NCBI GenBank assembly: GCA_963771465.1 | Contig: CAVYTU010000017.1 | Coordinates: 288,001-352,000 of the forward strand | From: an uncultured delta proteobacterium | Lineage (GTDB): Bacteria > Desulfobacterota > Binatia > UBA9968 | DNA: 64,000 nucleotides | Direction: 5' to 3' | Part shown: in pieces, positions 1 through 64,000 of the stretch | Numbering within the stretch: position 1 is the stretch's first letter | Layout of the letters: each line of letters opens with the position of its first letter | Made by a program: the position numbers and the translations under genes | The notes under the pieces: model-generated | What the model was told of the DNA's origin: nothing | Database searches by the model: none | Seen by the model: only the letters and a program-made list of their open reading frames with translations

Positions 1-2
1 AG

Positions 3-326
3 CATCAATTTGAGGATGTGTATTGGATACGGCATGATGCTTGGGATCCGCTGAAAGTAGCGCTGGAAGGTAGCTCGTATTTCAAGTTGCCAAAAATACT
101 CCAATGGTTCACGGGCAATGTTGGACTGCACCACGTGCATCACGTTCGCCCGAGTATTCCGAATTACAATTTGCAACGATGCCACGACGATATTCCGGTG
201 TTTCAAACGGTCACGGTGATGACGCTGCGGACAAGTTTTAGGTCACTGCAGCTAGGTCTATGCGATGAAAAACGCAAAAAACTGGTGAGTTTCCGATCGT
301 TGCAGACGCTGGGTGAAGGCCGTTGA
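3..326 (+). CDS. Fatty acid desaturase, C-terminal part (truncated by window edge)
   Basis: Frame reads HQFEDVYW...WFTGNVGLHHVHH..P.IPNYNL, the third His box of membrane desaturases. Confidence 0.85.
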   Translation, partial: HQFEDVYWIRHDAWDPLKVALEGSSYFKLPKILQWFTGNVGLHHVHHVRPSIPNYNLQRCHDDIPVFQTVTVMTLRTSFRSLQLGLCDEKRKKLVSFRSLQTLGEGR

Positions 327-531
327 CAGGAATCCCGCGTTGCGAATCCAATTCCTGACAGTTTTTTGTATCTCCTATCCTCGACTTGCTATCGCCACCC
401 AATTCACCTAGTCTTGAAACACTTCACTCTAGTCGCAGGGTTCTCCTCGCGGTTACTTGAAATCCTTCAGGTAAGCCTTTGCTCTCAGCCCTTCTTGAAC
501 GGCCGTCAATTACGGTTAAAGGAATACTATC

Positions 532-783
532 TTGAGTTTGTTATTAGTTGTCGTTCTTCCCCTGGCGCTGACGATTGTCGGGGTCATGTTGTTAAACCGG
601 TTAAACCACGTGCGCGATCAGCCTGAATATTCACGCGAAATCGATACCGATGATAAATTAGCTGCCGAGCGTGAAACGAATCATCACGATTCCCATCTTC
701 AACGAGCGCGGATTTTGGAACGGCAAAGAAGCAGTTGCGATTTCGCTCTAGGCATGGACCAGGAGTTTCGAAGTCAATTATAA
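532..783 (+). CDS. Small hypothetical protein with a single N-terminal TM helix
   Basis: TTG start after AAGGA; hydrophobic LLLVVVLPLALTIVGVMLL followed by a charged tail. Confidence 0.45.
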   Translation: MSLLLVVVLPLALTIVGVMLLNRLNHVRDQPEYSREIDTDDKLAAERETNHHDSHLQRARILERQRSSCDFALGMDQEFRSQL

Positions 784-1046
784 TCCGCAACGATTATCAT
801 CGGCGATAAGGCCACCGAGCGTTCGATGAAAAGTATGATTTCATCCAAGAACTGTCTCATTCCCAGCGAATCGTTCGTGCTCGCGCAAAGTAACGGCAGG
901 ATTCCCCGATAAATTAGGCCTTGTTTCCCCTAGATCGGTTCGGCCGGAACTCGACGCGGCACGCGTGTTTCTTTGGAAAAGTGTCTAGTATTGAACGGCG
1001 TTTTTTCACAACGGAGAGTAAACTCCAACTCAAAGGGAGACCGACT

Positions 1047-1718
1047 ATGACCTTGGTACTGTTGCTCCTATTAGTGCTTTACGTGATGGTATGTTTGCCG
1101 CGCTGGGGTTATCACTCGGACTGCTATAATGCTGCGAGAGTTGGCGCTGTGGGACTTCTGATCAGCGTCATCTGGTTACCCACTTTCGCGATCGCTGCCG
1201 GTCCGACTGACCAGGTGCGGGCTACGGTGGACAAGGTGCTGGTGATGGTCAAAAATCCCGACCTAAAATCGCCAGCGCAAAAGAAAGATCTCCAAGCCCG
1301 GCTGGTCGAAGTGATCTATCCCAGGTTCGACTTTGCCGAAATGGCCAAGCGCACGCTGGGACCGCATTGGAGCCGCCGCACGGCCGAGGAACAACGTGAG
1401 TTCGTAAGTATTTTTGCCGCGCTGCTGGGCAGATCCTATTCCGACAAGATCGAATCCTATCGCAGTCAAAACGTCCTCTACACCCGCGAGGTCGAGGATA
1501 AGAACTACGCGGAAGTCGATACTACGATCGTCTCGGAGAAGCAGGAGAGAGTGTCGGTCAATTACAAACTGCACAGCGTCGACAAGGAGTGGCGCGTCTA
1601 CGATCTGGTGATCGAGGATATCAGCATGATCAACAATTACCGATCGCAGTTTAATCGCGTCATCGCGCGTTCCTCTTTCGAGGAACTGGTGCGCGTGTTG
1701 AAAGAAAAGCAGCTGTAG
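1047..1718 (+). CDS. mlaC: MlaC/Ttg2D phospholipid-binding protein with an extended hydrophobic N-terminus
   Basis: GGGAGA RBS before ATG 1047; FDFAEMAKRTLG.HW and W.VYDLVIEDISMINNYRSQF motifs. Confidence 0.85.
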   Translation: MTLVLLLLLVLYVMVCLPRWGYHSDCYNAARVGAVGLLISVIWLPTFAIAAGPTDQVRATVDKVLVMVKNPDLKSPAQKKDLQARLVEVIYPRFDFAEMAKRTLGPHWSRRTAEEQREFVSIFAALLGRSYSDKIESYRSQNVLYTREVEDKNYAEVDTTIVSEKQERVSVNYKLHSVDKEWRVYDLVIEDISMINNYRSQFNRVIARSSFEELVRVLKEKQL

Positions 1719-1799
1719 AATTGCCGAAGCCGGCAGTTAAATTCCCAAGCATTGTGGCTTTATCAGATTTATTTACCGGCATGGAAAGCTTGGTTACAT

Positions 1800-3896
1800 A
1801 TGAAATTACCGTTTCATAGTTTCGCCAGTCGAATTACTTCGGTATCCGACCGCCATTTCGCCGAAAGCCCGGTAGAAACCGGGCCGCGTAAGAGCGTTGC
1901 CGAATTTATCGCCGGTATCCGTACGCGTTACGCCGAGCAAAAGAAAAATGGCGCACCTAATGAGAAAAAATTCCGGCCGGCGACGATCTGGTATTTTCTC
2001 GCGATTATTTCTCTCGTCTTCTTAGTGCAAAATCTACTCGGCAGTCGGCATGTCGAAATCATCAGTTATAGCCAGTTCAAATCCCTGGTCAAAAAGGACT
2101 TGATCAACGATCTGGTCATTCGTGAAACCACCGTCGATGGCAATTTAAAGGGAGCGGCGGTTAAGGAAATCTTTAGCCCGGAGAAACTAAAGGATATAGC
2201 GGCGGAGGTGATCGCCGGCAAAAAACTTTTTCCTTTCGTAACGGTAAGAGTGGAAGATCCGGGCCTGACGGCCGAACTTGAAGCGGCGAAAGTACCGTTT
2301 AAAGGGGAAGTGACCAACAATTGGCTACCGACCCTTTTGTCCTGGGTGGTTCCGGTTGTGCTGTTTTTTCTGATGTGGAGTTATCTTGGCAGGAAGATGG
2401 GGTCGGCGAGCGGTGGTTTGATGCAGATCGGCAAGAGCAAAGCAAAAGTCTATATCGAGAAAAAAACCGGCGTTACCTTTGCCGACGTTGCTGGCATCGA
2501 CGAAGCCGAAGAAGAAGTCGCTGAAGTCGTCGGATTCCTCAAAGATCCGGCAAAGTATCAAAGATTGGGCGGTCGTATTCCCAAGGGTGTTTTGATCGTC
2601 GGACCGCCGGGTACGGGAAAAACTCTGCTCGCCCGCGCGGTGGCCGGCGAGGCCGGCGTGCCATTCTTCAGCCTGACCGGTTCCGACTTTGTCGAGATGT
2701 TTGTCGGTGTCGGCGCGGCACGGGTCAGGGATCTGTTTATGCAAGCGGTGAAGAATGCGCCGAGCATTATTTTCATCGATGAGCTCGATGCCATCGGCAA
2801 GGCCAGGGGAGTGAGCATACTCACGGGCAACGACGAGCGCGAACAAACCCTCAATCAACTCTTGGCTGAGATGGATGGCTTTGATCCGAACCAAGGAGTC
2901 ATCATCATGGCTGCCACCAACCGGCCGGAAATCCTCGACGCCGCACTGCTCCGTCCGGGCCGCTTCGACCGGCAGATCCTCGTCGACCGACCCGACATCA
3001 AAGGACGGACAAAGATTCTCGAATTGCATGCCAAGAAGGTTACGCTTTCCGCTGATCTCGACCTTGCCGTTGTGGCCGCTAAGACGCCGGGCTTCGTCGG
3101 CGCCGATCTCGCCAACATCGTCAACGAAGCGGCGTTGTTGGCGGCGCGCCAGGACAAGGAGTCGATTGAGATGGCAGAATTTGACGAGGCGATCGAACGG
3201 GTGGTCGCGGGATTACAAAAGAAAAGCCACGTCATCAATCCGAAGGAAAAGAAAATTGTCGCCTACCACGAATCCGGTCACGCGTTGGTGGCGGAGCTCG
3301 TGCCTGGTGCCGATGCGGTTTCCAAGATTTCCATCATACCGAGAGGCGTAGCGGCCTTGGGTTACACAAGTCAGCTGCCCACTGAGGACCGCTATCTCAT
3401 GACCCGTTCTGAGTTGCTCGGGCGCATCGATGTCCTTTTGGGCGGCCGAGTCGCCGAGGAAATCGTCTTCGGCGATGTCTCGACCGGGGCGCAGAACGAC
3501 TTGCAGCGAGCCACCGAGATTGCCAGAACCATGGTCACCCAATTCGGCATGAGTGAAAAACTCGGCCTCGCGTCTCTCGAAGGACCGCGCCATGCCACGT
3601 TCTTGATGGTGCCCACTCAGAGTCCCAAGGAGTACAGCGAGGAAACCGCCCGGCTCATCGATGAAGAGGTAAAACGAATATTGTCAGACGCTCATACCAA
3701 AGCTCGGGATATCCTGGTCGCGCACCGCTCGGCGCTGGAGGAATTGGCAAAGCTGCTGCTGGAAAAGGAAGTGGTTGAGCGGCCGGCGCTGCAGGCGATT
3801 TTAAAAGTGCGGAGCATCGACAGTTTGAAAGACAAAAAGCGCGCCGCCGACTCGTCCGGCAGCGAAAGCAATCAGACCAAGGTCGAGCGGGAATAG
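1800..3896 (+). CDS. ftsH: ATP-dependent zinc metalloprotease FtsH (paralog)
   Basis: Two TM segments, Walker A GPPGTGKT, Walker [27 protein letters not shown] Zn motif; start codon uncertain. Confidence 0.95.
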
Positions 3897-3988
3897 CTAT
3901 TTGTGGAAAATGAAAATCGATGATCTAAATCAGCGGAAAAGCGGGGCGCCATTGCCAAACAGATATAAGTCGAGGGATCGGAGCTAAA

Positions 3989-4144
3989 ATGTTGTGGTTT
4001 ATTTTGGCATTGCTGGTAATCACCGGTTTGACGGGATTTTTTGGCTCGCACACGCTGGTTAGCGGGGTCATCCAAATATTTGTGATATGCGCTTTGGTGG
4101 CGCTCGGGATCAAGCGTATCTGGCGGATTAAAGATGAATACTAA
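3989..4144 (+). CDS. 51-aa two-TM small membrane protein (lmo0937-like); absent from the ORF track
   Basis: Manual translation MLWFILALLVITGLTGFFGSHTLVSGVIQIFVICALVALGIKRIWRIKDEY*; GGAG RBS; overlaps the next gene start. Confidence 0.65.
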   Translation: MLWFILALLVITGLTGFFGSHTLVSGVIQIFVICALVALGIKRIWRIKDEY

Positions 4145-4364
4145 ATCGCTAATCCAATTCGGCATAGCCCTGATTTTTCTTGCTCTCGCGGCGTTCATTT
4201 ACTCAGGTGTTAGCCTCACCAGCCGCGAGAAGCTTCTCGAATATGGACCCATGCAGGCGATCGCTGAGATCAATACGGTAGTGCCTTGGTCACCACTTGT
4301 GGGCGGATTGGTGTTGGTGGGAGGGATTGTATTGGTTGTGGTTGGCGTTAAGAATTCTTCGTAG
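4134..4364 (+). CDS. Small two-TM membrane protein (DUF3185-like)
   Basis: TM - TSREKLLEYGPMQA loop - P.SPLVGGLVLVGGIVL TM pattern. Confidence 0.7.
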   Translation: MNTKSLIQFGIALIFLALAAFIYSGVSLTSREKLLEYGPMQAIAEINTVVPWSPLVGGLVLVGGIVLVVVGVKNSS

Positions 4365-4473
4365 CGGGCGTGGTCGTTTGCCCAGCGCGGGCCGGAGTTG
4401 TGCTACATTGGGATCGCTGGAAGTCGTCGGCATAGGCGAAAATCGCACGCGTATCTGCCACGTGAAAATACCC

Positions 4474-6153
4474 ATGGCGGAAACAAGCATGAATCTCGTC
4501 CCTTCATTTCTCAATTACGTTCCAGTTTCGTTGGAATTTGGCACCAGCGGGTTACGCGGTTTAGTTGCCGATATCACTGACCTCGAAGCCTACATCAATG
4601 TCAAAGGCGCACTCAGTTATTTGTCGAGCAGCGGCGATATTCATTCCGCCAGCACGGTGGTTATCGCCGGCGACTTGAGGCCGAGTACTGACCGGATCAT
4701 GGGCGCTTGCGCCCGGGCGATTGTCGATTCGGGTTGTCGGGTCGAAAACGCCGGCAAGATCCCGACGCCGGCGCTCGTCGCGCATGCGATCGCCAATGGA
4801 CGCGCCGGCGTGATGGTAACCGGTAGCCATATTCCCTTTGACCGTAACGGCATCAAGCTCAACAAAAGCGCCGGCGAAGTTTTGAAGTCGGACGAAGCAG
4901 CGATTATCCGCGCCGTCCAGCGCGTGCGCGCTGAAGAATACAGCAGGAGCGCGGCCGCATCGGCATTCGATGCATTCGGGATGTTCAAGCAAACGGCGGA
5001 TTTGCCGCCGCTCGATGGCGCTGCTGAAGATGCCTATGTACGGCGATATCTGCAAAGCTTTACCCGCGGTGGGCTCGCCGGTATGAGGATTCTGGCTTAT
5101 CAGCATTCGGCGGTGGGGCGCGATTTATTGCCGCGTATCTTGCGCGAGTTGGGCGCTTTCGTGGTAACCGCCGGACGGAGCGAAACTTTCATTCCCATCG
5201 ATACCGAGAATATTACCGACGAGCAGTTGGACCGATTGGAAGCCTTAGCGGTCAGCGCTGAAACTACGGACGGACCGCTCGACGCGATTGTTTCCACCGA
5301 CGGCGACTCCGATCGGCCGTTGGTTGCCGCCGTGCTACCCGCCGCTGCGGTCCAGTCAGGTGGCCGCCGCGTGCGCTTCCTGCCTGGCGATCTGCTCGGC
5401 ATCGTCGTCGCCGAGTATCTCGGCGCGGATGGCGCCGCGGTGCCCATCAGCGCCAACGATGCCGTCGAGCGACGCATGAGTGAGCGCAAAGTTTTGCTGG
5501 AAAAGACCAAGATCGGCTCGCCCTACGTGATCTCGGCTCTCGATGAGTTGCGCGGCAAAAACGTGGCGCAGCGTATCGTCGGTTGGGAAGCCAACGGCGG
5601 CTTCTTGACCGGCAGCGACATCGCGCTAAATGCCGGTACGCTAGCGGCGCTGCCGACGCGGGATGCGATGCTGCCGATCTTGGCAAACCTTTTTGCTGCC
5701 GCCGAGCAGACCATTTCCTTGTCGACCTTGTGGGATCGCTTGCCCGCGCGATTTGGCCGGGCCGGCTTACTCGACAATTTTCCCACCACGGCGAGCCGGG
5801 CCATTCTCGCTCAACTGACTCCCAATGAGGACGTAATCGAAGTTGAGTTCGATAGCGCGGAGCTTGGCGTTGTTCGCAATCACGGACAACGCTGCCAAGC
5901 GGCGTTAATGCGTTTCTTCACGCCAGCCCTCGGTTTCGATGACATCGTGCGAATCAATGTACTTGACGGCGTGCGGGTTTATTTTCGTAACGGCGACGTC
6001 GCCCATATCCGGCCGTCGGGGAACGCGCCGCAGCTGCGCATCTATGCCGTCGGCGATTCTCAAGCGCGTGCCGATAACATCGTCGAATGTGCCGTGCGCG
6101 AGCCGGACGGCATCCTGCGTCAGTTGGAACGATCGTTGACGGGAAGTTTGTAA
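4474..6153 (+). CDS. Phosphomannomutase/phosphoglucomutase
   Basis: FGTSGLRG, TGSHIP (catalytic Ser), TDGDSDRP metal loop, GWEANGG, RPSGNAP. Confidence 0.92.
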   Translation: MAETSMNLVPSFLNYVPVSLEFGTSGLRGLVADITDLEAYINVKGALSYLSSSGDIHSASTVVIAGDLRPSTDRIMGACARAIVDSGCRVENAGKIPTPALVAHAIANGRAGVMVTGSHIPFDRNGIKLNKSAGEVLKSDEAAIIRAVQRVRAEEYSRSAAASAFDAFGMFKQTADLPPLDGAAEDAYVRRYLQSFTRGGLAGMRILAYQHSAVGRDLLPRILRELGAFVVTAGRSETFIPIDTENITDEQLDRLEALAVSAETTDGPLDAIVSTDGDSDRPLVAAVLPAAAVQSGGRRVRFLPGDLLGIVVAEYLGADGAAVPISANDAVERRMSERKVLLEKTKIGSPYVISALDELRGKNVAQRIVGWEANGGFLTGSDIALNAGTLAALPTRDAMLPILANLFAAAEQTISLSTLWDRLPARFGRAGLLDNFPTTASRAILAQLTPNEDVIEVEFDSAELGVVRNHGQRCQAALMRFFTPALGFDDIVRINVLDGVRVYFRNGDVAHIRPSGNAPQLRIYAVGDSQARADNIVECAVREPDGILRQLERSLTGSL

Positions 6154-6253
6154 AAGATTCTTGGCATAGGGTTTCACTTCACGGTTACTTGTAATGCTTC
6201 AAGTAAGCCTCCGATGCTTAAACCCTCTAACCGATTCAATCCAGGAGGTTGAA

Positions 6254-6574
6254 ATGTACAGTCGCAACGTCAGTTTCAAACTTAAGTCGAAGTGCAGCGC
6301 GGAGTTTACCAGCATTCTCGAGGGGCAGATTATTCCCTTGCTGCGCCGGCAGAAAGGCTTTGAGGACGAGATCAGTTTTATCGCGCCGGAACGTAACGTG
6401 GCGGTGGCGATCAGTCTTTGGGAGAAGAAGGATGACGCCGAGGCGTATGGCCGAAAGACCTATCCTGAGATCTTGAAGTCTTTATCCAGCGTTATCGAAG
6501 GCACTCCCGTCGTGGAATCGTTTGAGGTCTCGAACTCGACCTCGCACCAGATCGCGGCGAGCGCGGTAAGCTAG
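6254..6574 (+). CDS. ABM/dimeric alpha-beta barrel protein
   Basis: AGGAGG RBS; LRRQKGF...ISLWEKKDDAEAY pattern. Confidence 0.7.
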   Translation: MYSRNVSFKLKSKCSAEFTSILEGQIIPLLRRQKGFEDEISFIAPERNVAVAISLWEKKDDAEAYGRKTYPEILKSLSSVIEGTPVVESFEVSNSTSHQIAASAVS

Positions 6575-6603
6575 TCAAGCCTTGCGGCTCGGAAAGTGCG
6601 ATA

Positions 6604-6645
6604 TCCCCGTCTCCGGATTGGCGTAACCCTATGCCGGAGCGGGGA
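6604..6645 (+). terminator. GC-rich stem-loop after the ABM gene
   Basis: TCCCCG-T-CTCCGG ... CCGGAG-CGGGGA inverted repeat; no clear U-tract. Confidence 0.35.
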
Positions 6646-6837
6646 CGACTGGGTTGTCGTAGCGAGTGATCCTTGCCGCACGCGCCTTCCAGGGCGAAAT
6701 TTTAGAGACTGCAGGCGGCAGAACTGCTCTCGCTGTCGTCGTTGAGCTAATGAGTCCTCGATCCATCATTCGCATGGCCTCGCTAGGATTGCGCCGCTAA
6801 TCGATATCCGTTAGTTTCGAATTCTCGACTTTGACGT

Positions 6838-8133
6838 TTGGGCACAACTTTGGATTCACAGCGCAGCCGCATTTACCCACCCGCTTCACCCGGTGCGAAA
6901 AAAAGAATTGCCTTCGCGGCGCTCAAGCATAAAGACTATCGCTGGTTTCTTGGCGCGACGATGCTCGCCATGATGGCGGACAACATCGAGCATGTGATCA
7001 GCTATTGGGTGTTGTTTCAAAAATTTCAGTCGCCGGTGCTGGCGGGCTTCGCCGTCATCAGTCATTGGACGCCGTTCCTGTTGCTGTCGGTTTACTTCGG
7101 CGCTTTGGCGGATCGCTACGATTGCCGCAAGCTGATTCAGATCGCGCAAGTGATGTACATGGCGGTGACGGTGGTCTGGGCAATCCTGTTTTGGACGGAT
7201 ACGATTCAAATATGGCACGCCTGTGTGCTGCTGGTGATTCATGGTATCGCCGGCGTGTTCTGGACCCCAGCGGAGATTCTGTTGATTCACGATATCGTCG
7301 GTGGCGACGATCTGCCGAGCGCGGTCCGGCTCAACGCCACGGCGCGCCAACTTGGCATTCTTTTCGGTCCAGCGGTGGGCGGTGCCATGATGCTCTGGTT
7401 CGGCGCGCCGACGGGTTTGCTGATCAACGCCGTCATTTACGTTCCCTTCACGGTTTGGTTAATGCTTGTCCCCTACACCGGACATCTGCGCGAAGGCGCG
7501 CCGGCTCGCCGGGGTCTCCGGTGGCGCGACGCACTTGGCGTGCTGCGCGAGGTCGCGCAACATCGCTCGATTGTGACCATGATCGTGCTCGGCGGCGCGG
7601 CGTCGCTTTTGGTCGGCAATGCTTTTCAAGCCAGCATGCCGGAGTTCGCCCATGACCTCGGCACGGAAAAAGCAGATTACGCCTATAGCGCGCTGCTCGC
7701 CGCCAACGCCGCCGGCGCCGTGTTCGGCGGCTTTGTGCTCGATGGCAAAGCCTGGCTGCCGCCGACAGTGAAGGCGGCGATCGGCTGCGCGATCCTTTGG
7801 TGCGTCGTTATGACTGCCTTCGCTTTTTCCAACAGTTATTCCCTGTCAATGACGCTGTTGTTCGTCGCTGGCGCTTTGAATCTCGCTTTCTACTCCATCG
7901 CCCAAACCATCGTTCAGCTGGAAGCGCCGATGCATCTGCGCGGCCGCTTGATTGGCCTCTTCTCCATGTCCGCCTTTGGATTGCGCGCTTTCAGCGGCGT
8001 AACCGTCGGAGTGATCGGCGGACTGATCGGGATTCACTGGTCATTGGCGCTCAGTTCCTTGGTGCTGCTGGCGGTGACTTTGGCTCTCCTCGCTTTCGCG
8101 CAACAGCGTCAAACCGTGGGTGAAATGAGTTGA
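6838..8133 (+). CDS. MFS transporter (MFS_3/DHA3-like), paralog 1
   Basis: About 12 TM; FAALKHKDYR start, GALADRYDCRK motif A, LRGRLIG. Confidence 0.9.
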   Translation: MGTTLDSQRSRIYPPASPGAKKRIAFAALKHKDYRWFLGATMLAMMADNIEHVISYWVLFQKFQSPVLAGFAVISHWTPFLLLSVYFGALADRYDCRKLIQIAQVMYMAVTVVWAILFWTDTIQIWHACVLLVIHGIAGVFWTPAEILLIHDIVGGDDLPSAVRLNATARQLGILFGPAVGGAMMLWFGAPTGLLINAVIYVPFTVWLMLVPYTGHLREGAPARRGLRWRDALGVLREVAQHRSIVTMIVLGGAASLLVGNAFQASMPEFAHDLGTEKADYAYSALLAANAAGAVFGGFVLDGKAWLPPTVKAAIGCAILWCVVMTAFAFSNSYSLSMTLLFVAGALNLAFYSIAQTIVQLEAPMHLRGRLIGLFSMSAFGLRAFSGVTVGVIGGLIGIHWSLALSSLVLLAVTLALLAFAQQRQTVGEMS

Positions 8134-8246
8134 GCGGTGTTCGCTTGTCCGCATGAACCGACGAGGCTAATCGCGGAATCCCCCCACTCCAGTACGCGCT
8201 GCGATTTGAATCACCTAGAGATATTGGTTACTGTCCGAATTTAATC

Positions 8247-9524
8247 TTGCAACTTTTGGAGTCTCCATTGGCATCGGCTGCACCGGAAAAACGGCTCGCC
8301 TTCGCGGCGTTACATCACAAAGATTTTCGCGCCTATTTCGTCACAACGGCGCTGGCCATGATGGCGGACAACATCGAGCACGTGATTAGCTACTGGCTGC
8401 TCTATCAGAAATTTCAATCGCCGGTGCTCGCCGGCTTCGCCGTGCTGAGCCACTGGACGCCGTTCTTGCTCTTCGCGGTTTATTTCGGCGCCATGGCCGA
8501 CCGCTACGATTGTCGCAAAGTCATTCAGGTGGCGCAGATCATGTACATGGGCGTGTCGGCGGCGTGGGCGTTTCTGTTCTGGACCGATACCATCGAACTC
8601 TGGCATGCCTGCGTTCTTCTCATCATCCATGGCATGGCGGGAGTACTGTGGGGGCCGGGCAGCCAATTGCTCATCCACGATATCGTCGGCCACGAGCAAT
8701 TGCAGAGCGCCATTCGGCTCAACTCGACGAGTCGGCAGCTGGGAGTTCTTTTCGGGCCGGCGGTGGGCGGCGCCATGATGCTGATCTTCAGTCCGTCGGC
8801 GGGATTGATGGTCAACACACTCATCTACATGCCGCTGACCCTTTGGCTGCTCAGAGTGCCCTATACCGGCCACAGCCGCGAAAGCGCCGCGCCGTCGCGG
8901 CGTGCCATCGGCTGGGGCGACGCGTTTCAAATCGTTCGCGAAATTTCGGGCAACCGGCCGATCATCACGATGGTCGCTCTCGGTGGTTGCGTGTCGTTTT
9001 TTGTCGGCACCGCTTTTCAAGCGACCATGCCGGAGTTCGCCCATGACCTCGGTACGGAGAAGGCCGATTTCGCCTATAGCGCGCTGCTCGCCGCCAACGC
9101 CGCCGGCGCCGTGGTCGGCGGCTTCTTGCTCGAGGGCCGGTCGTGGTTGCCGCCGAATCAAAAAACCGCGTTTATCAGCGCCATTCTATGGTGCGTTGCC
9201 ATCGCCTCGTTCGCACTGTCGACCCACTATTACTTATCGTTGAGTCTGCTGTTTGTCGCCGGCGTGTTGAATCTCGCCTTCTCTTCGATGGCGCAAACCA
9301 TCGTCCAGCTTCGTTCGCCGGCGGAGTTGCGCGGCCGCGTGATCGGCTTGTACGCGATGACGAGCATGGGCTTCAAAGCGTTCAGCGGCTTGACCGTAGG
9401 CGTCGTCGGCGGCTTGATCGGCGTGCACTGGTCGTTGGCTTTGAGCGCCATGGTCTTGATGACGATCACCATCGCGCTGTTCGCTTTCTCGATACCCGCA
9501 GTGCCGGCAAAGGCGCAAAGCTGA
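8247..9524 (+). CDS. MFS transporter, paralog 2
   Basis: Same motifs as paralog 1 (DNIEHVISYW, GAMADRYDCRK, LRGRVIG). Confidence 0.9.
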   Translation: MQLLESPLASAAPEKRLAFAALHHKDFRAYFVTTALAMMADNIEHVISYWLLYQKFQSPVLAGFAVLSHWTPFLLFAVYFGAMADRYDCRKVIQVAQIMYMGVSAAWAFLFWTDTIELWHACVLLIIHGMAGVLWGPGSQLLIHDIVGHEQLQSAIRLNSTSRQLGVLFGPAVGGAMMLIFSPSAGLMVNTLIYMPLTLWLLRVPYTGHSRESAAPSRRAIGWGDAFQIVREISGNRPIITMVALGGCVSFFVGTAFQATMPEFAHDLGTEKADFAYSALLAANAAGAVVGGFLLEGRSWLPPNQKTAFISAILWCVAIASFALSTHYYLSLSLLFVAGVLNLAFSSMAQTIVQLRSPAELRGRVIGLYAMTSMGFKAFSGLTVGVVGGLIGVHWSLALSAMVLMTITIALFAFSIPAVPAKAQS

Positions 9525-9557
9525 CGCTCAACTCGCACCAACGCAGCGCGCAATAAC

Positions 9558-10844
9558 ATGGCAAGTCCTGACTCTCAGTCTGATCCCTCAGCGGCGAAAC
9601 CCGCGGCGCGCGTTGCTTTCGCCGCGTTGCATCATCGCGACTATCGGCGCTATTTTCTCGTTCACCTGTGCTCGACCATGGGCGATAACATCGAGCATGT
9701 GATCAGCTACTGGCTGCTTTATCAAAAGTTCAAATCGCCGGTGCTCGCCGGCTTTGCCGTGATCAGCCACTGGATGCCGTTTTTATTTTTTGCCGTCTAT
9801 TTCGGCGCCCTCGCCGACCGGCACGATTGTCGGCGCGTGATCCAAGCCTCGCAGCTGATGTATGCCTTGGTATCGCTCACTTGGGGCATACTTTTTTTTA
9901 CCGACACGATCGAAGTCTGGCACGCTTGCGTGCTGCTGGTGATTCACGGCATGGCCGGTGTCTTAGGCGGGCCGGGCGGCCAGCTGATCATTCACGATAT
10001 CGTCGGACGGGAATATCTCCAGAGCGCCGTAAGGCTGAATTCGACATCGCGCAATTTGGGCGTGCTCTTGGGTCCAGGGATAGGCGGCGCGACGATGCTT
10101 TGGTTCGGCGCGCCCACGGGACTCTTCATCAATACGTTGATGTTTTTACCCAACCTCCTCTTCATGTTCTTCCTGCCCTACACCGGCCATGGGCGGGACG
10201 ACGTGGGAAGCAGAAGAGCGCCGCGATTTAGTTTCAAGAGCACGATCCAACTGATGCGCGAGACGTCGGCCAATCCGACGATTTTTTCGATGATACTCCT
10301 GGGCGGCGCGACCTCGCTGCTCGTCGGCAACGCGTTCCAAGCGCAGATGCCGGAGTTCGCCCACGATCTCGGCCATGACAAGCAAGATGTCGCCTATAGC
10401 GTTCTGTTGGCATCGAGCGCCGCCGGAGCGGTGATCGGCGGTCTTTTGCTCGAAGGCAAGGGATGGCTCAGAGCCAACGCCAGTAACGCCGCGATCTGCT
10501 CGATACTTTGGTGCGTGGTGATTGCCGCGTTTGCCGCTTCGACGAGTTATCCGCTTTCCGTTGCTTTGCTGTTTTTCGCCGGAGTTCTAAATCTGGCTTT
10601 TCATTCCATGGCGCAAACCCTGGTGCAGCTCCAGGCGCCGCCGCAACTACGTGGACGGTTGATCGGTTTGTTCAATATGTCGAACAATGGTCTGCGCGCC
10701 TTTAGCGGCGTGACCGTCGGCGTGGTCGGCGGCCTAATCGGTGTTCACTGGTCATTGGCGTTGAGCGCCATGGTGTTGCTGGCGGTGACGGTCGCGCTGT
10801 TTGCGTTGGTGATCCCGGCGCGAGGTAGCGAAGCTTCGCATTAG
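9558..10844 (+). CDS. MFS transporter, paralog 3
   Basis: Same motifs (GDNIEHVISYW, GALADRHDCRR, LRGRLIG). Confidence 0.9.
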   Translation: MASPDSQSDPSAAKPAARVAFAALHHRDYRRYFLVHLCSTMGDNIEHVISYWLLYQKFKSPVLAGFAVISHWMPFLFFAVYFGALADRHDCRRVIQASQLMYALVSLTWGILFFTDTIEVWHACVLLVIHGMAGVLGGPGGQLIIHDIVGREYLQSAVRLNSTSRNLGVLLGPGIGGATMLWFGAPTGLFINTLMFLPNLLFMFFLPYTGHGRDDVGSRRAPRFSFKSTIQLMRETSANPTIFSMILLGGATSLLVGNAFQAQMPEFAHDLGHDKQDVAYSVLLASSAAGAVIGGLLLEGKGWLRANASNAAICSILWCVVIAAFAASTSYPLSVALLFFAGVLNLAFHSMAQTLVQLQAPPQLRGRLIGLFNMSNNGLRAFSGVTVGVVGGLIGVHWSLALSAMVLLAVTVALFALVIPARGSEASH

Positions 10845-10882
10845 AGAATGTGGAGAAGTGGCCGCAAAGAACGGAAGTTCAT

Positions 10883-10965
10883 TTCACCACGAAGGACACG
10901 AAGAGCACGAAGTTCGGAAAATATTTATCCGAACCCTTCGTGTCCTTCGTGATCTTCGTGGTGAA
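10883..10965. repeat. Palindromic element built from 9-nt CACGAAGNN tandem units
   Basis: TTCAC-(CACGAAG)x3 / TTCGGA..TCCGAA / (CTTCGTG)x3-GTGAA, between convergent genes. Confidence 0.85.
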
Positions 10966-10986
10966 TAGTTTGTTTTGATCTCGCGC

Positions 10987-11946
10987 TTACGCGGCTTGGT
11001 GGGTACCTTGGGGACGGAATTCGTTCTGCTTGAGCGCGCGATAGCTATCGAGAAGTTGTTTTTTCTCAGCCTCGGAAATTCCTAACTGCGGGCGGCGCAC
11101 TGTTGCCGTTTTGATCAATCCTTCATAGTGCAGCACGGCTTTGATCCGTGCCACCGCTTCGACGATCGGTTCGTTGAAAACTAGTTCTTTAATCGATTCC
11201 AGTTCCTTCTGGATCGCGGCGGCTTGGTCGAACTTGCCGGCGCGGCCGGCGAAGTCTAACGCGCCCCATTTTTCCGTCGCCACGTTGGCGACGCCAATCA
11301 ACGCGCCGTTGGCGCCGAGCTGGTAACTCTCGGCGACGAAGCGGTCGTTGCCGGTGAGCACGCGCATGACGGCTTTGTCGGCATGCAGCCGCTTGACCGT
11401 GTCGGTGAACAGATTGATATCGAAAGACGCTTCCTTAAAGGCGACGACGTTATCCAAGCGGGCGATACGGCAAATCGTGTCGGCATCGTAGTAGTAGCTT
11501 TTAACCGGAATTTGGAAAAGCACGACGGGCAATTTCGTCTCGCGCGCGAGATCTTCGAAGAAACGCACTTTGAGATTGGGATCGACTTTGCCCCAGGCGA
11601 ACAGCAGCGGCGGAAATATCATGACGCCGTCGACGGCAAGATTTTCCAGATCGCCCATGAGCGCGACCGCTTCGTCGGTGGACTGGGGCGCGATGGCGGC
11701 GATGTGAACTTTACCGGCGGCGCGCGCCGCTTTGCCGCAAACTTCGTAGACTCTTCGTTTCTCGTCGAGGCTGAGCACCGGACTCTCGCCGATGCGCGCG
11801 CAGGAAACCAGGCCGGCAACGCCGGGCAGGGACGCGAAGTGTTGGGTAAGGCGCGCTAGACTGTCTGGGTCTAAGGAACCGTCGTGGTTAAACGGCGTGA
11901 CGTACGGGATAAATAGGCCACCGAAACGTTCGTGGTTAGTTGCCAT
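10987..11946 (-). CDS. DapA/N-acetylneuraminate lyase family protein
   Basis: VTPF...G.LD, Schiff-base Lys in AFKEAS, LTGND; GGAGGA RBS. Confidence 0.85.
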   Translation of the reverse strand: MATNHERFGGLFIPYVTPFNHDGSLDPDSLARLTQHFASLPGVAGLVSCARIGESPVLSLDEKRRVYEVCGKAARAAGKVHIAAIAPQSTDEAVALMGDLENLAVDGVMIFPPLLFAWGKVDPNLKVRFFEDLARETKLPVVLFQIPVKSYYYDADTICRIARLDNVVAFKEASFDINLFTDTVKRLHADKAVMRVLTGNDRFVAESYQLGANGALIGVANVATEKWGALDFAGRAGKFDQAAAIQKELESIKELVFNEPIVEAVARIKAVLHYEGLIKTATVRRPQLGISEAEKKQLLDSYRALKQNEFRPQGTHQAA

Positions 11947-12046
11947 GTGGCTCCTCCGCAAAATGCGGTTGAAATTATTACCGCTCCAAGTAGAACAGAA
12001 TGCGACGACTGGTTCAAGTTGAGTTTGCCGAGGAGTGCGTCAAAAA

Positions 12047-13609
12047 ATGAACAAAATCATTTCCTGCCAGGAACTCGCAACGTTGGTGGCGTCGGACGGC
12101 TTGTTCGCTGTCTTCGACGTGCGCGAGCGCGGCGAGTACAACGATTGCCAAATTCCCAACACGACTTCGCTGCCACGCAGCCAGATCGAGTTTCGTATCG
12201 CCGAGTTACTACCCAGCCGCTCCATTCCAGTTGTCGTCTATGACGAGGGCGGCAAGCGCGCGGAGGTCGCTGCCGAGACATTGACGCACCTTGGCTATGC
12301 GCAGGTTTCAATTCTCGATGGCGGCTTGACGGCGTGGCGGAATGAAGGCCGGGAAATCGTTAGCGGCGTCAACGTGCCGAGCAAGGCGTTTGGCGAGCAT
12401 GTGCACCATGATCGAAACGTGCCGGACTTGGCGCCGGAAGAATTGAAAAATTTGATTGACAGCAATGCTGAGTTAACGATTCTCGACGTGCGTACGCCGG
12501 AAGAGTTCGGCAGGTTTTGCATTCCCGGTGGTTTGAATGTTCCCGGTGGCGATTTGATTCTTTGGGCTGATGAATTGCGACACAAACCGACGGTCATCGT
12601 CAACTGCGCCGGCCGCACGCGTAGCATCATTGGCACCGCCGCGCTGCGGCGCCTGGGCTTGACCAACGTGCGCGCGCTTCGCAACGGCACCATGGGTTGG
12701 CTGCTGGCGGGATTTCAATTGGAAACTCGGCCATTGCGTCGCGGACCAGCGGCGAATTCGGACAGCAGAGTGCGGGCACTCACAACAGCTCTCAGTATTG
12801 CGGCGGAAGAGAAGCTAACGTGGATCACGGTCGAAGATTTCGATCGTTTGATTAAAGAATCGCGCGCGACTGTCGCCTATCTTATCGATGTCCGGTCTGA
12901 AGATGAATTTGCCGCCGCTCATATCGCCGGCTCGATCAACGTGCCCGGCGGACAGGCGGTGCAGCGCGCCGATGATTTCGTGCCGGTGCGCAATGCCGAG
13001 ATAGTTTTTATCAGTAATCAGTCGGCGCGCGCCGTGATGGCGGCGTTCTGGTATCGGCAGATGGGATTCAAACAGGTTCGCGTGCTGGAAGGGGGCCTGG
13101 AGGCATGGCAGGCGAGCGGTCAGGGGCTAGTTGCTGGCATATCGATGGCGGAACCGTCGAGCTTCAGTGCGGCGCAGCGTAGTACGCAATATATCGATGG
13201 CGCAAAACTGCAAAACCATATCGATAGTGGATCGTACACGGTGCTCGATGTTAGCACGAGTCTTGAACATGAAACTGCCCATGTGCCGGGTGCCAAGTGG
13301 ATATCTCGTGGCTGGATTGACATCAAGTTGCCGGAGCTGATCGCTGATCGCGCTCAAAAAATTATTTTGACGTGCCGCGATGGACGGCAATCGACTTTCG
13401 CAGCGCAACAGCTGGCGCGAGTCGGATTCGCCAATATTTCTGTGCTTGTCGACGGCGTACGTGGTTGGACGGCGGCAGGCTACCCAACCGATTCGGGGCT
13501 GAGAGACGCGCTGACTCCGGCGAACGATGTGGTTTTGTCGCCTTCGATTCGTGGCAACAAAGAGGACATGCAGAAATATCTGGATTGGGAACTCACGCTC
13601 AAGCACTGA
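12047..13609 (+). CDS. Four-domain rhodanese/sulfurtransferase
   Basis: Four rhodanese repeats (DVRERGEY, DVRTPEEF, DVRSEDEF, DVSTSLEH); SGVNVPSKAFGE; VNCAGRTRS active-site loop. Confidence 0.9.
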   Translation: MNKIISCQELATLVASDGLFAVFDVRERGEYNDCQIPNTTSLPRSQIEFRIAELLPSRSIPVVVYDEGGKRAEVAAETLTHLGYAQVSILDGGLTAWRNEGREIVSGVNVPSKAFGEHVHHDRNVPDLAPEELKNLIDSNAELTILDVRTPEEFGRFCIPGGLNVPGGDLILWADELRHKPTVIVNCAGRTRSIIGTAALRRLGLTNVRALRNGTMGWLLAGFQLETRPLRRGPAANSDSRVRALTTALSIAAEEKLTWITVEDFDRLIKESRATVAYLIDVRSEDEFAAAHIAGSINVPGGQAVQRADDFVPVRNAEIVFISNQSARAVMAAFWYRQMGFKQVRVLEGGLEAWQASGQGLVAGISMAEPSSFSAAQRSTQYIDGAKLQNHIDSGSYTVLDVSTSLEHETAHVPGAKWISRGWIDIKLPELIADRAQKIILTCRDGRQSTFAAQQLARVGFANISVLVDGVRGWTAAGYPTDSGLRDALTPANDVVLSPSIRGNKEDMQKYLDWELTLKH

Positions 13610-14176
13610 TTAGCAATTGTCGTATTTTGCGCTGGCGAAAAACTTAACGGACCGAGTGGCGACGTCGAATTGCAACCGCTGCATGTTGACCAACTCTTTG
13701 CCGTAGACGTGCACTTCGACGGTGTTTTTCTTCGTGACATTGAGCATTTCGTGGATGTCATTTTCGGGTGCGAGCAGGGTCGACACCATACCGGCTTGGT
13801 TGCGATTCACGCCTTTTACTTCCAACTCGGCGTGACCTTCTTTCGAGCCGTCGTCCAGTCTGACAAAGCGGGTTTCTTGAAGCTCGTTTTCGTGCACGCC
13901 GACCAATCCCCAAGTGTCATGATTGTGCGCCTTGGCATTATCGCCGGGCCCCCAAACTACCGAAGAGATGTTGAAGAGCGGCGCCCGGTGGAGCATGTAG
14001 CGGCCGTAGATCTTGCCGCCATGTTGTTTGAAGCGTGGCTCGATGCAGTTCGGATTCTGCACCAATTCCGCGAGCAGCGGTTTCGCCGCCGCGACGATTT
14101 TTGCTTGTGAGGTTTCGGCGCGGGTAATTCGATCGAGATCCTCAATGAAGTCGGCGAGCGCGTAACGATCGGCCAT
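13610..14176 (-). CDS. Cysteine/3-mercaptopropionate dioxygenase family (cupin)
   Basis: W.PG...AHNHDTWG and DIH 3-His Fe site, HVYG. Confidence 0.85.
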   Translation of the reverse strand: MADRYALADFIEDLDRITRAETSQAKIVAAAKPLLAELVQNPNCIEPRFKQHGGKIYGRYMLHRAPLFNISSVVWGPGDNAKAHNHDTWGLVGVHENELQETRFVRLDDGSKEGHAELEVKGVNRNQAGMVSTLLAPENDIHEMLNVTKKNTVEVHVYGKELVNMQRLQFDVATRSVKFFASAKYDNC

Positions 14177-14185
14177 AATAAAGAA

Positions 14186-14635
14186 TTACTTTCCACGTAC
14201 CGTCAGCACCGGGCAGTTCGCCGACGAAACGACTTTGCCGGCGACGCTGCCCATGAAGAGTTTCGAAAGCCCCGTGCGACCGTGAGTGCCGATGACGATC
14301 ATATCGGCTTTCTTGCTTTTTGCCACTTTGACGATTTGATCGTGGACCGAGCCTTTGAACAACAGGCCCTGAGCTCTGACCTTGAGCTTTTTAAGTCGCG
14401 CGATCAGCTTACTCATGGACGATTGGGATTCCTGTGTAGCGAGGTCTTCCAATTTCGTGTACATTTCTGCGCTGCCGAACTCCTCCTCGCCGGCGACGAA
14501 AGGCGCGGGTTCAATGACGTGAACCACTAACAGTTCGGCGCGGTTTTGCTTGGCCAGCTTGACGGCTTCTGCGAGCGCCCGACTCGATGCCTTCGAGTAG
14601 TCGGTCGCGTAAAGGATTTTCTTGATGCCTGCCAC
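14186..14635 (-). CDS. Universal stress protein
   Basis: ILYATDYS; IVIGTHGRTGL..LFMGSVA..VV..A.CPVL. Confidence 0.93.
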   Translation of the reverse strand: MAGIKKILYATDYSKASSRALAEAVKLAKQNRAELLVVHVIEPAPFVAGEEEFGSAEMYTKLEDLATQESQSSMSKLIARLKKLKVRAQGLLFKGSVHDQIVKVAKSKKADMIVIGTHGRTGLSKLFMGSVAGKVVSSANCPVLTVRGK

Positions 14636-14681
14636 GTTAACGCTCCTTGAGGATGACTCGGTTCAGCTCGACATAACCGTT

Positions 14682-15734
14682 CTACGCAGCCTGCTTTTGC
14701 ACGCGCGGCAACTTCGCCGCGTCGATGTCGTAGAGCCGGCAGACGTTGTCGCAGACGACTTTACGCTGAATCTCCGCAGGCAGGTGGCCAAGGTCGCGTT
14801 CGATGATTTTTCTTGAGTTGGGCCAGGTCGAATTGGGATGCGGGAAGTCGTTGGACCACATGACGGTGTCTTGGCCCCAAAAGGCGAGGTTCTCGCCGCA
14901 GACATGGTCGTTGAAGAAGCAGGAATAAATCTGATCTTTGACGAAGCTGCTCGGATTGCGCGTAAACGCCGGCGGATTGTCTTTCTTGAAACGATTGTAA
15001 TAGTAATCCCACTGCTGGAAGATCCACGGCATCCAGCCGACTTCATTTTCCACCGAAACGATCTTCAGCTTCGGGTGCCTTTCAAGCACGCCGCAGAATA
15101 CCAACTCGAAGAGCGCATTGGCGATGTCCATCAGCTTCAAATTCACGCTGCCGCGGTAGCGCTCGACGCCTTTGCGGTTTTTGTCTTTATTATAACTGTG
15201 GCCGGTCAGGATATGCAGGCTCACCGGCGCGTCTAAACTTTCGCAGGCTGACCAGAATCTTTCATAGTGGTCGGAAGTGAACGGCAGATCTTTATGCGGC
15301 GCCTGCCAGATGAGCGCGCCTTTCAAGCCGGCTTTGCGGCAGCGTTCGAGCTCTTTGATGCCGTTGTCGATGTTGTAAACCGGGATCGCTGGAATACCGA
15401 TCAGGCGGTCGGTGTTGGCGTTGCAGTAGCTGATCAACCAGTCGTTGTAAGCGTGGAAACAGGCTTCCTGGAGGCCGGCATCGTCGATGGCGAAAAGATC
15501 GAGGCCCAGGGTTGGATAAAGCACTTCGGCGCTCAGACCGTCGGTTTCCATTTCTTTCATGCGCGCATGCGGATCCCAGCCGCCGGCGTGTTTTTGAAAG
15601 CCTTCGCCGACCTGATGCGGCGGAAACAGCGGCGCCGCGTCGCGATATTTTTCCGCCACGCCTTTTTTCCAAAGGTCTACCGGCTCCATGACGTGAGAAT
15701 CCGACGAAATAATCAGATCGCTTGCGATGGCCAT
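14682..15734 (-). CDS. Amidohydrolase 2 family protein
   Basis: SSDSHVMEP, LHI, WSNDFPH. Confidence 0.88.
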   Translation of the reverse strand: MAIASDLIISSDSHVMEPVDLWKKGVAEKYRDAAPLFPPHQVGEGFQKHAGGWDPHARMKEMETDGLSAEVLYPTLGLDLFAIDDAGLQEACFHAYNDWLISYCNANTDRLIGIPAIPVYNIDNGIKELERCRKAGLKGALIWQAPHKDLPFTSDHYERFWSACESLDAPVSLHILTGHSYNKDKNRKGVERYRGSVNLKLMDIANALFELVFCGVLERHPKLKIVSVENEVGWMPWIFQQWDYYYNRFKKDNPPAFTRNPSSFVKDQIYSCFFNDHVCGENLAFWGQDTVMWSNDFPHPNSTWPNSRKIIERDLGHLPAEIQRKVVCDNVCRLYDIDAAKLPRVQKQAA

Positions 15735-15834
15735 TGATCGATCCTCCTGAATATTGAGTTGAAGATTTAGCTGCACATTAGTCGAAAGGCGACGTGGCTG
15801 TCAATTGGTGGGAAGGCAACAGGAAGACAGTTTG

Positions 15835-16470
15835 TTACTTGCGCCACACCGATGCGAGCCACGGTTGCTGCTCGCACGGTAGCCCTGTTGGGCGATAGTA
15901 ATGGCGAACTTCGCTGAAGCCCGCTGCGGTAACCAATTCTTTCCAACGCGGCCAATCGTAGTAGCAACCGTAACGCTCGCCGCTCCAGCCTTCTTGATTG
16001 TCGCCGCGCGGGTTGGAGCTAAAGAGCACGCCGTCCGGTTTTAGCGTGGCGTAAAGTTCGCGCATCACGCGCGGCAGTTCCTGGCTTGGCACATGGAACA
16101 GTGACGCGTTGGCAAAGATGCCGTCGAAATATTCCGCAGGCAGGTCGAGCTTGAGAAAGTCCTGGCACCAAACTTCGCAGCCACTGTGTTCGCGCGCCAT
16201 CGCGACGAAACGCTCGGAGCCATCGAGGCCGATCGCTTCCTGTCCCAACTCTTTGAAAGTTATTAAGTCGCGCCCCGGCCCGCAGCCGAAATCGAGAACG
16301 CGAAAAGGCGCTGAACCGATCAAACTCTGCAGCAGAGCGTCGATATTCTGGCTGACATCATGATCGCGCGTGTCGCGCCAAAAAATTTCGGCGCGTTGAT
16401 CGTAGTGGCCGAGGGTGACGGATGAGGTTTTGGCGAGGTCTTTCGGAGCAAGCATGAGCGCAGAGGTCAT
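15835..16470 (-). CDS. Class I SAM-dependent methyltransferase
   Basis: LDFGCGPGRD; FDGIFANASLFH. Confidence 0.9.
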   Translation of the reverse strand: MTSALMLAPKDLAKTSSVTLGHYDQRAEIFWRDTRDHDVSQNIDALLQSLIGSAPFRVLDFGCGPGRDLITFKELGQEAIGLDGSERFVAMAREHSGCEVWCQDFLKLDLPAEYFDGIFANASLFHVPSQELPRVMRELYATLKPDGVLFSSNPRGDNQEGWSGERYGCYYDWPRWKELVTAAGFSEVRHYYRPTGLPCEQQPWLASVWRK

Positions 16471-17450
16471 TTCTGCTGCACATTCGGATTGATCAGTTTC
16501 AACGGCTTGCCGTCGAGATAAGTCAGAATATTCGTCAGTGCCTGTTCGTAGCGCTCGCTTAAGATTTCCACCGTGGCGTAGCCGCGGTGCGACATGAGTA
16601 TGGCGTTGTCGAAACGGCGCAGCGGGTGATCCATCGGCAAAGGTTCGTTGTCATAGACGTCGAGGCCGACGCCGCCGAGCTGGCCGCTTTCGAGCGCTTT
16701 GAGCATCGCTTGCTCGTTGATGATCGGGCCGCGGCCGGTATTAACCAGGCAGGCGCCGCGTTTCATTAACGCTATTTCTTTTTCGCCGACTAAACCGACG
16801 GTTTCGGCATTCAAGTGGACATGGACCGTGACGAAGTCCGATTCTCTGAAAAGCGTTTCCCTCGACACCGATTCGGCGCCGACTTGGGCGGCTCGTTCCG
16901 GCGTCAAGCTGCGCGACCAGCCAAGCACTCTGGTGTTAAAGGCTTTCATGATCCGCGCAACTTCATTGCCGATACGGCCGAGACCGACGATGCCGATGGT
17001 TTTACCTTCGAGCATCATGCCGGTCAGCGGCGGCCAGCTTTCTTCGCGCATGCGTTGATTCACCTGGGGAATCTTGCGCGCTAACGCGAGGATCAAGCCG
17101 ATGGTAAGTTCCTTGGTCGTTGCGCCGGTGTCGCTTGGTGTGCCGGAGATGGCGATGCCGCGGCGGGTAGCGTTTGCTAAATCGAGATGGTGGCTGGTGC
17201 GGCCGGTTTGCGAGATGAATTTGAGTTTCGGTAGTTGGCTATACTCTGTGTCGCTAAAAAATGTTCGCTCGCGCATGAGCAAGAGCGCGTCGAACTCGCG
17301 CAACCTTGAGACAATCTTCTCGCTTGAATCGAGACGCTCGCGCAGGATCGTGATTTCGGCGCGCGCCTTGAGCTTTTCGTATGCCGGTACGGTGTCGGAA
17401 ATCTTTTCGAAGTCGTCGAGGATGGCGACTTTAAAGTTGTTACTTGCCAT
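16467..17450 (-). CDS. D-2-hydroxyacid dehydrogenase family protein
   Basis: MRERT, GIVGLGRIG, VNTGRG, DVYDNEP. Confidence 0.9.
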   Translation of the reverse strand: MASNNFKVAILDDFEKISDTVPAYEKLKARAEITILRERLDSSEKIVSRLREFDALLLMRERTFFSDTEYSQLPKLKFISQTGRTSHHLDLANATRRGIAISGTPSDTGATTKELTIGLILALARKIPQVNQRMREESWPPLTGMMLEGKTIGIVGLGRIGNEVARIMKAFNTRVLGWSRSLTPERAAQVGAESVSRETLFRESDFVTVHVHLNAETVGLVGEKEIALMKRGACLVNTGRGPIINEQAMLKALESGQLGGVGLDVYDNEPLPMDHPLRRFDNAILMSHRGYATVEILSERYEQALTNILTYLDGKPLKLINPNVQQK

Positions 17451-17514
17451 AACTGCCTTTTAAATAAGCGTGCAGCGATTGACGCGCTTGGCTCGTCCAA
17501 TGTCCATACAATAC

Positions 17515-17603
17515 AAATCCCCCTCGATCCCCCTTTTTCAAAGGGGGAAATTCTTGACCACCGCAGTTTCCCCTCTTTGAAAAAGAGGAGCCAGGGGAGA
17601 TTT
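17515..17603. repeat. REP-like composite palindrome (CCCCCTTT.CAAAGGGGG type)
   Basis: Outer AAATCCCCCT...GGGGAGATTT enclosing the hairpins CCCCCTTTTTCAAAGGGGG and CCTCTTTGAAAAAGAGG. Confidence 0.8.
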
Positions 17604-17627
17604 TCTACTTTGGTTTGTCATAATCAA

Positions 17628-18308
17628 TTACGCCGTTGCAGTAACTTCGACTTCGCAGAACTTGCCTGGCGAAGAGTAGCCGTCGACGAAGCAATACTCC
17701 ATTTGCGGCATCTTCGCCGTTACGTGGCGCGCGAAGAGCGCTTTTAAATTATCCACGGTCTGGCTGCGATGCAAGTAAAACGACACCCGCCCGACCTTGT
17801 CCCACGAGCTGCCGGCGTCGGCGAGGGAGTCCGTGATGCGCGGGATGATGTTGTTCAATTGTTCTTCAAGCGTTGGTAACACGGTGGTGACTCCGGATAA
17901 TACCACTATGGAATCGTAAACTAGAAATCGGATCGGCACGATCGGCGGATCGTATTCAACGATTCGCTTGGAGCCGTTCGGGTCGGTCGGGCGCATCGCC
18001 AGCAAATCGACGGCAACCTTGGCGGCGGAGTCGAAATGGCCCGGCGCGATGTAGCTTGAACTTGCCGAGCGCGATTGGCCGGAGAGGGTTTTGACGCGCT
18101 CAGTGCTGCCGAGATCGCGGCTTTCCCGGTCGCGGCCCCAGAGGCGGCTGCGCACGGTGTGAGCCAAGGACAAACCGTGGAACTTCAGTTCTTCGTTGAA
18201 GCGGTTGAAAAGTTCTTGCCCTTCAACCGTTGCGGTCGCCGCTGGCTTGGCTTCGCCACAAAGCTCGATGAACTCCCGACCCAACCATGAGAAGATTTTT
18301 TTACGCAT
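17628..18308 (-). CDS. Two-domain RidA/YjgF-like protein
   Basis: Two YjgF-like units; L..AGSSW..V..V.FYL and EVEVTA C-terminus. Confidence 0.7.
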   Translation of the reverse strand: MRKKIFSWLGREFIELCGEAKPAATATVEGQELFNRFNEELKFHGLSLAHTVRSRLWGRDRESRDLGSTERVKTLSGQSRSASSSYIAPGHFDSAAKVAVDLLAMRPTDPNGSKRIVEYDPPIVPIRFLVYDSIVVLSGVTTVLPTLEEQLNNIIPRITDSLADAGSSWDKVGRVSFYLHRSQTVDNLKALFARHVTAKMPQMEYCFVDGYSSPGKFCEVEVTATA

Positions 18309-18387
18309 GGCGATTACCTCCCGTCATTGCGGCGCTGATACTATCCCAGTGCCTTTATCGGATCAACGGAATCGTCGTCGAGAATGG

Positions 18388-19554
18388 CTATTTGAAAATA
18401 ATTCGAATCACCCGGTCGTCATCGGCGTTCGGCCGACCGCGACCGTCGTGATTGCTGGTGAGCAGATAGAGCGCTTTGTCCGGGCCTTCGACGATGTCTC
18501 TCAAGCGGCCCAATTGACGGTCGAAGTGGCGTTCGAGTTTTGCGACTTTGCGGGGATCGTTGGGATCGAGAATTACCCGGTATAGTGTTTGGCCGCGCAG
18601 TCCGGTGAAGACAAGCGAGCCGATCCATGGACCTTGGCTAACGAAAGCTGCACCGCCGGGTGCCCAGGTTTCGCTGCTGCCGGAGTGAATGACCGGCGGT
18701 ACCAATCCTTCTTTTGTTTCATCACCGCGAATCTCCGGCCAGCCGTAGTTTTTGCCGGGCTCGACGAGATTTACTTCATCGCGGCAACAGCCTTGAAAAC
18801 CACTCGGTCCATGTTCGGTGGCGTATAGTCGTCGCGTGGGAGGCTGCCAGGCGAGCCCTTGGGGATTTCGATGACCGTAGGAATAAACATATGAGTTTGG
18901 AAAAGGATTGTCCGTCGGAATGCCACCGTCGGAGTTGAGGCGCAGAATTTTGCCGTTCAGTGATTTTAAATCCTGGGCGTGTCGCGTTGTCTGCGCGTCG
19001 CCTACCGTCCAGTAAAGCTTGCCGTCCGGTCCGAACTTTACCCGTCCGCCGTCGTGATTGTTGGCGCCGGGAACGTCGTCAATGAGAATTTTATCGGCAA
19101 TTCCAGATCCGCCCTTCGGATCTTCGCGCAAACGCACCAGACGGTTGCGGGTGCCGGATGCGCCGCTGCGGTAGCTATAAGCGGCGTAGAGGAAGCGATT
19201 CAGGGTAAACTGCGGATCGATGGCGAGACCCATGAGCCCGGATTCGCCGCTGGCGGCGACATCGATCTTCATCCAGGGCTCAGACTGAAGTTGGCCGCGC
19301 TCGATGATGCGTATACGTCCCGGCCGCTCGCTGATAAAAATTCTACCGTCCGGCGCGAAGTCGATGGCCCAGGGTGTGTTAAAACCGCGCGCGAACGTTT
19401 CGATGCTAGGTTCCGCGGCGGCGGCGGTAGATGGCTGATGGGGCAATCCAACCGCGCAGGCGGCGGCGATCAGAATAAGTTGTAAGATGCGGCGCGCCGT
19501 TCCAGTCGTTTTCACAGAGTTTGCCGCGCGCAACATCCGGCCGCGTTGCTTCAT
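18388..19554 (-). CDS. PQQ-dependent (glucose/sorbosone) sugar dehydrogenase
   Basis: PWAIDFAPDG, HDGGRVKFGPDG, YGHRNPQG, GRLRD; signal peptide. Confidence 0.92.
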   Translation of the reverse strand: MKQRGRMLRAANSVKTTGTARRILQLILIAAACAVGLPHQPSTAAAAEPSIETFARGFNTPWAIDFAPDGRIFISERPGRIRIIERGQLQSEPWMKIDVAASGESGLMGLAIDPQFTLNRFLYAAYSYRSGASGTRNRLVRLREDPKGGSGIADKILIDDVPGANNHDGGRVKFGPDGKLYWTVGDAQTTRHAQDLKSLNGKILRLNSDGGIPTDNPFPNSYVYSYGHRNPQGLAWQPPTRRLYATEHGPSGFQGCCRDEVNLVEPGKNYGWPEIRGDETKEGLVPPVIHSGSSETWAPGGAAFVSQGPWIGSLVFTGLRGQTLYRVILDPNDPRKVAKLERHFDRQLGRLRDIVEGPDKALYLLTSNHDGRGRPNADDDRVIRIIFK

Positions 19555-19560
19555 CGGCTC

Positions 19561-21117
19561 CTAATGGGTTGACGGCACCGGCTCGCAACAAGCGGTTTGA
19601 GCCGATCGTTTCTCAGCGGGCGTGGCGGCCTCCCACACGGTACGAAGATCAGACGAGTAGGGATAGCGAATGCCGTTCTCTTCGAGAATTTTACTGGTAG
19701 CTTCCTTGAGATCGGCGCGGTTGAATACCATAGTCTCGTGGGTGAGTACGCCGGAGGCGGCGAACTTGAAACTGATTTGTTCGTCACGGGTATCGCGCAG
19801 GATCTCGACTAGATGACGGAGATTTTTTAGCGGCACTCCATTAACTTCGCTGAGCACGGCGCGATTGGGATCGTCATAGCCTTTGGTGATGCGGTGGGGA
19901 AACAACGGCGAGGCGACGACAATCAACTCTTCATTCTCGAACGCCGGCTGGTCATAGCGGCGCGTCACCAGCGGGCTTGGCTGGCGGCCAAATGATGTCG
20001 GGCGTTGATTGCCCAGCCGTTCGAGATAATCCTGAGTGGTCTGTGAAAAAACGAAGGGACCAAAGATAAAAAACCTCGGCTGAGCTTCCAGCAAATAAGG
20101 AATCACCAGATCTCGTTTTGTGCGCGCCGGTAAATTGATGTTCGTTAATTTGCCGGCACGGAATACGGTTATGGGCAACAGGCCGTTCTTAGCATGCTTC
20201 TGCACGAGATAGGATGCCGAGAGACGCAGGTCATAACGGATCGCGACTTTGCCATCGCTGTCGATCGGCACTCCGCCGATATGGGTGATGACGTCCCACT
20301 CATTCAATGGATAGTTTGGCTCGTGGCGATAGGGTTGTGCCACCATCACGCCGTTGACCCCTTTCGGTAGTCCGAGGCGCTTGCGCAATGCGTCATTTTC
20401 GACGGTCTGAATCAAGTCGTGAGTTTGCGGCTTACCGTCGTAGACGCCGTCGGCGATGTCATCGAGAAATAATTGGATCTCCTCGACGGGAATCAGATAG
20501 CCGATGTTCTGCGCGTTTTGAATCAAGCTAAAGACGAGGCCAACCAGCTTGCCGTCGGACACCGCCGGCCCGCCGCTATTGCCGAAATTTAGCGCGGCGT
20601 CGACTTGGATGCGCAGACCGGTGGCCTGATAGTAGTAGTCAGTGTACTCGATGCGCGAGATGATGCCCTGAGTTACTGAAAGCTCGGTGCCGCCGGTAGG
20701 ATAGCCGTACACGCTGATGTTGTCTTTGACTCTGGGCAACTCTTGGGCGAAAGGAAGCGTGCCGCGGTTGTCGAAAAAAGATTCGTCATCGAGACGCAGT
20801 ATCGCTAAGTCCATTCCCGGCGTCATGGCTTCGACGCGCGCCGAGATGTAGCTCGCCGACTGATTCGGCTGGACATAGATCTGGCTCGCATACTTGACGA
20901 CGTGGGCGTTAGTCAGAATTCGCTTGCGATCGATGACAACGCCGGAGCCTTTGATTTGCTGGGGGCTATTCTTGGTCCAGGGACGAAGCAGATCGGGCGT
21001 ATGATGAGTCGCGTGGATTTTGACGACGAGGTCGCGGATCTTGTCTTGCGCCTCCGCGCGGCCGGACAGCAGGCCACAGATGAGTACGGTAATAATAGTT
21101 ATAAGGCTTCGGCGCAT
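19561..21117 (-). CDS. HtrA/Deg-type serine protease with PDZ domains
   Basis: LTNAHVV, DLAIL, GNSGGP catalytic triad; signal peptide. Confidence 0.92.
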   Translation of the reverse strand: MRRSLITIITVLICGLLSGRAEAQDKIRDLVVKIHATHHTPDLLRPWTKNSPQQIKGSGVVIDRKRILTNAHVVKYASQIYVQPNQSASYISARVEAMTPGMDLAILRLDDESFFDNRGTLPFAQELPRVKDNISVYGYPTGGTELSVTQGIISRIEYTDYYYQATGLRIQVDAALNFGNSGGPAVSDGKLVGLVFSLIQNAQNIGYLIPVEEIQLFLDDIADGVYDGKPQTHDLIQTVENDALRKRLGLPKGVNGVMVAQPYRHEPNYPLNEWDVITHIGGVPIDSDGKVAIRYDLRLSASYLVQKHAKNGLLPITVFRAGKLTNINLPARTKRDLVIPYLLEAQPRFFIFGPFVFSQTTQDYLERLGNQRPTSFGRQPSPLVTRRYDQPAFENEELIVVASPLFPHRITKGYDDPNRAVLSEVNGVPLKNLRHLVEILRDTRDEQISFKFAASGVLTHETMVFNRADLKEATSKILEENGIRYPYSSDLRTVWEAATPAEKRSAQTACCEPVPSTH

Positions 21118-21497
21118 TGGAACTCCTTCTATTCTAAATGAATCGCTTTGATGACCACCGACAAGTATATACGAAAATATGGGTTGGAGTTAAGCGCTAA
21201 CTCTATTTCGTTTGCTTGACTGGCGCCGGGGTTTAATCCACCGATGGCGACCTCGCGTCCCCACCTTTGCCTTGTTCGCGATCTACGGTTGGCGCGGATG
21301 GCGCTATTCAACTCCCTCGCCGCGACCAGCGAGTCTTTAACAGGACTCTAGCGGTATCGCTGGAAGTATTGCCATGGACGTCGCCCTTTAGATTTCCTTG
21401 ACAGTTGGACGGCGCCGTCATATCGGTGCGAAGTAACCGTTCGAGTAACCCATTAAGACAAAAAAGGCGGTGCAAAATCTAGTTAGAGGAGGCGAAC

Positions 21498-21806
21498 ATG
21501 TGGTATTTGACATTGCGTCAGCCAACCAAACCAAGGGATCAGTGGACGGTGACACTTGACCAGCATCTAGTGTGGATGAGGCAGCAGCATCAGGATGGGA
21601 AAATACTATTTTCGGGTCCTACCACCGATCGGAAGTACGGCGTCTACGTGATTCGCGCCGGATCTAAAGATGAAGCGGCAAAGATTGCCGCCAGCGATCC
21701 TTACACCGCGGCAGGCTTTTGCTCCTTCGAACTACTCGAATGGGAAGTCCATCAGATCATGGGCTGTGGCCCGTTCACGGCGGCGGAGATGCAGGCGCAT
21801 CGGTGA
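21498..21806 (+). CDS. YciI family protein
   Basis: HL.W...G.ILFSGP, DPY; GAGGAGG RBS. Confidence 0.85.
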   Translation: MWYLTLRQPTKPRDQWTVTLDQHLVWMRQQHQDGKILFSGPTTDRKYGVYVIRAGSKDEAAKIAASDPYTAAGFCSFELLEWEVHQIMGCGPFTAAEMQAHR

Positions 21807-21843
21807 GGGATATGGAAAGTTGGAGTAATGGAGTGATGGGTCT

Positions 21844-22970
21844 ATGCGAATTCTGAACTTCGGAAAAGTTTTTGTTGCGCTAGGCTTTCTTATGCAGGTG
21901 ATTGAGACACCGTGTACATGGCCAATCGGACTGGAAGAAACAATGGGAGTCGACGATTGAGGCGGGCAAAAAAGAGGCCGAGGTGGTCATCTACGGACCG
22001 CATAATCCAGCCTACCAGCAAATCTGGTCGATATTTCAGAAAAGTTATGCCAGAGATTAAGTTCAGTTTCGTCCCAGGCAAAGGTTCCGATCACGCGCAG
22101 CGCATCGTCGCCGAACGGCGCGCCGGAAAGTATCTCGCCGATCTCATCATGGGCGGGTCGTCGACGTATGCTGCGTTCGCGCCGGGAACCTTGGAGCCGT
22201 TAAGGCCATTGCTCATGCTCCCGGACGTTACCGACATGGCCAACTGGTTTGACGGCAAGTTTCATTTCGCCGATCCGGAAAACCACGCCGGGCTGATAAT
22301 TTCCGGTGAAATTGGCACGCGGCGGGGTTCCTACAATACCAAGCTGGTCAATCCCAAGGACATTCAATCTTGGTGGGATCTGCTCCAGCCGCGATGGAAA
22401 GGCAAGCTTGCCAGCTTCGATCCGCGCGTTGCCGGTGGCGGTGGTGAAACTTTCATGTTCTTTTATTATACGCCTGCGCTCGGGCAAAAGTTCATTACGC
22501 GTTTGCTCAGTGAAACGGATATGCTCCTGACACGCGATTTGCAGCAGGGCACCGATTGGCTGGCCACGGGCAAAATTCATTTTTACATCGGCAGCGGCCA
22601 GCCGATCATGAAAGCCAACAAGCAAGGGTTGCCGGTCGATCTTTTGCCGCACCCGATGAAAGAAGGGGACATCATGGGCGGCGGCTCTTGCTGCTTAGCG
22701 GTCATGAGCAAATCACCCCATCCCAATGCGACGAAGCTTTTTGTTAACTGGGTACTGTCGCGGGATGGGCAGATGGCATGGCAAAAATACGCCGAAGTGA
22801 ATTCCCTGCGTGTGGATATTCCGAAAACCGATCTGCCGCCGGACGACGTGCCGCAAAAGGGCGTGAACTATTTCATGCTCAACTCGGCAAAGTACAATGG
22901 CCAGGAAGGGCGCAAGGCGCTGCACCAGATTGTCGAAGACGCGCTCAAAAAAGCGGGTAAGGGAAGATAG
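21844..22970 (+). CDS. ABC substrate-binding protein (Fe3+/thiamine-like family) with two apparent frameshifts
   Basis: Signal peptide MRILNFGKVFVALGFL from ATG 21844; another frame gives QSDWKKQWESTIEAGKKEAEVVIYG...FQKSY; a third gives PEIKF...PHPNATKLFVNW. Shifts near 21920 and 22049. Confidence 0.8.
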
Positions 22971-22999
22971 TTGGCCGCAAAGACGCCAATGAGGAGACG

Positions 23000-23953
23000 A
23001 TGCCATCGATTGGTTTGATCGGACTCGGCAACGCGGGGCGGCCGATGGCGGAACGGATTCTCGCCGCGGGGTTTTCGTTGACGGTTTATGACATTGATGC
23101 CGCGGCGCTCGAATACGCCGTCGAGCGCGGCGCGGCGCTGGCAAGTAGTGCACGCGAAGCGGTGCGCGACATTACCATCACGCTTTTGCCCTCGTCGGTC
23201 GAAGTGCGCCAAGCGGTGCTCGGCGAAAACGGCGCGCTGAGCGCGCTCGGAGCGGGCAAGGCGCTCATCGATCTCAGCGGCACCGACCCGGATTGCGCTC
23301 GCGAGTTAAGCGAGCGGCTCGGAGAAAAGCAAGCAGTATTTATCGGCGGTACGATCCACGCCAGCGGCGCGCCAGCCGTTGTGATCCCCAACGGGCAATT
23401 TGCCATCGTCATCGGCGGCGAGAAGGCGGCAATCGAGCCAGCGGCGAAGTTTTTGAATAGCTTAGCGCAGACTGTGATCTGCCTGCCCGAGCCGTGGATG
23501 CCCAAGGCATTCAAGATTGCGATCATTTTATACGCGACGACAAACAACATCATCAGCGCCGAAATTTGTTCATGGCTAACGGCCCAGGGCGCTGACCCGA
23601 AATTATTCCTCAAGCTATTACAAACCACCGGCTCGCAAGCTTCGGCGTCGCGCATGGAAGAGTTCATGAAGCGCAACAACAACGACGGCGGCGCGCTCAG
23701 CAACAGCTACAAAGATTTTCGCCAGGCGCTGAACATCGCCGCTAAACTGGAAGTCCCCATGCCGCTGGCGTCCATGGCAAATCAGATTCAAGAGATGGGG
23801 CGAGCGACGGGGTTGAAGCGCTTCAACAGTCCGGCGGCGATGGGCAAGCTCTATGAACTCATTAGCGGCGCAGATCTAAGCGATGCGACCGTGCCGGCCA
23901 ATAAGAAAATTCCAGCAAGCCGCGAGCCGAGAATTATTTTTCTCGACAAGTGA
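23000..23953 (+). CDS. NAD(P)-dependent oxidoreductase (3-hydroxyisobutyrate/6-PG dehydrogenase family)
   Basis: IGLIGLGNAG Rossmann motif, TLLP, IDLSG. Confidence 0.85.
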   Translation: MPSIGLIGLGNAGRPMAERILAAGFSLTVYDIDAAALEYAVERGAALASSAREAVRDITITLLPSSVEVRQAVLGENGALSALGAGKALIDLSGTDPDCARELSERLGEKQAVFIGGTIHASGAPAVVIPNGQFAIVIGGEKAAIEPAAKFLNSLAQTVICLPEPWMPKAFKIAIILYATTNNIISAEICSWLTAQGADPKLFLKLLQTTGSQASASRMEEFMKRNNNDGGALSNSYKDFRQALNIAAKLEVPMPLASMANQIQEMGRATGLKRFNSPAAMGKLYELISGADLSDATVPANKKIPASREPRIIFLDK

Positions 23954-23981
23954 CGCAATTGTAAATATTTGAAAATAACTC

Positions 23982-24010
23982 TTGACTTGATTATGCGGCG
24001 GCGTTAGGAA
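23982..24010 (+). promoter_or_regulatory. Sigma70-like promoter of the intergenic RNA
   Basis: TTGACT (23982-87) - 17 nt - TAGGAA (24005-10), preceded by an AT-rich UP-like tract. Confidence 0.55.
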
Positions 24011-24016
24011 GCAATT

Positions 24017-24428
24017 AGAGCGAGCGATTAGCGCAATGAGAAGCAGAGCGAGGCTCACGCGAGCTTCAGCTGCTTCATGAAATGGAGGAGTTCATGAACG
24101 AACAAGACACTCCACCGGGCCATTGGCGCCCGCTAGCGGCGGGCGCGGGCAGGTCGATGAGCTTAACAGTTGGATATCGAGCTGCGTGAATCGAGGCCGC
24201 AACTTCGGCACCAGAAGGTGCGAACCCGTAATCGGGTCAATCAGAAGGACGGGCCTCCCTCAAAAAAGCAGTTCCGTCAAATCCATCCAACGTTAGCTCA
24301 ACGCGAAGCAGTGCCAAGCGAAAAGCCAGCTAGCGGGGCGGGCTAAAAAAATTCTAAATCGCTAAGTATCGACGCGATAGCGTCGGCAAACGGGCAACCG
24401 AACTCCAGAGGTTGCCCGTTTTGTTTTT
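24017..24428 (+). ncRNA. Candidate large structured non-coding RNA of unknown family
   Basis: Flanked by a promoter and terminator; nested long-range helices 24023-29/24357-63, 24129-40/24325-37, 24158-75/24285-300 plus at least six local hairpins; no ORF of 60 aa or more inside. Confidence 0.65.
24388..24428 (+). terminator. Rho-independent terminator
   Basis: AAACGGGCAACC / GGTTGCCCGTTT 12-bp perfect stem followed by TGTTTTT. Confidence 0.85.
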
Positions 24429-24480
24429 GTGGCAAAACCTCATTCGGAGTATGGTTCACAACATGGGCGCTGGCGGAGAG

Positions 24481-25173
24481 TTAACTCAGAAGCCGGCCGT
24501 AGCCCTTGACCGGAATCTTCATCCCGAGCGTTTTCATCACCCACCCGAGCGATGCAGCGGTGGACGACACTACAGGCCGTCCAGTGTCATCTTCTAATTC
24601 CTGCACGTATGCGACTGTGCGCCAGCGGCCTTGAAGCAGTAGGCTTTCGACTTCTGGATGCGCGCGGCGACTTTGTAAGAAGCGTAATCCGGCAGCTTCA
24701 CCTGGTCGACCGGCTTGGACACGTTCAATCCTGCGATGGCCAAAACCTTGACGCCACCGTCGTCGTAGTATTTTTTGATTGATTGGTTGATGGATTCCTT
24801 ATACGCCGTTGCAATAATAGTCTTGACCTGTAAATGCTTAAGCGCTTCGACCGTCGCGCTCATCGCTGTGCTGACCGGCAGGCCGACTTGTTGTGAAAGC
24901 TTGGCGACGACTTCCTGTTCCGCTGCAAAACCTCGCTGGGTTCCGAGCGTAATTCCGCCCATCAGGATCGCGTCGCACTCCTCGGCCTTGAAAATGCCCA
25001 GACCAGTGCGGAGGGCGGCGATCGCTTTGTTAAATTCCGCTTCAGTGTGCGACTGGACGTTGAGTCCCGACGAGACGATCGTGAAGCCTTTGGGTAGGGT
25101 GAAACCCCCAATCCGATGGGTTTTCAAAAACCGATGGTGATAAATAGCCAATGCGCGCTTTCCAACCAGACAT
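24481..25173 (-). pseudogene. Maleate isomerase/arylmalonate decarboxylase (Asp/Glu racemase) family, frameshifted
   Basis: MSGWKARIGYLSPS from ATG 25173 (GAGGAG RBS); shift at the C5 run near 25105; second break near 24660, then HPEVESLLLQG...RPVVSS...GYGRLLS*. Confidence 0.75.
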
Positions 25174-25447
25174 GTTGCGGCTCTCCTCGTGATGAATTTT
25201 TATTATCCCCAATGTTGTGGAGATAGAAAGTCTGCTTTTGTCGCGCCGCTAGTGTCAAGGAAGTCGCCAGCATCGCTGGAATAGCAAAACGATGGATTAG
25301 CCGAGTAAAGTAAGGTATTATTTTTGAAATTCTTTTTCCTAACGTCTAATCATTAGGAATAATTCGATTCTACGCTCAATCGCGCGTGTAAGTATAGGAA
25401 AGGATAGGGTTAATTTCTCAGTATATCTTATGAATTTAAAAGGGTTT

Positions 25448-26599
25448 ATGCGTTTCAAAAAGCTGCTTGTTATGGTTGGATTCGGTGCCATCGTCGCGCT
25501 TCTATTATTCAGTTCGGAAGTTCGCTCGGCGAGCAGCGAGCTGGAGTTTAATCGTCGCGCTACGGCGACTGCCCAGCTGTTGGCCGGTATCACACCGAAC
25601 CCGCCGGAGCCGGCATTTTTCAAGTTCATCGAGCTCGATCCTTGGAAAGAGCATCAAAAATGGATGTCGACCCAGTGGGCGCTAGTGCGCGCCCGCTTGA
25701 ACATCGTGGAAAATTGGCGCGATCATGAAATCAAAATAGGCGGCGCGCACAAAAAAACCATGATCTACCCGTTCAGCGGTCCCGATTTCATCAATCCGTA
25801 CGCGCTGTTTCCAGACCATTCACGCTATGTCTTTTTCAGTTTGGAACGGCCCGGCTCATTACCGGACATGGAATCGGTGACGCCGGTTCAATTTGTGAAG
25901 TTGTTGAACGACGTGCGCGGCGCGTTTCGCGATATCTTCGAGCGCAATTATTTTATCACCTCTTATATGACCAAGCAGCTTACCACGCCGTGGGTGCGCG
26001 GCGCCGTGCCGGTGATGGCGACGATGATGGCGCTGATGAACCGCCGTATTGTGCGCATCGAGCCGATCGATCTATTTCCCGATTTGACCAAAGCGTACGA
26101 TACGCCGGAAGGTAAGCGGCCGCGCATGCTACTTCGCGGCGTGCGCATCGAGTTCGCCAACCCGGCAACTGCCGTAACGCAGCAGCTTTACTATTTCTCA
26201 ATGGATGCTACCGACAAGGCGCAAGAGTACTATCCTGATTTTCTCAATTGGGTTGGACAGCACAAACCCTCGACGGTGTTGCTCAAGTCGGCATCCTACT
26301 TGTTGCACGACGAACAATTTGCCAAAACTCGGGCGATGGTGTTGGAATCCGCCGATATCCTAGTCCAAGATGACACGGGTATACCTTATCGTTATCTCAA
26401 CCAAACGCCGTGGCATGTGAAGCTTTATGGCAAGTACCATAAACCGGTCAGACCGATGGGATACGCTTACCAGAAGGACTTAGACTTAGCCTTTAAGGAC
26501 AAGACGGTGACTGCGGACCTGCCTTTCTCGTTCGGTTATCATTGGCGCGGCAGTCAGTCTGGGTTAATTTTGGCGAATAAGGAACGCAGTTCCAATTAG
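25448..26599 (+). CDS. Exported hypothetical protein (YPFSGPDF / LKSASYLLH / QDDTGIPY motifs)
   Basis: Long ORF with signal peptide and AT-rich upstream region; no functional family recognised. Confidence 0.8.
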   Translation: MRFKKLLVMVGFGAIVALLLFSSEVRSASSELEFNRRATATAQLLAGITPNPPEPAFFKFIELDPWKEHQKWMSTQWALVRARLNIVENWRDHEIKIGGAHKKTMIYPFSGPDFINPYALFPDHSRYVFFSLERPGSLPDMESVTPVQFVKLLNDVRGAFRDIFERNYFITSYMTKQLTTPWVRGAVPVMATMMALMNRRIVRIEPIDLFPDLTKAYDTPEGKRPRMLLRGVRIEFANPATAVTQQLYYFSMDATDKAQEYYPDFLNWVGQHKPSTVLLKSASYLLHDEQFAKTRAMVLESADILVQDDTGIPYRYLNQTPWHVKLYGKYHKPVRPMGYAYQKDLDLAFKDKTVTADLPFSFGYHWRGSQSGLILANKERSSN

Positions 26600-26636
26600 T
26601 CCGACTCAACAACTGCTCGGAGTTATTCTGCTGCTC

Positions 26637-27455
26637 ATGGCACAGAGCAGTGCCAGTCAAATCACACGGCTCGCGCTGGTCACCAGTGACGGCGTAACGC
26701 TTTCCGTCCTTGAATCCGGGCAGGTTCATGCGAAAAAGTCCCAGCTAAAAGTTGCCTTGATCCCCGGCTGGTCGATGCCGGCGACGATTTGGCAAAAACA
26801 GCTCGAACAATTTGGCCAGCGTTATCACACGCTCGCTCTCGATCCGCGCGGCCAGGGTGAGTCCCAGGTGCCCATCGATGGCTTTACCGCTGAGCGGCGC
26901 GCTACCGATCTCAAAGAGTTTCTCGAACCGCATTCGAATGTTTTACTGGTCGGCTGGTCCTTGGGCGCGCTCGAAGCGTTGCAGTATATCCATATGTTTG
27001 GCGCCGATCGGCTCGCCGGTTTGGTATTGGTCGACAGTTCGGTGGGCGAAGAGCCGGCGCCGCCGCCAGGCGGTACCTTCTTGCAATCACTGCGCGATGA
27101 CCGGGACAAAACTTTGGCGAAATTCGTTCGCGCCATCTTCAAGAGTCCGCGCAGCGATGCCCAAATCGGAGCGATGGTGCAGGGCGCCAAGAGAATGCCG
27201 GTTGAAAGCAGTATCGCGCTGTTGTCCTATCCGTTCGTGCGCACACACTGGAAAGAAATCGCGCACCGGTTTAATAAACCTTTGCTTTATGTCGTCACCC
27301 CGCAGTTCAAAGAGCAAGCGGGAAATCTGCAAAAGAATCGGCCGGGAACTCAAGTGGAAATTTTCAAAGACGCCGGCCACGCCCTTTTTGTCGACGAGCC
27401 GGTACGCTTCAACGAATTGATCCTGCGCTTTGCGCAAAGTCTCCTGCCTCGCTAA
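26637..27455 (+). CDS. Alpha/beta hydrolase (perhydrolase-like)
   Basis: IPGW, DPRGQGES, GWSLG nucleophile, AGHALF. Confidence 0.9.
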   Translation: MAQSSASQITRLALVTSDGVTLSVLESGQVHAKKSQLKVALIPGWSMPATIWQKQLEQFGQRYHTLALDPRGQGESQVPIDGFTAERRATDLKEFLEPHSNVLLVGWSLGALEALQYIHMFGADRLAGLVLVDSSVGEEPAPPPGGTFLQSLRDDRDKTLAKFVRAIFKSPRSDAQIGAMVQGAKRMPVESSIALLSYPFVRTHWKEIAHRFNKPLLYVVTPQFKEQAGNLQKNRPGTQVEIFKDAGHALFVDEPVRFNELILRFAQSLLPR

Positions 27456-27500
27456 TTCCCGGTTCGTAATTTTATTTTACGCCTCAACGGCGCATTGTTG

Positions 27501-28542
27501 TCATTTCCGTTCCGATCGTTCATGCAGTTTGCGCCGGGCCTCGGTGAGAAAGCCGCTCTCTTCGAGGCCGCGGACGAAGGCCGGGTTGTTGAGTTGATTA
27601 ATGTCGACTTGAGTAACTTTGGGATTGATGCGCGCAACGATCCGTTGGACGATTTTCCATGCGGCCGGATCGGGCAACAGCTCGATGGTGGCCATCTGGG
27701 TCAGTACTTTGTACGACGCCGCGGCGTCTTCCAGACGGGGAAAGCGAAAGCTCTTGCGCAGAATCTCCGTGACGTCGGTCCTGGCGGCGGGATCGTGGAT
27801 CAACAGCACGCTATCGACGAGCCCCTTGAGCAACCGCGAGATCGATGTCGGACGAGTTCGACGGCGTGTCGCGCAAAAAACAAAGGGTCGTGCCTTGATA
27901 AGGAATCGGTAGTTTACCGATGTCGGCGAGAACATTGGCGCCGGCGCGCTTGGCCGCCTCGCTGAAGCTATACGGGATGACGGTGGCGTCGACGCCGCCG
28001 CTGCCAAGCGCCTGCGTGACCGTGGCGGTGTCGCCCAGGATGCGCATCTTGAGATCGTATTTGTCGGGATCGATGCCGAGGAAATCCAGCGCGATCATGG
28101 TTTGCAACCAAAAGCCGCCGCCGATGCTTTGCACGCCGAAGGTTTTGCCGCGCAAGTCTTCCAGCGTGCGGATTTCCTTTCTGGCGATCAATTCGCGGGG
28201 TATTTTTTGCACCGCGGAAGCGACGCACTGGAGGCGCATGCCGCCGGCCGCGGCGCTCAGCGCGTTGGCCGGCGAGCCGTAATTGTATTGCACCTGGCCC
28301 GAAGCGAGCGTGGACATGCTCAGAGAGCCATTGCGCAGCTGCACCATTCGGACGTCGAGGCCGTATTTCCTGAACGTGCCTCTCTCAATGCCGACCCACA
28401 TGGGCCCGACGGTTTCATTCTGGCCGGCATAGGCGACCAGAATCGGCGCCGGTGTTTGTGCGTAAACGGCGGGCAAATTTGCCAGCAGAGCGGTTGCCAC
28501 AAAGGCACCAAGGACCCAGGGGTGTCGGCGCTGTTTGCTCAT
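27501..28542 (-). CDS. NitT/TauT-type ABC substrate-binding protein, frameshifted near 27845
   Basis: Signal peptide, G.FRKYGLDV, DLRGKTFGV; C-terminal half (ISRLLKGLVDS...) in another frame. Confidence 0.8.
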
Positions 28543-28663
28543 TACTTTCTCCCGCGGACAAAAAATCAAGATTAACCTCTGCGAACTCCCAATCCCTGCG
28601 CAAATTATTTCCCTACTAATTGTGGCGACGCCGAATTTACCGTTCCGCGTCCATCGAAAGCGG

Positions 28664-29206
28664 TCACTGGACCAAAACTTCGTCGATTTTATCGACTTCC
28701 TTCAAGCGGACTTCGACGTTGCCGCCGGTCGGCAAACTAATCTTCTTACCGACGTAGTTTGCCGCGATGGGTAGCTCGCGGCCGCCGCGGTCGACCATCA
28801 CGGCTAAGTGAATCATCCGCGGTCGACCGAGATCGATCAGATGATCCACAGCCGCGCGCACGGTGCGGCCGGTATTCAAGACGTCGTCGAACAGCACGAC
28901 GATCTTGTTGGCAATATCGAAGGGGATGCGCGTGTGATCGATGGTACCGCCGGGGAGCAGCGCGTTCAGGTCGTCGCGATAAAGCGTGATGTCCATCTCA
29001 CCGATGGGAATTTCTCTGCCGTGCCGTTTCTTGATGATCTCGGCGAGCCGCTTGGCCACGTAAGGGCCGCGGGTGCGGATGCCGATGAAGACGACTTGCT
29101 CGAGTGAGCCGTATTCTTTCGCCATCTCGCGGGCGAAGCGCTCGAAGATGGCTTTGACCTGGACGGAGTTGAGAATTCGTTTACTCTTGTTTTTAGAAGT
29201 TTTCAT
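28664..29206 (-). CDS. pyrR: PyrR bifunctional regulator/uracil phosphoribosyltransferase (divergent)
   Basis: GIRTRG, DITLYRDDL, DDVLNTGRTVRAA, VDRGGRELPI. Confidence 0.88.
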   Translation of the reverse strand: MKTSKNKSKRILNSVQVKAIFERFAREMAKEYGSLEQVVFIGIRTRGPYVAKRLAEIIKKRHGREIPIGEMDITLYRDDLNALLPGGTIDHTRIPFDIANKIVVLFDDVLNTGRTVRAAVDHLIDLGRPRMIHLAVMVDRGGRELPIAANYVGKKISLPTGGNVEVRLKEVDKIDEVLVQ

Positions 29207-30492
29207 TGGCGACTCTGATCATGGTTTCCATCAGCAATTGGGTGCCCAGGCCGATATCGTCGGGATGCGTCCATTCGAGGGGGTTGTGGCTGATGCCGCG
29301 CTGGCTCGGAATAAAAATCATCGCCGCCGGCGTGATCTTGGCCATCTGCATGGCGTCATGACCGGCGCCGGACGGCATGATTTCATAGACGATTTGTTTC
29401 TCATGACAAATCTCTTTTGTCACGCGCAGCAAACGCTTGTCGAGGGGTACGGGATCTTCTTCGCGGATCGTGAGTATTTCGACGCCGATGGCGCGACTGC
29501 GGGCGATACTTTGCGCTTCATTCTTAACCATGCGCGCGACGCGATCTTTCGATTGGGCCGTAATGCTGCGGATGTCGACAGATAATTCCGCTTTCCCTGG
29601 CACGGCGTTGATCACGCCCGGTTCGATTTTCAAAGCGCCCGACCGTGCCGACGACACGGCCCTTCGCCATGGAAGAAAACTTGCGGCAAGTCTTTTCGAT
29701 AAACTCAATCAGCTGGGCCGCGGCGACCAGCGCATCTTTGCGCATCTCCATCGGCGTGGTGCCGGAGTGATCGGCTTGGCCCGTGAAAATAATTCTAAAT
29801 CGGCTCGGCGCGGCGATGGATGTCACCAGACCGATTCTCTTGCCGATCGCTTCGAGAATCGGTCCTTGCTCGATGTGCAGTTCAAAATAGGCTTTGAGTG
29901 TTTTCGGATCGCGCGTGAGCCCATGGAGCTTTTTCTGCGCGATGCCGAGGCTTGCCAGCACATCGGCGAGCTTTGTTCCTTGAGCATCTACGGCATTTGC
30001 CAATTCTTTCGGATGGACTTGGCCGGCGAGCAAACTGCTGCCGAGGGTAGAAAAACCGAACCGGCTCGACTCTTCGCCGACAAAACAGACGACTTCGAGC
30101 GGCGAGCGAATGACAATTCCGTTTTCACTGATCGTGCGAATCGCCTCCAGCGCGCCGATCACGCCCACCGGCCCGTCGTATTTGCCGCCATGAATCACGG
30201 TGTCGAGGTGCGACCCGGCGAGGACGGCGGGCGCCTTGGCATCAGCTCCCTCCAGGCGGCCGAAGATATTGCCGATGCCGTCGATGTGAATACTCAACCC
30301 AGCCTGGCGCATCATATGAATCAGCACCTGGCGGCTGCGCAGTTCTTTTACCGAGAAAACCAAGCGAGTGACCGCGCCGCGGTTGCCGATGCCGATACGT
30401 CCGATGGCGTTCAGATCGCGCATCAGACGGCGCTGATTGATGGTAGGTAAGGTGGACGGACGGCGTGCCGCCGCAGCGGGTATGCGTTTCAT
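29193..30492 (-). CDS. M20 Zn hydrolase (allantoate amidohydrolase/N-carbamoyl-L-amino acid hydrolase), frameshifted near 29639
   Basis: GSHLDTV..GG.YDG, EESSRF, ELHIEQG, ADHSGTTPM; C-terminal SGAGHDA and GISHNP in another frame (extra G in GGG). Confidence 0.88.
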
Positions 30493-30685
30493 TCGGGCAC
30501 AGCTTATCAGTTTACGGCGTGGCTGAGAATTGATTTCTCCTTGCTTCGATAGGCCAGGCGATGCAATCGGGCGCAAGCTGATTCTCGTTGTCAGGCGGAC
30601 CAGCGCCATGTTAGAAGCGCTTCGTATGTAGAATTGCCGGGCCCCATAAAAATTACTCGTAACTTTTTCAGGGAGGTTAAGCGCC

Positions 30686-31675
30686 ATGGTAGCTACAAGA
30701 CTCTCCATGATTGCGGTCCTGGTGCTGTTGGCTTCCCCGGTGAGCGCTGAACCGATTCGCATCGCTTACTCCGGTGTGTCGGCGTCGGGCACGCCGGTTT
30801 GGCTCGCTAAGGAAGAAGGGATTTTTGCCAAGCATGGACTGGAAGCGGACCTTGTCGCCGTGCGTAGCGCGCCGCTGCAAGTCACGGCGCTGGTCTCCAA
30901 CGAAGTGCAGTTTGTTCGGGGCAGCGCTTCCAGTATGCTTACCGCGGCGGCGCAAGGGGCGAAGCTCAAGATCATCATGTCGCTGTTCGCTGAGCGGGCC
31001 TCCTATGATTTTCTAGTCGGGCCATCGATCACTAAACCTAGCGATTTGCGCGGCAAGAAAATCGGCGTACAGGACTTCAGCGGTCTGCTCTGGAGCCTCA
31101 CCATGCTGTCGCTGCGAGAGATGGGCCTCGATCCGCAAAAAGATAACATCAGCATCCAAGCGATCGGCGATAGCACCGTGATCGCGCAATCCCTGGCGAG
31201 CGGCATTATCGACGGCGCCGCGTTGGATAGATTGCAGTCGGCGCGACTGCAGGGACTGGGAGTCAAAGTGTTGTTGGACTTGAGCAAGATCGCTCTGCCG
31301 TCGAGCCCGTTCATGTGCGCCGAGGCTTTTATTCAAAAAAGTCCGCAGACCGTGGAGAACTTGATCAAAGCGCTGATCGAAGCCAGCGCAATCATGCGCG
31401 CGCAGAAAGAGCGCGGCCTCGCGATTCTGCAAAAACACATCAAGGTGGACCGCCAGCTCGCCGAGCTTGGCTACAAATTTTTGCTGGAGGATCTGACGTC
31501 CTATACTTTCGTCACCGTCAAGGGCTTGAAAACCGCCCAGGACATCATCGCCCTGCGCGATCCCAAAATCGCCAAGTTCAATGTCGAGGAACTTCTCGAT
31601 CAGCGTATTCTGACCAAGGTGGTGAAGAGCGGCTACGTCGAGGAGATCGAGAGGAGATACAAGCTGCGGTCTTAA
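30686..31675 (+). CDS. NitT/TauT-type ABC substrate-binding protein
   Basis: Signal peptide, GIFAKHGL, DLRGKKIGV. Confidence 0.88.
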   Translation: MVATRLSMIAVLVLLASPVSAEPIRIAYSGVSASGTPVWLAKEEGIFAKHGLEADLVAVRSAPLQVTALVSNEVQFVRGSASSMLTAAAQGAKLKIIMSLFAERASYDFLVGPSITKPSDLRGKKIGVQDFSGLLWSLTMLSLREMGLDPQKDNISIQAIGDSTVIAQSLASGIIDGAALDRLQSARLQGLGVKVLLDLSKIALPSSPFMCAEAFIQKSPQTVENLIKALIEASAIMRAQKERGLAILQKHIKVDRQLAELGYKFLLEDLTSYTFVTVKGLKTAQDIIALRDPKIAKFNVEELLDQRILTKVVKSGYVEEIERRYKLRS

Positions 31676-31995
31676 CAGAAGTGTTTGATTCTGCGTCGTT
31701 GTGTTTCGAACAACAGCGTACGGTGGAGAAAGACAACCGCTTTGAAGGAACGATCTAGCAAATTCCCAAGACATCTCCTTTGCGCTCTCACGCGAACGCG
31801 AGAAACTTGCTGTTAGACTGACATATTGACGTTGCCACGATACGAATGAGGACAATACGTTGACAAAGAGACTCGGAGCAAGCTACGTTCCCCCGAGAAA
31901 ACGTTGCAAGGCAAAGTCATTTCGAGGGTCTCACGATAGCAACGCGATATTCATTCTTAAACGGATCGAGTGTCTCAAATTACAGGAGATAAATC

Positions 31996-33135
31996 ATGAA
32001 ACTGCTCTCCATCGGGCTGGCCGGTCGCTCCTTTACAACTCTATTCCTCGCAGTGGTAGCGATCGCAATGACCAGTCCTGCTCTTTTTGCTGCGGCGGCA
32101 AGTCCCGCTCTTACCAAGGCGCAAAAAGAGGCAGAGGCAAAGGGCTATATCTTTGTCGCCACGCACGAAGAAATCGTCAGCAAGGCCAAGCAAGAAGGTA
32201 AAGTGCGAGTGATTGTATCCACCGATGGAGCCCTTTTGAAACATCTGGCGGCCGGCTTCAAGAAAAAGTATCCTTTCATCGATATCCGCGCGGAAGAGCT
32301 CAGGGGCACCGACGCTTATATTCGCCAGCTGCATGAAATCAAGGGCGGTTTGGTTAAAGGACAGGACGTCAACGACCTGGCTTACGACTTCTACGACGAG
32401 TATCCACCGTTTCAGAAAAAATTTGATATCCTGGGAATGGCCGAGCAGAAGATCCTGCAGATCCCGGTTCCGCTCATCGATGCGGTGAACCGCAATGTCG
32501 TCGCGATAGGCAGCGGTATCCAAGTCGTCGCTTACAACAAAAAGTTGATCGCAGCCGAAAAGGTGCCCGACACATGGGAAGGATTCCTGCGCCCCGAATT
32601 TACAGGTCGAAAGTTCGTGCTCGATATTCGACCGAAAGACATTTCGGCCCTTGTGCCGGCGTGGGGTCTTGAAAAAACACTCGATTTCGCGCGCAAACTG
32701 GCCGCGCAAAACCCCATCTGGGCGAGGGGAAACACCCGGGTGCTTACGGCCATGCTCGCCGGCGAGCAAACGATGCTTTTGGGACCTGACTTTGATTCCG
32801 TTCTTCGCATCATGGACAAGGACAAAACCGACAGTATCGCCTATAAGCTGGTCGAGCCGCTTCCGGTGCGATTGAACGAGGCGCAAGGCATTCTGAGCAA
32901 GGCGGAAAACCCCTACGCGGCGCTCTTATGGTTGGAGTTCGTGGGTTCATCTGAAGGACAGAAAATACTGGACGAACGCGGTCCCTATGAAGCTTCGCTT
33001 TTTATCCCCGGCACCGTCCAGGAGCGGGCCGCGCGCGGGAAAAAGCAATCGGTCGTCGATTGGGGCCATTACAACAAGATTCCAGAGTATGAACGAAAAA
33101 TCATCGAAGCCTACGGCTTCCCGAGAGCGCAGTGA
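31996..33135 (+). CDS. ABC substrate-binding protein (Fe3+-type family)
   Basis: AKQEGKV, FKKKYPFI, AYNKKL, NPYAALLW; AGGAGA RBS. Confidence 0.85.
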   Translation: MKLLSIGLAGRSFTTLFLAVVAIAMTSPALFAAAASPALTKAQKEAEAKGYIFVATHEEIVSKAKQEGKVRVIVSTDGALLKHLAAGFKKKYPFIDIRAEELRGTDAYIRQLHEIKGGLVKGQDVNDLAYDFYDEYPPFQKKFDILGMAEQKILQIPVPLIDAVNRNVVAIGSGIQVVAYNKKLIAAEKVPDTWEGFLRPEFTGRKFVLDIRPKDISALVPAWGLEKTLDFARKLAAQNPIWARGNTRVLTAMLAGEQTMLLGPDFDSVLRIMDKDKTDSIAYKLVEPLPVRLNEAQGILSKAENPYAALLWLEFVGSSEGQKILDERGPYEASLFIPGTVQERAARGKKQSVVDWGHYNKIPEYERKIIEAYGFPRAQ

Positions 33136-33198
33136 TACATAGGCATGGGTTCTTCAGGAAAATAAGAGAAAGCAATTTAACACGAGGGGGACTGAACA

Positions 33199-34896
33199 AT
33201 GGACTATGACTTGCTATTGCGCGGAGGACGCGTTGTTGACGGTTCGGGACAACCTTCTTATCTCGCCGATGTTGCGGTCAAAGATGGAAAAATCGTCGAG
33301 CTCGGACGCGTTCACGGTAGCGCTAAAAAGACCATCGACGTGCAAGGCCTCGTCGTGTCCCCTGGTTTTATCGATCACCACACCCACATGGATGCCCAAG
33401 TTTTCTGGGACCCGCACGCTACTTCAGAGCCGCAGCACGGCATCACGTCAATCGTAACCGGTAACTGCGGGCTCGCGCTGGCGCCGGTGAAGCGCGGCGA
33501 TGAAGATGCGATCTTGAAGAATTTTGTGCGTGTCGAGGCGATGCCGCGTCATGCGCTCGAACAAGGCGTGCCCTGGGGTTGGCATTCCTACGGTGATTAT
33601 TTGAACCGAATCGAAGGACGCTTAGGAGTAAACGTCGGCGGTCTCGTAGGCCACATCGCAGTGCGCCAGTACGTAATGGGCGAGGAGTCAGTGGAACGGC
33701 AAGCGACGACGGCGGAAATCCAGCACATGAAAGCGCTGGTGCGGGAGGGCATGGACGCGGGCGCGCTAGGATTCTCGACCAATCGCAACGAGCGGCACAT
33801 GCGAGAAGATGGCAAGCCTGTGCCGAGCCGGCTGGCAAGCGATGAGGAGCTGTTTACACTGTGCGACGTTCTCGGTGAGGTCAATGCCGGCGCGATCCAG
33901 TCGACCTTGGGACAATACACGCCCAAGCACTTTGAGTTGTACAATCACTTGGCCCGCCGCACCCAACGCCCGGTTATCGGCCAAACTGTGATGTACCGGC
34001 CCAATGCGCCGAAGCGATGGAAGGAACAGCTCGACGCGGTGGTTCCTACATTTCGCGAAGGTTATCGGATCTATTTGCGTACGCACACGGTTCCCAACTT
34101 CCGCACCTTCAGCTTGAGCAATACCCAAGCCTTCGACGAGTTTCCGACGTGGAAGAGTCTCATGTTTATGGAAATCGAAGCGCGCAAACGAGCCTTTGCG
34201 GACCAGGAAATCCGGCATAAGCTGCGCACCGATTTGGCTGATCCACGACCGACGACTTTTCATCGGAGGTGGGATCTTGTCACCATCGAAAAGGTAGCCA
34301 AACCTGAAAACCAGAAATATGACGGCAAAAGCGTAGCGACGATGGCGGAGATGCGCGGTCAGGACCAACTGGAGGCGTTTCTCGATCTCTCCCTGGAGGA
34401 AAACCTCGAAACAACATTCCGTAATGCCAACGCCGGCGGCAACCCAGAAGCGATGCGCGAGATCTTGCAGAATCCCTATGTTCTAGTCGGCAATTCGGAT
34501 GCCGGAGCCCATGTGCAGTATAACGCCGAGTTCGGCTATGGCACGACTCTATTGGGACTTTGGGCGCGCGAACGGGGCGTTCTAAGCCTCGAGCAGGCAG
34601 TTCACAAACTCACTTTCCAGGTGGCAACGGTTTACGGCATTACCGGGAGAGGATTGGTCCAGCCAGGTTTCGCCGCCGATCTTGCAGTCTTTAATCCCGA
34701 TACGGTTAGCGCGTGTGAGCCTGAATGGGCAGACGATTATCCCGCTGAGACAGGACGATTGATCCAGCGTGCCATCGGCGTGCACTATACGATCGTCAAC
34801 GGCAAAGTGATCTGTGAGGACGGTAAGATAACCGGCGAGCTTCCTGGCCAGGTTTTGCGGAGCTCGGCATACCGAAAGCGTGGGGCGGTTGTCTAG
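33199..34896 (+). CDS. N-acyl-D-amino-acid deacylase family amidohydrolase
   Basis: PGFIDHHTHMDAQ, GNCG, SDAGAH, ADL.VF.P. Confidence 0.9.
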   Translation: MDYDLLLRGGRVVDGSGQPSYLADVAVKDGKIVELGRVHGSAKKTIDVQGLVVSPGFIDHHTHMDAQVFWDPHATSEPQHGITSIVTGNCGLALAPVKRGDEDAILKNFVRVEAMPRHALEQGVPWGWHSYGDYLNRIEGRLGVNVGGLVGHIAVRQYVMGEESVERQATTAEIQHMKALVREGMDAGALGFSTNRNERHMREDGKPVPSRLASDEELFTLCDVLGEVNAGAIQSTLGQYTPKHFELYNHLARRTQRPVIGQTVMYRPNAPKRWKEQLDAVVPTFREGYRIYLRTHTVPNFRTFSLSNTQAFDEFPTWKSLMFMEIEARKRAFADQEIRHKLRTDLADPRPTTFHRRWDLVTIEKVAKPENQKYDGKSVATMAEMRGQDQLEAFLDLSLEENLETTFRNANAGGNPEAMREILQNPYVLVGNSDAGAHVQYNAEFGYGTTLLGLWARERGVLSLEQAVHKLTFQVATVYGITGRGLVQPGFAADLAVFNPDTVSACEPEWADDYPAETGRLIQRAIGVHYTIVNGKVICEDGKITGELPGQVLRSSAYRKRGAVV

Positions 34897-35031
34897 GCTT
34901 TTTTGGCCACGGCGAAACCGCAAACCTGACCGGCCCCTTGGAGTTGCTACCGCAATTCGAGAATCTGCAAAGTTTTTCCCGCACTTTGTGATTCCATAGC
35001 TAAGTGGGGCGATAACTGGAATAATGCCGAT

Positions 35032-35376
35032 ATGGGTAATCGAATTGCGGATATTGGAAAGCTGCGCAGCAGTGTCGAGGCGGACAGCTGGAAGAACAAT
35101 TCTGCTCCGAAAAAAACCGTGAAACTCGGCAGCGAGAAGAATCCGGCTGTTGTCCGAGTCCAATCGGAGGCTCGATTCAAAGAAGTGATGGCGACGTTCC
35201 AAAAGCACGGATGGAAATATCGCATTGGAATCGAACCGGACAAAGCCGAGGATGTCGGTGATCTGGAGCGATTACTGCATCCGCAACAGCCAACGATCGT
35301 CGACAAGAAAGCCGGGCGTAATGAACCCTGCCTTTGTGGCAGCGGGAAAAAATCCAAGCACTGCTGCGGCAAGTAG
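35032..35376 (+). CDS. SEC-C metal-binding protein (PBPRA1643-like)
   Basis: [13 protein letters not shown]...[19 protein letters not shown]. Confidence 0.8.
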
Positions 35377-35463
35377 CCGTGGGGTGGGACTGATGAGGCG
35401 GCAAATATCGACGGGTTGCGCGTGTTTTTACGTTCGGCCCGTCAAACCCAGTAAGAAGGAGCG

Positions 35464-35592
35464 ATGAACATGAGTAAAGGTAAAGACGCTAAGAAACAAG
35501 ACAAGAAGAAGCCGCAAAAAACCTTGATGGAAAAGCGCGCCGCGAAGCGAGCCAAGAAAGAGAACAAAGGCTTTTCGATGAACGTCAAGTGA
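35464..35592 (+). CDS. 42-aa Lys-rich small protein; absent from the ORF track
   Basis: AAGGAG RBS; MNMSKGKDAKKQDKKKPQKTLMEKRAAKRAKKENKGFSMNVK*. Confidence 0.7.
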   Translation: MNMSKGKDAKKQDKKKPQKTLMEKRAAKRAKKENKGFSMNVK

Positions 35593-35605
35593 CACGCCTC
35601 TTTGA

Positions 35606-35644
35606 CGGAGCTGCAGCATAACATCGGTTATCCTTGCAGCTCCG
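35606..35644 (+). terminator. Stem-loop after the small basic protein
   Basis: CGGAGCTGCA...ATAAC/GTTAT...TGCAGCTCCG. Confidence 0.45.
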
Positions 35645-35891
35645 AAATCAACGCTGTTCCCGCCAGTTGCGCATCCAGCCCCCGCCTTAGGTTAGTTACT
35701 TTATCGAAGACGTCATTGCCGCATGCTTTCAGCGGTGGTTCGTTCTGTGCGCCCCACAGTTTCCTTCGTGGCCTCACGACGAAAACACTCGAGGCACGCT
35801 TTAGGACAAGTTTTGTCGCGTCCGCGAGCGTTGGCAACGTAGGATCGCTATGTTATGACGTTGCCTAATCCAAAAATCGAAAGGTTTTTCA

Positions 35892-36560
35892 ATGAGCGAA
35901 GTTTCTCTAAAAGTCGCCGAGATGTTGCTTTCGACGGAGTCGATTGCCGTCTATAAAGACCATCCGTTTGTTTTCGTTTCTGGACGTATTTCTCCGGTTT
36001 ACATCGACTGCCGCAAGTTGTTGTCGTTTTCCGCGGAGCGCGATTATATCGTCACGCATATGGCGAAAAAGGCACAGACCGACATCGGTCTCGACAAGAT
36101 CGACGTCGTGGCCGGCGGCGAGACCGCCGGGATTCCCTACGCGGCGTTCGTCGCGCATATCATCAAGAAGCCGATGATCTATATCCGCAAACAGCCCAAA
36201 GGCTACGGCGGCACCAAGCAAATCGAAGGCATTCTCCAAGCTGGCCAACGCGTGCTAATGGTCGAGGATCTGATCACCGATGGGTTGAGCAAAATGCGTT
36301 TCAATATCGGTATCCGCGGCGCGGGGGCGAAGATGACTCACTGCCTGTGCGTTTTCGACTATGCGTCGGGTCGATTGAATCAACATGAAGGCCGCGACAA
36401 CCTCGCCAAGAATGATATCGAACTGCATGTCCTGGCGGACTGGGATGACGTGTTAGATACCGGCACGAGCAAAAATTATTTTACCGAAGCGCAAAAGGCG
36501 CAAATCGTCGACTTTTTGAAAGATCCTGAGAATTGGGGCCGTAAGATGGGGTTCGTGTAA
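35892..36560 (+). CDS. pyrE: Orotate phosphoribosyltransferase
   Basis: SGRISPVYIDCR, GGETAGIP, YIRKQPKGYG, VEDLITDG. Confidence 0.9.
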   Translation: MSEVSLKVAEMLLSTESIAVYKDHPFVFVSGRISPVYIDCRKLLSFSAERDYIVTHMAKKAQTDIGLDKIDVVAGGETAGIPYAAFVAHIIKKPMIYIRKQPKGYGGTKQIEGILQAGQRVLMVEDLITDGLSKMRFNIGIRGAGAKMTHCLCVFDYASGRLNQHEGRDNLAKNDIELHVLADWDDVLDTGTSKNYFTEAQKAQIVDFLKDPENWGRKMGFV

Positions 36561-36682
36561 GACCGATGAAAACGGCTACCTGCTTCGTTGCGCTCGCTCG
36601 ACTCGCGTCAACGTACAGCCAGCGTACGACTTCGCTCGTGGGCCGTCGGGCGCCTTGCATCTAGCCGTTTTGATCGGTCTTA
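36558..36682. mobile_element. MITE-like 125-bp element
   Basis: 21-bp terminal inverted repeats with 1 mismatch (TAAGACCGATGAAAACGGCTA / TAGCCGTTTTGATCGGTCTTA); internal ACGTAC..GCGTACG core; uses the pyrE stop codon. Confidence 0.7.
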
Positions 36683-36692
36683 GGTAGATGGT

Positions 36693-36719
36693 GTAAGGGC
36701 ACGGCTTGCCGTGCCCTTA
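36693..36719. repeat. REP-type palindrome, possibly acting as terminator
   Basis: GTAAGGGCACGGC-TT-GCCGTGCCCTTA followed by a T-run. Confidence 0.75.
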
Positions 36720-36765
36720 TTTTTTTGCTTTCAAGAAAATTTCACCGAGTTACGAGAGGGACGTT

Positions 36766-38235
36766 ATGAGAACGCTCATTGGCAACGCGCTGATCGTCAC
36801 GATGAACGATCACAACGATATCATCGACAAAGGCGCCATTGTCGTCGACGGCAATAGGATTACTTACTGCGGGCCGGCCGAACGGACGCCGGTCGGGCCG
36901 TTTGACAGGACTATCGATGCCAGCCGCATGATCGCGATGCCTGGCATGGTGAATGCGCACTGCCATTCTCCGGCGAATTTGGTACGCGGCATGATGCCGA
37001 GCAGGCCTTTGGAAATCTGGCGCGCTTACTACCGCGCGTCGTTACGCGATATGCGCGAGGATGATTTTTACGCCAGCGCGTTGCTCGGCGGCATGGAGAT
37101 GCTCAAGAACGGCGCGACGACAGTGCTCGATCATTTTGCCGGCAGCGCCGCGTGCCGTTTCATGGGCGCCGGGGCGGCGATCCAGGCGATGCGCGATCTC
37201 GGCCTACGTCATGTCGCGGCGCTCACGGTGACCGACAAGAACTACGAAGATACGATTCCGCTCGGTGAAACCGCTGCGAGCCTGACCGAAGAGATCAAGC
37301 GCATGAGCGCGAGCGAAGCGAAAACCACGCAGGCCTGGCTCGACGAATGTGAGGAGTTCATCGAGACGTTTCATGCGCCGGAAAAACTGACAACGGCATG
37401 TCCCGGTCCCTCGGCCGTGCAGCGTTGTACGGACGAGCTTCTGCAAGGCTGCGCCGAAATGACGCGCAAACGGCATTTGCCGCTGCATATTCACCTGGCC
37501 GAAACCAAGGCACAGCAGGTGCAAGGTAACAGCATCTACGGCCATTCATTGCTGCAACATCTCGATTCACTCGGGATCGTCGGGGCAAATCTTTCCTGCG
37601 CCCATTCGATCTGGATCGAAGACGAGGATGTGGAGTTATTCGCCGAGCACGGCGCCACGCCGGTGCATAATCCGGCGAGTAACCTGCGCATCGGCAGCGG
37701 TTTGGCGAAGGTGAAAGAATTTCTCGCGGCCGGCGTGAACGTTGGATTAGGCACGGATGGTGCCGCTTCGAATGACGGCCAGAACATGTTCGACGCCGTG
37801 CGTTTGGCCGCGTTGATTCACAATCATGCGGGCAGTGATTTCAATCGGTGGGTCACGCCTGGCCAAGCACTGGCGATGGCGACGCGCAACGGCGCCCGCG
37901 CTTTCGGTTTGGATGCCGGTGTGATTGCGGCGGGAAAACTTGCCGATATCGTTCTGCTGCGCCGCGATACGGCAGCCTACCGGCCGATGAACGATGTCGT
38001 TAATCAAATCGTCTTTTGTGAGAACGGCAGTAATGTCGACACGGTGATCGTTAACGGTGAAGCCGTCGTCGAAGGCGGGCGATTGACCAAGGTCGATGAA
38101 ATGACAGTGTTAAAAATCGCAGAAGGCGCGCGCACACGCCTGGAGCCGTCCATGCAGAGCGAGCTGGTGGCGGCGCGGACGATGGAGCCGGCGCTGGCTG
38201 AGATGTATTTTCGGGTGTTTGGCCAAGACAAGTAA
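36766..38235 (+). CDS. Amidohydrolase, AtzA/MTA-SAH/guanine deaminase-like
   Basis: PGMVNAHCH, HIHLAE, AHSIW, HNPASN, GTDG. Confidence 0.9.
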   Translation: MRTLIGNALIVTMNDHNDIIDKGAIVVDGNRITYCGPAERTPVGPFDRTIDASRMIAMPGMVNAHCHSPANLVRGMMPSRPLEIWRAYYRASLRDMREDDFYASALLGGMEMLKNGATTVLDHFAGSAACRFMGAGAAIQAMRDLGLRHVAALTVTDKNYEDTIPLGETAASLTEEIKRMSASEAKTTQAWLDECEEFIETFHAPEKLTTACPGPSAVQRCTDELLQGCAEMTRKRHLPLHIHLAETKAQQVQGNSIYGHSLLQHLDSLGIVGANLSCAHSIWIEDEDVELFAEHGATPVHNPASNLRIGSGLAKVKEFLAAGVNVGLGTDGAASNDGQNMFDAVRLAALIHNHAGSDFNRWVTPGQALAMATRNGARAFGLDAGVIAAGKLADIVLLRRDTAAYRPMNDVVNQIVFCENGSNVDTVIVNGEAVVEGGRLTKVDEMTVLKIAEGARTRLEPSMQSELVAARTMEPALAEMYFRVFGQDK

Positions 38236-38276
38236 GGACTGTCAAAAACTCCAGATCAAAAAACTTGGTCCAACTT

Positions 38277-39678
38277 CTATAAGTCCGGGCGACGTTTGTG
38301 CCACTCCGTCGCTTGCTCGTAAGCGTAGGCAACGCGGAAGCAGGTGGCTTCTTCGAAAGCCGGCGCGACGATTTGTAATCCTGCCGGCAGATTCCCTTCG
38401 GTGAAGCCGCAGGGCAGTGAGATCGCCGGCAATCCCGTAAGATTAAACGGATTGGTAAAACTTGGCCGCATGTTCTGCTCGTTGGGGTCCATGCCTTCGA
38501 AGGCTTCCGGCGGCCGCGCGGCGCCGGGGACGGCGAAGACGTCGACCTGGGCAAAGTTGGCGCGGATCTGTTCATTCAAAACGGCTCGGGCGCGCTGGGC
38601 GGTGAGGTAATCGGCGGCGCTTAAGAATGCACCTTCGAGGATTCTTCGCCGTACCGAACTGCCAAATTTCAGCGGCGCCTCTTGCAAGGTTTTTTCATGG
38701 TACGTGTACGCTTCGCAAACCAAGAATCGTTTGGTTGGCTTTGCGGGCGAGCGAGAACGGTTTGCCGTCGATGTCGACGATTCGCGCACCGAGGTTTTCG
38801 AGAACTTTCAACGCTTGATTGAAGACCGCTTCAGTTGTCGGATCGATTCCTAAATTTTCATCGAACCAATTTTGGCGCGGCACCCCAACGCGCAGACCTT
38901 TGATGCCATCTTTCATTCCCGTCTGAAAATTCGGCACGGCGACGTTCGCCGATGCGTTGTCTTGTGCGTCGTAGCCGGCGAGCGCTTGCAGCATGATCGC
39001 GCAGTCCTCGACGCTGCGCGCCATCGGGCCGGCATGATCCAGCGACCAACTGAGCGGGATGACGCCGGCGCGGCTGACTCTGCCGTAGGTCGGTTTGATG
39101 CCGACGATGCCACAGTGTGACGACGGCGTTCGGATCGAACCGCCGGTATCGGAGCCGAGCGCGCCGTAGCAAAAGCCGGCGGCCAACGCGGCGCCGGAAC
39201 CGCTGCTCGAGCCGCCGGGAATATGCGCGGTGTTCCACGGATTTCTGACGGCGGGGAAGGGCGCGTCGACCGACGGCCCGCCGAAGGCAAACTCATGCAT
39301 GCCGAGTTTGCCGAGCAAGATCGTGCCGGCATCCTGAAGCTTTGTCACCGTGGTCGCGTCGTGATCGGGAAGCCAATTTTCCAGCACCGCCGAGTGGCAA
39401 GTCGTGCGGATGCCCTTGGTGGCATAGAGATCTTTGAGCGCGATGGGAATGCCATGCAGCGGCCCGCGATCTTTGCCGCTGTTTAATTCTTGCTCGGCTT
39501 GTTTGGCTTGTTGCAGCCCGAGATCGGCGGTGAGCGTGATGAAACTGTGCAGTTTGTCGTCGAGTGAATGGATTCGTCGAAGGCAAGTTTCTGTGAGCTC
39601 GACCGGCGAGAATTCTTTTCGCCGCAACCCAGCCGCGGCTTCGGCGATGGCCAGATAATGAAGCTCCTTGTCGTTCAT
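38277..39678 (-). CDS. Amidase-signature enzyme (GatA/AtzE-like), frameshifted near 38720
   Basis: LHGIPIALKD, GGSSSGSG, GSDTGGSIR; C-terminal FTNPFNLTGLPAISLP in another frame. Confidence 0.88.
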
Positions 39679-39684
39679 AATCGC

Positions 39685-39882
39685 CTATTTTTGCTCATGC
39701 CGTATCGCGTCGAAGGCGGCCGCCGGCTCATCTTCGCGAGCTACCATTTCACGTAGCTCGGCTGCCTGCCGGCGCGCCCGAATGACTCCCGTCAGCAAAC
39801 GTTGCAGCTCGTCTTCCGGCAGCCGCAGGCCACGGCGCTCCGCCAGCGCTTTTAGATTCTCTAAAGTAAGTTCTTCGGCCAT
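39685..39882 (-). CDS. Small amidase partner (GatC/AtzG-like)
   Basis: 65 aa, LA...GL.LP..EL..L and C-terminal EPAAAF; 6 nt upstream of the amidase. Confidence 0.6.
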   Translation of the reverse strand: MAEELTLENLKALAERRGLRLPEDELQRLLTGVIRARRQAAELREMVAREDEPAAAFDAIRHEQK

Positions 39883-39955
39883 ATTTTCCCTACGTGAGAG
39901 CTGAGATTGTTTCTATCGAAAGCGAAGGCTGGAATGTCAATTGACTGAACGCTTC

Positions 39956-40117
39956 CGGGGAATAACCCTTCCCCTGGATACTTGTTGGCGCGCGATCGGC
40001 GCACGGTTGAACGGTTTACCAAGGAGCCGCGCTGGCGTGCTCTTGACGGACGGCTCGGCGGCGACCTGTGGATCGATGAGATTTTCCGATGTTCTAAAGG
40101 TATTGCACTGGCGCTAG
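39956..40117 (+). pseudogene. 3' remnant resembling a fused MFS/spermidine synthase C-terminus
   Basis: ...LARDRRTVERFTKEPRWRALDGRLGGDLWIDE / FSDVLKVLHWR* across a frameshift; no start. Confidence 0.45.
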
Positions 40118-40143
40118 AGCGATAAGGCGTTAGTCTGTGCGCG

Positions 40144-41175
40144 TTAGTTCTTCGGTATCAATACTTCTCTGATCTTGGCCACGTTCTTAGTATCCATCTG
40201 AAAAAGTTTCTTGACGATGCTTTCGATCTCGCCGCCGGTGAGCGGGTTGACCTCGAGCCGCGATTTTTTCATCTCCGCCAAAAATTCGGGATCTTTCATG
40301 GTGGCGTTAAAGGCGCTGCGCAGGATGTCGCCGCGCCCTTTGGGCGTGCCGGGCGGCAGAGCATAGGCCCGCAAGATCGCCGACGGCGCATGCACGCCGG
40401 AGTCGATCAGAATCTTCGCCTCGGGCGTTTTGGCATAATCGATGGCGTTGGGCACGTTGAGAATATCGTCGGCTTTCTTTGGATTCATTTGAATGATGGC
40501 TTTGACGTTTCCCGATTCTAGACCGTTGGCCCAGGTCGTACGTATCGATGCCCAGGTCCAGCAGCCGCCGTCGACTTCGCCGGCTTCCGCGGCTACCCGA
40601 ATATTCGAGGTGCCCTTGAACCCTTCGATGAGCTGGATCGGCAAGCCCAGAGCGGCTTTCAAAACCCGCGGCACGTCTGAGTCGTTGGCACCCGGCGCCT
40701 CGCCGCCAAGCTTTACCGTTTTCTTGGCGGCGAACCAATCGTCCAGCGAGCTGATACCGCTCGCTTTAGTTAGCGCGCAGACGGTCTCGTCTTGGACCGG
40801 CGCGCCGACCCAATCGAATTTGCGGCCGTCGAACTCGATGCCCTTATCTCCCATGATTTGCTGCAGGATGAGTGAGCCGATGAAGTTACCGATGAGCAGA
40901 CCGTCGGGCGGCGCTCGAAAGAGAAAATTTGCCGACACCCGGCTGCCGGCGCCGGTCATGTTCTCGACGATAATTGACGGGTTGCCGGGAATATGCCGGC
41001 CCATGTGGCGCGCGATCGCGCGTGCGTAGGCATCGAAACCGCCGCCGGCGGCGAAGCCGACGATGATGCGAATGTTTTTACCGCGATAGAAATTATCGTC
41101 TGCACTGGCGGCGTAGGCCGAAGCTGCGCTCATGATTGAACTCAGCAGCATCGCCAAACTAATAAGCTTTGTCAT
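40144..41175 (-). CDS. Bug/TctC tripartite tricarboxylate transporter substrate-binding protein
   Basis: IIVGFAAGGGFD.YAR, VENMTGAG, PPGTP. Confidence 0.9.
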   Translation of the reverse strand: MTKLISLAMLLSSIMSAASAYAASADDNFYRGKNIRIIVGFAAGGGFDAYARAIARHMGRHIPGNPSIIVENMTGAGSRVSANFLFRAPPDGLLIGNFIGSLILQQIMGDKGIEFDGRKFDWVGAPVQDETVCALTKASGISSLDDWFAAKKTVKLGGEAPGANDSDVPRVLKAALGLPIQLIEGFKGTSNIRVAAEAGEVDGGCWTWASIRTTWANGLESGNVKAIIQMNPKKADDILNVPNAIDYAKTPEAKILIDSGVHAPSAILRAYALPPGTPKGRGDILRSAFNATMKDPEFLAEMKKSRLEVNPLTGGEIESIVKKLFQMDTKNVAKIREVLIPKN

Positions 41176-41263
41176 AATGTCCTCCCGGCAAACAACTCGA
41201 TTCATTTACGATGAGTCGCAACGGTCAGCTCGACTGAACGATCTCTCAGTGAGTTCGCCGCAA

Positions 41264-42436
41264 CTAGCGCAAATTCCCAGTATGACCCAGCGAATATCTT
41301 CCCGGTTGCGGCCAGACCGTGAGACCGTGGGGTTCGCTTTTTACCGGAATCGTTTTTACTTTGCCGCTGGTGGTGTCGATGACGTAAACCGAGTTGTCAT
41401 AACGGCCGGAGAGCCAAAGCTGATTGCCGTCGATACTGACATTGCCCATGTCGGGGCTGCCGCCGCCGGGGATCGGCCAAGTGGCTTCGACTTTGCGCGT
41501 GGCGAAATCAATGACGCTGACGCTGCCTTTGCCCTTGGGCGGGCCATAGACGCGGGCGACACCGCGGTTGGCGACGTAGAGTTTCGTGGCATCGCGGCTT
41601 GGGTAGAGGCCGTGGGTGCCGATGCCGGTCTTGATATGGCCGATCTCGCTGAACTTGTCGCCGTCGATGATGAATACGCCTTCGGCTTTCATGTCCGCGA
41701 CGTAGAACACTTTGCCGTCGGGCGCGATGCGCACGTCTTGCGGCATGCCGCCCTTGGATAATTTTAGATAGCCGACGACTCTCTTTTCGACCAGATCTAT
41801 CTTAGCGAGCGTTTGGGCGAACTCGCAAGTAAATATGACGTAGCGGCCATCGATGGAGAAATCGGCGTGATTGATGCCGGCGCATTGGGGTGTGTCGATG
41901 GAATACTTCATCGCCATGGTCTGGGGATCGCGGAAGTCGAGCCGCTTGCGCGCTTCGGCGACGATGATCGCGGCGTCGCCGTTGGGCGTGAAGTACATGT
42001 TATACGGGTCGTCCACGGGAATATTTTTTCCGGGCTTGCCGGTGATCGGGTCGATGGGCGTGACGCTGCCGTCGGTGCGTCCTTCGGCGTTGTTGTTGAC
42101 CCACAGAGTTTTTAGATCCCAGGACGGCACGACGTGTTGCGGATGGACGCCGACTTTAAACTTGTCGACGACTTTCAACGATTCAGGATCAATAACCCAG
42201 ACGTCGTTGGAACTGCGATTGGGCACGTACACGCGACTCAAATGCTTGGCGACCACCGGGCTCAGCTTGACGGAACGGGTCTCGCTGTAGAGGTTGTTCG
42301 CATCGACCACGGGAGGCATTCCCGGCACGGTTTGGATCGACCTCGCCGCATCGGCGGCGTGACTCAACGGTAGCCAAAGCGAAATCGTTAGAATCAACGC
42401 GGCCAACGCCGTGGAAACAAACTTGCCGTTTTTCAT
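41264..42436 (-). CDS. Exported YncE/YVTN beta-propeller protein
   Basis: Signal peptide; repeated V.VID..T and PHG units. Confidence 0.85.
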   Translation of the reverse strand: MKNGKFVSTALAALILTISLWLPLSHAADAARSIQTVPGMPPVVDANNLYSETRSVKLSPVVAKHLSRVYVPNRSSNDVWVIDPESLKVVDKFKVGVHPQHVVPSWDLKTLWVNNNAEGRTDGSVTPIDPITGKPGKNIPVDDPYNMYFTPNGDAAIIVAEARKRLDFRDPQTMAMKYSIDTPQCAGINHADFSIDGRYVIFTCEFAQTLAKIDLVEKRVVGYLKLSKGGMPQDVRIAPDGKVFYVADMKAEGVFIIDGDKFSEIGHIKTGIGTHGLYPSRDATKLYVANRGVARVYGPPKGKGSVSVIDFATRKVEATWPIPGGGSPDMGNVSIDGNQLWLSGRYDNSVYVIDTTSGKVKTIPVKSEPHGLTVWPQPGRYSLGHTGNLR

Positions 42437-42461
42437 TAAGAAACCTCCGGCGGAATGGAAT

Positions 42462-42497
42462 CACCAGCCGAGGGTGCGGGTCTCGGCTGGTGTTTTG
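42462..42497. terminator. Intrinsic terminator-like hairpin
   Basis: CACCAGCCGAG / CTCGGCTGGTG 11-bp stem, TTTT on the + side. Confidence 0.6.
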
Positions 42498-42538
42498 AAT
42501 GTTAGACGAAAATTTCTGAAAATTCGAGAATGGTAAAG

Positions 42539-44851
42539 CTAGGCGGCGCTTTTTTTGTTTTTCTGAATCGCCCAGAAAACATTCTCCGGTTTGAGCGGAA
42601 GGTCGAAAACTCGGATGCCGATGGCGTCGGTGAGGGCGTTGCCGATGGCGGCCGGTGTCGGCGCTAGGCCAGGCTCGCCTAAGCCTTTGGCGCCGTAGGG
42701 ACCTTCGGGTTCGGCGCACTCGACGATGATCGGGATCAGTTCAGGACAGTCGAGCGACGTGACGAGATGATAGTCGAGGAACGACGGGTTGCGCACTTTG
42801 CCGGTGGAGTCGATGACCATCTCTTCGTGCAGCGTCGAACCGATGCCCATGACGACGCCGCCTTCGATCTGCGCTTCGCAATTCAATGGATTGATCGCCT
42901 TGCCGACGTCGTGCGCCGCCGACATTCGCAATACTCGCACGCGGCCGCTCTCTTCATCCACCGAAACTTCCGCCGCTTGAGTGGCGTACATATAAAAGGC
43001 TGAGGCGTGATCGCTGTGGCCGGTTGCCAAGTCCAAATCTTTACCGATTTCGTAAGTGTATGAGGCGTCGCCGCGCACTTCGCCGTTGATGCCGAGCTTG
43101 CGGCGGACGATCTCGCCAATCGGCAGCGCCTGCTGCGGCTGTTCTTTCAACGAGACTTTGCCGTCGCCGTAGTCGAGCTCTTTGACGCCGACTTCCAACA
43201 TCGGGCTGGCTGCTTCCATGATTTGCTCGCGCGCGTGGATCGACGCGCGGCGCACGGCATTGCCCATGTGATAGGTGCTGCGACTGGAAGTCGTCGAGGC
43301 GTCGAAGGGAATAACGTCGGTATCCAGTTGGTGCATATGGACTTTATCCATCGGCACTTTCAATTCTTCAGCGGCGACCTGCGACAAGATCGTGTTGCAG
43401 CCCTGGCCGATTTCCACGGTGCCAGCATAGATCGTCACCTCGCCCTTGGCGTTGACAGTCACGCCGGCAGCCGAAGTGGTTGGCGAGCGGGTCGGTTTTT
43501 GAATGCAGGCGAAGCCTTTGCCGATTTTTTGACCGGGCTTGGCTTGGGTCGTCGGTTTGCCGTAGTCGATCGCTTGGGTGGCTTTGATCAAGGTTTCTTT
43601 TAAGCCGACGGCGTGCAGTTGCTCGCCCCAGTAGGACACATCACCTTCGACGAAAATATTTTTCATGCGAATGTCGATGGGGTCCATGCCCAAGCGGCGC
43701 GCGAGGTCATCCATTTGTTGCTCACCGGCCCAGGCGCCTTGTGGAATGCCGTAGCCACGGTAGGAACCGGCCACCGGTTTGTTGGTGTAAACCGCGTAGC
43801 CGTCGACTTTGACGTGGGGAATTCGATACGGGCCCGGCGCCGGCAAACTGCCGCGGATGCAGACGGTCGGGCTCTTTTCTGCGTAGGCGCCGGCGCCCCA
43901 GTAGATCGTCATCTCGCGCGCCATCAAGGTGCCGTCCTTTTTCGCCCCAATCTTCGAGTACACCACGGCTTCATGGCGCGTCAGCGTGGAGATAAAGGTT
44001 TCTTCGCGATTAAACTTCACGCGCACGGGCCGGCCATGGGTTTGAAAGGCGAGGGCGACGGCGATGGGTTCGACTTTCAAACCGCCCTTGGAGCCGAAGC
44101 CACCGCCCTGGAGCGGATTGATGAAGCGAATTTTTTCCTTGGCCATACCGAGCGCTTCAGTGATTTCGTGGAGCGCGCGAAACGGCGCGTCGTTGGCGAC
44201 CCAGATCGTCAGCCGCCCGGATTCTTTGTCAAACTGCGCGTGCGCCGAGTGCGGCTCCATGGCGGCGTGCTGAATCATCGGCACGAAGTAGCGATCTTCG
44301 AGGATGACATCGGACTCTTTGAATCCCTGCGCCACGTCGCCGGTGCGCAGTTTGAAATGCTCGGCGACATTGGGCATGGCGCCCTGGACGACAAACTCGG
44401 CTTTGCGGTATTTGGCGAAGTCTTCGTGGATCTCGACGCAGCCCGGTTTACAAGCTTCTTGCGGGTCGGTGTAGACCGGCAGATCTTCGTATTCGACTTC
44501 GATCAATTTCACCGCGGCCTGCGCGATGTCCTCGTCTTCCGCGGCCACGGCGGCGACGGGCTCGCCGATGCAGCGCACTTTACCTTGGGCCAAGAACGGT
44601 TTGTCTTTGACCGCTTCCCCGTGGGTCCAGGGCGCGTCGGCGCCGGTAACGACCGCGACCACGCCGGGGAGCGCTTTGGCTTTGGAGGTGTCAATCTTTT
44701 TGATTTTGGCGTGCGCTTTGGTGCTGAACAGGGTTTTACCGTAGAGCATGTTGGGCAGCACGAGATCGTAGCCGTAAACCGCTTGACCGGTAATCTTATC
44801 TTCCGCGTCGACCCGTTGGACTGGTTTGCCGATAACCGTGAGTTCCGCCAT
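42539..44851 (-). CDS. Xanthine dehydrogenase family Mo-binding (large) subunit
   Basis: GGGFGSK, YRGYG.PQ, EIGQG, QIEGG, GAKGLGEPG. Confidence 0.93.
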   Translation of the reverse strand: MAELTVIGKPVQRVDAEDKITGQAVYGYDLVLPNMLYGKTLFSTKAHAKIKKIDTSKAKALPGVVAVVTGADAPWTHGEAVKDKPFLAQGKVRCIGEPVAAVAAEDEDIAQAAVKLIEVEYEDLPVYTDPQEACKPGCVEIHEDFAKYRKAEFVVQGAMPNVAEHFKLRTGDVAQGFKESDVILEDRYFVPMIQHAAMEPHSAHAQFDKESGRLTIWVANDAPFRALHEITEALGMAKEKIRFINPLQGGGFGSKGGLKVEPIAVALAFQTHGRPVRVKFNREETFISTLTRHEAVVYSKIGAKKDGTLMAREMTIYWGAGAYAEKSPTVCIRGSLPAPGPYRIPHVKVDGYAVYTNKPVAGSYRGYGIPQGAWAGEQQMDDLARRLGMDPIDIRMKNIFVEGDVSYWGEQLHAVGLKETLIKATQAIDYGKPTTQAKPGQKIGKGFACIQKPTRSPTTSAAGVTVNAKGEVTIYAGTVEIGQGCNTILSQVAAEELKVPMDKVHMHQLDTDVIPFDASTTSSRSTYHMGNAVRRASIHAREQIMEAASPMLEVGVKELDYGDGKVSLKEQPQQALPIGEIVRRKLGINGEVRGDASYTYEIGKDLDLATGHSDHASAFYMYATQAAEVSVDEESGRVRVLRMSAAHDVGKAINPLNCEAQIEGGVVMGIGSTLHEEMVIDSTGKVRNPSFLDYHLVTSLDCPELIPIIVECAEPEGPYGAKGLGEPGLAPTPAAIGNALTDAIGIRVFDLPLKPENVFWAIQKNKKSAA

Positions 44852-44868
44852 TTTTAGCTCCTAGAATT

Positions 44869-44983
44869 CGTTCAAGCCGTTCAAAATGTTAAAGCCGTTG
44901 GTAAGATTCGGAGGTTCATTTTTGCAAACCGCTCGGTGAAATTGACGATTTGAACGAATTGAACGGCTTGAACTACTTGAACG
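44869..44983. repeat. Palindromic element of 9-nt GTTCAA-type tandem units
   Basis: CGTTCAAGCCGTTCAAAATGTTAAAGCCGTT ... TTGAACGAATTGAACGGCTTGAACTACTTGAACG. Confidence 0.75.
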
Positions 44984-44986
44984 TGT

Positions 44987-45460
44987 TTACTTTGCGCGCA
45001 GTATCTTTGCCGCGTCTTGCACGGCTTGGACGATCTTGGCGTAGCCGGTGCAGCGGCAGAGATTGCCCGACAAGGCGTAGCGAATCTCTTCGTCGCTTGG
45101 ATTCGGATTTTCGTCGAGCAGTGCCTTGGACATCATTAACATTCCCGGCGTACAGTAGCCGCACTGGGCGCCGCCGTCCTGCAAGAATGTTTTTTGAATG
45201 GGATGCAGCTCCGGGCCAATTTTCAATCCTTCAATCGTGACGACGTTAGCACCGTCGAGCTCACCGGAAAGGATCAGGCAGGAATTTACCGGCTTGCCGT
45301 TCATCAGCACCGTACAAGCGCCGCAATCACCGGTGCCGCAGCCTTCCTTGGTGCCGGTCATGCCGATCTCATCGCGCAACAGATCGAGCAGCAGCCGATG
45401 AGTCTGAACTTGGCGGCTCAGGGGGTTGCCGTTGAGAGTGAATTGAATCGTCGTGTTCAT
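44987..45460 (-). CDS. 2Fe-2S small subunit of Mo-hydroxylase
   Basis: GCGTGDCGACT, QCGYCTPG, NLCRCTGY. Confidence 0.95.
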   Translation of the reverse strand: MNTTIQFTLNGNPLSRQVQTHRLLLDLLRDEIGMTGTKEGCGTGDCGACTVLMNGKPVNSCLILSGELDGANVVTIEGLKIGPELHPIQKTFLQDGGAQCGYCTPGMLMMSKALLDENPNPSDEEIRYALSGNLCRCTGYAKIVQAVQDAAKILRAK

Positions 45461-45529
45461 AAAAACCTCAGCATCAATTGAGTGCCGGGTTTCGGAATCG
45501 GCAACCCAACACTCTATTACTCTACTATT

Positions 45530-46441
45530 CTAATATCTTCGGTCGCGCCGATCGTACCAAGATTGGGCCGGACCGACTGCAGCGTTGAGCAGGGCGCGTT
45601 TAGTCATGGCGCCAACCATGGCGCGCCGGTAATCCGCCGAGGAACGCACGTCGCTAATCGGCTTAGCTTCTTCGGCGGCAAGCTGTCCGACCTTCTCGGC
45701 GAGCGCTTCAGTCAAGACTTGCCCTTCGAGCGCCGCTTCAGCGCGTTTTGCTCTGATCGGTGTCGGCGCTACGGCGCCGAGGACAATCCGCACGCTCGCG
45801 CATTTTTTGTCGCTTGCTGCCAAGTTATAGGCCACGGCGATGCCGACATAGGCGAGATCCATCATCTCGCGTGGTGAGAATTTTATGTACTCGCCGACCA
45901 AGTTCGCAGCGGTTTTTGGGATCGTGATTTCGGTCAAGATTTCATCTGCATTCATCACGCTCTGGCCGGGGCCTTTGAAAAAAGCTTCTAAATCAATCGT
46001 CCGCTCGCCGCCCGTGCTGGCGATTTTCGCTGTGGCATTGAGCGCGATTAGAGCGGGCGCCGTATCGGCTGATGGCGTCGCGTTGGCCATATTGCCGCCG
46101 ATGGTGGCGCGGTTACGAATTTGAATGGAGCCGACTTCGGCGGCGCTCTGCGCTAAGAACGGATATTTTTTCTTAATCAGCGCCGAGGTTTCGATCTCAT
46201 ACATTGTCGTCAACGCGCCCAAGGTGACGGCGCCGTCGCTGTTCTCGCGGATGCCGCTCAGACCGGGCACGCGCTTCAAGTCGACAATATATTTTGGCAG
46301 CAAGCCTTTTTCTTTCATCGCGATGACCAAGTCGGTGCCGCCAGCGAGAAAGCGGCCGCCCGGGCCGTTATCCTTGAGCAGCCGGCTCGCCTCTTGGAGC
46401 GTCGACGGCTGGTAGAATTCAAATGGTTCTGTGCGTTTCAT
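45530..46441 (-). CDS. FAD-binding medium subunit of Mo-hydroxylase
   Basis: LAGGTDL, QIRNRATIGGN, SDVRSSADYR. Confidence 0.93.
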   Translation of the reverse strand: MKRTEPFEFYQPSTLQEASRLLKDNGPGGRFLAGGTDLVIAMKEKGLLPKYIVDLKRVPGLSGIRENSDGAVTLGALTTMYEIETSALIKKKYPFLAQSAAEVGSIQIRNRATIGGNMANATPSADTAPALIALNATAKIASTGGERTIDLEAFFKGPGQSVMNADEILTEITIPKTAANLVGEYIKFSPREMMDLAYVGIAVAYNLAASDKKCASVRIVLGAVAPTPIRAKRAEAALEGQVLTEALAEKVGQLAAEEAKPISDVRSSADYRRAMVGAMTKRALLNAAVGPAQSWYDRRDRRY

Positions 46442-46449
46442 AAAAGAAT

Positions 46450-46519
46450 AGTGCTGAGTACTGAGCAATGAGTGCTGAGAACCGAGCGGAATTCCACTCA
46501 GGACTCAGCACTCAGTACT
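46450..46519. repeat. Palindromic element of 7-nt (TGCTGAG) tandem units
   Basis: AGTGCTGAGTACTGAGCAATGAGTGCTGAG ... CTCAGGACTCAGCACTCAGTACT. Confidence 0.75.
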
Positions 46520-46529
46520 TTTGACTTGA

Positions 46530-47900
46530 TTAAATGATCGGCTTGAGCGCTTTGCCGATCGCTTTGCCGCAGGGTTCGCCGTCCCTCATCTGCACGTGGC
46601 CACGCACGACCGTCAGCACCGGCATGCCTTTGACTTTCCAGCCGTGCCAAGGTGAGGGTTTGTTCTTGCTGTGCAGCTTGTTGACGTCGATGGTGCCTTC
46701 CTTGTCCATGTCGACGACCGTGATGTCGCCGTCGGAGCCCAAACGGATGGCGCCTTTCTTCGGATAGACCTGCCAAACTTTGGCCGGATTCTCAGAAGCG
46801 ACTTTGACATATTGATTGAGCGTCAGGCGGCCCTTGTTCACTTCGGTCAAGATCAGCGGGACGCCGGTTTCGACGCCGCAGAAGCCCGAGATGCAGTCCC
46901 AGATCGCTGGCTTGGTAAGTTTGCCGTAGATGTCCGAGCCTTTCTCATCCAAGGTGTGCGGCGAGTGATCGGTGGCCAGCGTGTCGACGAAGCCTTCGCG
47001 CAGGCCCTGCCAGAGAACTTCGGCGTGATCTTTCGTGCGCACCGGCGGGTTCATCTTCAACAGCGAACCGACATTGTCCATGTCGTTCGGTTCGCGCAGC
47101 AAATAATGCGGTCCGGTTTCCGCAGTGATTCTCATGCCGCGCGCCTTGGCGTCGCGGACCATATAGGCGGCTTGCTTGGAGCTCATGTGGAAGACGTGAA
47201 GCTTGGTGCCGAAGGTTTCGGCGAAGAATATCGCGTGATGCACCGACTCCGCTTCGCAGATATCCGGACGTGAAGCTTCCCAATAGCGCGCTTCGTTTTT
47301 GTTTTCAGTTTTAAGTTTATTAGTGCAGTACGCCATGATCTGGCGGTTTTCGGCATGGATGCCCAAGGGCAACTTCGATTGCGCGATGTAATCGAAGGCT
47401 TCGACGCACATGCCGTCATCAGGGAAGGGCAGGTTGCCAATGGTTTCGCCGAAAAAAATCTTGTAGCCGATGGCGCCGGCAGCGGCCATAGGCAAAATGT
47501 CTTTGGTATTGGTCTGGACGACTACGCCGGTGATGCCGAAATCGACCAGCGACCGCGCTTCGCCGAGTTCCTTCTTCACTTTGACTTGCTCGGCATCGGC
47601 GGTCGGCGGCACGGTGTTTGGCATGTCGACAACAGTAGTGATGCCGCCGCAGACGGCCGCGGTGGAGCCGGTGTTGAAATCTTCTTTGTGGGTCATGCCC
47701 GGTTCTCTGAAGTGAACGTGGCCGTCGAACAAGCCCGGTAAGATATGTTTGCCTTTGACGTCGATGACCTCTTTGCCCTGCGGTAGCGAATCGTCGTCAC
47801 CGATGGCGACGATCACTTCGTTGCTGATCGCCACGCCGCCCTTAAATGTTGCATCGGGTGTCACCACCCAACCGCCTTTGATAACTAAATCTGCTGCCAT
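46530..47900 (-). CDS. Cyclic amidohydrolase (allantoinase/dihydroorotase family)
   Basis: DGHVHFREPG, GGITT, YKIFF (carbamylated Lys), HAE, HMS, TDHSPH. Confidence 0.88.
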   Translation of the reverse strand: MAADLVIKGGWVVTPDATFKGGVAISNEVIVAIGDDDSLPQGKEVIDVKGKHILPGLFDGHVHFREPGMTHKEDFNTGSTAAVCGGITTVVDMPNTVPPTADAEQVKVKKELGEARSLVDFGITGVVVQTNTKDILPMAAAGAIGYKIFFGETIGNLPFPDDGMCVEAFDYIAQSKLPLGIHAENRQIMAYCTNKLKTENKNEARYWEASRPDICEAESVHHAIFFAETFGTKLHVFHMSSKQAAYMVRDAKARGMRITAETGPHYLLREPNDMDNVGSLLKMNPPVRTKDHAEVLWQGLREGFVDTLATDHSPHTLDEKGSDIYGKLTKPAIWDCISGFCGVETGVPLILTEVNKGRLTLNQYVKVASENPAKVWQVYPKKGAIRLGSDGDITVVDMDKEGTIDVNKLHSKNKPSPWHGWKVKGMPVLTVVRGHVQMRDGEPCGKAIGKALKPII

Positions 47901-47931
47901 AATTCTCCCTTTCGTCTTATGTTTTTTCGTC

Positions 47932-48654
47932 TTAATTTATCGCATCGATGGGTCTAAGTTCACGGATCGCCTGGCGCCGCTTGAGGTCGGCCATGACGTT
48001 TTGCTTACCGGCTTGAATGTGGCTCCGCACGATGGCGACCGCCTCGGCGCCATCGCGCCGCTCCATCGCGGCCAAAAGCCTTAAATGTTCCTGGTGTGCC
48101 GTCGTACCGCGAGCGGAATCGTAAATGCCGTCGGTGCGCCGCTTCAAAACGATGCGCTCGAAGACGTGGCTCAACGTGTTTTTCAAGGTTTCATTGCCGC
48201 TCATCTGAGCGATCGCTAGATGCACTTCTTGATCGTATACCAGACGCTCGCGGGTGAAGCGGTTTTCCACGTCGCGGCCATAGGAATGCACCTTGTTTTT
48301 GAGCTGATCGAGCGCGCTGTCAGTCAAACTTTCAATCGCTTTTTCCACTGCGAATGCTTCCAGCGCTTCACGCAGTTCGTAAAGCTCTTCGGCCTCTTGC
48401 ATTCTAATTTCTTTGCAGGTAAAACCCCGATTCGGTAGAAAGGAAACGTAACCTTCCTGCACCAATCGAGTCAATGCTTCGCGCACCGGAGTGCGACTAA
48501 CGCCGAGACGTTCACTGAGTTGTTGGTGGTTGAGTTTCTGTCCTGGCATTATTTCGTTGCACAGAATCAGATGTTTAATTTGGTTATAAACGCGAGTCGA
48601 TAGATTTTCGCTGACGCGCGTTTTGGTTTTCGATGTTTTGAGCGGGTACGACAT
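47932..48654 (-). CDS. GntR (FadR/FCD) transcriptional regulator
   Basis: LGVSRTPVREAL HTH; FCD domain with H...N...EH. Confidence 0.92.
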   Translation of the reverse strand: MSYPLKTSKTKTRVSENLSTRVYNQIKHLILCNEIMPGQKLNHQQLSERLGVSRTPVREALTRLVQEGYVSFLPNRGFTCKEIRMQEAEELYELREALEAFAVEKAIESLTDSALDQLKNKVHSYGRDVENRFTRERLVYDQEVHLAIAQMSGNETLKNTLSHVFERIVLKRRTDGIYDSARGTTAHQEHLRLLAAMERRDGAEAVAIVRSHIQAGKQNVMADLKRRQAIRELRPIDAIN

Positions 48655-48665
48655 CAGAGGGTAAA

Positions 48666-48687
48666 TTGCATAAACAATTTTATGCAA
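48666..48687. promoter_or_regulatory. Palindromic operator candidate
   Basis: TTGCATAAA-CAAT-TTTATGCAA perfect 9-bp inverted repeat just upstream of gntR in a divergent intergenic region. Confidence 0.65.
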
Positions 48688-48873
48688 CGGAGCGAAAATT
48701 ATCCGAATCAGTGGTGGTTGTCAACGAAGGCAGTTTTTTTTCACTTGAAAAATCAAGGGAAAATGATAAGTAGCATGCGGCTCGGACGTTTGGCCGAGGC
48801 TCGATAGACATTTTCAAATGTCGATCTCGATAGGCAATTAAATTTTTTCGAGCGGTCATCTCAAGGAGGCATT

Positions 48874-49689
48874 GTGGCACAGACCAAGTTACAGGCGGTG
48901 GGATTGAGACACGAGTACTATCAGCCGAGAACCGGCGGTAGGCTTCTGGCGCTGGACCAGATTAATCTCGAAGTCAACGATGGTGAGTTCGTCACCATCG
49001 TCGGACCCAGCGGTTGCGGCAAGACCACTTTCATAAACCTATGCGATGGATTACTCAAACCGACGGCGGGGCATATCACGATCGACGGCAAGGTGGTGAC
49101 CGGCCCGGGCATCGACCGCGGCATGGTGTTTCAGGATTCCTGCTTGATGCCGTGGCGCACGGTGTTTAAGAACGTGATCTTCGGTCTCGAGTGTCAAGGA
49201 CTCGATCAAGGCGACGGCGCCGAGCGCGCAAAAAAATTCATCAAGCTGGTTGGCCTGCAAGGTTTTGAAGAACATTATCCGCACGAGCTTTCCGGCGGCA
49301 TGCAGCAGCGCTGCAACCTGGCGCGGGCGTTGACCGTCGATCCAGAAATTCTAATCATGGACGAGCCGTTCGCTGCTCTCGATGCGCAGACCCGCGAGAT
49401 TATGCAGTCGGAACTGCTGCGGATTTGGAGAGAATCCGGCAAGACCGTGCTTTTCATCACCCATCAGATCAACGAGGCGATTTATCTCGCCGATCGTGTC
49501 ATCGTTTTCGGCGCACGGCCGGGCCGGGTGAAAAAAATGATTTCCATCGATCTGCCGCGCCCACGCGATCTGTCGATCAAACGGGATCCGAAATTTCTCG
49601 AATACGAAGACCAGCTTTGGAGCTTGATCGAAGAAGAAGTTAAAAAGACCATGATCCAAGACCAAGTCGTGCACAACATCGATAAATAA
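48874..49689 (+). CDS. ABC ATP-binding protein, NitT/TauT type
   Basis: GPSGCGKTT, LSGGMQQR, MDEPFAALD, DLPRPR. Confidence 0.93.
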   Translation: MAQTKLQAVGLRHEYYQPRTGGRLLALDQINLEVNDGEFVTIVGPSGCGKTTFINLCDGLLKPTAGHITIDGKVVTGPGIDRGMVFQDSCLMPWRTVFKNVIFGLECQGLDQGDGAERAKKFIKLVGLQGFEEHYPHELSGGMQQRCNLARALTVDPEILIMDEPFAALDAQTREIMQSELLRIWRESGKTVLFITHQINEAIYLADRVIVFGARPGRVKKMISIDLPRPRDLSIKRDPKFLEYEDQLWSLIEEEVKKTMIQDQVVHNIDK

Positions 49690-49724
49690 GGTGATCGACC
49701 TGACCGTTATAGATAGGCATTAAT

Positions 49725-51419
49725 ATGGGGAATCGTTTCAGTTCCCAGTCTTTAATTCTCGTCGGCTGCACGCTTTTTGTCCTCTACCTCGCTGGGATTC
49801 CGCTTGTAATGCTGCTTTACGGCAGCATAAGAAGCGCTCCCATCGGCGAACCCGGCGCGCATTTCACTATTGCGAATTACATCAAGGCGTACGTCGACAA
49901 GGAATTCTATCTTCTCTTGCTGAATTCCGTCTACTACGCGATTGGCACCTGCACGCTGACATTTTTAATCGGCACTTTTCTCGCTTGGGTCAGTGAGCGG
50001 ACGAACACGCCGTTCAAGAAACTGTTCGTCGTCATGTCGCTGATCCCATTTATCATACCCGGGATCCTCAGCACGATCTCGTGGATACTCCTGCTGAGCC
50101 CGAAAATCGGGCTCATTAACATTGTCGTCAAGGGGGCGCTCGGCCTCGAATCGGCGCCGTTCAACGTGTACTCCATGTGGGGCATGATCTGGGCGGAATC
50201 CATCCATCTTTATCCGTTGGTATTTTTGTTGATGTCGGCGGCGTTCCGCAACATGGACACGTCACTGGAGGAGGCGGCGCTGACGGCGGGCTCCAGCACC
50301 TTTCAGACATTTCGCAAGGTTACGCTCCCGCTCATGCGCCCGGCGATGGTCAGCGTACTATTGATTAACTTCATCCGCGGAATCGAAGCATTCGAGGTCC
50401 CGGCTTTGATCGGCGTGCCGGCTAAGATATCGGTTTTTACCACCAAGATTTTTCTTGCGATTCATCAGTTCCCTTCTGACTTTGGGCTGGCTGGCGCTTA
50501 CGCGGTGACACTCTTGTTCATTAGCACGACGGGCGTCCTTATCTACGGCAGGATCACCCGGCGCGAAGAGCGCTACGCAACCGTGACCGGTAAAGGGTAT
50601 CGCCCCCGCGTTATCGATCTCGGCAATTGGAAATATCTGACATTGGGCATAGCGATTCTAATCTTTTTGCTGGCAGTGATACTGCCGATTTTCGTTCTGC
50701 TCTGGTCTTCGTTTATCCCTTACTATGGCGTCCCGTCAATGGAGCTTGCGGCGAAAATGACTTGGGCCAATTATGTTTACATCCTCAATTATCCGCTCGC
50801 CGCGACTGCGTTCAAAAATAGCTTTTATCTGTCGGTGGGCTCGGCCACGTTAGTCATGTTGCTCACGTCGGTCATTGCGTGGATCACCGTCAAAACTAAA
50901 CTTCCAGGCCGGGCGTTTCTCGACACAATGTGTTTTATCCCGATCGCCATGCCCGGAATCGTGCTCGGCGTTAGTCTGATCTGGGTCTATCTTACCTTGC
51001 CGATCCCGATCTACGGTACGATATGGGTTTTGCTGCTGGCGTACATGACGAAGTACATTCCTTACGGCATTCGCGCGGCGTCGGCGTCGATGATTCAGAT
51101 CAATAAGGAATTGGAAGAGGCGTCATTTACCGCCGGCGGCACCTGGTTTCAAACCTTCCGCAAAATAATCTTACCGCTGTTGATGCCGGGATTTACCGCT
51201 GGCTGGATTTATATCAGCATTATCGCTCTGCGCGAGTTGTCGACCTCGATCTTGCTGTATTCCTATAACAGTACGGTGCTTTCGATCATGGCTTTCGACC
51301 TTTGGGAAGGCGGGCAATACACCTACGTTTGTGCGTTAGGTGTAATGATGGTGCTGCTGCTCGTCACCATGGCGGCCATCGCGCGCAAGCTTGGCGCTAA
51401 GATCGGTATCGCTGAATAA
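49725..51419 (+). CDS. ABC permease, FbpB (iron-type, duplicated) family
   Basis: Two EAA loops (SLEEAALTAG, ELEEASFTAG); about 12 TM. Confidence 0.92.
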   Translation: MGNRFSSQSLILVGCTLFVLYLAGIPLVMLLYGSIRSAPIGEPGAHFTIANYIKAYVDKEFYLLLLNSVYYAIGTCTLTFLIGTFLAWVSERTNTPFKKLFVVMSLIPFIIPGILSTISWILLLSPKIGLINIVVKGALGLESAPFNVYSMWGMIWAESIHLYPLVFLLMSAAFRNMDTSLEEAALTAGSSTFQTFRKVTLPLMRPAMVSVLLINFIRGIEAFEVPALIGVPAKISVFTTKIFLAIHQFPSDFGLAGAYAVTLLFISTTGVLIYGRITRREERYATVTGKGYRPRVIDLGNWKYLTLGIAILIFLLAVILPIFVLLWSSFIPYYGVPSMELAAKMTWANYVYILNYPLAATAFKNSFYLSVGSATLVMLLTSVIAWITVKTKLPGRAFLDTMCFIPIAMPGIVLGVSLIWVYLTLPIPIYGTIWVLLLAYMTKYIPYGIRAASASMIQINKELEEASFTAGGTWFQTFRKIILPLLMPGFTAGWIYISIIALRELSTSILLYSYNSTVLSIMAFDLWEGGQYTYVCALGVMMVLLLVTMAAIARKLGAKIGIAE

Positions 51420-51481
51420 TCACTCGAAAATCAGTTTCTACGGCTGCGCTCGCGGGCGTTGGCTTCGGAAGGGGAAGAAAA

Positions 51482-52630
51482 ATGGCAGAGAAAAAAGACA
51501 TGGTCCAAATAGAGTCCCTGGAGAAATTTTTCGGCGAGGACAAAGAGCGCGTCCACGTTTTAAAAGGTGTCTCGCTGAACATCCCCGAAGGTTCGCTCTA
51601 CACTTTTTTAGGCCCCAGCGGCTGCGGCAAGACGACGACGTTACGTTGCGTGGCCGGCTTGGAGCGGCCCGACGGCGGTAAAATTAGCATCGGCGGCCAA
51701 ACCGTTTACGCTTCGGGAGAGCGCGTTTATGTGCCGACCAACAAACGGCCCATCGGCATGGTGTTTCAGTCCTACGCAATTTGGCCGCATATGACGGTTG
51801 CCGAAAACGTCGCGTATCCACTGACCATCCAGCGCAAATCAAAAGATGAAATCAAAAAAAGAGTGAGCGATGTGCTCAAGATCGTCGGCCTCGACGGGTT
51901 GGAAGACCGCCCGGCGCCAAAACTCTCTGGTGGCCAGCAACAGCGCGTCGCCTTTGCCCGCGCGCTCATCAACGAGCCCCAGGTGATGCTTTTGGACGAG
52001 CCCCTGAGTAACTTGGATGCCAAGCTGCGCGTGCAAATGCGCTCGGAGATCAAGTCGTTGCAACGGCGCACCAGCATCACGACGATCTTCGTAACCCATG
52101 ATCAGGCTGAGGCCTTGGCGATTTCCGACCAGATCGCGGTCATGCACGGCGGGGTGTTGATCGAAATCGGCGCGCCCCATCAGCTTTATACCCGTCCGAA
52201 GCGGCGCTTTACCGCGACATTTTTGGGTCTGACCAATCTGATCGATGGCAAAGTGCTCGAAGTCGACGGCGACTCGCGACCGGGCAAGATGGAAACCAAT
52301 AAAGGTATTTTGAGCTTTATCCCAGCGCCAGGTTTGAAAAAGGATCAACCGGCGGTGATCTCGATCCGGCCGGAAAACATTCCACTGTACAAGGAAAAAC
52401 CCCAGGGCTTGGAGAACGTGTTGGAGGGGATTGTCAAGGAAGCTATTTTTATGGGGGATGCCTATCAGTGTAAGGTCGCTGTCGGCGACACTTTGCTCGC
52501 CGTGCATACCCATCCGTTTAATTCGGTGAGCCCGGGCGATAAAGTTTACTTGCACTTGGATCCGGCGAGCTGCAACGGTCTACCGGCCGACGACAAGGAA
52601 GGTATTGATGAATCGATGTTGGGGGCATAG
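51482..52630 (+). CDS. ABC ATP-binding protein, FbpC/PotA type with TOBE domain
   Basis: GPSGCGKTT, LSGGQQQR, LLDEPLSNLD. Confidence 0.93.
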   Translation: MAEKKDMVQIESLEKFFGEDKERVHVLKGVSLNIPEGSLYTFLGPSGCGKTTTLRCVAGLERPDGGKISIGGQTVYASGERVYVPTNKRPIGMVFQSYAIWPHMTVAENVAYPLTIQRKSKDEIKKRVSDVLKIVGLDGLEDRPAPKLSGGQQQRVAFARALINEPQVMLLDEPLSNLDAKLRVQMRSEIKSLQRRTSITTIFVTHDQAEALAISDQIAVMHGGVLIEIGAPHQLYTRPKRRFTATFLGLTNLIDGKVLEVDGDSRPGKMETNKGILSFIPAPGLKKDQPAVISIRPENIPLYKEKPQGLENVLEGIVKEAIFMGDAYQCKVAVGDTLLAVHTHPFNSVSPGDKVYLHLDPASCNGLPADDKEGIDESMLGA

Positions 52631-52670
52631 AATGCGACCCAACGAAGTATTTGAAAGGAGAATCATCTAA

Positions 52671-54158
52671 ATGACAGCACTAGAGGCTAGAAAGCTAGCC
52701 GAAGACGATATGAAAGCGGGCAAAACCCCCAAGTATACCGACCTGCGCGACTGGCTCGAAATCGTCGACAGTCTCGGAGAACTCAAAAAAGTCGATGGCG
52801 TCGATTGGAATCTCGAAATGGGTACATTGGCGGAGATCTTCGCCCGTGAATCCAAGACCGGCACGCCTGCGGTTCTATTCGACAACGTTCCTGGTTATCC
52901 CAAAGGTTTTCGCACCCTGTTCGCACAGAACGCGTCGTTCAAGAGAATGGCCCTCAACCTCGGTCTCGACATGAATCTGTCGAACCTCGATCTGGTGCGC
53001 GCGTTCCGCCAGAAGCTCGTCAATCATGAACCGATCAAGCATAAGGTTGTGACCAAGGGTCCGATTCTGGAAAACGTCGACTCCGGTGACAAAGTAGATT
53101 TGCTCAAATTCCCCGTGCCCTTCATGCACGAGCTCGACGGCGGCCGTTTCATCGGCACTGCGTGCCTGGTGACGACGCGCGATCCCGATGAAGGTTGGGT
53201 CAACTTCGGCGCCTACCGCGGCATGGTTCATGACGGCAAAAGCATGGGCCTCTACATCTCGCCCGGCAAACACGGCAGCATCCAGCGCAACAAATATTTC
53301 GAGCGCGGCAAACCCTGCCCAGTTGTTGTTTCGGTCGGTCAGGACCCAGTTCTGTTCATGGTTTCGGGTAATGAGATCGATTACGGCGTGTCGGAATTCG
53401 ACTACGCGGGCGGCCTCAAGGGTGCACCTATAGAAGTCATCGAGGGCAAGTCCACGGGACTCCCGTTCGCCGCCAACGCTGAAATCGTCATCGAAGGTTG
53501 GATGGATCCAACCGATCGCAAGACTGAAGGTCCCTTTGGTGAGTGGACCGGTTATTACGCCAGCTCCAGCCGGCCAGAGCCGGTGATCCGGGTCGAAAAT
53601 GTTTATTACAGAAACGATCCTATTCTTTGCTGCGCCCGACCCGGTCGCCCGCCGTCAGATTATTCCATCGCCAAATGCATGGTGAAGGCGTCATTGATCT
53701 GGGAACAGGTCGAAAAAGCCGGCGTTCCTGACGTGAGGGGTGTGTGGTGCCACGAAGCCGGCGGCGGCCGCTTGTTGAACATCATTTCGATCAAGCAACG
53801 TTATCCGGGCCACGCCCGCCAAGCGATGCTCGTGGCGTCGCAAGTCCACGCCGGTGCATATCTCGGTCGCTATGTGATCGTCGTCGACGAAGACATCGAC
53901 CCGACCAATACTTTCGATGTCCTCTGGGCATTGGCCACTCGCTCAGACCCAGTCGAGTCCATCGAAATTCTGCGCCGCTGCTGGAGCGGCCCGCTCGATC
54001 CGCGCATTCAACCGGGCAAGAAGGGATTTAACTCCCGCGCCGTGATCGATGCCTGTCGTCCGTTCGAGTGGATGAAAGATTTCCCGCCGGTCGCCGAATC
54101 TTCGCCCGAGCTGCGCGACAAGATTTACAACAAGTATAAAAAGATTATCGAAGGCTAA
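52671..54158 (+). CDS. UbiD family (prFMN-dependent) decarboxylase
   Basis: DGGRFIGT, YRGM, EGPFGEWTGY, VDEDIDP...WALATR. Confidence 0.93.
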   Translation: MTALEARKLAEDDMKAGKTPKYTDLRDWLEIVDSLGELKKVDGVDWNLEMGTLAEIFARESKTGTPAVLFDNVPGYPKGFRTLFAQNASFKRMALNLGLDMNLSNLDLVRAFRQKLVNHEPIKHKVVTKGPILENVDSGDKVDLLKFPVPFMHELDGGRFIGTACLVTTRDPDEGWVNFGAYRGMVHDGKSMGLYISPGKHGSIQRNKYFERGKPCPVVVSVGQDPVLFMVSGNEIDYGVSEFDYAGGLKGAPIEVIEGKSTGLPFAANAEIVIEGWMDPTDRKTEGPFGEWTGYYASSSRPEPVIRVENVYYRNDPILCCARPGRPPSDYSIAKCMVKASLIWEQVEKAGVPDVRGVWCHEAGGGRLLNIISIKQRYPGHARQAMLVASQVHAGAYLGRYVIVVDEDIDPTNTFDVLWALATRSDPVESIEILRRCWSGPLDPRIQPGKKGFNSRAVIDACRPFEWMKDFPPVAESSPELRDKIYNKYKKIIEG

Positions 54159-54183
54159 GTTTCAATTCGAAATAAGACTGGCG

Positions 54184-54225
54184 AGAAGGGGCAACCGTGA
54201 TGAGCGGTCGCCCCTTCTTTGTTTT
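54184..54225 (+). terminator. Rho-independent terminator
   Basis: AGAAGGGGC-A-ACCG / CGGT-C-GCCCCTTCT followed by TTGTTTT. Confidence 0.8.
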
Positions 54226-54376
54226 CTGGTCGATAAGTCGGCTACCTTGCTTGATACTAGCCAAACTCAGCGATAACGTGCCGGGTAATTCGCCGACGCG
54301 CTGCGCCATGCCTACCTAGAGTTAGCGCTCAGACTTCGATTGCACACCGTCGGTCGTGCTCGCTGCAAATTGAAAA

Positions 54377-55603
54377 ATGTCCAACGCGCTCAGACATCGA
54401 AACTTCCGTGTTTTTTTTACCGGTTCCATGGTCACCCGCATTGGTGAAGACATGCAAGAAGTCGCCGAGGACTGGCTCGTGTTTATCATGACCGGGTCGC
54501 CGTTTCTCTTAGGATTAGTCGCTTTTTGTAAGGGGCCATCCCGCGTCGTGCTGGCGCCGATCTTCGGTGCGGTGGCCGATCGTGTCGACCGGAGAAAAAT
54601 TCTTATCGGCGTGTACGTGTTTCAAATGATGTTGGCGGCGTCCTACGGCTGTCTCGTCGCGACTCATGTGATCGCTTTCTGGCATATCGTCGTCCTGGCG
54701 GTCCTCGACGGTTTAGTCGCGCCGCTCGGTCGTGTTACCCGCCAAACGGTCATTCCGGACTTGGTTCCCCAGGACAGCCTGGTCAGCGCCATTTCGATAA
54801 ACAGCGTCGGTAATAATACCGGTCAGGTCATCGGTCCGCTGCTTGGCGGCATGCTGATCGTTTGGTTGGGCATCGAGGCGGTGTTTTTTATCAACGCGAT
54901 TGGTTTTTGCGCCATCATCTTCAGTCTCCTATCGATCGAGTTGCCGCGTCGTGGCGATGAGCGCAGGATTCTCGATATTCGCAAAGACATCGTGGAAGGC
55001 GCGCGCTTCATGTGGCATCAACCGTTGATATTGGAAGTGATGTCGATTCAACTTTTCTCGTTTTTCTTGGCCTTGCCGTTCAATCGTTTCTTTCCTGTGT
55101 TTGCCAAAGACATATTGAACATCGGTCCCACCGGTTTGGGTGTGCTGAGAGGCAGCTTTGCCGCGGGGAATGTTCTGGGAGGGGTGGGTTTGATCAGCTT
55201 CGGCGCGGTGAAAAATCAGCTCGGGCTGTTGCGCGCCGCATCGTTGGGTTTGGCCCTATGTTTGATTGTGTTCGCCTATTCGACCTGGTTGCCGTTCTCT
55301 GTCGTCGCGCTCGTGCTGACCGGTATCATGACGATGATTTTCCGTTCCACCGGGCTCTCCGTGATCCATCTCAACGTGCCCAATGAATTCCGCGGCCGGG
55401 CGATGGGGCTCTATAACATGGAGTTGGGCTTTCGCTCCTTAGGCGCATTGTTTATTGGTTCGATCGGCAGTATCGCGGGAGTTCCCGTGGCCATCGCGGT
55501 CGGATCGACGTGCTTCGGAGTGATCAGCCTGCTGAGCCCGTGGTATAGGAAACATTTCGATAGAGGCGCGCAGGTAGAATCGCCGTCCGCATTGAACGAT
55601 TAA
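54377..55603 (+). CDS. MFS transporter (MFS_3)
   Basis: ALRHRNFR, GAVADRVDRRK, FRGRAMG. Confidence 0.9.
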   Translation: MSNALRHRNFRVFFTGSMVTRIGEDMQEVAEDWLVFIMTGSPFLLGLVAFCKGPSRVVLAPIFGAVADRVDRRKILIGVYVFQMMLAASYGCLVATHVIAFWHIVVLAVLDGLVAPLGRVTRQTVIPDLVPQDSLVSAISINSVGNNTGQVIGPLLGGMLIVWLGIEAVFFINAIGFCAIIFSLLSIELPRRGDERRILDIRKDIVEGARFMWHQPLILEVMSIQLFSFFLALPFNRFFPVFAKDILNIGPTGLGVLRGSFAAGNVLGGVGLISFGAVKNQLGLLRAASLGLALCLIVFAYSTWLPFSVVALVLTGIMTMIFRSTGLSVIHLNVPNEFRGRAMGLYNMELGFRSLGALFIGSIGSIAGVPVAIAVGSTCFGVISLLSPWYRKHFDRGAQVESPSALND

Positions 55604-55791
55604 CACGCGGACACACTAGCCATTTGGCGCAGCGTCTGAAACGGTATTTGTCAACAAGATTAACTTGTCATTCGCGCGACCCTGAAGTATACGTCCGGGT
55701 ATAGATTTCGGAGTTTCGATTAACTGCTTCGGCACTTGCAATGGTTGCGGATTAATTACATCGATTATTTTGGTGCTAGTTGGAGGAATAA

Positions 55792-56202
55792 ATGCTGCCA
55801 CAACTTTCCTTAGGATTGGACGAAGCGCAACGAGCGATCGCCGCCGTGTTCGAGCAGGCGAAGCTCGATGGCCGCGCCGTTGCCGTTGCGGTGGTCGACA
55901 ATCACGGCGAACTCATCGCTTGCGCCCGAATGGATGGAGCGCACGCCCGCGTGCTGCGCCACGCAATTCGTAAAGCTTACACCGCGGCGGTTATGGGCCG
56001 GGATACGTTGGCGTTCAAAAAAGACATGCAGGACGCGGGGCGAACGCTCAGCGACTATGACGACGGGTCGTTGACGACCTTGCAAGGCGGCCTGGTGGTG
56101 CGCGTGGATAAACAAATCGTTGGCGCGATCGCCTCAGGCGGCAGTCCGCGTCAGCGCGATGTCGACATGGCAAAGATTGGTCTCGACGCTTTGAAGCTTT
56201 GA
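55792..56202 (+). CDS. GlcG/HbpS heme-binding family protein
   Basis: VAVVD.HG...RMDG, KAYTA, GG......GAI.SG. Confidence 0.88.
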   Translation: MLPQLSLGLDEAQRAIAAVFEQAKLDGRAVAVAVVDNHGELIACARMDGAHARVLRHAIRKAYTAAVMGRDTLAFKKDMQDAGRTLSDYDDGSLTTLQGGLVVRVDKQIVGAIASGGSPRQRDVDMAKIGLDALKL

Positions 56203-56230
56203 GCGCGAGCGCTCGAATAAGGAGCATGCG

Positions 56231-57373
56231 ATGAATAAGCAAGCGATCTACCTACCGCAACTAACTTCCGAACCGACGACACCGATGGCGGTGCGTATCG
56301 GCGATGTGTTTTTCTCGTCATCCATCGAAGGACGGGATGGGGCCGACGGCGGGTTGGGCGACAGTGCGGAAAAACAGTTTGAGCTCGCCTTCGCCAACAT
56401 GAAGCGATTGGTCGAACAGGCCGGACTGACGACAAATGACATCGCACATGTGACGGTTTTTATCGGCGACGCGAGCGGGCGACAATTGATCAACAAGCCG
56501 TGGCTGCAAACCTTTCCTGAGGAACACAACCGCCCGGCGCGAAAGACGACGACGTATCCGCTGCCGGACCGAGTGTTTGTTCAGCTTCAGGCGTTCGCGG
56601 TGGCTGGAGCCAAACGCCAGCCCTTGGAGATTCCCGGATTGTCACATCGCGATCCGCTGCCAATGGGAACCAAGACGGGCAACATGGTGTATTCGTCGGT
56701 GCTCGGCGGTCAGGATCCAAAGACCAATAAGCAGGTGGCCGGCACCGTCGAGCAGATGGATCAGGCCTTTCAAAACATGCGCGCGCTGGTGGAGCAAGCC
56801 GGCGGCACGACGGATGACATCGGTCTGGTGTGGGTCTTCTTGCGCGACAAAACCGATCAGCCGGCGCTCATCGATGCGTGGCTGAAAATGTTTCCGCGCG
56901 ACGGCGATCGGCCGGCGCGGAAAACTATCATGTACGACGAACTCAAAGGGCGGGAGACGCTGGTGCAACTTCAATTCGCCGCGGCGTTGGGCGGAAAACG
57001 CAAGAACTTCGAAGTCCCCGGCGTCGGCCATCACGATCCAATTCCTCTGGGCGCGACGGTTGGCAAAAACTTTTTCTCTTCCGGTATCGGCGGTTATGAT
57101 CCCAAAACCGGCAAGCAGGTCGAGACGCTTGAGCGCCAGGCGGAGCTGGCGTTTCAAAATTTGCGCGCGCTGATGACACAGGCCAGCGCATCGCCCGATT
57201 CCGTCGGCCATCTAAGCATCATGCTGCGCGATTATCGCGCCCATAGCGTGGTGATGAAGAATTTACTGGAAACGTTTCCCGACAAAGACAAACGGCCGGC
57301 GGTGCACCTGATGGCGCTCGGTTTGCCGGGAACGAACCAGATACAGCTGCACGCGGCGGGAATTATCGAGTAG
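56231..57373 (+). CDS. Triple-domain RidA/YjgF family protein
   Basis: Three ~127-aa repeats with NRPARKT, DRPARKT, KRPAVHL. Confidence 0.85.
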   Translation: MNKQAIYLPQLTSEPTTPMAVRIGDVFFSSSIEGRDGADGGLGDSAEKQFELAFANMKRLVEQAGLTTNDIAHVTVFIGDASGRQLINKPWLQTFPEEHNRPARKTTTYPLPDRVFVQLQAFAVAGAKRQPLEIPGLSHRDPLPMGTKTGNMVYSSVLGGQDPKTNKQVAGTVEQMDQAFQNMRALVEQAGGTTDDIGLVWVFLRDKTDQPALIDAWLKMFPRDGDRPARKTIMYDELKGRETLVQLQFAAALGGKRKNFEVPGVGHHDPIPLGATVGKNFFSSGIGGYDPKTGKQVETLERQAELAFQNLRALMTQASASPDSVGHLSIMLRDYRAHSVVMKNLLETFPDKDKRPAVHLMALGLPGTNQIQLHAAGIIE

Positions 57374-57401
57374 CCATCGGCGCGACGAAGGGGAAGAAAA
57401 T

Positions 57402-57528
57402 TCAGCGCGGAGACGCTGAGTACGCAGAGGTTTTTCTAATTCTGATTTTCTGCGATCTCTGCGCCTCCGCGGTGAGTCATCCGAATTCACTCCACGCAGA
57501 GACACGGAGGTCGCAGAATTCATCAGAA
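57402..57528. repeat. Palindromic element of CGCAGAG/CGCGGAG tandem units (three arms)
   Basis: TCAGCGCGGAGACGCTGAGTACGCAGA / TCTGCGATCTCTGCGCCTCCGCGGTGA / ACGCAGAGACACGGAGGTCGCAGAA, between convergent genes. Confidence 0.75.
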
Positions 57529-57529
57529 A

Positions 57530-58441
57530 CTACGCGGGTGCCATCACTCGGGTATTAACCAGATCCTGAACTTCGTGACCGGCATCGATTAAGTTCCAGC
57601 TCACCATCCAGTCATAGGTGCGCATTAACTGCTCGTGCGGAATCGGTTTTCCCGGCTCGACGAAGACAATGCGATTGAGATTGAAGTCATCGAGGCTCAG
57701 AGCTTTCACCTCGTCGCCCTTTTCGTTGTCGATAAAGTAATGCAGGTAACTCCGTTTGTCCGCGTTGATCCGGCGTACCGCTTCGGTGAGGGCGCGATTG
57801 AGCGCCGCGTAGGCATCGGCGCCGATCTCCGGCGTCGCGCTATCCGTGCCGTGATAAAACCCTTGGACGATGAGCCGGCAGCCGTTCTTTTCCGCTACGG
57901 TGATCCAGGGCTCGCGCACGCTGCACGCATCGACCTTGTCGCTCATCATGGCGCGGTAGCGCTCCGAGGGCCGGCCGCTGCTGACGAGCTTGATCATATC
58001 CCGCGGCACGAAGCCTTCGAGTAATTGCAGCGTCAAGTAATGCGTGCCGGCGTGAAAGGGGACGGCGATGGTTTTGTTGGCCAACTGTTGCGGCGTGTAG
58101 ACGTCGGAGTGCGGCGGCACAGCGACGGCGCCGGCGACGATCGACGCGCGCCGGCCCAACTGCCGGCAGCCGACGCCGGTATCCTGCGAGCGGCGATAGT
58201 TGCCCCATTCACAGGCGTTGAAAATGTTCGCGCTGCCGCGCTCCATCGCTTCGGCGTGGCCGGCGTTGGAACGCACTTTGTTCCAGTCGGTGACGTCGAT
58301 CTTGGTTTCTTTCTCGCCACCGTGCGCGACCAATTCGACCTCAAGTCCTTGGTTGGCGAACAAACCTTCGTCTAGCGCGACGAGCCAATCCAGCCCGTTA
58401 TATACGCTGGGTTTCTCCATTTTTATCTTCGGATAGGTCAT
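57530..58441 (-). CDS. NitT/TauT-like substrate-binding fold protein without an obvious signal peptide
   Basis: GLF..QGLEVE, L.NKTIAV, EPW; GGAGGT RBS. Confidence 0.75.
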   Translation of the reverse strand: MTYPKIKMEKPSVYNGLDWLVALDEGLFANQGLEVELVAHGGEKETKIDVTDWNKVRSNAGHAEAMERGSANIFNACEWGNYRRSQDTGVGCRQLGRRASIVAGAVAVPPHSDVYTPQQLANKTIAVPFHAGTHYLTLQLLEGFVPRDMIKLVSSGRPSERYRAMMSDKVDACSVREPWITVAEKNGCRLIVQGFYHGTDSATPEIGADAYAALNRALTEAVRRINADKRSYLHYFIDNEKGDEVKALSLDDFNLNRIVFVEPGKPIPHEQLMRTYDWMVSWNLIDAGHEVQDLVNTRVMAPA

Positions 58442-58643
58442 GAATCACCTCCGTACGAGTTGAGTCCGCGTGCGTGAACGAGGAACTGATGATTGCTTAT
58501 CACATTCCGCAAAACACTGGCAAAGTCAAATCGCGCTCGATGGCACATGGCCAAGAGTTGTCGTCTGGAGGCAAGCTGACATATGGTTCCGACGGGGCAA
58601 CGAAAGAGTTTATTCCCAGCGGTCGAATTCTAGGAGAAGTTTC

Positions 58644-59663
58644 ATGCAGGCAGGCGCCATCGATATCCATCATCATTATGTTCCACAGGAAGTGATCGAC
58701 GAGGCGAAGCGACATGGCAAAGCGCTTGGCGTAGACGTTGCCGAAGACAAGGACGGAACCATCCGCATATCCTTTGCCAGTGGGCCAAGTTTTCCGTTGC
58801 TCGATGGGCTGACCGATGTCGATCGGCGTTTGAAGATGATGAAGGACGGCAAGATTGCGCTGGCTGCGCTCGATCCGAGCACCCAGTTCCTCGGCTATGA
58901 TCTCACAGGCGAACAAGCGGAGAGCTGGTGCCGGATCTATAACGAATGCGTCAAAGAGTTCCTCAGAAAATATCCCGACCGGTTTACCGCCATGGCCGCG
59001 GTGCCGATTCAAGAACCTGCGCGGGCGGCGCGAGTCCTGGAACACGCGGTCACCCAACTCGATTTTTGCGGCGCCTACATCGCTACCAATGTGAACCATC
59101 GCTACTATGAGAGCGAGGATTTTGATCCGTTTTGGGCAAAAGCGCAGGAGTTAGATGTGCTCGTCTTCATGCATCCAGATAATCCCGCTGGCACGGAACT
59201 TATGAGTTCGTATGGTCTGCGTCTGGTCTGCGGCAATCCGGCTGACACGACGCTGTCCCTTGGACTACTGATTTTCAGCGGCGTATTCGATAGATTTCCC
59301 AATCTAAAACTTTGTACCTGCCACGGTGGCGGGTTTTTCCCGTATCATGTAAGCCGTTTCGACCGAGAGTTTGCCACTGGGAAACAGGCGACTCGACGTA
59401 CCGGTCGGGCTAATGCGCCAACTTGTTTGGCGGCGCCGAGCGCGTATTTAAAGAACTTGTATTTCGACACGCTAGTTTACGACATCGATACCCTCGACTT
59501 TCTCCGGCACAAAGTCGGCGCGGAACGTCTGCTGCTTGGCACCGACTTTCCTTACGCGCTCGGCGACTGGCAGTGCGTCGACAAGGTCGACCAGTTGCCT
59601 TGTAGCGAGACAGAAAAACAATTGATTCTCGAGGGTAATGCGAGAAAGCTGCTCAAGCTTTAA
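58644..59663 (+). CDS. Amidohydrolase 2, ACMSD-like decarboxylase
   Basis: IDIHHH, FMHP, HGGG, GTDFPY; AGGAGA RBS. Confidence 0.88.
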   Translation: MQAGAIDIHHHYVPQEVIDEAKRHGKALGVDVAEDKDGTIRISFASGPSFPLLDGLTDVDRRLKMMKDGKIALAALDPSTQFLGYDLTGEQAESWCRIYNECVKEFLRKYPDRFTAMAAVPIQEPARAARVLEHAVTQLDFCGAYIATNVNHRYYESEDFDPFWAKAQELDVLVFMHPDNPAGTELMSSYGLRLVCGNPADTTLSLGLLIFSGVFDRFPNLKLCTCHGGGFFPYHVSRFDREFATGKQATRRTGRANAPTCLAAPSAYLKNLYFDTLVYDIDTLDFLRHKVGAERLLLGTDFPYALGDWQCVDKVDQLPCSETEKQLILEGNARKLLKL

Positions 59664-59735
59664 ACTGCTTAAGTGTGCGCTGATGTTCTTATTGAGAGCA
59701 ACACTGCCGAAGAAGTGGCGATAAGTCCATTCGCG

Positions 59736-61448
59736 TCAGTGTGACAAGCCGAAGGAGCTGATGTCTCCGCCCGAGAAAAATGTCCCGATGAGATTCCCGC
59801 GCGTGATCGGCAAATCTAGATGCGATGGATGCGCCTCGTCGTGATGAATCGTGATGCGCAACGGCCGCGGGCGGCGCAGGTGGTTGCGCGCCAGCGCTTG
59901 TAACGAGTTTGCCGCCGGCTCGTCGTCTGCGCCTTTAACACGCAGCGCGATGCGCTCGCCAGCTTGGAACAAGCGCGCCGTGGCGACGATGGTGAATTTT
60001 AGCTCGTAGATTTTTCCCGGCTCCAACGCCTCCCTCGACTCATGCGCTTGAATTGGCTGCCACGGTTTACTTTCCGCGCGCAATCGGCGCTGCGACGCGC
60101 GCAGCCAACCGCGCGTCAGTTCATGGTCTTTGCCTTCCTTGTCGATCAATAGCAGGGTCGCGAACAACAACGCGTCGGTATCGGTAACCGAAACATACAG
60201 CGTCAGCACGCTCGGGCCGAGCACTTCGGTGTTTTCCACCAGCGGCGGCGTTGTGTAAGTCAGCGCACCGTGCTCGAAGCTCGATTCGTCGAATGAGTCC
60301 GAGCCTTCGCCCGGCCACATCTCGTGCTCGCTCAGGATTCCATCTTTGTGCAGATAGAATGTCGTCCAGCGCGCTTCGGACGGCGGCCAGTCAGCTAGAT
60401 TTTTCCATTCGCCGGTGGGCGGGATGAAGCAGCGGATCGGCGGCTCATTCATAATTCCATTATCGATGCCCTTGAGCCAGTGATCGAACCAACGCAGCGC
60501 TTCATCTTGGTACTGATACACCGGACGATCGAGATAGATCGGCGGACCGATGACCATCTTCTTCGGTCCCTGCCACTCTCGCCACGCAGTGAACGCGCCC
60601 GGCAGATGCAGACCGTAGTTGCCCCAGCAGGCGCCGAGATACGCGGGAATTTTTCCATGCGAATCTCTCGCGCTGCGTTCGCGCCAGAATGGACCGTCGA
60701 AGGGGTGAAGCAGCATGTCGACGATCAACGCGTTGGTCCCGGCGCCGGGATTTTGCAGCGCTTCCCGTAATCCTGGCACCGCGGCAATTTCTTCGTCGCG
60801 GAGCGTTTGAGCGATGGCTTCTTTGTAAGCCGCTTCGCCATGTTGCTCTTTGAAGAGACTCCGATAATTGGGGAGGTGTAAACTGTTGCGCCAGTGGGTG
60901 ATAAATCCGTGGGCAAGAATCCCGCCGTGGTAACAGCGATGGCGATAGTCGTCGGTGCCGGCGAAGGGCGAGAAAATCGCCTTCAACGGCTTCGGTCCCG
61001 TTGCGGCGATAGCTTTGGCCAGCCGCGCGTAGTACGAAACGCCGAACATGCCGAGGTCGCCATTGCTCCACGGTTGCACTGCCAACCAGTCGACGAGATG
61101 GCAGCCGTCTTCCACTTCCAGTGGTCCCATGAGCTGGTAGAAACCCGTGGACTTGCCCGTGCCGCGTGAGTTGAATACCGCATGGACGTAACCGCGCCGG
61201 GCGAAAAAAGTCGAATCGCCGCTTTCCATGTAACCGCGCATCGGCGTGAAGCCTACGGGTCGCATCGGCGGTGATTGAAGGTCCTTGTTGTAGCCATGGA
61301 CGCCGAGGATCACCGGAAACCTTTCGTCCGACGCGGGACGATAAATGTCGCCGTCGAGCAAAGTGCCATCGGGCATGGGAACTTTGACATCACGATCGAC
61401 GATGACATCGTATTTGCGTTCCGAAGTGGACCACTGGCTGGTGAACAT
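59736..61448 (-). CDS. CocE/NonD (X-Pro dipeptidyl peptidase-like) hydrolase
   Basis: RGTGKS.G, QPWSNG..GMFGVSY, RWFDHWLKG. Confidence 0.9.
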   Translation of the reverse strand: MFTSQWSTSERKYDVIVDRDVKVPMPDGTLLDGDIYRPASDERFPVILGVHGYNKDLQSPPMRPVGFTPMRGYMESGDSTFFARRGYVHAVFNSRGTGKSTGFYQLMGPLEVEDGCHLVDWLAVQPWSNGDLGMFGVSYYARLAKAIAATGPKPLKAIFSPFAGTDDYRHRCYHGGILAHGFITHWRNSLHLPNYRSLFKEQHGEAAYKEAIAQTLRDEEIAAVPGLREALQNPGAGTNALIVDMLLHPFDGPFWRERSARDSHGKIPAYLGACWGNYGLHLPGAFTAWREWQGPKKMVIGPPIYLDRPVYQYQDEALRWFDHWLKGIDNGIMNEPPIRCFIPPTGEWKNLADWPPSEARWTTFYLHKDGILSEHEMWPGEGSDSFDESSFEHGALTYTTPPLVENTEVLGPSVLTLYVSVTDTDALLFATLLLIDKEGKDHELTRGWLRASQRRLRAESKPWQPIQAHESREALEPGKIYELKFTIVATARLFQAGERIALRVKGADDEPAANSLQALARNHLRRPRPLRITIHHDEAHPSHLDLPITRGNLIGTFFSGGDISSFGLSH

Positions 61449-61598
61449 TAGAGTCTTCTTCCTTCGCCGAATGAGTTTTGACAACCCCATTAACCCAGGC
61501 GGGTTTGAAAGTCTAGGCAAGATTTGCGACCGAGCTTTGCTCTCACAGCCGGCTTAGAAAAACTTGTCAATTGCGCAACCCTGGCATATGGTCCGGCC

Positions 61599-61805
61599 AT
61601 GCGTTACGGGCTTTTTTACTTGCCGTCGTCGCTTCCGGCGAGCCGCGCCGAAGGCGCCGAGCGTTTTCGCACTCTCGTCGAGCAAGTCGCGTATGCCGAA
61701 GCAATAGGCTTCGAGTCCGTGTGGCTGGCTGAGCATCACTTTCATCCATTCGCCGGGATGTTTTCCGCGCCGGAATTGGAAGAGAAAGTTGTTGATGGTT
61801 TTTAA
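61599..61805 (+). pseudogene. N-terminal fragment of an LLM-class flavin monooxygenase
   Basis: MRYGLFY...AEAIGFESVWLAEHHF, then stops after about 68 aa. Confidence 0.7.
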
Positions 61806-61880
61806 TTCGACTAGAAGTGTTATATGGACAGACAAATCATGGCCAAATTCTAACGAGACCAAACTTGACAGAGGTGACCC

Positions 61881-62648
61881 ATGGGCAAGTTGAGACATAT
61901 CGCGTTTATTTCAAAGGAGCCGAAGCTGCTCAGCGATTTCTATCAGAAGTATTTTGGCTTCGAGGAGTGCAAAGTGTTTCCCAGCGGCTCGCGCATGGTG
62001 ATCGATCCGCTGTTCAATCTGGCTTTCTTGCAACAAGCCGCGGTGACGGCGGCTGTTTCTGGAACCCACCGAACGGATGGCAGTGAAGCTGAGTTGACGG
62101 TAGGGATTCATCACTATGGTTTCATGGTGGATAACTTGGATACAGCGGTGGCCAAACTTCCCGCCGGTTTGACGCGCGGCGCGAATCCGCAAATCTCCGC
62201 CGGCGTTTCCGGTCCCGAAGCAGCGCGGCCCGCCGAAGTCCGTTTCATTGATCCCTGGGGCAACAACGTCGATCTGTCGTCGCGCGGCTATTTGGGTAGA
62301 GAAGAGAAAAAGCTCCCGGCTGTGCGACTGCTCGCGGTACAGGTGCCGAATCCGGATAAGGCCTGCGAATTCTACAAGCAACAATTCGAATTAAATACTG
62401 TTGACCGTGATGGAGAAGGCAACATCCGTTTGAGCGACGGAACTGTGACGCTGATGTTGACGAAGTCGCAAGTGCGTCCGAAAAATGGCGTGCAATACTT
62501 TGGCATCCAGGTCAGCGAGGTCGCCAGTCTCAAGAAGCGCTTGCAGGATGGTGGCGTGGCGATTTCCGAACCAGCACTGGGACAAGTTCAGTTTAACGAT
62601 CCGGAAGGTAATCGGGTGGTGGTGTCGGAAGGTGGGTGGGCGAATTGA
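61881..62648 (+). CDS. Two-domain VOC/glyoxalase protein
   Basis: LRHIA, GIHHYGF, DPWGN.VD; second domain DPEGN. Confidence 0.85.
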   Translation: MGKLRHIAFISKEPKLLSDFYQKYFGFEECKVFPSGSRMVIDPLFNLAFLQQAAVTAAVSGTHRTDGSEAELTVGIHHYGFMVDNLDTAVAKLPAGLTRGANPQISAGVSGPEAARPAEVRFIDPWGNNVDLSSRGYLGREEKKLPAVRLLAVQVPNPDKACEFYKQQFELNTVDRDGEGNIRLSDGTVTLMLTKSQVRPKNGVQYFGIQVSEVASLKKRLQDGGVAISEPALGQVQFNDPEGNRVVVSEGGWAN

Positions 62649-62797
62649 TTGGGGCTTGATGATACCAGCTACTTCCTTGGCTGCTTTCGTATCTCGCGAA
62701 GTGTGAAATATCCCGACAAACAGCAGTATTCGAGAAAAATCTACGATTCGACTGATCTAGCGCCTATCCGATCGTTTCTGCTGGCTATGAGGCTGAA

Positions 62798-63394
62798 CTA
62801 AGAATGCAGTCTCGCCCACGCAAGTGCCTCTTCTAAACGATCGTTGCCCCAAAATAATTCCTCGCCGATTAGAAAAGACGGCGCGCCAAAAATGCCGAGA
62901 CTTTTGGCCTTTTCGGTTTGTGCGCGGAGTAGCGCATTACTCTCCGCAGTTTGCGCTTGCTCAAGGACGAGTTGGCCGTCGAGACCGAGACCGTTAAGAC
63001 AGGCAACCACTACTTCGGGATCATAAATTTCTCGATCTTCCCCGAAATTGGCGTGGAAGACCGCCTTCGCGAAGCCGGCTATCCAGGGTTCGGAAGCAAA
63101 CCGGCAAGCCACCCGTGCTGCAAGCACGCCATTGCGGGGGAACATTGATGGACGCACGAAAGGAATAGAGAGAGCTGCACAAGTACGCTGTAAATCTCGC
63201 CACATATATTTTCCTTTTGCGGCGAATAGGTTGAAGGGAGAATCGTTCCAGCCTTGCTCGCGAAATAGCGGGCCGAGCAAAAATGCGTTCCAATCAACCG
63301 TAACTCCTGCCGCCTGAGCCAGCTTTTCGATGCGCATGGCGGCTGGGTACGAGTAAGTGCTTGCGAAGTCAAACCAAAATTCAAGCCGCGGCAT
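62798..63394 (-). CDS. 2-hydroxychromene-2-carboxylate isomerase / DsbA-kappa GST family
   Basis: FWFDFASTYSY, GIFGAPSF, FWGNDRL. Confidence 0.92.
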   Translation of the reverse strand: MPRLEFWFDFASTYSYPAAMRIEKLAQAAGVTVDWNAFLLGPLFREQGWNDSPFNLFAAKGKYMWRDLQRTCAALSIPFVRPSMFPRNGVLAARVACRFASEPWIAGFAKAVFHANFGEDREIYDPEVVVACLNGLGLDGQLVLEQAQTAESNALLRAQTEKAKSLGIFGAPSFLIGEELFWGNDRLEEALAWARLHS

Positions 63395-63594
63395 AAGTTT
63401 GTGCTCCCGTATTAATCTGGCGAAGTCTCACACCGACAACCCTTCACTCTCACCCTCGCATCGATCTGAGCGCCTTTTAAGTTGGTGCTCCCTGCGATTG
63501 CCATTGGAGGCGGTGATTGCGCTCAGCTAATTCGACACGCGTTGATGGATTTGATCAGAGTGATTTCGCCATTCAGACATCCACGCGGTTAAAC

Positions 63595-63999
63595 CTATGG
63601 AGCTCCGACAAGCGCCCGCGCGATAAAGCCGCGCGCCACTTTGCTGCGCGGGACGCGGCCGGAGAACCAGGTTCGTACATCGGCGTCGAGACCGATGCCG
63701 TGCATGTAATTATATAGCGCCTTGTTAAGCGCGATGCCGAGAGCGTCGTGGTCGACGCCGGTGGAGTCGATGAACCTAACATCGTTTTTCGCGAATGAGA
63801 TTTTCGGCAAGGGTAGAAGTGTGACGCCGTATTGTTCTGGATTCTTTCCAACCGGTGAGTGGACGGTGCAGGTGAAGCGGTGAAAGAAGCCTGACTGAAT
63901 ACAGCCCGCTTCGAACAGTTGGCGGACACATTCGAGGGCGTCAACGGTATCTTGTACGGTTTGCGTGGGGAAGCCGTACATCAAATAAGCATGAACCAA
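63595..63999 (-). CDS. B12-binding radical SAM protein, C-terminal part (truncated)
   Basis: HAYLMYGFPTQT..DT...LE.VRQ...QSGFFHRF. Confidence 0.8.
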   Translation of the reverse strand: MVHAYLMYGFPTQTVQDTVDALECVRQLFEAGCIQSGFFHRFTCTVHSPVGKNPEQYGVTLLPLPKISFAKNDVRFIDSTGVDHDALGIALNKALYNYMHGIGLDADVRTWFSGRVPRSKVARGFIARALVGAP

Positions 64000-64000
64000 G

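What the first reader, a model, noticed from the sequence alone, without database searches (positions are those of the whole stretch)
23982..24428. Stand-alone ~410-nt highly structured RNA gene of no recognisable family
Seen: an intergenic stretch between convergent genes has its own promoter (TTGACT-17-TAGGAA) and a 12-bp intrinsic terminator, with no long ORF. It folds as a nested architecture. The closing helix is AGCGATT(24023-29)/AATCGCT(24357-63). The 5' domain hairpins are GAAGCAG(24040-46)/CTGCTTC(24070-76), with inner AGGCTC/GAGCTT, and TGGAG(24083-87)/CTCCA(24110-14). Long-range helices are CCCGCTAGC-GGC(24129-40)/GCC-A-GCTAGCGGG(24325-37) and a 16-bp helix TGAGCT-t-AAC-a-GTTGGAT(24158-75)/ATCCAACGTTAGCTCA(24285-300). 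The latter closes a multi-way junction with four small hairpins (TGCG/CGCA, GCACC-agaa-GGTGC, ACCCG-taat-CGGGT, GACGG/CCGTC). A CGACGC-gata-GCGTCG hairpin precedes the terminator. Known: it lacks the tmRNA T-arm and acceptor ends, the RNase P GAGGAAAGUCC core, the SRP S-domain motif and riboswitch cores, and no gene lies downstream on its strand. Inference: a novel large ncRNA, in the size class of Ms1 or large SRP RNA, possibly a scaffold or an RNAP- or ribosome-binding RNA.
Basis: partly seen in the sequence, partly recalled or inferred. Interest (0 to 1): 0.85.

Follow-up and report, generated by a model that had tools for sequence, protein, structure and literature searches.

The report
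Abundant structured RNA with stall mini-ORF
A previously undescribed, highly expressed RNA gene of about 400 bases from an uncultured soil bacterial lineage folds into a conserved rod-and-junction shape and also carries a tiny conserved reading frame with a Pro-Pro ribosome-pausing motif, so it may tie an RNA fold to the state of translation.

Summary
The element is real. Window 23983-24428 (+) holds a sigma-70-like promoter, a ~410-nt transcript and a 12-bp terminator. It matches none of 4227 Rfam families. tmRNA, RNase P and SRP RNA lie elsewhere in the genome.

Covariance models find it in 27 of 31 genomes of the genus, including 10 of 10 high-quality ones. I read 51 copies from 49 genomes of at least 18 genera. 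The core three-way junction covaries strongly: 22 of 23 pairs show compensatory changes. The long rod co-varies strand with strand. Contigs from RNA libraries of four studies cover it.

All 50 copies with an intact 5' side keep a Shine-Dalgarno site, a start codon and an ORF of 8-52 codons. Pro-Pro is invariant, with wobble variation in both codons, and is followed by Gly, Asp or Asn in 47 of 50. An invariant 7-nt spacer then leads to the GCCCGC at the base of the rod.

Best reading: a free-standing RNA whose fold is coupled to a ribosome pausing at the Pro-Pro motif. Its output is unknown.

The parts
23983..24011 (+). Promoter: -35 TTGACT (23983-88), 17-nt spacer, -10-like TAGGAA (24006-11). 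The transcription start is inferred near 24017-24020.
   Evidence: Sequence. CTTGACA at the same place is kept in every homolog whose upstream DNA is on its contig. The consensus scan did not list it.
24040..24076 (+). 5' hairpin 2: GAAGCAG/CTGCTTC with an inner hairpin.
   Evidence: Window MFE. Relatives have GAAGAG/CTCTTC at the same place. In many relatives, but not in the window, the apical loop holds a 6-nt palindrome.
24084..24088 (+). Shine-Dalgarno GGAGG, 5 nt before the ATG.
   Evidence: 50 of 50 copies with an intact 5' side have GGAGG, AGGAG or GAGG 3-10 nt before the start codon.
24094..24189 (+). Mini-ORF of 31 codons plus TGA. It forms the 5' strand of the rod from about codon 12 onward.
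   Evidence: ORF list and ORF tables of the homologs. In 12 codons around Pro-Pro, stops occur in frame 0 in 2 of 50 copies, against 15 and 22 of 50 in the other two frames.
24112..24120 (+). Pro-Pro-Gly codons CCA CCG GGC, the candidate ribosome pause site.
   Evidence: Pro-Pro occurs in 50 of 50 copies. Codon 1 is CCA 36, CCG 12, CCC 2; codon 2 is CCG 39, CCT 9, CCA 2. The next residue is G 42, D 4, C 3, N 1. The 7-nt spacer to GCCCGC holds in 50 of 51 copies.
24128..24140 (+). Invariant GCCCGC (24128-33) and the 5' strand of the rod base. It pairs with 24325-24337, or alternatively with the adjacent GCGGGC.
   Evidence: helix 5 never varies; neighbouring helices 6 and 7 covary. The choice between local and distal partner is not resolved.
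24158..24175 (+). 5' strand of the 16-bp central rod helix.
   Evidence: Window MFE. The own-versus-other duplex test supports strand-with-strand co-variation.
24178..24278 (+). Three-way-junction core. It comprises the stem below the junction, the closing helix 24193-98/24252-57, hairpin 24208-21 and hairpin 24224-37. The junction strands are conserved (UCAA..., purine-rich AGAAGG).
   Evidence: Covariance-model hit 24109-24277 at 155.6 bits. 93% of cells are paired and 22 of 23 pairs show compensatory change.
24285..24337 (+). 3' strand of the rod (24285-24300 and 24325-24337).
24370..24385 (+). Conserved GC hairpin CGACGC-GATA-GCGTCG.
   Evidence: Helix 13 (3 of 6 pairs covary). It is present in distant copies.
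24388..24428 (+). Intrinsic terminator: 12-bp stem, 10-nt loop and a T-run.
   Evidence: Sequence. Helix 14 (9 of 13 pairs covary). The scan did not list it because of the loop length.
24481..25151 (-). Convergent neighbour, not part of the RNA: an arylmalonate-decarboxylase/racemase-family gene that is split into two frames in the window.
   Evidence: Pfam PF17645 matches on 24594-25151 (profile positions 24-151) and on 24481-24606 (profile positions 190-228).

Best explanation
This is a free-standing gene for an abundant, structured RNA of about 400 nt. It founds a new family confined, as far as searched, to one order of uncultured soil bacteria. The named contigs that hold family members are mostly titled Candidatus Binatia or delta-proteobacterial MAGs.

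The RNA has two coupled modules.
- Module 1 is mRNA-like. It has a strong promoter, 5' hairpins, a Shine-Dalgarno site, an AUG and a mini-ORF. The only invariant coding feature of the ORF is [S/T]-Pro-Pro-[Gly/Asp/Asn], a diprolyl motif of the kind that slows peptide-bond formation and needs EF-P.
- Module 2 is the fold. From 7 nt behind that motif the ORF becomes the 5' strand of a long interrupted rod. The rod is capped by a conserved three-way junction and closed by the 3' strand. A GC hairpin and a terminator follow.

Proposed mechanism (inferred, not shown): a ribosome initiates on the mini-ORF and pauses at Pro-Pro-X, with the base of the rod at the entrance of its mRNA channel. The length of that pause would depend on EF-P activity and on Pro/Gly-tRNA supply. 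The pause would then decide whether the invariant GCCCGC element stays paired and whether the rod is entered and unzipped. That in turn would set the RNA's conformation, its stability or the availability of its 3' half and junction for a partner acting in trans.

What is shown: the gene, its fold, its conservation, its presence in RNA libraries and the selection on the ORF signals. What is inferred: translation itself, the pause and the output.
For: Family and fold:
- No Rfam match in the window or in 20 relatives.
- The covariance models find it in 27 of 31 genus genomes and in 10 of 10 high-quality ones. In the order, 66 of 123 genomes match.
- I inspected 51 copies from 49 genomes.
- Core structure: 93.0% of cells are paired against 75.9% in shuffles. 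194 compensatory cells are seen against 51.5 +/- 6.8. Slid controls give 29-41% paired.
- Rod: duplex energy of a copy's own two strands averages -56.3 kcal/mol against -45.6 for foreign pairings. The own partner ranks in the top five in 36 of 51 copies. Pair 143:320 is AU in 8 and GC in 7 sequences.

ORF:
- 50 of 50 copies have an SD and a start codon (48 ATG, 2 GTG) in frame with an invariant Pro-Pro. Both wobble positions vary.
- The next residue is G, D or N in 47 of 50 copies.
- Positions 1 and 2 of both Pro codons have zero entropy, while position 3 has about 1 bit. Frame 0 has a stop in 2 of 50 copies, against 15 and 22 of 50 in the other frames.
- In one genome the start codon lies two codons further in, and the SD has moved with it.
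- The spacer is exactly 7 nt in 50 of 51 copies although its sequence varies freely.
- Starosta et al. [quoted passage not shown]
- EF-P is encoded in the genome.

Expression:
- 20 runs from 13 studies hold the stretch, and 11 of the 20 are RNA libraries.
- Contigs from four RNA libraries of four studies cover 24031-24391. Word depth is 1202 in a 42-million-letter library and 455 in another.

Strand:
- The promoter, SD and terminator all face the same way in all copies.
- GU+UG pairs number 65 against 29 AC+CA in the core pairs.
Against: - There is no direct evidence of translation. No ribosome profiling or proteomics was available, and 9 of 9 peptides looked up are absent from a collection of 15 billion proteins.
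- Thr or Ser before Pro-Pro (41 of 50 copies) is a weak-stall context. The same paper found TPPP the weakest.
- CCNCCN could be an RNA-level motif.
- Beyond about codon 17 the peptide is not conserved. Frameshifting indels change its C-terminus in four genomes (G043, G071, G074, G084). ORF lengths run from 8 to 52 codons.
- Two genomes of one genus stop right after Pro-Pro-Gly, so unzipping of the rod cannot be the universal step.
- No output is identified. There is no conserved downstream gene. I saw no terminator/antiterminator alternative.
- Whether GCCCGC pairs locally or distally is unresolved.
- The RNA-library evidence consists of assembled contigs, which show neither strand, ends nor level, and such libraries can hold DNA.
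Confidence: 0.4

Rival explanations
1. It is a purely non-coding housekeeping RNA. The rod and three-way junction would bind a protein or a ligand, for example as a 6S- or Ms1-like RNA polymerase binder or another RNP scaffold. The SD/AUG-like letters would serve RNA structure or protein binding and would not be translated.
For: - Near-universal in the genus.
- Covered by contigs of high word depth in RNA libraries.
- Strongly covarying structure with conserved junction strands.
- No 6S RNA was found in the genome with RF00013.
- Much of the ORF sequence is dictated by helices. For example, the codon before the third Pro varies only at its first position.
Against: - 50 of 50 copies keep an SD, correct spacing and a start codon in frame with Pro-Pro. 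Insertions and deletions between them keep that frame (distances of 12, 15 and 18 nt). Wobble-only variation is seen in both Pro codons, and stops are depleted in that frame alone.
- The 6S search found 6S in only 5 of 14 control genomes, so its absence says little.
- In most relatives the 5' and 3' ends do not close a 6S-like rod with a central bubble.
Confidence: 0.2
2. It is the mRNA of a genuine small protein or peptide of about 30 residues, with the conserved N-terminus M-x-[ED]-x-[ST]-P-P-G-x-x-x-P-x-x-A-G. The peptide would be the product, and the long structured 3' part would only stabilise or regulate that mRNA.
For: - Conserved translation signals and a conserved N-terminal peptide pattern.
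- Dual-function or peptide-encoding sRNAs are known. One example is rnTrpL/peTrpL (PMC7968998), of which I saw only the search listing and the start of the abstract.
Against: - Two genomes encode only 8 residues.
- Lengths run from 8 to 52 codons, and C-termini change frame in four genomes (G043, G071, G074, G084).
- The 'P-x-x-A-G' part coincides with the invariant GCCCGC-N5-GCGGGC RNA element. In the two 8-codon copies that element is kept with the same spacing although it lies behind the stop.
- A three-way junction with conserved junction nucleotides across at least 18 genera is more than a stabiliser needs.
Confidence: 0.15
3. It is a cis- or antisense regulator of the neighbouring convergent racemase/decarboxylase-family gene. 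Read-through of the terminator would give antisense RNA.
For: The convergent PF17645 gene lies behind the RNA in 7 of 10 loci tested, from five genera. In the window it ends only about 53 nt behind the terminator.
Against: - 3 of those 10 loci have other genes there, and upstream genes vary.
- More distant members have unrelated genes behind them, some on the same strand and several with a promoter-like TTGAC upstream of their own start.
- The second copy in the window's own genome sits elsewhere.
- The terminator is strong, and I found no competing structure.
Confidence: 0.05
4. It is a diverged member of a known RNA family (tmRNA, RNase P, SRP, a riboswitch, an intron) or a decayed coding or mobile fragment.
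For: Its size class and its mRNA-like plus structured layout recall tmRNA.
Against: - No Rfam hit even at E <= 10 beyond chance-level eukaryotic and archaeal snoRNA or microRNA models.
- ARAGORN finds nothing.
- tmRNA, RNase P and SRP RNA are found elsewhere in the genome at 188, 309 and 70 bits.
- One or two copies per genome, in a syntenic place, with a conserved promoter and terminator.
Confidence: 0.02

Closest known systems
Ribosome-sensing leader ORFs with proline codons (Salmonella mgtP/mgtL; recalled from memory, not read here) and classic trpL-type attenuators
   Same: A very short ORF with its own SD. Its few critical codons make ribosome progress depend on a translation input, and an RNA helix begins at the edge of the paused ribosome.
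   Different: Those are 5' leaders of the genes they control and work through terminator/antiterminator or SD-sequestering alternatives. Here there is no conserved downstream gene, the transcript ends at its own terminator, and about 250 nt of conserved fold lies between the ORF start and the terminator.
rnTrpL/peTrpL of Sinorhizobium (PMC7968998; search listing and start of abstract only) and other dual-function sRNAs (RNAIII, SgrS, SR1; recalled)
   Same: A released small RNA that also carries a translated mini-ORF. Both RNA and ORF may matter.
   Different: Those RNAs are smaller or act through known base-pairing seeds. No target or seed is known here. The ORF here forms one strand of the main helix of the RNA.
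tmRNA
   Same: An abundant, housekeeping-like RNA of about 350-400 nt that combines a short reading frame with a large conserved fold. Many of the ORFs here end in Ala-Ala or Ala-Val.
   Different: tmRNA has a tRNA-like domain and no SD or AUG. Here there is no tRNA-like domain and an SD/AUG is present. A normal tmRNA exists elsewhere in the genome.
Large ornate bacterial RNAs of unknown function (OLE, GOLLD, ROOL, raiA). The cryo-EM preprint 10.1101/2024.12.08.627333 was seen only as the start of its abstract.
   Same: Large size, strong covariation, lineage restriction, high expression and unknown function. A palindromic hairpin loop in many members hints at self-association.
   Different: None of their Rfam models match. 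To my knowledge none of them carries a conserved translated mini-ORF.
6S RNA / Ms1
   Same: An abundant stable RNA built around a long irregular rod.
   Different: No RF00013 match. The rod is capped by a three-way junction, not a loop. The 5' part is mRNA-like. In most members no closing stem joins the two ends.

Membership tests
tmRNA (RF00023) | tRNA-like acceptor/T-arm domain recognised by ARAGORN or the Rfam model | tested here: not met
   ARAGORN found 0 genes in the window. There is no Rfam hit. The genome's tmRNA is at C10:92569-92920 with 188 bits.
tmRNA (RF00023) | Tag reading frame entered without an SD or start codon | tested here: not met
   50 of 50 copies have an SD plus ATG or GTG.
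6S RNA (RF00013) / Ms1 | Match to the covariance model; a single rod closed by the two ends, with a central bubble | tested here: not met
   No match in the window or in the genome (the control found 6S in only 5 of 14 genomes). The per-sequence folds show a junction-capped rod and free 5' hairpins.
RNase P RNA, SRP RNA | Match to the Rfam models | tested here: not met
   No hit in the window. Both are found elsewhere in the genome: 309 bits at C10 and 69.9 bits at C7.
Riboswitch or other cis-acting 5' leader | A conserved gene class directly downstream on the same strand | tested here: not met
   The transcript ends at its own terminator. The genes behind it are convergent in 7 of 10 loci and otherwise unrelated.
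Ribosome-dependent attenuator (trpL, mgtP type) | Short ORF with an SD and a few critical codons | tested here: met
   Mini-ORF with an invariant Pro-Pro followed by G, D or N in 47 of 50 copies.
Ribosome-dependent attenuator (trpL, mgtP type) | Mutually exclusive terminator and antiterminator helices that control a downstream gene | tested here: inconclusive
   GCCCGC can pair with either of two GCGGGC elements. By reading the alignments I found no alternative that competes with the terminator, and no downstream gene is conserved.
Dual-function sRNA | The small ORF is translated and the RNA also acts by itself | not testable with these tools
   Only sequence signatures of selection on the ORF are available. 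No target search was made.
Known large ornate RNAs (OLE, GOLLD, ROOL, raiA, HEARO) | Match to their Rfam models | tested here: not met
   0 matches at gathering score in the window. 0 matches at E <= 0.1 in 20 family members.

The most novel reading that the evidence does not exclude
It is a free-standing 'ribosome-gated' RNA: a trans-acting structured RNA that uses its own mini-ORF with an EF-P-dependent Pro-Pro-Gly/Asp/Asn pause as a sensor of translation-elongation capacity (EF-P activity, Pro/Gly-tRNA supply). The paused or advancing ribosome would switch the invariant GCCCGC element and the rod behind it. That switch would set the activity or lifetime of an abundant regulatory or ribosome-holding RNA. 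Many members may also self-associate through a palindromic loop. This would be a new kind of housekeeping RNA in a widespread uncultured soil lineage.
Probability: 0.3. Interest if true: 0.9.

Novelty: new variant of a known kind. Interest (0 to 1): 0.85.

Why it matters
If the reading holds, three things follow.
- It adds a large, highly expressed, near-universal RNA family to a lineage of soil bacteria that has no cultured member. This explains contigs that appear in soil and rhizosphere metatranscriptomes from many studies.
- It offers the first case known to me in which a conserved EF-P-type stall motif is built into a free-standing structured RNA rather than into the leader of a regulated gene. 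The idea of RNA-based sensing of elongation capacity then becomes directly testable with a cell-free system with and without EF-P.
- It shows that 'non-coding' RNA candidates should be screened for conserved mini-ORFs. Here the ORF is invisible to gene callers: 9 of 9 peptides are absent from 15 billion predicted proteins.

Tried and rejected
- Pattern scan of genome contigs. Of the 80 listed loci screened with model R1, only 7 were true hits. The scan served only to read the organism titles of named contigs.
- Phylum-wide sample with model R2. Of 150 other genomes, 2 had weak hits (28.6 and 24.8 bits). Both align only to the GC-rich 5' part and lack the junction. I do not count them as members. 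The family was not found outside the order in the genomes searched.
- Base-of-rod test. The invariant GCCCGC plus the next 9 nt was paired against the copy's own and against foreign 3' regions. The own mean was -23.3 and the foreign mean -21.3 kcal/mol (sd 3.2), and the own partner was best in only 4 of 51 copies. This does not discriminate, so the choice between local and distal pairing of GCCCGC stays open.
- Selenocysteine or read-through of the TGA. The frame behind the TGA stays open in one relative, but in the window it closes after 13 codons (my reading). Rejected.
- Programmed frameshifting at CCA CCG GGC. The 7-nt spacer resembles frameshift geometry, but the codons are not a slippery site. 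Set aside; not tested.
- RNA-library flanks. In X9, X11 and X16 no contig was laid on 23600-24030 or 24392-24800.
- RNA-library contig ends. Adapter letters abut the X16 contig at 24042 and 24373 and the X11 contig at 24391. These could mark discrete RNA ends or be artefacts of library preparation or assembly. I draw no conclusion.
- Consensus promoter and terminator scan. It listed neither signal.
- Literature. Searches for Binatota + noncoding RNA (1 unrelated paper), Binatia + sRNA (0 papers), soil metatranscriptome / structured RNA terms and EF-P / leader peptide / polyproline / sRNA terms found no description of this RNA. A term search in preprint 10.64898/2026.10.21.760802 found no mention of the lineage.
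I did not use structure prediction, complex prediction or the large protein searches, because the ORF is too short to gain from them.
Full report
**1. What is at the coordinates**

Between a 3-hydroxyisobutyrate-dehydrogenase-like gene (23000-23953, +) and a convergent PF17645 gene (minus strand) lies a stretch without any long ORF. The PF17645 family covers arylmalonate decarboxylases and racemases.
- TTGACT, 17 nt, TAGGAA (23983-24011).
- A 12-bp terminator with a T-run (24388-24428).
- The listed helices.

The plus strand folds at -175.7 kcal/mol (z = -6.3; 0 of 100 shuffles as good). The minus strand folds as well (z = -6.45), so energy alone does not give the strand. A simple consensus scan listed neither the promoter nor the terminator. 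They are credible only because they are conserved in relatives.

**2. It belongs to no known family**

- All 4227 Rfam models give no match at gathering score in the whole window.
- Around the element, only chance-level eukaryotic and archaeal snoRNA and microRNA models appear up to E = 10.
- Twenty relatives give no match at E <= 0.1.
- ARAGORN finds nothing.
- The genome has its tmRNA, RNase P RNA and SRP RNA elsewhere.
- 6S RNA was not found. That search finds 6S in only 5 of 14 control genomes, so the miss says little.

**3. It is a conserved gene family**

- BLAST with the window found relatives in 10 of 24 other genomes sampled from the genus. With a more typical copy, 18 of 31 genus genomes matched, the window's own included.
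- Model R1 is a covariance model of the 165-position core, built from 15 genus copies. It matched 66 of 123 genomes of the order at E <= 0.01. By family the figures are 62 of 89 in the window's family, 2 of 5 in a second and 1 of 28 in a third. In all, 22 of 27 genera matched.
- Those tallies include three unpublished genomes (G005, G082, G093). They also include some matches of 42-55 nt that I did not inspect.
- I inspected 51 copies from 49 published genomes of at least 18 genera. All 51 show the same layout.
- Model R2, rebuilt from those 51 copies, finds the RNA in 27 of 31 genus genomes and in 10 of 10 that are at least 90% complete with at most 5% contamination. The four genomes without a match are 60-82% complete.
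- Seven genus genomes hold two or three matches, though one genome's matches include two partial copies cut by contig ends. The window's genome has a second, divergent copy at C12:114336-114501 (79 bits).
- In a sample of 150 other genomes of the phylum, only two partial matches appeared. Both lack the junction.
- Seven named contigs that hold members carry titles such as Candidatus Binatia bacterium, delta proteobacterium MAG, Syntrophobacter sp. and, once, Chloroflexota bacterium.

**4. The fold**

Single-sequence folds of 15 copies share one architecture:
- One or two 5' hairpins.
- A long interrupted rod whose 5' strand starts at an invariant GCCCGC.
- A three-way junction that caps the rod.
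- The 3' strand of the rod, ending in GCGGGC.
- An A-rich linker, a GC hairpin and the terminator.

Junction core, on the 51-copy alignment:
- 93.0% of 1110 cells are standard pairs, against 75.9 +/- 0.7% in shuffles.
- 22 of 23 pairs show changes on both sides.
- 194 cells are compensatory, against 51.5 +/- 6.8 in shuffles.
- Sliding the partner by 1-3 columns drops pairing to 29-41%.
- That alignment was fitted to the model's structure, which favours the structure somewhat.

Rod and 3' elements:
- The variable central part of the rod aligns poorly, so I compared duplex energies instead. A copy's own two strands average -56.3 kcal/mol, against -45.6 (sd 6.8) for foreign pairings. The own partner is best in 15 of 51 copies and within the top five in 36 of 51. 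One of the failures is the IS-interrupted copy.
- On the 15-copy full-length alignment, the helix next to the rod base has pair 143:320 as AU in 8 and GC in 7 sequences. The GC hairpin covaries at 3 of 6 pairs and the terminator at 9 of 13 pairs.

Not supported:
In the per-sequence folds only the window forms it.
- The TGCG/CGCA hairpin.
- The GACGG/CCGTC hairpin.

The invariant GCCCGC can pair with the GCGGGC five bases behind it or with the distal GCGGGC. Neither test separates the two.

**5. The overlooked mini-ORF**

The window has GGAGG at 24084-88, ATG at 24094 and a 31-codon frame that ends at TGA 24187-89. Of the 51 copies, 50 have their 5' side on the contig. All 50 show the following:
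- An SD 3-10 nt before a start codon (48 ATG, 2 GTG).
- That start is in frame with a Pro-Pro pair.
- Codon 1 is CCA 36, CCG 12, CCC 2. Codon 2 is CCG 39, CCT 9, CCA 2.
- The residue after Pro-Pro is Gly 42, Asp 4, Cys 3, Asn 1.
- The residue before it is Thr 21, Ser 20, Asn 5, Ile 2, Ala 2.
- The start-to-Pro distance takes the values 12, 15 and 18 nt. My selection rule gave 6 nt for one copy, which also has an ATG at 15 nt.

Further signatures of selection:
- In one genome the start lies two codons further in, and the SD has moved with it.
- In 12 codons around Pro-Pro, a stop occurs in this frame in 2 of 50 copies, against 15 and 22 of 50 in the other two frames. The two copies with a stop belong to one genus, and their ORF ends right after Pro-Pro-Gly, giving 8 codons.
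- Entropy is zero at positions 1 and 2 of both Pro codons and about 1 bit at position 3.
- Behind about codon 17 the peptide is not conserved. Lengths run from 8 to 52 codons (median 31). Indels shift the frame in four genomes (G043, G071, G074, G084).
- Some codons vary only where the RNA helix allows it.
- The spacer between the codon after Pro-Pro and GCCCGC is 7 nt in 50 of 51 copies although its letters vary freely.
- None of 9 peptides looked up exists in a collection of 15 billion predicted proteins.

**6. Why Pro-Pro-Gly/Asp/Asn matters**

Passages of Starosta et al. 2014 (PMC4176338) state three things:
- Ribosomes stall at diprolyl motifs XPPZ.
- EF-P relieves the stall.

The same paper finds Thr before the prolines to be the weakest context, which argues for a modest pause. 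The genome encodes EF-P.

With the second Pro codon in the P site, the first base of GCCCGC lies 13 nt downstream. From general knowledge of ribosome footprints (recalled, not tested), that is about where mRNA enters the ribosome.

**7. Expression**

- Twenty public runs from 13 studies hold at least half of the sampled words of the stretch. Eleven of the 20 are RNA libraries from soil or rhizosphere.
- Contigs from four RNA libraries of four studies lie on the element:
  - X11: 24070-24391, word depth 1202, in a 42-million-letter library.
  - X16: 24042-24373, word depth 455.
  - X9: 24031-24389.
  - X3: 23843-24437.
- Contigs prove neither strand, ends nor level, and RNA libraries can contain DNA.
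- The plus strand is favoured by the orientation of the promoter, SD and terminator in all copies. It is also favoured by 65 G-U pairs against 29 A-C mismatches in the core pairs.

**8. Context**

- The convergent PF17645 gene follows the RNA in 7 of 10 loci tested, from five genera. The other three loci have NMT1-like, cupin or cytidylate-kinase-like genes there.
- Upstream genes vary: YCII, dehydrogenase, HtrA-like protease, EamA and others.
- More distant members have unrelated genes behind them, some on the same strand and several with a promoter-like TTGAC upstream of their own start.
- Nothing points to a gene controlled in cis.

**9. Interpretation**

Shown:
- A stand-alone gene with a strong conserved promoter and terminator.
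- A covarying rod-and-junction fold.
- Near-universal presence in its genus and wide presence in its family.
- Presence in RNA libraries.
- Purifying selection on an SD, a start codon and a Pro-Pro-[G/D/N] motif placed at a fixed distance from the base of the rod.

Inferred:
- Ribosomes initiate there and pause at the motif in an EF-P- or tRNA-dependent way.
- The paused or advancing ribosome decides the pairing of GCCCGC and the fate of the rod. The fate of the RNA's 3' half and junction would follow from that.
- The 8-codon ORFs show that entering the rod is not required everywhere. The common denominator is therefore a ribosome parked at the rod's base.

What the RNA then does is unknown. 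It could act in trans, hold ribosomes, or merely be stabilised by the parked ribosome.

I give this coupled model 0.4. Its rivals are:
- A purely non-coding scaffold: 0.2.
- A true small-protein mRNA: 0.15.
- A regulator of the neighbouring gene: 0.05.
- A missed known family: 0.02.

**10. Novelty**

No curated family matched, and none of my four literature searches found a description of this RNA. The closest concepts are proline-codon leader ORFs, attenuator-derived dual-function sRNAs, tmRNA and the large ornate RNAs. It fails the defining tests of each, as set out in the membership table.

I rate it a new variant of a known kind: a structured or dual-function RNA with a sensing mini-ORF. 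It has a fair chance of being something categorically new.

Noticed in passing
window 24481-25151 (-): The convergent PF17645 gene (arylmalonate decarboxylase / racemase family) is split into two frames. ORF 24594-25151 matches profile positions 24-151, and ORF 24481-24606 matches positions 190-228. Seven relatives have one ORF covering positions 7-228. This is a frameshift, a pseudogene or an assembly error.
   Followed up: partly
G000:C12:114336-114501 (-), locus L221 (outside the window): The window's own genome holds a second, divergent copy of the RNA (79 bits with model R2). It has its own CTTGACA promoter, SD, ATG and a Pro-Pro-Asp ORF. Seven of 31 genus genomes have two or three matches, so the family seems to have at least two paralogous types.
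   Followed up: partly
L013 / L059 (G024:C648:4-2057): In one genus genome the RNA gene is interrupted behind the junction. Its last ~100 nt (GC hairpin and terminator) lie about 1.7 kb away, and the insert encodes a DDE transposase (PF01609, PF05598). This copy also fails the own-strand duplex test, which serves as an internal control.
   Followed up: partly
L199 (G087) and L210 (G088), about 125-150 nt into the printed stretches: Two genomes of one genus have an 8-codon ORF that stops directly after Pro-Pro-Gly. They still keep the 7-nt spacer, GCCCGC and the rest of the fold.
   Followed up: yes
5' hairpin 2 of many relatives (e.g. L050, L187, L189, L191, L193), equivalent to window 24040-24076: The apical loop of the second 5' hairpin holds the 6-nt palindrome GCGCGC in many members. 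Two genomes of one genus have GUGCAC, which is also a palindrome. This hints at loop-loop self-association. The window's own copy lacks it (loop ACGC), as do the members with a short 5' leader.
   Followed up: partly
window 24070-24088: The 3' arm of hairpin 2 (CUUC/CUUCC) can alternatively pair with the Shine-Dalgarno GGAGG a few bases downstream. RNAalifold chose this pairing (columns 60-64 with 79-83). Changes there are mostly one-sided (one pair of five has two both-side changes), so it is only weakly supported.
   Followed up: no
window 24207 and 24260 onward, run X9: One RNA-library contig carries G>A at 24207 and diverges from the window behind 24260, in the A-rich stretch between the junction and the 3' strand. 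This is probably a co-occurring strain variant of the same RNA.
   Followed up: no
L137 and L087 (named genome contigs records): Near-identical family members sit on contigs whose titles name very different taxa (Chloroflexota bacterium, Syntrophobacter sp., delta proteobacterium, Candidatus Binatia). The submitters' labels for this lineage are inconsistent.
   Followed up: no
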